Notes: generated by a model not told the origin, from the letters alone. Shown: positions 1 through 63,955, numbered from the whole stretch's first letter. The stretch is DNA of 63,955 nt, filler included, from Octopus bimaculoides (GCF_001194135.2; 7 parts of 7 records of this genome joined end to end with filler, not necessarily neighbours in it), one strand, 5' to 3'. A program made the numbers and translations.

Positions 1-731
1 TATTATCGCTTGTCGTCGTAGTTTTCGTAAAAGTCTCCCACCTGTCATCACCTCTTTCTTCTTCCTCTTATTTTAATCTATTTCTTCAGCAGTATCTACT
101 CTTCTTCTTCTTCTTCTACACCCCCCCCCACGTATTTATAATTTATCCCTTGTTTCATGTCATTTCTTTTCAATCTTTTTATACAGCACCACGTATATCA
201 TCTGTAAATGTTTTACCGAAACAATTCTTCTTCTTCTTCTACTACTTCTTCTTCTTCTTCTTCTTCTTCTACTACTACTATTACTACTACTAATTCTTCT
301 TCTACTTCTTCCTCCTCATCTTCTTTTTCTTCTTCTTCGTCTATTTTTACACACATTCACAATCTTCAACGCCAACATCTTTGTCAATATCACATACATC
401 ANNNNNNNNNNTTCAACACCAACATCTTTGTCAATATCACATACATCATCACAACAAAACCTGTGAATCCTCATCATTTTCACAATGCAAAAAAATTATT
501 ATAAACATCACTCCATCATCAGCATCATAACATCAGCATCAACACTCCCACAGTAATTTCCTCTCCTCTGCCACATCACCATACTCATTACTGCTCCCAT
601 CCTACCCAACATTATCTACAACACCATCATGAATTTTATCATGATGGTAATCTACATTTCGTATCTTCCATCATCCCATTCTTTTGACAAATATGTTCAA
701 TAAATGTTCTTAACTCAATGTTATGTTCCAG

Positions 732-803
732 GAAATTGCACCGAAATGAAATTAAGAAAATCCAAGCAGGAACCTTCCGAAATCTTTCCAGTTTAATAAC
801 TCT
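732..803 (+). CDS. 72-nt LRR exon, type A (A1): KLHRNEIKKIQAGTFRNLSSLITL
   Basis: ttatgttccAG acceptor, exactly 72 nt, GTGAGT donor at 804; open frame fits the typical 24-aa LRR pattern xLxxNxIxxIxxxxFxxLxxLxxL; phase 2 at both ends. Confidence 0.9.
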
Positions 804-1110
804 GTGAGTTGAATCAACCTACTTCTATCGTATTTCTTTGACGATATCTCACTAAATTCGTAATGTCTTTCTATAGAGGCAATCTATAATTTGTGAACGT
901 GATTGTGGGCCCAAATCTGAGATGTGAGATACATGGGAGCAACCAATGCCATTATCCTCATCATCATCATCATCATCAACCTTATCATCATCATCATCAT
1001 CTAACCCATCATCATCATCAGCGTCTGCGTTCCTAAATGTTTTGGTATTACATTTTATATTTCATTACGAACATGTATACAATTTTTCACGGCTCCCTAT
1101 TTTGTTACAG

Positions 1111-1182
1111 AGATTTGTTTGATAATAATATCAGTGAATTAGGAGTTGGATCTTTTCAAAATCTTCCCAATTTAACGACTCT
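1111..1182 (+). CDS. 72-nt LRR exon, type B (B1): DLFDNNISELGVGSFQNLPNLTTL
   Basis: tttgttacAG acceptor, 72 nt, GTAAGT donor at 1183; open LRR frame; phase 2/2. Confidence 0.9.
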
Positions 1183-2056
1183 GTAAGTTGCATAATTTTT
1201 TTGATTGCCTTTTATTCATAATATAATTCTAAACATTTTATGTCTTTCCATGCTTTCTTTTCTGTCATCCACTCTACTTGACGCACTATATACACTCAGT
1301 CGCTTTCCCCAGGAATATTCAATTCTTTGTAAATGTCTGAGAAGGTGTGTGTGTGTGTATGTGTGTGTGCGTGTGCGTGTGTGTGTGAATATTAGTCTCT
1401 TGCTTTATATATGAGTTTCTGATAATTACTGCATATGATTTTGTGCAAGATTGTGCATATGTCAGTGTGTGTCATGCAGGATGAGTGAACGTACATGAGT
1501 GTATCGACTTCATTTGTACCTCCTTTTGTATATTATTTATTATGTTTACATCTCGAGCAACGCTGATTACCATTCATGGCTCTCCGTTCTAATTATAAAT
1601 TGTGAATGATATTATTTGTTTAGATTTTGCTACACTTTTCAACTTTACTCATATATAAATATCTCTAACCTTCCAACTTTTAATCAATCACTTTCTTTAT
1701 GTCTCTGAAAATATTTCCAGCTATATAAATTCTTCATCATCACCTTCATCAAAATCATCATTGCCATATCTTTCCTCATCAACACCATCACAATAAACAC
1801 CACCACCATCGCCATCATCACCACCATTATCATCACCATCATCATGAACATGAACACTAAAACCATTTTCTTCGACCACCGAATTATCATCAGATCCATC
1901 ACCACCATCACAAACACCACAACCACCACCATCAACATCATTATCATCTACGCCATCATCATCATCATCAACTGCTTTCCTAAATTTTAGGCGTTATATT
2001 TTATATTTCATTACGAACCTGTATACATTTTTTCACGGTTCACTTATTTGTTACAG

Positions 2057-2128
2057 AAATTTGTTTGATAATGATATCAGTGAATTAGAAGTTGGATCTT
2101 TTCAAAATCTTCCCAGATTAAAGACTCT
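2057..2128 (+). CDS. 72-nt LRR exon, type B (B2): NLFDNDISELEVGSFQNLPRLKTL
   Basis: atttgttacAG acceptor, 72 nt, GTAAGT donor at 2129; open LRR frame. Confidence 0.9.
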
Positions 2129-2164
2129 GTAAGTTGCATTAGTTTTTTGATTCTCTTTTATTGA

Positions 2165-2190
2165 CCCTAACCCTAACCCTAACCCTAACC
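2165..2190. repeat. Short interstitial telomere-type repeat (CCCTAA)4
   Basis: ccctaaccctaaccctaaccctaacc read directly. Confidence 0.85.
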
Positions 2191-2261
2191 TCAATCTCCT
2201 TGACGCGTTATATACACTCAGTCGCTTTCCACAGGAATATCGCATTCTTTGTGAACGTCTG

Positions 2262-2314
<53 letters not shown>

Positions 2315-2773
2315 TATCAGTGTCTGGGTTTATGTATGAGTTTTGATAACATAGGCATATGATTTTGTGTATGTGCCTATGTCAACCTATGTCTTTCAGT
2401 ATGAGTGAATGTACACGAGTGTATCGACTTGGTTTGTACCTCTTTTGTATATTATTTATTATGTTTACTTTTCGATCAAAGCTGATTACCATTCATGGCT
2501 CCGCGTTATAATTATATATTGTGCATTACATTATTCATGTTTAAAGTTTGCTACACTTTCCAAATCTGAGTAATATATTTTACGCTTTTCTGTTTCTTCA
2601 TCATTTACTCCTAATGACGTAATATTCATCACTGCTCTCATTCCACCCAACATTATCTACAACATCCTCATGAACTTCATCATGATGGTGGTCTACATTC
2701 TATCTTTTCATCATCGAATTCTTTAGTCACAAATTTGTTCAATAAATGTTCTTTACTCAATGTTATGTTCCAG

Positions 2774-2845
2774 GAAATTGTACGATAATAAAATTAAGAA
2801 CATCAAAGCAGGAACTTTCCGAAATCTTTCCAGTTTAACAAGTCT
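2774..2845 (+). CDS. 72-nt LRR exon, type A (A2): KLYDNKIKNIKAGTFRNLSSLTSL
   Basis: ttatgttccAG acceptor, 72 nt, GTAAGT donor at 2846; open LRR frame. Confidence 0.9.
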
Positions 2846-3018
2846 GTAAGTTGAATCAACTTTCGTTTACAATATTTCTTTGACGATATCTTTCTGAGTC
2901 TGTAATGTCCTACAGATGCAATTTATAGTTTGTGAACGTATGTGAATGTGAGTGTGGACCCATTTCTGAGATGTGAGATATATGGGAACATGATAACTGA
3001 GGGGAAACATTTAGTGCA

Positions 3019-3060
<42 letters not shown>

Positions 3061-4547
3061 TACAGATCTGTATAGATGAATTGCTGTGTGTGTATGTATG
3101 TAGATCGAATCTAAATNNNNNNNNNNTAACATCCTTGAATAACGCTAGTAGATGTTATTCCTCGTCTTCTTCTACTTCTTCTTCGTCTTCTCTTTCCCAT
3201 TCTTCTTTTTCCACTTCTCCTCCTTCCTTATCTTTTTGTCTTCTTTTCTTCTCTTCTCCTTTTATCTTCTCTTCTTTTACCAGTCGCTTTTTTAAAAATC
3301 TTTTTGTACTTCACTCCCTATTCGCTCCTATTCCGTTTTTCTGTTCTTCTGCATGACCCCCCTGCGTCTTACTCTTTTGTATGCTCACCTCATTCCTTCT
3401 CTTCTTAATTTGCTACTACAAATTTTCTCTTCTTCTTCACTCCCCCCCTTTTTCTTCTTCTCCTTCTCCCTGTTGTTCTTGTTCGCCCAATAACTATTCT
3501 CCTTCATCATCTACTTCATTTCCTTCTTGTTCGTCTTCTTATTCCTCGTTTTCATCATTTACTTCTTCATATTCTTGTTCTGTCCCCTTTTCTTTTCTCC
3601 TACTTCTTTTTCTTCATTCCCTGCTATTCTTGTACCTCTCCTACATACCCTTTGTATTTGCTTTCCCGCTCTTTCATCATATGTTTGCTTCGTAAATATT
3701 TGTCTTGCGTAAACCATTTTCATCATCGNNNNNNNNNNNNNNNNNNNNNNNNNNNNNNNNNNNNNNNNNNNNNNNNNNNNNNNNNNNNNNNNNNNNNNNN
3801 NNNNNNNNNNNNNNNNNNNNNNNNNNNNNNNNNNNNNNNNNNNNNNNNNNNNNNNNNNNNNNNNNNNNNNNNNNNNNNNNNNNNNNNNNNNNNNNNNNNN
3901 NNNNNNNNNNNNNNNNNNNNNNNNNNNNNNNNNNNNNNNNNNNNNNNNNNNNNNNNNNNNNNNNNNNNNNNNNNNNNNNNNNNNNNNNNNNNNNNNNNNN
4001 NNNNNNNNNNNNNNNNNNNNNNNNNNNNNNNNNNNNNNNNNNNNNNNNNNNNNNNNNNNNNNNNNNNNNNNNNNNNNNNNNNNNNNNNNNNNNNNNNNNN
4101 NNNNNNNNNNNNNNNNNNNNNNNNNNNNNNNNNNNNNNNNNNNNNNNNNNNNNNNNNNNNNNNNNNNNNNNNNNNNNNNNNNNNNNNNNNNNNNNNNNNN
4201 NNNNNNNNNNNNNNNNNNNNNNNNNNNNNNNNNNNNNNNNNNNNNNNNNNNNNNNNNNNNNNNNNNNNNNNNNNNNNNNNNNNNNNNNNNNNNNNNNNNN
4301 NNNNNNNNNNNNNNNNNNNNNNNNNNNNNNNNNNNNNNNNNNNNNNNNNNNNNNNNNNNNNNNNNNNNNNNNNNNNNNNNNNNNNNNNNNNNNNNNNNNN
4401 NNNNNNNNNNNNNNNNNNNNNNNNNNNNNNNNNNNNNNNNNNNNNNNNNNNNNNNNNNNNNNNNNNNNNNNNNNNNNNNNNNNNNNNNNNNNNNNNNNNN
4501 NNNNNNNNNNNNNNNNNNNNNNNNNNNNNNNNNNNNNNNNNNNNNNN

Positions 4548-5520
4548 CGGAAAGTGCATTTTCGATTTTAACAGTTATTTTTTTTCAAAGCTATAAAGGA
4601 AGTGAAAAACGAGCCTATTCGGCATATTTTGGTTTATGAGTTCAATAAAGGCAACAACGCAAATGAAAGTGCAATGAATAATTATGTACTGTATGGGTTT
4701 CGGTCAATACTGCAATTCCGAGTCGGACACTACAGTCTGGAAGACGAGCCTCGTCATGGAAGATCTTTAGAGCTCGACGAGGACGTTCAGCAAAACTGGC
4801 AGAAAAAATATCATCGTATTTATTGGCGAACTAGCAGAGAAGTTTGCATTTGGTCTTTCAACCATTCATTGATATCTGCGTACCATCAGAAAAGTCGGTG
4901 AATTCGGTCAATGGGTTCCTCACAAATATTTCGCGTCTAAGACAACGAATGTTTGTTTTTCTTTGCTATCACGTGTGACGAAAGAAACATTTTACACCAA
5001 ATAGTAACTGGTGAGGAGAAATATATTCTCTGCAACAATATCAAGCGCCAATAACGATGGAATAGGAATAGGAAAAACACCGACATCCCAGGCTAAAGAT
5101 CTTCATCCACATAAGGTGTTACTATTTGTTTGGTGGGACATGAGTTGTCTATTCCACTTTGAAAATTTAAACCCAAACCGATCAATAACAAAGGATATCT
5201 ACTGGGAACAGCTTGAACAGCTCATGTCAGCTCCAAAAGAAAAACAACCATCTTTGTTATTAATTCTAAAGGTGTTCTTCGATCGGTAAAATGCTCGGCG
5301 ACAAAAAGCGAGGATGACATTCACAAGGCTAAACTATTCTGAATGGGAAACGAAGCTTCACACACCATATCTGCCGGACTTTTCCAGATGTGATTTTCAG
5401 TTATTCTGCAGTCTTTAAAATCATTTGGATGGAAAAAATATGACATTTGTAGACAATTTCACAACAGTACTGGAGGAGTATTTTTCGTTACGAACAACTG
5501 AAATATGGAAGAGGGGGCTT
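4548..5520 (+). mobile_element. Decayed mariner (Mos1/SETMAR-like) transposon
   Basis: Frameshifted transposase: IRHILVYEFNKGNNA..SLEDEPRHGR (HTH), VTGEEKYI (cf. VTGDEKW), KVLLFVWWD (cf. KVMLCVWWD), HTPYLPDF (cf. HPPYSPDL); 3' end truncated into a (CAT)n tract. Confidence 0.9.
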
Positions 5521-5809
5521 TGTAAGTCTAGCATCATTTATATCATCATCGTCATCATCATCACCACCACCATCTGCATCATCATCTACATGAACACTAA
5601 CACCATCATCTTCGTCCACCCAATTATCCTCATATCCATCACCAAAATCACAAACATCACAACCAACACCACGACAACCACCACCATCATAATTATCATC
5701 ATCTACACCATCATCATCAGCGTGTACTTTCCTAAATTTTTAGGCATCATCTTTTATATTTCATTACGAACCTGTGTACATTTTTTCACGGCTCACGTTT
5801 TTGTTGCAG

Positions 5810-5881
5810 GGTGTTGTACAATAATGCTATCAATGAATTAGAAGTTGGATCTTTTCAAGATCTTCCCAGTTTAACGACTCT
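5810..5881 (+). CDS. 72-nt LRR exon, type B (B3): VLYNNAINELEVGSFQDLPSLTTL
   Basis: tttttgttgcAG acceptor, 72 nt, GTAAGT donor at 5882; open LRR frame. Confidence 0.9.
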
Positions 5882-6549
5882 GTAAGTTGCATTAATTTTT
5901 GATTCCCTTTTATTCATAATATAATTCTAAACATTTCATGTTTTTCCATGCTTTCTTTTTTCTCTCACTCTCCTTAACGCAATAAATACACTCAGTCGCT
6001 TTCCACAGGAATATGATATTCTTTGTGAATGTCTGAGGTGTGTGTATGGGTGTGTTGTGTGTGTTTGTGTCTGTGTGAATATCAGTGTCTGGATTTATGT
6101 ATGAGTTTCTGATAATTAATGTATATGTTTTTGTGCATGTATCTGCATATGTAAGCCTGTGTCTTTCAATATGAGTGAATGTACACGAGGGTATAGACTT
6201 AATTTGTATATCTTTTTGTATATTATATATTATGTTTACATCTCGTTCAACGCTGATTACCATTCATGGTTCTATGTTGTAATTGTTTATTGTGAATTAC
6301 ATTATACATGCTTAAATGTTGCAACACCTACCAAGTCAGAGTAATTTATTTTACACTTTTCTATGTCTTCATCATCCTAAACACAAAAGATCCGTCTGCA
6401 TAAATAACTTCTTTTCTATTGATCGTTTCCTTTCCTTCTCCTTCTCCTCTTTGTCTTCTACCACTACATCTTCCTCTTTCTTCCTCCACTACGACAGAAA
6501 GAAAGACTGCGACAACTGCAACAGCAGCAAGGAATACTACTACTACTAC

Positions 6550-7250
6550 TTGTAATAATAATAATAATAATAATTTCATTTATTGGCCACAAGTGCCGAC
6601 GTATAGGGGACAACACCGTAGATGGGAACACTGGGGATTTTACGCAAAACAACGAGTAAACAGTTCCGAAAATAATAACAAAACACATGAAACAAGAAAC
6701 ATATTGCAATGAGATTTCCCCAATGGCTGTGATGACTATCCAGGTTTGGCTCAGGTAAACCCTAATCCTGAACAACCCGATGCTTCGATGGTGCACAGAA
6801 AGGGCGCACCTCTCCTCAAATTCACCAGCGTACAGACGCATCATTAGAGTAGGGCTATTTTGTCTACATTCACACATATTTGAGCAACTACATGGAGGGG
6901 AATCACTTCTGTCTCGTTGCTGATGGTTTTTACCGATGCTGGTGTTTGTTGTTTGTTGTCCTCGTCCTGGCGTTGATAGCAGTGGGAAGCCTTCCAACTC
7001 TTGCACTTTCTAGCAGTTGAGGTTAGAATGCTCGCAGATGAGTAGTTTCTCCACAAACAGAACAACGCGGCCTTTCCCCACTCAGTCATTGTGCAATACT
7101 ATCCCGTTTTGGAGAGGGAGGTTGTCCGGGATTGAAGTTTTCGGGACATGATCTGGAGAAGTATTTCTAGTTCCACTCCGGGCCAGTCCTCCCTGAATCT
7201 TTTGTCCCCTATATTTGGACGGTATCTGACCCTTCCACGATTATGTGTAA
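6550..7250 (-). mobile_element. Probable LINE 3' fragment with (ATT)n tail inserted in an LRR intron
   Basis: Complex, more GC-rich block interrupting the duplicated flanks; on the minus strand it ends ..aataaatgaaatt(att)n. Family not identified. Confidence 0.4.
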
Positions 7251-8424
7251 TGATCGAAATTAACAACATCACCCCATCATCAGCATCACAATATCAATAA
7301 CACTCCAACNNNNNNNNNNNNNNNNNNNNNNNNNNNNNNNNNNNNNNNNNNNNNNNNNNNNNNNNNNNNNNNNNNNNNNNNNNNNNNNNNNNNNNNNNNN
7401 NNNNNNNNNNNNNNNNNNNNNNNNNNNNNNNNNNNNNNNNNNNNNNNNNNNNNNNNNNNNNNNNNNNNNNNNNNNNNNNNNNNNNNNNNNNNNNNNNNNN
7501 NNNNNNNNNNNNNNNNNNNNNNNNNNNNNNNNNNNNNNNNNNNNNNNNNNNNNNNNNNNNNNNNNNNNNNNNNNNNNNNNNNNNNNNNNNNNNNNNNNNN
7601 NNNNNNNNNNNNNNNNNNNNNNNNNNNNNNNNNNNNNNNNNNNNNNNNNNNNNNNNNNNNNNNNNNNNNNNNNNNNNNNNNNNNNNNNNNNNNNNNNNNN
7701 NNNNNNNNNNNNNNNNNNNNNNNNNNNNNNNNNNNNNNNNNNNNNNNNNNNNNNNNNNNNNNNNNNNNNNNNNNNNNNNNNNNNNNNNNNNNNNNNNNNN
7801 NNNNNNNNNNNNNNNNNNNNNNNNNNNNNNNNNNNNNNNNNNNNNNNNNNNNNNNNNNNNNNNNNNNNNNNNNNNNNTGAATCAACCCACGTTTATAGTA
7901 TTTCTTTGACGATATCTTTCTAAACCTGTAATGTCTTTCTGTAGACGCAATTTATAGCGTGTCACCTTCATCTCATTTTACATCTGTTTTTGCTTCTTTA
8001 CCTGTCTGTAGTTCTATTTCTTCCTCTTCTCCACCTTGTTCTACTTCTTCTATTTGTTCTTCCCCTCCCCCTGCACCACCGTCTACTTCTTCATCGTGTT
8101 GTACTTTGTGTTCGTCACCTACTGTTCAGCTTCTCCTTCTCCTATTTTTTTCTCCTTCTCGTTGTTATGGTGGCTGTTTTTCTTCCCTCTTCTCGTCTTC
8201 TTCAGCTTCTCTTCCTTCTTTTCCTCCTTCTTCTCCTCCCCTTCATCTATTTCTTCGTCTTCTTTTTCTACTTATTCTTCCTTCTCCACCACTACTACTT
8301 CTTTCCTTGTTTACTTATTCAAATTTTTTCTACATTTCTCTTTTCTTTTCGTATCGTCTTGTACTGCGTCTGCATCTTTTTCATATTATATTTCTACATC
8401 TCCTCCTCCTCCTCCTTCTGTTTC

Positions 8425-8706
8425 CAAAGGTAAATTATTCAGACCCCAAAGAATTCCCCTCAACACATGGCTGTGATGTTCCCTCACTACTTCTGCTCGT
8501 GATCAGAGATGCACATATCGTCAGCCACCAAGGGACGTGCTCAACTGGTTAAGATCAAACAACTGACAAGCAAATATGTGGTATTAAGCAGAATATTTGC
8601 TGTAGTCCATCTTTTTATACCAAGACAAAACAATGTACATGATAACACTTCCAATCAGTTAAGATCAGAAGCCATGAGAGCCACTGCCTGGAACTGAATC
8701 CGGGCA

Positions 8707-8756
<50 letters not shown>

Positions 8757-8759
8757 TAT
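8425..8759 (+). mobile_element. Retroposon 3' end with (ATT)n tail
   Basis: Complex block interrupting the CT-rich flank and ending in an (ATT)n run; resembles a common octopus interspersed repeat. Family uncertain. Confidence 0.5.
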
Positions 8760-9614
8760 NNNNNNNNNNNNNNNNNNNNNNNNNNNNNNNNNNNNNNNNN
8801 NNNNNNNNNNNNNNNNNNNNNNNNNNNNNNNNNNNNNNNNNNNNNNNNNNNNNNNNNNNNNNNNNNNNNNNNNNNNNNNNNNNNNNNNNNNNNNNNNNNN
8901 NNNNNNNNNNNNNNNNNNNNNNNNNNNNNNNNNNNNNNNNNNNNNNNNNNNNNNNNNNNNNNNNNNNNNNNNNNNNNNNNNNNNNNNNNNNNNNNNNNNN
9001 NNNNNNNNNNNNNNNNNNNNNNNNNNNNNNNNNNNNNNNNNNNNNNNNNNNNNNNNNNNNNNNNNNNNNNNNNNNNNNNNNNNNNNNNNNNNNNNNNNNN
9101 NNNNNNNNNNNNNNNNNNNNNNNNNNNNNNNNNNNNNNNNNNNNNNNNNNNNNNNNNNNNNNNNNNNNNNNNNNNNNNNNNNNNNNNNNNNNNNNNNNNN
9201 NNNNNNNNNNNNNNNNNNNNNNNNNNNNNNNNNNNNNNNNNNNNNNNNNNNNNNNNNNNNNNNNNNNNNNNNNNNNNNNNNNNNNNNNNNNNNNNNNNNN
9301 NNNNNNNNNNNNNNNNNNNNNNNNNNNNNNNNNNNNNNNNNNNNNNNNNNNNNNNNNNNNNNNNNNNNNNNNNNNNNNNNNNNNNNNNNNNNNNNNNNNN
9401 NNNNNNNNNNNNNNNNNNNNNNNNNNNNNNNNNNNNNNNNNNNNNNNNNNNNNNNNNNNNNNNNNNNNNNNNNNNNNNNNNNNNNNNNNNNNNNNNNNNN
9501 NNNNNNNNNNNNNNNNNNNNNNNNNNNNNNNNNNNNNNNNNNNNNNNNNNNNNNNNNNNNNNNNNNNNNNNNNNNNNNNNNNNNNNNNNNNNNNNNNNNN
9601 NNNNNNNNNNNNNN

Positions 9615-9673
9615 AATAAAATTAAGAACGTCAAAGCAGGAACTTTCCGAAATCTTTCCAGTTTAACAACTCT
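9615..9673 (+). CDS. Type A LRR exon (A4), 5' end lost in gap: ..NKIKNVKAGTFRNLSSLTTL
   Basis: 59 nt visible after the N-gap, near-identical to A2, GTAAGT donor at 9674; a 72-nt exon would start at 9602 inside the gap. Confidence 0.85.
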
Positions 9674-9862
9674 GTAAGTTGAATCAACCCACGTTTATCG
9701 TATTTCTTTGACGATATCTTTCTACCATCATCATGATGATCATCTGCCCCGTCATCATCACCACCATCAGCGTCTACTTTCCAAACTTTTTAGGTATCAT
9801 ATCTTATATTTCATTACGAACCTGTATACAATTTTTCACTGTTCATTTTTTTTTTGTTACAG

Positions 9863-9934
9863 AGAGTTGTACAATAATGATATCAATGAATTGGAAGTTG
9901 GATCTTTTCAAAATCTTCCCAGTTTAACGGCTCT
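9863..9934 (+). CDS. 72-nt LRR exon, type B (B4): ELYNNDINELEVGSFQNLPSLTAL
   Basis: tttttttgttacAG acceptor, 72 nt, GTAAGT donor at 9935; the peptide is visible at the end of ORF 9708..9938. Confidence 0.9.
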
Positions 9935-10318
9935 GTAAGTTGCATTAGTTTCTTTATTCCATTTTGTTAACAATATAATTCTGGACATTCAATGGCTTCC
10001 CTTTCGAATCCTCATCTTTTTCACAATGATCAAAATTAACTTCATCCCATCATCAGCATCATAACATCATCATCACCACTCCCCAATAATATCTTNNNNN
10101 NNNNNCATCATAACATCATCATCACCACTCCCGCAATAATATCTTCTCCTCTGCCTCATCATCATCATTCTCAGCACAGCTCCCACCCTACTCAACATTA
10201 TCTACAACATCATCATGAAGTTCATATTGATGGTAATCTACTTTTCATATCATCCCTCATCTAATTCTTTATTCATAAATTTGTTCCATAATTTGTTCGA
10301 CTCAATGTTATGTTCCAG

Positions 10319-10390
10319 GAATTTGTACAATAACAAAATTGCGAAAATCAAAGCAGAAACCTTCGGAAATCTTTCCAGTTTAACAAATCT
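10319..10390 (+). CDS. 72-nt LRR exon, type A (A5): NLYNNKIAKIKAETFGNLSSLTNL
   Basis: ttatgttccAG acceptor, 72 nt, GTAAGT donor at 10391; open LRR frame. Confidence 0.9.
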
Positions 10391-11489
10391 GTAAGTTCAA
10401 TCAACCCACGTTTATAGTATTTCTTTGACGATATCTTTCTAAACCTGTAATGTCTTTCTATAGACGCAATTTTTAGCGTGTCACCTTCATCTCATTTTAA
10501 ATCTGTTTTTGCTTCTTTACCTGTCTATAGTTCTATTTTTTCCTCTTCTCCACCTTGTTCTACTTCTTCTATTTGTTCTTCCCCTCCTCCTCCACCACCG
10601 TCTACTTCTTCATCGTTTTTGCATCGTGTTGTACTTCGGATTCGTCACCTACTGTTCAGCTTCTCCTTCTCCTTCTACTTTTTTCTCATTCTCGTTGTTA
10701 TGGTGGTTGTACTTCTTCTCCCTTCTCTTCTTCTTCAGCTTCTCTTCTTTCTTTTCCTCCTTCTTCTCCTCCTCTTCATCTATTTCTTCTTTTTCTACTT
10801 ATTCTTCCTTCTCCACCACTACTACTTCTTTCCTNNNNNNNNNNNNNNNNNNNNNNNNNNNNNNNNNNNNNNNNNNNNNNNNNNNNNNNNNNNNNNNNNN
10901 NNNNNNNNNNNNNNNNNNNNNNNNNNNNNNNNNNTGTACCTCTCCTACATACCCTTTGTATTTGCTTTCCCGCTCTTTCATCATGTGTTTGCTTCGTAAA
11001 TATTTGTCTTGCGTAAACCATTTTCATCATCGTCTTCTTCATTCAGCACAGCCAACGTCTGCGAGACCAAGCGCTTCTTCTTCGTCATCAAACTTTCATC
11101 CGGATCGTTATGATAATTATTATCATCACCACAATTATCATCATTAATATATTTATTACTGGCAACACCGTTATATCGTTATTAACTGTAATTACATCTT
11201 CCACCTCCTCCTCTACCTTGTCATCATATCAACTATCGTCACCACCACCACCATCATCATCAACATCACCATCATTACCAGTAATATCAGCAGCAGCAGC
11301 AGCAGCAGCAGCAGCGGCGGCATCACCATCATCATCGTCACCGTTTTCTTCCTTATCATAATCGTCATTTTATTTCCTTCTCCACACACATCTACTGATT
11401 TCGCTATAATATTTAATATTTATTTCGAAACCCACTTCTTTTGGATCTTCTCATAAATAATTCAGCTTTTTCAATTCATTGAACTAAAA

Positions 11490-11616
11490 GTCAGAGTGGG
11501 ATGAGATAAATTACCTGCATCACCTTGTTAAAAAAAACAGGTAATAATTTTACACTGCACTTATTCTTAGTGCAAGTTTCGGAAAGTGCATTTTCGATTT
11601 TAACAGTTATTTTTTT
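11490..11616 (+). mobile_element. 5' part of a second copy of the 4548 mariner
   Basis: cggaaagtgcattttcgattttaacagttattttttt is identical to 4548-4584; cut by gap; left boundary approximate. Confidence 0.75.
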
Positions 11617-11716
11617 NNNNNNNNNNNNNNNNNNNNNNNNNNNNNNNNNNNNNNNNNNNNTTAATTAATTAANNNNNNNNNNNNNNNNNNNNNNNNNNNN
11701 NNNNNNNNNNNNNNNN
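11617..11716. other. Assembly join: 44 N + TTAATTAATTAA + 44 N (also at 27276, 36795, 46643, 60576, 62788)
   Basis: Identical 100-bp structure occurs six times; the spacer has stops in all frames. Confidence 0.95.
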
Positions 11717-11756
<40 letters not shown>

Positions 11757-11939
11757 TGTGTGTATGCAAATATGTTTTTTCTTTGAGCTTAAATTAAGTT
11801 CTTAAAAGCGTTCTAGCCAATCACTAACAAAGCGATAAGACCTACCCGGTTTTTGTAAATATGTGGTTGAGTTGGTGTGTTGGCTGAACTGTCGATGCAT
11901 ACACCCACGTGAGTGCGTCTATTCACATAAGAATCTCAG

Positions 11940-14079
11940 ATGGAGAATTGTTTTGAATTTCTAACAAATTTTCACTGTGCCACTAATAGATTGGATTTGA
12001 AGAATCCATATCAGAGGTTTGGGAGCATAGGAGGAACCTAGATTCAATGTGGCTGGACTGCAAGAAAGCTTTTGAATCTCATGGATACTAGAAGCTTTTC
12101 GACTTATTAAAGTTCCAGTGAACATAATCAAAGCCATAGCTGGCCTGACTTCATCGTGGACCACCGATATGAAGTGATTGTATTATCACCGATAAAATAT
12201 AGTATCGCAGAGGTATATTTCAAGGGGACAGACTCTCTGTGATGCTGTTTATACTTTCTGTAAACCCCTTGTCATTCATGTTAAGGAAGTCTGAAGGATA
12301 TCTCACTGGTTCACAAGGAAACAGAAATACCAAACTTACGCATTATTTCCTTGTGGATGACTTGAAATCGTATGCGAAGAGTATGCATGCGATGAAAAAG
12401 AGCCTTTGACCTGGTTACAACATTCTCAAAGGATACAGGGTTGGAGTTTGGTCAGGATAAACGTTGCTATATGGTTATGAAAAGAGGGAAAACTGTAAAT
12501 CAGACTGGTAACATCTCCATCAATGATTTAACTGTTTCCTCTATATCTGTTGAGGAATGTTACAGGTAGCTAGAGGTAGATGAAAACATATCTTGCGTTG
12601 GTAACTGCAACAAGACACATGTCAATAAAGAATATTACAGCCAGATAAAGAAAATATGGATCTCAGAACTCTCTTCATTCAATAAAACAATGTGTTTGTA
12701 GTACCGTTACACATACCAATACTTGGGCTACTTGATTGGACACTTGATGAGTTTCGAATCATTTATGTGAAAACCTGGAAGAGACTAGCCAACACACATA
12801 ATTTCCACATCAACAGCGACGTAGACCGTCTCTGCCTAAAACGAAAACAAGGCATCAGGGACTTAACATCGATCCAGACTGCCTTAGAATGTCATATTAT
12901 ATCCTTTCAGTAACATCTTTTAACCACCGAGTTTCGAAGTGCATTCCTTGACCAAGTTTGCATAAGCAAGGCAGATAGCATCATGAGACTTGGAAAGTAG
13001 CTCCTTGAGCAGCATTCCTTGTCTGATAACCTTGATTACATGCCCAAAGAAGTTGAAAGACTCTACCGCAACTTATCATCAGATGAAAGGATGAGCGTAT
13101 ATCCTCAGAAGACCATTCGTGGATATATTAGAAGAAATTCCGGGATGGTAGTAACATTGATATTCAAAGCTGTCTATAATGGACCAACAACCGGGTTACT
13201 AACTCTCACTTTGAGGAGTTTGTGTTTGCATCCAGGAACAGGAAATATCGACCAAATACCTGATGCACAAAAGGGACGCAGGAAAAACACCAAAATGTGG
13301 TGGCCGATGCAGACTTTGTGGAGTTAACACCGAAGATATCAACCACTTTATAAGCAATTGAGCGAAAATTTCATCACGGTATTATCTACCGATGAGATGT
13401 GATGCTGTAGCCAGGACACTGTTTAATGAGATCCGTCGGAAGGATAACTCTGAGATTAAAGAAATAAGAACCCACAGTATGGTAGAGGTCATAACCACTC
13501 ATACAAGAAAAAGTACTGGTGAAATGTCCTAGTGAAACCCTCAATAAAATGTAAACATAATAGACCTGGCGTAGTGATTTGAGACAGAGAAGAGAAACTG
13601 TGTACTGTAGTAGAAATCAGCTGCCCGGCGAATGTTAACATAAAGCTAAAAAACAGCGAAAAAGAAAATGCCTACGCTGAACTATTAAGTAATCTACAGT
13701 TACTCTTCCCAGGTTTCAAGATTAAACTTATATAATTAGGCTTCTCAAAACCAAAAAGGAGAAAGCTGATTCGAAGGCTACAGATCCAAACCATCACTTT
13801 AAAAATTTGTTAAGATTTATCATTTAGGAATATATGCGCATGTTTGGACATGCAACTATAAGCATGAGAATACATACATAAAACAAAGCATGCAAATCTG
13901 CACATGCACTGATTTCAAATTCCGCGCATATATACACATACATGCAAGAATACCCTGTTGATGTTGAAATTCTAATAAAGGAGCCCTGAATCTAGGTTAG
14001 AAATCGGCTCCTTCTCTTTGGCAAGAAATCTTGAAATAAAATTGAATAGCTGGCATACATACAAACATACATGCATACA

Positions 14080-14112
<33 letters not shown>

Positions 14113-14198
14113 GCATACATACATGCATACATACATACATACATACATACATACATACATACATACATACATACATACATACATACGTACGTACATAC
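11940..14198 (+). mobile_element. R4/Dong-like (RLE-clade) non-LTR retrotransposon, 5'-truncated and decayed, with (CATA)n tail
   Basis: RT motifs WLDCKKAF, GIFQGDRLSVMLF, LVDDLK; SDVDRLCLKRKQG; CRLCG zinc knuckle; HNRP..VI.DREEKLCTVVEISCP restriction-like endonuclease; 3' UTR followed by a long (CATA)n run. Confidence 0.9.
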
Positions 14199-15389
14199 AC
14201 ACCGTTCTTGACATCCAATGAATTTTACATTAAACTATCGCTTAAATGTCAGCTTGTCACATCGATTTACTTAAAAAGTCATGAATAGAGAATTCATCCT
14301 TATTCTGGAGAGAAAAAAAACATGCAAACCCGAAGAAAATGTATCGAATTGAAATATATAAAGTTATTGATAATTTATATACAACAAATCCTGAGCAAAT
14401 GAAAGAGAAAAAAAAGTATGACAAATTTTGACGTTAAATTTGAATTTGAGTTTTCATAGTGAAATTTTTGCGGAGACATATCTCTCACTCAATCATAAAA
14501 TTATTGTTTCTTTCTCTGTTCGTCTGTTTTTGTTGTTAAGCTTTTTTTTTCCATCGCTACAAAATTACGTGTTTATAAGAAAGGGTGCGTTGCATATAAT
14601 TGAGAAATGAGTAGAAAATGATGTGATTAATTTTCATTTCTATTTTTATTCTTAATAATAACAATTTGTATTTTAGGCACGAACACGCACATTTTGAAGA
14701 TGTATATCCGATGAAACTGACCCCAGTAGTTAATTAGCACCTTCTCATTGACTAAATGTATCACGGCGATAGCGTTGAATGTTGATCCGAATGAACATAA
14801 TCCTACATATTTAAGGTGGTCGATTAATAAAATCGCTAGAATGGCAAATAGATTGATTTACGGTAAATATTCCGACTCGCTATACTCCGAGCTCAAATCC
14901 CGTTCATCTTTTAACCGTTCATCTTTTCGGTATTGATAAAATAAAGTCATAATCTTGTGCTGGGATCGATTCTTTTTTCTCTAAATATTTCTTCCTGTGT
15001 GACTGGTTTTCCCTCTTCTGGAAGAAATCGATAATGGTCAGATCTAGAGAGAGATGAGCACCACCAGGTCTGAAAATTCGAAAGACATTCTGCATGTCAC
15101 TTTGGCCCCTAAGACTCCGTCAAAGAGTTGAAGGTACAAGGCAAAAAGGATCCTCACATGCAGACTTGCAGTGGTTATCATATTGTTAAACTACTTGTAT
15201 CATGTTTTGAGCAAAAGGCCAGTAGTTTTAGGGGAAGAGAGTTAATCGATTGCATCGACCCCTGTACTTCACTGACACTTATCGGTTCAGAAAAGGTGAA
15301 AGGTAAATCTGATCTCAGCAGAATTTTAAGCCGGAATGTAAAATAACCGGAAGAAATACCGCTAAGCCTTTTCTCCGACGCGTTAACGA

Positions 15390-15610
15390 TATTGGAAGAG
15401 GCTTAATTGTTGTGGAAGAGTGTATACAGATGGGAAGACAAAACCTACTAGAAAATTTACGGAACAGCCCAGAGAAATTACTAAAGAATAGGTGATCAAG
15501 TACGGAATAGAAGAAAAAGAGAAGGAAATTCAAAGAGAGCAAGTTGCAGAAATTGAAAAGAAACCGTTGCATGATCAGGTTTGGAAAGCCACTGAAGATG
15601 TATGTGGAGC
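15390..15610 (+). mobile_element. Short RLE-type LINE fragment
   Basis: GRGLIVVEECIQMGRQNLLENL..EKKPLHDQ resembles the GGRGL..KPLHGQ region of R4/Dong ORFs. Confidence 0.5.
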
Positions 15611-15785
15611 AAAACCTGAGCTTCTTTTGAAAAAAAGGGTAATTTTTATCACTTCTTATTTTGAACTTGACAAAGACAGACGTATTGTTGAAATATCGTT
15701 CAACTAATAAAATATCTTACAATCGAATCACGCTCTTCGTCTTGACTGTTTACCTTTGTGAAGAGTTACGTCAATTCTTTTAAAA

Positions 15786-15832
<47 letters not shown>

Positions 15833-15833
<1 letters not shown>

Positions 15834-16035
15834 GGCGGCGATCTGGCAGAATCGTCAGGACGCCGGGCGAAATGCTTAACGGTATTTCATCTGCCGCTAC
15901 TTTCTAAGCTCAAATTCCGCCTTTCATCCTTTCGGGGTCGATAAATTAAGTAACAGTGAAACTCTAGGGTCGAAGGGATCTAATCATCCCCTCCCCCAAA
16001 ATGGCTGCCCTTGTGACAAAATTTGAAACCAATAT
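15833..16035 (+). mobile_element. SINE (ggcggcgagctggcagaatcg family)
   Basis: aaggcggcgatctggcagaatcg..ctttcatcctttcggggtcgataaattaag; paralogues near 21125 (-), 43190 (+) and 54857 (+). Confidence 0.8.
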
Positions 16036-16439
16036 TATTATTATTGAATTATGTACCTTGGTTTCCGAAGAGAAGCTTTCAATATTCTTGCACTCCTGTA
16101 TTCTTGAAGTCCTTCAATACAGATGGAAATGAACAGCGATACCACAATGGCAATTGATAGACCTGAAAGTAAATTGTAATTAAAATTTTTTTAATTCTCA
16201 AAGATCCCATCTGCGCACTGTAAATAAAGCAACGGAAAACCAAAAACAAATCAAAGAAATTTTGTAATTAATGCAATAATAAACCAAATTTATTCAATTA
16301 ATAATTGTAATCAAATAATGATTTAAAATCTAAACATAAAGCCAATTTTTTAAAATCTAGAATATCTCTTTTCTTTCCCATCTTTTTTGCTTTTGCTTTG
16401 TTTTTTTTATGTTTTTCTTCTTTTGGTTTTTGTAATATC

Positions 16440-16870
16440 TTTTACTTTTTACTTGTTTCAATCATTGGATTGCGACCATGCGAGGTACTACCTTGAAGGG
16501 TTAAGTTGAACAACTCGAACCCATTGCTATTTTTTTTAAAGTTTGATACTTATTCTATCGGTTTCTTTTACCCTTTCATTGACTAAGTTGCCGGAACATA
16601 CACAAACCAGCACCGGTTATCAAGCGGTGAGGAGACAAACACAGACACACAGCCCCCCCCCATACACACCTGTATATGTAAGCATATCCACATATATATG
16701 TGTGTGCAATTAGTTATGTATATGTGTATACACACGCACACACACACACACACACACACACGACGGGCCTCAACAGTTTGTGTCTACCTAATTCACTCAC
16801 GAGTCATTAATTGGCCCGTAGCTATAGTAGAAGATATTTGCCCAAGATGTCGTGGTGTTGAATTGATCAC
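16440..16870 (-). mobile_element. SINE (family of the 22815 copy), reverse orientation
   Basis: tttttacttgtttcaatcattggattgcgaccatgc tail and cgacggg..ttcactcac head match the reverse complement of 22815-23215. Confidence 0.7.
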
Positions 16871-17218
16871 GAAGTGAAATATACAGTAATAATATCTCTC
16901 GATATTTTTGTCCATGTTAGCAGTATCATGTATCTTACTATCATAAGATAACATCTAATATCTTACTGTAGTGTAATATCACATTATATCTCCTTAGTAG
17001 AGAGAGTGCTTACCAATTAATACAGCAGACTAAAAGTTGTAAATCAATTGAGATTATATTCATATTAAGAAGAATGAATAATCATGTCAATAACTTTGAT
17101 CAAGAAAGGTTGAGTAAGGCGACGTGATTGAATATAGGAAATTAAATTGATCACAAATAATCAAAACAGTTACGTTTATGAATTTGTGTGGGGGTGTAAT
17201 AGTCTTAGGTGGTGGTTG

Positions 17219-17582
17219 GCACTCCGTCGCTTACAAAGTCGAGGGTTCCAGTCGATCCGATCAACGGAACAGCCTGCTCGTGAAATTAACGTGCAAGTGG
17301 CTGAGCACTCCACAGACACGTGTACCCTTAACGTAGTTCTCGGGGATATTCAGCGTGACACAGTGTGACAAGGCTGGCCCTTTGAAATACAGGTACAACA
17401 GAAACAGGAAGAAAGAGTGAGAGAAAATTGTGGTGGAAGAGTACAGCAGGGTTCACCGGAGCCTTGTGGAGCTTTAGGTGTTTTCGCTCAATAAACACTC
17501 ACAACGCCCGGTCTGGGACTCGAAACCGCGATCCTCTGACCGCGAGTCCGCTGCCCTAACCACTGGGCCATTGCGCCTCCAC
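17219..17582 (-). mobile_element. tRNA-derived SINE
   Basis: Minus-strand head gtggaggcgcaatggcccagtggttagggcagcggactcgcggtcagaggatcgcggtttcgagtcccag has A/B-box-like motifs; near-identical copy at 26021-26378. Confidence 0.85.
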
Positions 17583-18274
17583 GTAATAGTCTTAACACAG
17601 AGCTGATTAAAAAACTATCGATATTTTCTATAGTAAGGAGAAAACTAAACCTTAACGAACCAATAATTTAATGTATGTATGTATGTTTATGTTCATTTTA
17701 AGAAAAAATCAAACAGAGAACATTTGTAATGTTTTGCAAATCCCTATTGTTCCACTCATCAGTTAGATTCGCAAGATGACAATGAGTTTGCTTTATTCAT
17801 ATTTCAAAAATATCAATATTCCCAGGCTTTTATTCAAAACTATTGTTACATATCCTTATGCATTTGCAACAGCTGAAACAGTATGGATGAATATATGCAT
17901 GTATGGGATTAGTTTCTTGGTTTCAGAGTTATCAATGTCAGCCATTATCGCAAATCCAACATACAGGAAGTTTTTTTTTCTTGTAAACTGGGCTGAATAA
18001 CGTTAATTTTGTGCGTAAAAGGGAATTTCTGCATATATGACAGAAGAACAAAATAGTTACTCATGTAGGCAAAATTACTTCGACATTATTGTAAACTATA
18101 TGTTCAAAAACATCTTTTAAACAGTCCTCAATGCTTGCACGTCAGTTCTATGCACGTCGTATTTATGTATGTAGATTTTCATGTATGTATATATGTATGG
18201 CCGGCTAGCTGGATGGATGGATGGATGGACGGACGGACGGATGGATGGATGGATGGATGGATGGATGGTTGTTT

Positions 18275-19060
18275 TAATTCTTCTCAAAAGGAGCTTGTTT
18301 CTTACAAAGTATCAATGATCCTATAACTTGGATATGATATAAGAACAAGTGGTTCTGTGCCTCAAATCCTACGTCACTTTTGTTTTTTCTCATATTCCCT
18401 CTTGCACATTTATTGATGTAGCTGAATACACCAATAATTTCAGGTATTAATGTGAATATACAATTTTGGTAAAGAAGCTGTAAGTTCCGAAGAATTGCCC
18501 AAAGTATTTTTTTCTCAGTTATTTTCAAAGACATATTCACATAGGTATAGCACTTGATCTCAATGACTGTACATGTTGTTTAATCTTGCCGAAAGACTTT
18601 ATAGGAATGCTACATCAATATTCCTTATGTTAACAAGTGTATGTATTCAGTATCAGAAGTATTCTTCATTTTTATCCCTGGGTAGTCTTACATATGAATG
18701 GTATTGAATGTTGTTTCGGCAACAACGCCATGCAGTACTGAAACATATTAACTTAATAACATTTTTCAAAGTACCTTGAGGGTTGAAGGGCTTCACTGCT
18801 TTTTTGGTTGATTAGATATATTTTAGCTATCTCCTGCTCTTGATTACAAAAGCATAAATTTCGAAAACTGATTTGATGTAACAGTCATGATTCTAAGAGA
18901 ATCTACACTTCATGTTAATGCTAACATCATCCTCAAGTTTACCGGGGACATAGCCATGCACACCATTATTTATTATGCAGAAAGGGAGTATACTTCTCCC
19001 AAGGTTTAGTTGAGGTACGTTAAGAAATTCGTAGAGTGTGAAAACTATTTCAGGAAGCTT
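18275..19060 (-). mobile_element. Older diverged copy of the R4/Dong-like LINE (3' part)
   Basis: KITEKKILWAILRNLQLLYQNCIFTLIPEIIG parallels KISEKENSYAELLRNLQLLYLNYKFRFIPVIIG of the 19066 copy; VHGYVPGKL upstream; followed by (TCCA)n. Confidence 0.7.
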
Positions 19061-19065
19061 AGCCT

Positions 19066-20456
19066 GTATGTATGTATGTATGTATGTATGTATGTATGTA
19101 TGTATGTATGTCATTGTTCAGTTTTATTGCAAGATTTATTGCCAATAGAGAAAGAACCGGTTTCTAACCTAGATTCAAAAGTCCTTTCAACATCAACAAC
19201 TGAGTATCTTTGTATGTATGTATGTATGTATGTATGTATGTATGTGTATGTGCAGATTTGTATGTTTTACTTTATGTACGTATTCTCATGCATATGGTTG
19301 CATATCTAGACATACTCATATATATTTAAATGCTAAACTTCTGTGAAGTTTTACAGATATTTACAGTTCTAGTAATCGACTGGATCAGTAAGCTTTCTCC
19401 TTTCTGGTTTTGAGAAACCTAATTTCTCAAGATTGATATTTAGGCAGTGTGTTACATATCTCAGGGCTCCAATAATTACAGGTATAAACCTGAACTTGTA
19501 ATTTAGATAGAGTAACTGCAGATTTCTCAATAGTTCAGCATAGCTGTTCTCTTTTTCACTGATCTTCAGCTTTAAGTTAACATCAGCTGGGCATCTAATT
19601 TCTACAACTGTGCACGGTTTCTCTTCTCTATTCCAAATCATTATATCAGGTCTGTTGTGCTTACATTTTATTGAGGTTTTCACTGGGACATTCCACCCGT
19701 ACTCCTTTTTATTATGAGTGGCTATGGCTTCTGCCATACTGTCGGTTCTTATTTCTTTGTCCTTGGAGTTATTCTCTTGACAGATCTTGTTATACTGTGT
19801 CCTGCCCATAACATCACGTCTCATCGGTAGATAATACCGCGATGACATTTTCGGACAACTGCTTATGATGTGGATGATATTTTCGGTGTTAACTCCACAG
19901 AGGCTGCATCGGTTGTCACATTTTACTGTTTTACCTGCATCTCTGTCCCTTTTGTGCATCAGGTACTTGTTTGATATTTCCTGTTCTTGGATTGTAAATG
20001 CATAACCTTCAAAGTAGGAAGTAGTATAATTTGGCTATTGGTTCATGATGAACTGTTTTGATGATCAATGTTACTATCATCTCGGAACTTTTCTACTAAC
20101 ATATCCATGCATAGTCTTCAGCTCATATGGGCTCATCCTTTCATCTGCGGTGTGTATTCTAGGTTATCAGAGAAATAATGTTGCTCAAGAAGCTGCCTTC
20201 CAAGTCTTATGATGTTATCAGCTTCATGTATGCAAACTTGGTCAAGGGATGAACTTCGACACTTGGTGGTTAAAAGATGTTACCGAAGAGATATGATACA
20301 ACATTCAAAGGCATTTTGGGTCAATGATAAACCTCTACGGCCTTGTTTTTGTTTTAGGCTGAGGCGGTCTACGTCACTGTTTATGTGGAGATTATGTGTG
20401 CTTGTTAGTATTTTTCGAGTTTTCATATCAATGGCTCGGATCTCATCAAGCGTCCA
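19066..20456 (-). mobile_element. R4/Dong-like RLE LINE, 3' part, with (CATA)n tail
   Basis: ORF 19369..19959: CSLCGVNTENIIHIISSCPKMSSRYYLPMRRD, KHNRPDIMIWNREEKPCTVVEIRCP; 3' UTR matches 13960-14065; cut by gap at 20457. Confidence 0.9.
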
Positions 20457-21052
20457 NNNNNNNNNNNNNNNNNNNNNNNNNNNNNNNNNNNNNNNNNNNN
20501 NNNNNNNNNNNNNNNNNNNNNNNNNNNNNNNNNNNNNNNNNNNNNNNNNNNNNNNNNNNNNNNNNNNNNNNNNNNNNNNNNNNNNNNNNNNNNNNNNNNN
20601 NNNNNNNNNNNNNNNNNNNNNNNNNNNNNNNNNNNNNNNNNNNNNNNNNNNNNNNNNNNNNNNNNNNNNNNNNNNNNNNNNNNNNNNNNNNNNNNNNNNN
20701 NNNNNNNNNNNNNNNNNNNNNNNNNNNNNNNNNNNNNNNNNNNNNNNNNNNNNNNNNNNNNNNNNNNNNNNNNNNNNNNNNNNNNNNNNNNNNATATACA
20801 AGCTGTGCTTTGTGAGTGTGTATGTTAGCGAATGTGTGTGTGCGTCTGCGAATGTATCGCCGATTCATATCAACAAATGATGTAAACATAGGGAATGCAT
20901 GATTATTATTTGTTTTCTCGAAGACAAATGTAATGCAAAGCAATGTTTAGCCTGAAAGAATTAGAAAATCATAATGCATAACAGTAATTACCGCAAAACA
21001 TTTTATCTACACCGCTACCTTTTCTGTCTCTCCACTGGGTTCTTGTAAGAGA

Positions 21053-21125
<73 letters not shown>

Positions 21126-21567
21126 TAGTACTTAATTAATCTACTCCGAAAGCATGAAAGGAGAAGTGGACCGCGGCGGAATTTGAATTCAAAAGGTAAT
21201 GACGGACGAAATGCCGCTAAGCATTTCGCACGGCGTGCTAATGATTCTGCCAGCTCGCCGTCTTTCAAGGCCAAAAATATTGTGGGAAAGAAATAGTTGC
21301 TTTAATTAGATGATTTAGACAGGATTTGAACTCAGAATATAAAGAACAGTAATGAAAAAGAAATACAAAGTATTTTTCTAATAGTGTAACAAATTTTGTC
21401 AGTCCACCGCCTTTCTCTTTGAATAACAAATGGTTTTTAATTCAGGCACAAGGCCAGCAATTTAGAAAGAAAAATGTGGATCAATACCATCCTCTCCAGT
21501 TCTTAACTGCTTTATTTTATTGACCCCGTAAGGAATGAATGGCAAAGTTGACCCCACGGGATTTTAA

Positions 21568-21957
21568 CCGGAACAAATACCACAAAATAGTTTTTCCGAT
21601 ACATTATTTACAATGGACGGATAGGTGTCCTCACCTTGTTTGTTGCTACCACACCGTTTCGGCTGATGTACTCTCCAGCCTTCATCAGATGTTCTGGTGG
21701 AATTTCGAACCCAACGCTTTATTTGAATAAGGGGTACACTGTTCTCATTCCTACCATATATTGCTGATGTTGGGAGTGAGAATAGTGTACCCTATTAGTC
21801 AAATAAAAGGTTGGGTTCGAAATTCCACCAGAACATCTGATGAAGGCTGGAGAGTACATCAGCCGAAACGTTGTGATAACAACAAATAAGATGAGGATAC
21901 CTATCCGTCCTTTGTAAATAATGTACCGGAAAAACTATTTTGTGGTATTTGTTCCGG
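21568..21957. repeat. Long near-perfect palindrome (about 186-bp arms, about 17-nt loop)
   Basis: 21568-21753 is the reverse complement of 21771-21957, e.g. gtttcggctgatgtactctccagccttcatcagatgttctggtggaatttcgaaccc / gggttcgaaattccaccagaacatctgatgaaggctggagagtacatcagccgaaac. Confidence 0.95.
21832..21877 (+). ncRNA. Hammerhead-ribozyme-like motif (minimal type I, Penelope-associated style); mirror copy on - strand at about 21650-21693
   Basis: CTGATGA (21837-43), stem GGCTG/CAGCC (21845-49/21860-64), GAAAC (21865-69), then GTT; carries an extra A after CUGAUGA and a weak cleavage triplet, so it may be inactive. Confidence 0.5.
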
Positions 21958-22814
21958 CCTCTTTCATTTTAAGCCAGAGGTAATTTTTTCCGATGCTCTA
22001 ACGATTTTTTGACAAGCCGTCGCCCTCCCTCCTTCGATTATCAGGAGTTAGTTTTAATATAGGCACGAAGTCAGGAAGGGAACAGTTGATTTAATTAACT
22101 TACCTCGGTGGAATTTGAAGTCAGAATGTAAAGAGCCGGAACAAAATACAGTATGCTAATCCACTTTAAACAATTAGTAATGGTTTCTCATTTAAAAAAC
22201 AATGCCAGCAATTTTGATGGAAGGGGATTATCGGATATCGACATCCTCAGTATTTGATGAGTACTACTTTATTTTATTCTATTGACACCAGTGAGATTTG
22301 AACTCAGAGCGTAAATGCTGGAACAAATGCAGAATAACATTTTTCCGACATTCTAATGATTCAGCCAGCTCGCTGCCGCCTTCAGATACTTATTAATACT
22401 AAGAACTATACGTTGACCAAATTCTGTTGTTAACGAAACTAATCAAAAGCACATAATACTCGTTAACTCGTAGTCTATCAACGTGAACTCTTTGATCAAT
22501 ACTAACCTGTATCTTCCAAACCAATCTTAACCGACAATTATCGTAAACGCTTCATATTCTGTTTGCAATACGATGGTTCTCTTACAATGCTATCTCCTAC
22601 CACTACTCTTGCGATGTCTTTGTTGATCACTTTGCTTAAACTTTCCACTCCAGCAATCCACACCCTTCAAGATACTCTTTTTCTTTTCAGCAAATTGCCT
22701 ATAAAGCTTAAAAACTGAACATTAAACGCATCAATTTTATGCAACTGCTTCTTTCTTTGTCAAGAAGAGCTATGAAAAGCTATGGATACTTCACTCCATA
22801 CTAAAATTATATTT

Positions 22815-23215
22815 AATGCGCAGGAGTGGCTGTGTGGTAAGTAGCTTGCTTACCAACCACATGGTTCCGGGTTCAGTCTCACTGCGTGGCACCTTGGGCA
22901 AGTGTCTTCTACTATAGCCTCGGGCCGACCAAAGCCTTGTGAGTGGATTTGGCAGACGGAAATTGAAAGAAGCCCATCGTATATATGTATATATATATGT
23001 ATGTGTGTCTGTGGTTGTCCCCTCACCATCGCTTGACAACCGATGCTGGTGTGTTTACGTCCCCGTAACTTAGCGGTTCGGCAAAAAAAGAGACTGATAG
23101 AATAAGTACTAGGCTTACAAAGAATAAGTCCTGGGGTCGGTTTGCTCGACTAAAGGCGGTGCTCCAGCATGGCCGCATACAAATGACTGAAACAAGTAAA
23201 AGAGTAAAAGAGTAA
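22815..23215 (+). mobile_element. Full-length SINE
   Basis: gcgcaggagtggctgtgtggtaagtagcttgc head, central (TA)n, tail ..ggcggtgctccagcatggccgc..gaaacaagtaaaagagtaaaagag; paralogues near 36900-37240, 37917, 46800-47060, 55385-55790 and 63745. Confidence 0.85.

Positions 23216-63915: not shown

Positions 63916-63955
<40 letters not shown>

What the first reader, a model, noticed from the sequence alone, without database searches (positions are those of the whole stretch)
732..10390. Array of interchangeable 72-nt, one-LRR-per-exon cassettes: candidate modular, diversified LRR receptor
Seen: seven complete exons and one partial exon. Each complete exon is exactly 72 nt, AG..GT bounded, phase 2/2 and stop-free, and encodes one 24-aa typical LRR. 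Visible order is A,B,B,A,B,A,B,A. Every exon ends in CT and starts with A or G, so any junction makes Leu (CTA/CTG) and any subset of exons splices in frame. Established: single-LRR 72-nt exons occur in LGR/RXFP/GRL101-type GPCRs; 24-aa LRR cassettes are the diversity unit of lamprey VLRs; exon-level LRR shuffling is described for brown-algal ROCO genes. Inference: this is the ectodomain of a rapidly expanding LRR protein whose repeat number and order vary by unequal crossing-over and possibly by alternative splicing, a candidate recognition or immune-type system in a cephalopod. No N- or C-terminal exons are visible, so the family is unassigned.
Basis: partly seen in the sequence, partly recalled or inferred. 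Interest (0 to 1): 0.85.

Follow-up and report, generated by a model that had tools for sequence, protein, structure and literature searches.

The report
Octopus single-LRR exon array, adhesion-GPCR family
The window holds a real run of at least nine 72-base exons, each coding one leucine-rich repeat, which belongs to an octopus gene family whose fuller members carry such repeats in front of an adhesion-type G-protein-coupled receptor; it is a locally duplicated but conventionally spliced gene segment, with no sign of an immune-type diversification system.

Summary
There are seven complete 72-nt exons and one gap-truncated exon, all AG..GT bounded, phase 2/2, ending in CT and starting with A or G. 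Each codes one 24-aa typical LRR (Pfam LRR_8 E=1.7e-47; 7 observed against 0.005 expected in shuffles). Gap 7310-7877 almost certainly hides a ninth, A-type exon, so the visible order is incomplete.

The family can now be assigned. The closest specific relatives are Octopus sinensis, O. bimaculoides and O. vulgaris genes with signal peptide, LRRNT and many 72-nt LRR exons. The fuller models continue into an LRRCT-like region, a Cys-rich module, a weak HRM match, GAIN/GPS and 7tm_2. These are ADGRA-like adhesion GPCRs, probably the octopus-specific expansion described by Ritschard et al. 2019. They are not LGR/GRL101, TLR or VLR.

The array grew by local tandem duplication of exon-plus-intron units. 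The copies differ only at surface positions, mostly those around the β-strand (predicted concave face), and every framework residue and splice site is kept. NCBI predicts isoforms that skip a single exon in an O. sinensis paralogue, so in-frame cassette skipping is plausible. Nothing here supports immune function or combinatorial diversity.

Exon-per-LRR modularity is already known (Slit, LGR, NLR). Verdict: new member of a known kind, moderate interest.

The parts
732..803 (+). LRR exon A1 (72 nt, phase 2/2), codes (L)KLHRNEIKKIQAGTFRNLSSLIT; donor GTGAGT
1111..1182 (+). LRR exon B1, codes DLFDNNISELGVGSFQNLPNLTT
2057..2128 (+). LRR exon B2, codes NLFDNDISELEVGSFQNLPRLKT; 92% identical to B1 (tandem copy of a ~950-bp B unit)
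2774..2845 (+). LRR exon A2, codes KLYDNKIKNIKAGTFRNLSSLTS
5810..5881 (+). LRR exon B3, codes VLYNNAINELEVGSFQDLPSLTT
7310..7877 (+). Assembly gap that by its flanks hides one more A-type exon (inferred, not read)
   Evidence: the left flank matches the sequence upstream of A exons, and the right flank from 7878 matches the intron that directly follows A exons (82-91%)
9615..9673 (+). Partial LRR exon A4 (last 59 of 72 nt; 5' end lost in gap 8760-9614), codes ..NKIKNVKAGTFRNLSSLTT; 57/59 identical to A2
9863..9934 (+). LRR exon B4, codes ELYNNDINELEVGSFQNLPSLTA
10319..10390 (+). LRR exon A5, codes NLYNNKIAKIKAETFGNLSSLTN
984..1642 (+). B duplication unit (upstream intron + exon B + downstream intron). 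Further copies lie at 1931-2604 and 5686-6375, and in part at 9756-9989, at 82-88% identity
523..883 (+). A duplication unit (upstream intron + exon A + downstream intron). Further copies lie at 2622-2987 and 10106-10470 (about 82.5%), and in part at 9615-9724 and 7878-7957

Best explanation
The window is an internal stretch of the LRR ectodomain of one gene of an Octopus-lineage family. The family layout is signal peptide, LRRNT, many typical 24-aa LRRs (one per 72-nt phase-2 exon), an LRRCT-like region, a Cys-rich module, an HRM-like region, GAIN/GPS and a 7TM of the secretin/adhesion class. This is an ADGRA-like adhesion GPCR.

Shown here:
- The exons are conventional spliceosomal exons.
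- Each adds one turn to the LRR solenoid.
- Every exon is 72 nt, phase 2/2, and splits the Leu codon at LRR position 4 as CT|A/G. Duplicating, deleting or skipping any exon therefore changes only the repeat number.
- The array grew by local tandem duplication of exon-plus-intron units (an A unit, a B unit and A-B pairs), presumably by unequal crossing-over between the homologous introns.
- After duplication the framework residues and splice sites were kept, while surface positions (mostly those around the β-strand, the predicted concave ligand face) changed freely.

Inferred from paralogues, not shown for this window: that the gene starts with the family's signal/LRRNT exon, that it ends in GAIN/GPS/7TM, and that some exons are skipped in some transcripts.

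Likely role, by analogy and from published expression of the family: cell-surface ligand or adhesion recognition in peripheral nervous tissue, suckers or skin. An immune role is not indicated.
For: Exon anatomy and LRR identity.

Family link by protein. The only specific hit among 1.84 billion representatives is O. sinensis XP_036369864.1 (P0172, 57% identity), which has signal peptide, LRRNT, about 11 LRRs, an LRRCT-like region and a post-LRR module. The closest short models are O. sinensis and O. bimaculoides 'LRRC4-like' proteins with the same N-terminus.

Family link by DNA. A exons plus about 100 bp of intron on each side align at 74-83% to LRR exons of loci L001, L003 and L004. All 43 LRR exons found in 5 loci share the design: 72 nt, a GT[AG][AT]GT donor (38 of 43 GTAAGT), ending CT/TT/AT and starting A/G(/C).

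Link to the adhesion GPCR:
- In L002 the LRR gene is followed on the same strand by a GPS+7tm_2 gene.
- The C-terminus of P0172 matches the first exon of that gene.
- Exons for the post-LRR, HRM and GAIN parts are colinear in L002, L004 and the gap-free L005.
- O. vulgaris CAI9743462.1 joins the family N-terminus, LRRs, GAIN_ADGRA3 and 7tm_2 in one model.
- An O. sinensis 1088-aa model has LRR_8+GPS+7tm_2.
- PMC6408891 reports an octopus-specific adhesion-GPCR expansion, with LRRs in 5 of 22 members.

Local duplication: (nearest exon is inside the window at 86-92%, against 68-76% elsewhere).

Selection pattern. pN/pS is 1.0-2.0 between same-type exons. There are zero amino-acid differences at L1, L6, N9, I11, I/L14, F19 and L22 and a constant Leu at the junction codon; differences cluster at positions 2, 3, 5, 7, 8, 10, 12, 15 and 24. 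Placing the same number of substitutions at random keeps all seven exons intact with probability about 4e-7, the product of the per-exon rates.

Exon skipping: isoforms XP_029657302.2, XP_036355967.1 and XP_036355968.1.
Against: - The window contains no N-terminal, LRRCT, GAIN or 7TM exon. Its attachment to a 7TM is therefore only by analogy.
- Several family models are annotated as short LRR-only proteins.
- No annotated protein containing these exact exons was recovered, so expression is unproven.
- pN/pS of about 1 or more rests on 23 codons per exon and could reflect relaxed constraint on surface positions rather than positive selection.
- The random-placement probability treats exons as independent and so overstates significance.
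- The assembly is gappy. Parts of the distal introns (3631-3728 against 10935-11032; 4548-4584 against 11580-11616) are 99-100% identical, so part of the higher-order copy number could be an assembly artefact.
- Identification with 'group 3' of PMC6408891 is by shared description, not by matching gene identifiers.
Confidence: 0.7

Rival explanations
1. LRR-only secreted protein. The array belongs to a family member that has lost, or never had, the GAIN/7TM part, or is mainly expressed as short secreted signal-LRRNT-LRRn products. These would end where a transcript reads into an intron, since every donor gives CTG-TAA or CTG-TGA.
For: NCBI models of 86-251 aa consist only of signal peptide, LRRNT and LRRs, and end '...TL*' through donor read-through. 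In L003 and L004 no 7TM exon was found within the fetched range.
Against: The short models stop at contig ends or assembly gaps, and further LRR exons lie beyond them (L001 exon 36018-36089). Where sequence continues, the post-LRR, GAIN and 7TM exons follow colinearly. Read-through stops are an automatic by-product of phase 2 plus a GTAAGT donor.
Confidence: 0.2
2. This is a diversified recognition or immune-type receptor, in which repeat number and order vary between individuals and many exon combinations are produced by alternative splicing, making a functional analogue of VLR or Dscam-type diversity.
For: Frame- and codon-neutral cassettes. Recent local duplications. Variation concentrated on the predicted ligand face with pN/pS of 1 or more. 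Predicted single-exon-skipping isoforms in a paralogue.
Against: - There is no expression, population or somatic data.
- The exons have full splice signals, unlike VLR cassettes.
- The same exon design occurs in non-immune genes such as Slit and LGR (PMC6642158).
- Published expression of the octopus adhesion-GPCR expansion is in axial nerve cord, suckers, skin and gills, and is interpreted as neural or adhesive (PMC6408891).
- Only two exon types, with 7-9 copies, are present here.
Confidence: 0.1
3. Non-functional or partly artefactual array. The exons would be a decaying duplicated gene fragment, or their number would be inflated by mis-assembly of a repetitive, gap-rich region.
For: - Eight N runs within the 11.6-kb piece.
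- Two 10-N gaps are unmerged overlaps.
- A 100-N join at 10835-10934 is followed by sequence 99-100% identical to 3631-3728 and 4548-4584.
- Exon divergence (13.9%) is close to that of the upstream intron (15.3%).
- No annotated product was recovered.
Against: Copies are 8-19% diverged, far above what allelic or assembly duplicates would show. All seven exons keep an open frame, both splice sites, the CT end and all framework residues (about 4e-7 under random placement). Differences avoid the framework positions entirely.
Confidence: 0.08
4. Ectodomain of an LGR/RXFP/GRL101-type (rhodopsin-class) LRR GPCR, a Slit, or a Toll-like receptor.
For: By sequence, the best solved structures are LGR5 and LGR4 (1e-59 to 1e-41). 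TLR13, TLR3 and RXFP1 appear lower in the sequence search and Slit2 D3 in the Foldseek search. One-LRR 72-nt exons are known in LGR and Slit genes. One relative is named 'toll-like receptor 5' and others 'slit homolog'.
Against: These matches are generic to typical 24-aa LRRs. The specific octopus relatives contain GAIN_ADGRA3, GPS and 7tm_2, and no 7tm_1, LDLa, TIR, EGF or LamG. The protein named TLR5 has no TIR.
Confidence: 0.02

Closest known systems
Octopus-specific adhesion-GPCR expansion with LRR N-termini (Ritschard et al. 2019, PMC6408891, 'group 3'). Gene models include O. vulgaris CAI9743462.1 'ADGRG6-like', O. sinensis XP_036369864.1 and O. bimaculoides XP_052833813.1
   Same: The same 72-nt phase-2 LRR exons, with homologous flanking intron sequence. 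The same LRR consensus (N9, F19 and L1 invariant in 43 of 43 exons). Octopus only, in clustered tandem genes.
   Different: The window shows only the LRR middle part. Its introns are much shorter (189-950 bp where complete) than in the fetched paralogues (mostly 0.3-9 kb). Its repeats are much more alike (82-92%), so this is a younger intragenic expansion. The exon-cassette design and skipping isoforms were not discussed in that paper.
Vertebrate ADGRA2/ADGRA3 (GPR124/GPR125): LRR-LRRCT-Ig-HRM-GAIN-7TM adhesion GPCRs
   Same: An N-terminal LRR block, followed by HRM, GAIN/GPS and 7tm_2. The Pfam GAIN_ADGRA3 model hits the octopus relatives weakly.
   Different: The octopus family has many more LRRs (up to 17 or more exons per gene, against about 4). 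It has a Cys-rich module and an unassigned module instead of the Ig domain. Orthology was not tested.
Slit, LGR/glycoprotein-hormone-receptor and NLR genes: 'exonic modularity' of LRRs (Hoss et al. 2019, PMC6642158; Little et al. 2002, cited there)
   Same: One LRR per short frame-preserving exon (a 69-75 bp peak in human genes), which allows in-frame exon skipping.
   Different: A different protein family. In this window the units are recent tandem copies together with their introns.
Lamprey/hagfish VLR cassettes
   Same: 24-aa LRR modules serve as the unit of variation, and variability falls on the concave face.
   Different: VLR cassettes are non-exonic donor segments copied somatically into an incomplete germline gene. 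Here each unit is an ordinary exon with AG/GTAAGT signals, and there is no evidence of somatic assembly.

Membership tests
Octopus LRR adhesion-GPCR (ADGRA-like) family | Typical 24-aa LRRs, each on a 72-nt phase-2 exon split at the Leu of LRR position 4, with a GT[AG][AT]GT donor (mostly GTAAGT) | tested here: met
   Window exons compared with 36 exons of L001-L004
Octopus LRR adhesion-GPCR (ADGRA-like) family | Sequence homology to family members beyond generic LRR similarity | tested here: met
   57% identity to XP_036369864.1, the only short specific hit among the 150 best of 1.84 billion representatives. Exon plus flanking intron DNA is 74-83% identical to L001, L003 and L004
Octopus LRR adhesion-GPCR (ADGRA-like) family | N-terminal exon with the family signal peptide (MFQQLKLTF...) and LRRNT | tested here: not met
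   tblastn finds none in the window. The array runs to the first readable exon, so that exon would lie upstream of the piece. This is absence from the window, not from the gene
Octopus LRR adhesion-GPCR (ADGRA-like) family | Downstream LRRCT-like, Cys-rich, HRM, GAIN/GPS and 7tm_2 exons | not testable with these tools
   None in the window, and the genomic neighbourhood of the window could not be fetched. They are present in paralogues
LGR/RXFP/GRL101-type rhodopsin-class LRR GPCR | 7tm_1 domain (plus LDLa in RXFP/GRL101) attached to the LRR block | tested here: not met
   Not visible in the window. The specific relatives carry GPS/7tm_2 instead, with no 7tm_1 or LDLa. PDB similarity to LGR4/5 is generic
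Variable lymphocyte receptor (VLR) system | LRR cassettes without splice signals, used as donors for somatic gene-conversion-like assembly | tested here: not met
   All units have canonical acceptor and GTAAGT/GTGAGT donor sites and symmetric phase
Toll-like receptor | Single-pass TM and cytoplasmic TIR domain after the LRR block | tested here: not met
   The relative named 'toll-like receptor 5' (XP_052833813.1) has no TIR in Pfam and continues into the post-LRR and HRM-like modules
Slit | Four LRR domains, each capped by LRRNT/LRRCT, followed by EGF and LamG | tested here: not met
   Relatives named 'slit homolog 1-like' or 'SLITRK4-like' contain one LRR block and then the family's Cys-rich and post-LRR modules, with no EGF or LamG

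The most novel reading that the evidence does not exclude
Octopus ADGRA-like receptors would use their long runs of frame-neutral single-LRR exons as a combinatorial splicing code. Many exon subsets per gene, across dozens of clustered genes, would give a diversified set of cell-surface recognition ectodomains in the arm nervous system and suckers. This would be an LRR-based counterpart of Dscam1 or clustered-protocadherin diversity, fed by ongoing exon duplication and by selection on the concave face.
Probability: 0.1. Interest if true: 0.8.

Novelty: new member of a known kind. Interest (0 to 1): 0.35.

Why it matters
It assigns an unannotated, gap-broken stretch to a lineage-specific receptor family. 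It also shows that current annotations of that family are fragmentary and misnamed ('LRRC4-like', 'toll-like receptor 5', 'slit homolog', 'ALS'), because the genes span tens to hundreds of kilobases of tiny exons.

The window is a clean example of how symmetric one-repeat exons let an LRR ectodomain grow by tandem exon duplication while the ligand face diverges.

If transcript data showed extensive cassette choice, the family would become a candidate diversity system in the octopus peripheral nervous system. Without such data it is an ordinary, though young, multi-exon LRR domain.

Tried and rejected
- The search for homologous proteins returned only hits shorter than about 1.75 times the query length (largest 272, 274 and 807 aa for queries of 168, 157 and 461 aa). 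Long receptor models could therefore not be retrieved directly.
- The exhaustive representative search was swamped by giant LRR proteins. Only P0172 was informative.
- No protein containing the window's exact exons was found, so the window's genomic neighbourhood could not be fetched.
- Look-ups of P0001 and P0258 found nothing on record. P0172 and P0292 span 229 kb and 119 kb, so no DNA was returned.
- Pfam finds nothing for the family's Cys-rich module or its LRRCT-like segment, and only a chance-level hit for the ~100-aa post-LRR module. The resemblance of 'CCTGNLC..N' to Ly6/uPAR is from memory only and is not claimed.
- The Slit 72-bp exon paper (Little et al. 2002) is not in the library and is cited only through PMC6642158.
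- PDB sequence and fold searches gave only generic LRR ectodomains.
- Searches for further degenerate LRR copies, or for minus-strand exons, in the window were negative.
- The collections reachable by DNA pattern search are viral, metagenomic or prokaryotic, so they were not used.

Full report

Yes. A mechanical scan for AG-72nt-GT windows recovers seven complete exons on the + strand: 732-803, 1111-1182, 2057-2128, 2774-2845, 5810-5881, 9863-9934 and 10319-10390. A 59-nt 3' part of an eighth lies at 9615-9673, directly after gap 8760-9614.

- All are open only in the frame that leaves one base at the 5' end and two at the 3' end (phase 2/2).
- All end in CT and begin with G or A, so every possible junction codon is CTG or CTA, both Leu.
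- Acceptors are pyrimidine tract + CAG. Donors are GTAAGT, once GTGAGT.
- Two sequence types alternate irregularly. A is ..NKIK.IKAGTFRNLSSLT. and B is ..N.I.ELEVGSFQNLPSLT.
- The joined 168 aa score 1.7e-47 on Pfam LRR_8.
- AlphaFold2 gives a confident solenoid from the single sequence (pLDDT 84.7) with a β-strand every 24 residues.
- Shuffled sequence gives 0.005 such exons against 7 observed, and none lie on the minus strand.
- No further degenerate copies exist in the readable sequence.

**2. The gaps**

- Every gap lies in an intron except 8760-9614, which removes the first 13 nt and the acceptor of exon A4.
- Gap 7310-7877 is bracketed by the sequence that normally precedes an A exon and by the intron that normally follows one. 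A ninth, A-type exon is hidden there. The true order is A,B,B,A,B,[A],?,A,B,A, not the visible A,B,B,A,B,A,B,A.
- Gap 10096-10105, and 402-411 outside the finding, are flanked by 37-40 nt overlapping copies with one difference. These are unmerged contig ends, and the sequence is continuous there.
- Gap 3729-4547 corresponds to 547 bp without an exon in the paralogous copy 11033-11579.
- The 100-N gap at 10835-10934, outside the finding, looks like a scaffold join. The sequence after it is 99-100% identical to 3631-3728 and 4548-4584, while the proximal parts of the same two introns are only about 82% alike. What follows exon A5 is therefore uncertain: a recent segmental duplication, gene conversion or a redundant scaffold end.

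**3. How the array arose**

Self-comparison shows duplicated units that include the introns.

- A B unit occurs at 984-1642, 1931-2604 and 5686-6375, and in part at 9756-9989.
- An A unit occurs at 523-883, 2622-2987 and 10106-10470, and in part at 9615-9724 and 7878-7957.
- The units are 82-92% identical.
- B1 and B2 are a tandem copy of the B unit alone, about 950 bp apart.
- Each exon's nearest relative is inside the window (86-92%), against 68-76% for the best exon in four other loci of the family.

This is what unequal crossing-over between homologous introns would leave.

**4. Constraint**

- Between same-type exons pN/pS is 1.0-2.0.
- Exon divergence (13.9%) is close to that of the upstream intron (15.3%).
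- The changes are far from random. There are no amino-acid differences at L1, L6, N9, I11, I/L14, F19 or L22, and the junction codon is always Leu. Differences cluster at LRR positions 2, 3, 5, 7, 8, 10, 12, 15 and 24.
- Positions 3-7 form the β-strand in the model. In LRR proteins generally, the x positions of LxxLxLxxN form the concave ligand face (established knowledge).
- Placing the same number of substitutions at random leaves all seven exons intact (open frame, AG/GT, CT end, framework) with a probability of about 4e-7, the product of the per-exon rates. This treats the exons as independent and so overstates significance.

The exons are therefore maintained, with a free or diversifying surface. 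With 23 codons per exon, positive selection cannot be separated from relaxed constraint.

**5. Which family?**

The closest short proteins are O. sinensis 'LRRC4-like' models (XP_036369515.1, XP_029657302.2) and O. bimaculoides XP_014782534.1 and XP_014782915.2. All begin with a conserved signal peptide (MFQQLKLTF..) and LRRNT, followed by LRRs.

Their loci L001, L002 and L003, and the locus of XP_052833813.1 (L004), show the same design throughout. In total 43 exons of 72 nt were found in five loci, with a GT[AG][AT]GT donor (38 of 43 GTAAGT), ending CT/TT/AT, starting A/G(/C), and with N9, F19 and L1 invariant. The window's A exons align to these loci together with about 100 bp of intron on each side, at 74-83%. 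That is homology well beyond generic LRR resemblance.

In the exhaustive search, the only specific hit among the 150 best of 1.84 billion representatives is O. sinensis XP_036369864.1, at 57% identity. After about 11 LRRs it continues into an LRRCT-like segment and a further module.

That further module matches three things:
- the first exon of the GPS+7tm_2 gene that lies 4.6 kb downstream of the LRR gene in L002, on the same strand;
- O. vulgaris 'ADGRG6-like' CAI.. models that carry GAIN_ADGRA3 and GPS;
- colinear exons in L002, L004 and the gap-free O. vulgaris locus L005, where a 7tm_2 gene follows.

O. vulgaris CAI9743462.1 joins the family N-terminus, LRRs, GAIN_ADGRA3 and 7tm_2 in one model. 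An O. sinensis 1088-aa model has LRR_8+GPS+7tm_2.

The family is therefore an ADGRA-like LRR adhesion GPCR. The short 'LRR-only' models are mostly fragments cut by contig ends, gaps or intron read-through.

Ritschard et al. 2019 (PMC6408891) already described an octopus-specific adhesion-GPCR expansion:
- LRRs in 5 of 22 members;
- tandem co-localisation;
- expression mainly in axial nerve cord, suckers and skin in O. bimaculoides, and in gills in C. minor;
- branch-level signals of accelerated evolution.

The present family fits that description. Identity with their 'group 3' was not checked gene by gene.

**6. Splicing**

The symmetric phase makes any exon subset frame-neutral.

In the O. 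sinensis paralogue on L001, NCBI predicts three isoforms. X1 has four LRR exons. X2 lacks exon 17471-17542 and X3 lacks exon 26535-26606, each exactly one 72-nt exon. This is model-level evidence, in another gene and species, that cassette skipping occurs. I have no transcript data for the window.

Every donor gives an in-frame stop on read-through (CTG TAA or CTG TGA). This explains why the short models end in '..TL*'. It is an automatic consequence of phase 2 plus GTAAGT, though it would also let intron-retaining transcripts encode secreted LRR-only products.

**7. Comparison with what is known**

- One-LRR exons of 69-75 bp, frame-preserving and seen as a precondition for alternative splicing, are described for several human families, including Slit (Hoss et al. 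2019, PMC6642158).
- The closest domain architecture is vertebrate ADGRA2/3.
- The similarity to LGR4/5, Nogo receptor, chondroadherin, Slit2 D3 and TLR3/13 in PDB searches is generic.
- VLR-type cassettes lack splice signals and are assembled somatically, so that defining feature is not met here.
- TIR, 7tm_1, LDLa, EGF and LamG are absent from the specific relatives.

**8. Verdict**

Alternative splicing is plausible but untested here. The immune/VLR reading and the LGR/GRL101 lead are not supported. The 'unassigned' family can be assigned to an already reported octopus-specific adhesion-GPCR expansion.

What is new is modest: the cassette-exon anatomy of that family, a young intragenic expansion with divergence on the ligand face, and the extent of mis-annotation. 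This is a new member of a known kind, interest about 0.35. The residual exciting reading, a combinatorial LRR-exon code in the octopus peripheral nervous system, is not excluded (about 0.1) and could be tested directly with long-read cDNA.

Noticed in passing
window 4548-5520 (+): Dead mariner-type transposon inside the A2-to-B3 intron. The frames are broken by stops and shifts. Pfam Transposase_1 scores 2.7e-13 and HTH_48 1.6e-4. Its first 37 nt recur, 100% identical, at 11580-11616.
   Followed up: partly
window 10835-10934 and 10935-11616, against 3631-3728 and 4548-4584: A 100-N gap, probably a scaffold join, is followed by sequence 99-100% identical to the distal A2 intron. The proximal parts of the same two introns are only about 82% alike. 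This is a mosaic from a recent duplication or conversion, or a redundant scaffold end.
   Followed up: partly
window 402-411 and 10096-10105: The 10-N gaps are flanked by 37-40 nt overlapping copies with one difference. They are unmerged contig ends rather than missing sequence.
   Followed up: yes
window 2166-2190: A short interstitial telomere-like run, (CCCTAA)4, inside the B2-to-A2 intron.
   Followed up: no
window 8421-8635; L003 14037-14250: An interspersed repeat about 215 bp long, 87% identical to a copy in an intron of an O. bimaculoides paralogue, followed by an (ATT)n microsatellite. The introns are otherwise full of CTT/CAT-type low-complexity runs.
   Followed up: no
all donors in the window; L001 34970-34976: Reading through any donor gives CTG-TAA or CTG-TGA, an immediate in-frame stop. 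The NCBI models XP_029657302.2, XP_036355967.1 and XP_036355968.1 end this way, although a further LRR exon lies at L001 36018-36089.
   Followed up: partly
family proteins P0254, P0253, P0255, P0256 (not in the window): After the LRRCT-like segment the family has two modules. One is about 90 aa, Cys-rich, ends in CC.GNLC and has no Pfam match. The other is about 100 aa, unassigned and duplicated in P0254. A weak HRM match follows (4.5e-4).
   Followed up: partly
L004 (O. bimaculoides CM046629.1:10400675-10483064): XP_052833813.1 is named 'toll-like receptor 5' but has no TIR. Other family members are named ALS, LRRC4-like, LRRC15-like, SLITRK4-like and slit homolog. These are annotation misnomers by LRR similarity. 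L004 carries 20 LRR exons of this design in 82 kb, spread over three adjacent gene models.
   Followed up: partly

What the first reader, a model, noticed from the sequence alone, without database searches (positions are those of the whole stretch)
732..10390. Cassette differences are mostly amino-acid changing and spare the LRR scaffold
Hand codon comparison: B1 vs B2 has 5 amino-acid changes and 0 silent. B3 vs B4 has 4 and 2 (one silent change is the junction Leu base). A1 vs A2 has 7 and 1. A2 vs A5 has 7 and 2. Scaffold L, N, first I, F and the later L positions are invariant. The residue after the junction Leu (K,D,N,K,V,E,N), the pair before Asn (HR,FD,FD,YD,YN,YN,YN), the residue after Asn (E,N,D,K,A,K,D,K) and the last two x positions vary most. 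Established: these positions of LxxLxLxxNx form the concave ligand-binding face. Inference: diversifying selection on binding specificity. Counts are small and gene conversion could distort them.
Basis: partly seen in the sequence, partly recalled or inferred. Interest (0 to 1): 0.7.

Follow-up and report, generated by a model that had tools for sequence, protein, structure and literature searches.

The report
Recently duplicated one-LRR exons, fast-evolving binding face
This is a stretch of an animal (probably cephalopod) gene in which each 24-residue leucine-rich repeat is its own 72-base exon; the exons were copied recently, and the surface-exposed binding-face residues have changed about twice as fast as the neighbouring introns, a known pattern for LRR receptors that rests here on very few sites.

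Summary
The window holds seven complete 72-nt exons, one exon cut by a gap, and one lost in a gap. All lie on the + strand, have AG/GTRAGT splice sites, and sit in intron phase 2 (Leu codon split CT|G). They fall into two types, A and B, each with its own conserved flanking intron.

The ratio of 23 amino-acid-changing to 5 silent differences matches the neutral expectation of about 3.5:1 (P=0.39), and whole-exon dN/dS is about 1.

The suggested exon-versus-intron test does give a signal:
- **Scaffold codons:** omega ≈ 0.08.
- **Other x codons:** omega ≈ 0.66.
- **Six concave-face codons (x2, x3, x5, x7, x8, x10):** omega ≈ 2.3-2.7 relative to introns. LRT P ≈ 0.0002-0.004; 0 of 600 null simulations reached it; site resampling gave P ≈ 0.001-0.005.

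Caveats: only 12 codon positions in 8 exons carry the signal, introns give a star-like tree while exons do not, there are signs of mosaicism or gene conversion, and the assembly is gapped.

The "cassettes" are ordinary spliced exons of the LGR/gonadotropin-receptor and brown-alga ROCO kind (72 bp, phase 2), not VLR-type cassettes. This is a new member of a known kind and of moderate interest.

The parts
732..803 (+). LRR exon A1 (72 nt, phase 2-2): (L)KLHRNEIKKIQAGTFRNLSSLIT
   Evidence: AG|72 nt|GTGAGT, open in the LRR frame. The concatenated exons match Pfam LRR_8 at E=5e-48.
1111..1182 (+). LRR exon B1: (L)DLFDNNISELGVGSFQNLPNLTT
   Evidence: The intron from A1 is 307 nt.
2057..2128 (+). 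LRR exon B2: (L)NLFDNDISELEVGSFQNLPRLKT
   Evidence: The B unit, exon plus about 700 nt of intron, is 79-81% identical among B1, B2 and B3.
2774..2845 (+). LRR exon A2: (L)KLYDNKIKNIKAGTFRNLSSLTS
   Evidence: The A unit is 80-82% identical among A1, A2 and A5, flanks included.
5810..5881 (+). LRR exon B3: (L)VLYNNAINELEVGSFQDLPSLTT
7310..7877 (+). Assembly gap that very probably hides an A-type exon (A3)
   Evidence: 7249-7309 matches the sequence found about 210-270 nt upstream of A exons (488-549, 10022-10083). 7878 onward starts at position +7 of the A-type 3' intron (TGAATCAACCC...), and over 94 aligned bases differs from the A5 3' intron at 3 positions (about 97% identical).
9615..9673 (+). 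LRR exon A4, 3' 59 nt only (5' 13 nt lost in gap 8760-9614): ...NKIKNVKAGTFRNLSSLTT
   Evidence: It is followed by GTAAGT. The intron to B4 is 189 nt.
9863..9934 (+). LRR exon B4: (L)ELYNNDINELEVGSFQNLPSLTA
10319..10390 (+). LRR exon A5: (L)NLYNNKIAKIKAETFGNLSSLTN
   Evidence: This is the most diverged A exon; it carries G17->E and R->G.
831..849 (+). Invariant intron block TATTTCTTTGACGATATCT, 28 nt downstream of every A exon (also at 2873-2891, 7899-7917, 9701-9719, 10418-10436)
   Evidence: Invariant in all five copies in alignment A1. It is probably a splicing element. A hairpin is predicted in one copy, but the stem sequence is not kept in the other copies.
1055..1090 (+). Near-invariant intron block TTATATTTCATTACGAAC...TTTTTCAC, 20-55 nt upstream of every B exon (probable branch-point region)
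   Evidence: Invariant columns in alignment A2.

Best explanation
The window is an internal part of one + strand gene of a eukaryote, probably a cephalopod mollusc.

Shown:
- Each 24-residue 'typical' leucine-rich repeat (LxxLxLxxNxIxxIxxGxFxxLxx) is a separate 72-nt exon.
- All introns are in phase 2 and split the same Leu codon. Any run of these exons therefore splices in frame into an LRR solenoid.
- There are two exon types, A and B, and each travels with its own flanking intron. The array therefore grew by recent tandem duplication of exon-plus-intron units, with intron divergence of about 0.15-0.2 per site.
- Since then, fold-determining residues have been held by purifying selection (omega about 0.08). 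The other x positions, mostly on the convex side and loops, are mildly constrained (about 0.66). There have been no indels or stop codons, and all splice sites are intact.
- The six solvent-exposed positions of the beta-strand and ascending loop have changed about 2.3-2.7 times faster than the introns.

Inferred:
- This excess reflects selection for different residues in different repeats. That means diversification, or maintained diversity, of a ligand-binding concave surface, as in other LRR receptors.

Not shown:
- That the exons are expressed, what the rest of the protein is, or what it binds.
For: Anatomy:
- Eight exons with canonical splice signals and one shared phase.
- LRR_8 at E=5e-48.
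- The best solved-structure matches are the LGR5, LGR4, LRIG1, LRRC15 and IGFALS ectodomains (E down to 1e-62).
- The same 72-bp, phase-2 layout is documented for gonadotropin receptors and brown-alga ROCO genes (PMC11378527).

Duplication of units including introns.

Functional constraint:
- Omega_scaffold is 0.08, P=2e-5.
- There are 0 gap events in exons against 22 in the aligned introns.

Excess at the concave face:
- Joint codon-plus-intron ML gives omega 2.26-2.65, LRT P 0.001-0.004.
- The fixed-intron-tree version gives 2.3-2.5 under three base-frequency schemes, and 2.5-2.7 under all nine topology pairs.
- 0 of 600 null simulations reached the observed value.
- Pooled pairwise concave dN is 0.43, against intron 0.21 and dS 0.115.
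- Codon positions 1+2 of concave codons have p=0.36-0.39 against intron 0.15-0.20, resampling P=0.04 (A), 0.017 (B) and 0.001-0.002 combined.
- The 5' half of the exon is a local divergence peak between better-conserved intron flanks.
Against: - Only 12 codon positions in 8 short sequences carry the signal.
- A window-mask comparison using all intron, including microsatellite stretches, is not significant. Parsimony event counts give only 1.3-1.5 times the intron rate.
- Close pairs (B1/B2, B3/B4, A2/A5, A2/A4) have concave pN of about the intron distance. The excess sits in between-subtype comparisons.
- The B introns (the only family with four copies aligned) give a star tree (informative sites 3:4:4) while the B exons give 5:0:0. 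A4 is mosaic (Fisher P=0.03). The shared-genealogy assumption of the ML test is therefore violated to some degree.
- Several changes are adjacent multi-nucleotide differences, which inflate codon-model tests.
- No spliced product or close homologue was found among 5.8 billion proteins (best 41% identity), so expression is unproven.
- The assembly is gapped, and the order of its pieces is not verified.
Confidence: 0.55

Rival explanations
1. Concerted evolution without adaptive change. Unequal crossing-over and gene conversion keep homogenising the units, introns and synonymous sites included, so the introns understate the true age of the repeats. The concave-face codons are simply unconstrained, or their old differences are protected from homogenisation. 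Their divergence then only looks faster than neutral.
For: - The B introns (the only family with four copies aligned) give a star-like tree (3:4:4) while the B exons carry a clear 12|34 split.
- A4 is mosaic: its exon is nearest A2 and its intron nearest A5, P=0.03.
- Identity between the A2 and A5 segments jumps from about 80% to 99% along the same duplicated stretch.
- Exon dS (0.115) is lower than intron d (0.21).
- Close pairs show concave pN of about the intron distance.
Against: - Homogenisation alone cannot make concave sites more divergent than introns unless selection opposes it at those sites, and that is itself selection for repeat diversity.
- The excess is robust to topology, base frequencies and the choice of intron subset.
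- Intron divergence is fairly uniform over about 700 nt.
Confidence: 0.25
2. Templated micro-conversion. Short patches copied from other, more divergent LRR exons (A to B, or other LRR genes) import clusters of differences into exons only. Because donors share the scaffold, only the x positions change.
For: - All five 12|34 informative sites of the B exons lie within about 24 nt at the exon's 5' end.
- B3 and B4 carry TTGTACAATAA, identical to A5 over 11 nt, and the same codons TAC, GAT and AAT recur at x7 and x8 in both families.
- There are several adjacent double and triple differences: CGA/GAT, TTT/TAC, GAT/GTG, AAT/GCT.
Against: - The shared codons are equally well explained as ancestral states of the common A/B ancestor.
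- x10, x2 and x3 show no sharing between families.
- A and B exons are only about 63-68% identical, which is poor substrate for conversion.
Confidence: 0.08
3. Alternative-splicing repertoire. Because every exon is 72 nt and phase 2-2, subsets of the array are skipped or chosen, giving isoforms with different LRR content. Alternative transcripts with different combinations of LRR exons are reported for brown-alga ROCO genes, and the effect would be Dscam-like. This is compatible with the main explanation rather than exclusive of it.
For: - All exons are symmetric and interchangeable in frame.
- Invariant intron blocks lie next to the exons.
- Precedent: PMC11378527.
Against: - There are no transcript data.
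- Introns are 189-874 nt or more, so there is no steric exclusion.
- No significant intron RNA structure or docking-type pairing was found (z = -0.23 and +0.71).
- All 5' splice sites are near-perfect GTAAGT, which is typical of constitutive exons.
Confidence: 0.1
4. Dead or artefactual array: decaying pseudo-exons, or copies created by misassembly of a repeat-rich region.
For: - Whole-exon omega is about 0.8-1.
- A5 has G17->E.
- No protein matching the spliced exons is found in databases.
- The piece holds seven N-runs, two of them unmerged overlaps.
Against: - Omega_scaffold is 0.08.
- There are no stop codons or indels in 8 exons, while the introns have 22 gap events.
- All 15 visible splice junctions are intact.
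- The copies differ by 8-19%, far above allelic or assembly-error levels.
Confidence: 0.04
5. VLR-like germline donor cassettes used for somatic assembly of an antigen receptor.
Against: - Every module has a full acceptor and donor splice site and a constant phase.
- VLR cassettes are unspliced, often partial modules copied into an incomplete gene (own knowledge).
- The likely host is a mollusc (weak evidence).
Confidence: 0.01

Closest known systems
Glycoprotein-hormone receptor / LGR4-6 type ectodomain genes (one LRR per ~72-bp exon, all introns phase 2)
   Same: The exon size, the phase-2 split of a Leu/Ile codon and the 'typical' 24-residue LRR consensus are the same. LGR5 and LGR4 are the best solved-structure sequence matches (E=1e-62 and 1e-42). 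The phase-2 organisation of gonadotropin receptors is cited in PMC11378527.
   Different: - The match is at repeat level and occurs in several registers, so it is not evidence of orthology.
- No LRRNT, LRRCT, hinge or 7TM exon is in the window.
- Here the exons, with their introns, are recent duplicates (about 80% identical including introns). In LGR genes the repeats are ancient (own knowledge).
Brown-alga (Ectocarpus, Saccharina) ROCO LRR exon arrays
   Same: They have 72-bp, phase-2, one-LRR exons, exon duplication and shuffling, and diversifying selection reported at x positions on the concave face (PMC3341825; PMC11378527).
   Different: - The kingdom and the LRR context differ: ROCO proteins are cytoplasmic LRR-ROC-COR GTPases.
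- No ROC-COR is seen here.
- This array shows two alternating exon types with long, microsatellite- and transposon-laden introns.
Tetrahymena 90-bp LRR exon arrays
   Same: They are tandem arrays of equal-length LRR exons separated by phase-2 introns, with a 'junction' amino acid, and they expanded clonally with their introns (PMC6564038).
   Different: The exons are 90 bp rather than 72 bp, the host is a ciliate, and the authors report mostly purifying selection by Ka/Ks.
Lamprey/hagfish VLR cassettes
   Same: They are 24-residue LRR modules with variability focused on concave beta-strand positions (own knowledge; mentioned in PMC3341825).
   Different: VLR cassettes are not spliced exons; they are copied somatically into an incomplete gene. 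Here every module is a canonical exon.
Dscam-type tandem alternative exon clusters
   Same: They are tandemly duplicated exons whose copies differ mainly at binding-surface residues (own knowledge; PMC11378527).
   Different: No docking or selector RNA pairing was found. Joint inclusion of the exons is in frame and structurally sensible for a solenoid, so nothing enforces mutual exclusion.

Membership tests
Typical-type LRR domain (Pfam LRR_8 / LxxLxLxxNxIxxIxxxxFxxLxx, 24 residues) | Sequence match to the LRR profile, with conserved L, N, I and F scaffold at a 24-residue period | tested here: met
   LRR_8 at E=5.2e-48 and LRR_4 at E=2e-29 on the concatenated exons. The scaffold is invariant in 8 exons.
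One-LRR-per-exon, phase-2 exon arrays (LGR/gonadotropin-receptor-like; brown-alga ROCO-like) | Each repeat is one exon of 72 nt bounded by AG...GT | tested here: met
   There are 7 complete exons of exactly 72 nt with AG and GTRAGT, and the eighth is cut by a gap.
One-LRR-per-exon, phase-2 exon arrays (LGR/gonadotropin-receptor-like; brown-alga ROCO-like) | All introns are in the same phase (2), splitting a Leu/Ile codon | tested here: met
   CT|G or CT|A junction codon in every exon.
One-LRR-per-exon, phase-2 exon arrays (LGR/gonadotropin-receptor-like; brown-alga ROCO-like) | Exons are actually spliced together in a transcript | not testable with these tools
   No transcript data are available. 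No protein matching the spliced product was found among 5.8 billion sequences (best 41% identity).
LGR4/5/6 receptor | LRRNT cap, about 17 LRRs, hinge and 7TM rhodopsin-type domain in the same gene | not testable with these tools
   The window holds only internal LRR exons. Similarity to LGR5 is at repeat level in several registers.
ROCO (LRR-ROC-COR) | ROC GTPase and COR domains downstream of the LRRs | not testable with these tools
   Nothing but LRR exons and a mariner remnant is found in the window.
VLR germline cassettes | Modules lack splice sites and flank an incomplete germline receptor gene; they are assembled by somatic copy-choice | tested here: not met
   Every module has a canonical acceptor and donor site.
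Dscam-like mutually exclusive exon cluster | A mechanism enforcing one-of-many choice (docking/selector RNA pairing, steric hindrance, or frame incompatibility) | tested here: not met
   The exons are frame-compatible, the introns are 189 nt or longer, and the intron folds are no better than shuffles (z = -0.23 and +0.71). Only two introns were folded, so long-range pairing is not excluded.
Positively selected LRR binding surface (as in VLR, plant R genes, ROCO) | Non-synonymous rate at concave-face x positions exceeds the neutral rate | tested here: inconclusive
   Omega is 2.3-2.7 against introns, with P of about 0.0002-0.004 by LRT, 0 of 600 null simulations, and resampling P of 0.001-0.005. 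However, this rests on 12 codon positions, the window-mask test is not significant, and exon and intron genealogies conflict.

The most novel reading that the evidence does not exclude
A cephalopod LRR receptor gene carries a recently amplified array of interchangeable, phase-compatible one-LRR exons that are under diversifying selection. The array is used combinatorially, by exon skipping or choice, or through rapid germline exon turnover, to produce a diversified recognition repertoire. This would be an animal counterpart of the brown-alga ROCO system, with a Dscam-like effect, in a lineage that has no adaptive immunity.
Probability: 0.1. Interest if true: 0.75.

Novelty: new member of a known kind. 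Interest (0 to 1): 0.35.

Why it matters
If the signal holds up in the full gene and its paralogues, it would show an invertebrate, probably a cephalopod, extending and re-tuning an LRR binding surface by duplicating single-repeat exons. Selection would be focused on the ligand-facing residues. Plants, jawless fish, brown algae and ciliates arrived at the same evolutionary route independently. That would mark the gene as a candidate recognition receptor, for immune or cell-cell recognition, worth expression and binding studies.

As it stands, this is a small, well-behaved example of a known pattern. Its practical value is methodological. Counting replacement against silent differences says nothing here, because the counts match the neutral expectation. 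The intron comparison is what carries the evidence.

Tried and rejected
- **Whole-exon Nei-Gojobori dN/dS.** About 1, and uninformative with roughly 15 synonymous sites.
- **Parsimony change counts per site class against all intron, and a sliding 'mask' over intron windows.** The concave excess was only 1.3-1.5 times and not significant. These tests include third positions and microsatellite intron that aligns badly, so I kept them as a caution rather than a refutation.
- **Protein database search with the spliced exons.** No close relative, best 41% identity, so no extra paralogues and no evidence of expression.
- **Two metagenome DNA scans with invariant exon strings.** Zero hits.
- **Structure prediction of the spliced product.** Mapping of sites to the concave face therefore rests on the LRR consensus and the gapless alignment to LGR5.
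- **Folding of the A1-B1 and A4-B4 introns to look for docking or selector-type structure.** Not better than shuffles. A small hairpin is predicted in one A-downstream block, but its stem sequence is not kept in the other copies.
- **Search for further LRR exons on both strands.** None beyond the eight.
- **Literature search for the Slit exon structure.** Unproductive.
- **VLR-cassette and Dscam-type readings.** Rejected on the splice sites and frame compatibility.
- **Host identification.** The only hint is a 53%-identical Octopus bimaculoides protein matching the mariner remnant, which is weak.

Full report
**What is there**

The piece (1-11616) is eukaryotic DNA. Its GC content is about 35%, and it is full of (CAT)n, (CTT)n and (GT)n microsatellites. 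It also holds a short telomere-like (CCCTAA)4 run and a degenerate mariner transposon.

A scan for AG + 72 nt + GTRAG that is open in the LRR frame finds exactly seven exons, all on the + strand:
- A1 732-803
- B1 1111-1182
- B2 2057-2128
- A2 2774-2845
- B3 5810-5881
- B4 9863-9934
- A5 10319-10390

An eighth exon, A4 at 9615-9673, lacks its first 13 nt because gap 8760-9614 cuts it. A ninth, A3, almost certainly lies inside gap 7310-7877. The sequence before that gap matches the region upstream of A exons, and the sequence after it starts at position +7 of the A-type 3' intron. Motif scans of all six frames find no other LRR exon.

Each exon begins with the third base of a Leu codon whose first two bases (CT) end the previous exon. 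All introns are therefore phase 2, and any run of these exons is in frame. The concatenated product is a strong LRR_8 match (E=5e-48).

Its best matches among solved structures are the ectodomains of LGR5 (1e-62), LRIG1, LRRC15, IGFALS, LGR4 and TLR13/TLR3. These matches occur in several registers, so they show repeat-level similarity and not orthology.

**Gaps**

No compared exon spans a gap, and reading-frame continuity is set by splicing, not by the gaps. Gap 3117-3126 is intronic. Gap 3729-4547 lies in the long A2-B3 intron. Gap 7310-7877 hides A3, and gap 8760-9614 removes the 5' end of A4. Gap 10096-10105, like 402-411, is an unmerged contig overlap: 37-40 nt are repeated on both sides with one difference. 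The order of the scaffold pieces cannot be verified here.

**How the array arose**

A exons and B exons each carry their own flanking intron sequence. A units are 80-82% identical over about 370-390 nt, and B units are 79-82% identical over about 700-840 nt. The repeats are therefore tandem duplicates of exon-plus-intron units.

Whole-exon divergence (8-19%; 3% for the partial A2/A4 pair) is no greater than intron divergence (15-25%). A and B units are themselves distantly related, at about 62-68%.

**Check of the observation**

However, 23 replacement against 5 silent differences is what neutrality predicts for 56 non-synonymous and 16 synonymous sites (P=0.39). Pairwise dN/dS runs from 0.5 to 2.3 on about 15 synonymous sites. 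'Mostly amino-acid changing' is therefore not evidence of selection.

The spatial pattern is real:
- Scaffold positions vary in 1 of 16 family-by-position cells.
- Other x positions vary in 9 of 20.
- The six positions x2, x3, x5, x7, x8 and x10 vary in 12 of 12 (Fisher P=0.0016 against the other x positions).

**Test of the interpretation**

It is a codon model (MG94 x HKY) whose mutation process and branch lengths are tied to the flanking introns, with three a-priori site classes.

- **Joint fit.** Omega_concave is 2.26-2.65, omega_other 0.67-0.79 and omega_scaffold 0.08-0.10. The LRT of omega_concave=1 gives P=0.004 with a wide intron set and 0.001 with a near intron set. Three classes against one class gives P=2e-6.
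- **Branch lengths fixed from introns.** Omega_concave is 2.3-2.5 under intron, uniform or exon base frequencies, with or without x10. It is 2.5-2.7 under all nine topology combinations. Each family alone gives 2.8 (A, P=0.012) and 2.1 (B, P=0.028).
- **Parametric bootstrap under omega=1.** None of 600 replicates reached 2.36; the 99th percentile was about 1.9-2.0.
- **Tree-free summaries.** Pooled concave dN is 0.43, intron d 0.21, exon dS 0.115, other-x dN 0.14 and scaffold dN 0.015. First and second positions of concave codons have pairwise p of 0.36-0.39 against 0.15-0.20 in introns, with site-resampling P of 0.04 (A), 0.017 (B) and 0.001-0.002 combined.
- **Position along the unit.** The 5' half of the exon is a local peak of divergence between better-conserved intron flanks.

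**Reasons for caution**

- The signal comes from 12 codon positions.
- Parsimony event counts give only 1.3-1.5 times the intron rate.
- A mask slid over all intron windows, including microsatellite stretches that align badly, reaches the observed count in 12-34% of windows.
- Close pairs (B1/B2, B3/B4, A2/A5, A2/A4) have concave pN about equal to the intron distance. The excess sits in the between-subtype pairs.
- The B introns (the only family with four copies aligned) give a star tree (informative patterns 3:4:4), while the B exons give 5:0:0, and all five sites fall within about 24 nt.
- A4's exon is nearest A2, but its 3' intron is nearest A5 (P=0.03).
- The duplicated A2 and A5 segments jump from about 80% to 99% identity along their length.
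- Synonymous sites are slower than introns.

Together these points mean that gene conversion or unequal crossing-over has probably acted. The shared-genealogy assumption is therefore imperfect. Several differences are also adjacent multi-nucleotide changes, which are known to inflate codon tests (own knowledge). Homogenisation alone, however, does not make concave sites more divergent than introns unless selection resists it at those sites.

**Is the array alive?**

It appears to be. The scaffold omega is 0.08. There are no stops or indels in eight exons, against 22 gap-open events in the aligned introns. All visible splice sites are intact.

Expression is unproven. No protein in the 5.8-billion-sequence collection matches the spliced product; the best hit has 41% identity.

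**Comparison with known systems**

The 72-bp, phase-2, one-LRR-per-exon layout is the one known from gonadotropin and LGR receptor genes and from brown-alga ROCO genes (PMC11378527). In the ROCO genes, diversifying selection on concave-face sites, exon shuffling and alternative splicing have been reported (PMC3341825).

Tetrahymena has analogous 90-bp arrays with phase-2 introns and a 'junction' residue (PMC6564038).

The modules are not VLR-type cassettes, because they have splice sites. Nothing enforces Dscam-type mutual exclusion: the exons are frame-compatible and the two folded introns show no significant structure.

The host is probably a cephalopod. The only database relative of the mariner remnant is an Octopus bimaculoides protein, at 53% identity over 29% of the query. 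This is weak evidence.

**Verdict**

The inference of diversifying selection at the concave face is partly supported by the exon-versus-intron test. Gene conversion is the main unresolved rival.

This is a new member of a known kind and of moderate interest.

Noticed in passing
window 4548-5520 and 11579-11616: There is a degenerate, internally deleted mariner element in the A2-B3 intron. It matches Pfam HTH_48 and Transposase_1, with frameshifts and stops. The same element's first 37 nt recur at the very end of the piece, after A5.
   Followed up: partly
window 3631-3728 vs 10935-11032; 7880-8307 vs 10399-10834: There is a higher-order duplication with a period of about 7.5 kb. The distal long intron after A2 and after A5 is 99% identical over 98 nt, while the exons and proximal flanks of A2 and A5 are only about 80-86% identical. 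The A3 and A5 downstream introns are 91-96% identical. This could be mosaic conversion, a very recent segmental duplication, or an assembly artefact.
   Followed up: partly
window 402-411 and 10096-10105: Both 10-N gaps have 37-40 nt repeated on either side with a single difference. They are unmerged overlapping contig ends, so the true sequence is continuous and about 40-50 nt shorter.
   Followed up: yes
window 2165-2190: A telomere-like (CCCTAA)4 run replaces part of the otherwise conserved intron downstream of B2.
   Followed up: no
window 831-849 (and 2873-2891, 7899-7917, 9701-9719, 10418-10436); 1055-1090 and its B2-B4 copies: These intron blocks are invariant in all copies, and so are more conserved than the exons they flank. 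The first is TATTTCTTTGACGATATCT, 28 nt after every A exon. The second is TTATATTTCATTACGAAC...TTTTTCAC, 20-55 nt before every B exon. They are probably splicing signals such as the branch-point region or an enhancer. No supporting RNA structure was found.
   Followed up: partly
all exon 3' ends, e.g. window 802-809: In this phase the donor site CT|GTAAGT reads CTG TAA, so retention of any of these introns would terminate translation immediately after the repeat.
   Followed up: no
exons as listed, vs flanking introns: Synonymous divergence in the exons (pooled dS 0.115) is about half the intron divergence (0.21). The Poisson P is 0.02-0.06. This could reflect constraint on synonymous sites in these tiny exons, or preferential homogenisation of exons.
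   Followed up: partly
window 6590-7260 and 8440-8700: These are unique, non-repetitive intron stretches. The first has a 180-aa ORF on the minus strand and the second a 62-aa ORF; neither ORF has a Pfam match. They may be fragments of unclassified transposable elements.
   Followed up: no
whole piece, + strand: There is strong strand asymmetry, with GC skew down to -0.55. The coding strand's introns are rich in C/T microsatellites such as (CTT)n and (CAT)n. They give long spurious Ser/Leu/Ile-rich ORFs that are not genes.
   Followed up: no
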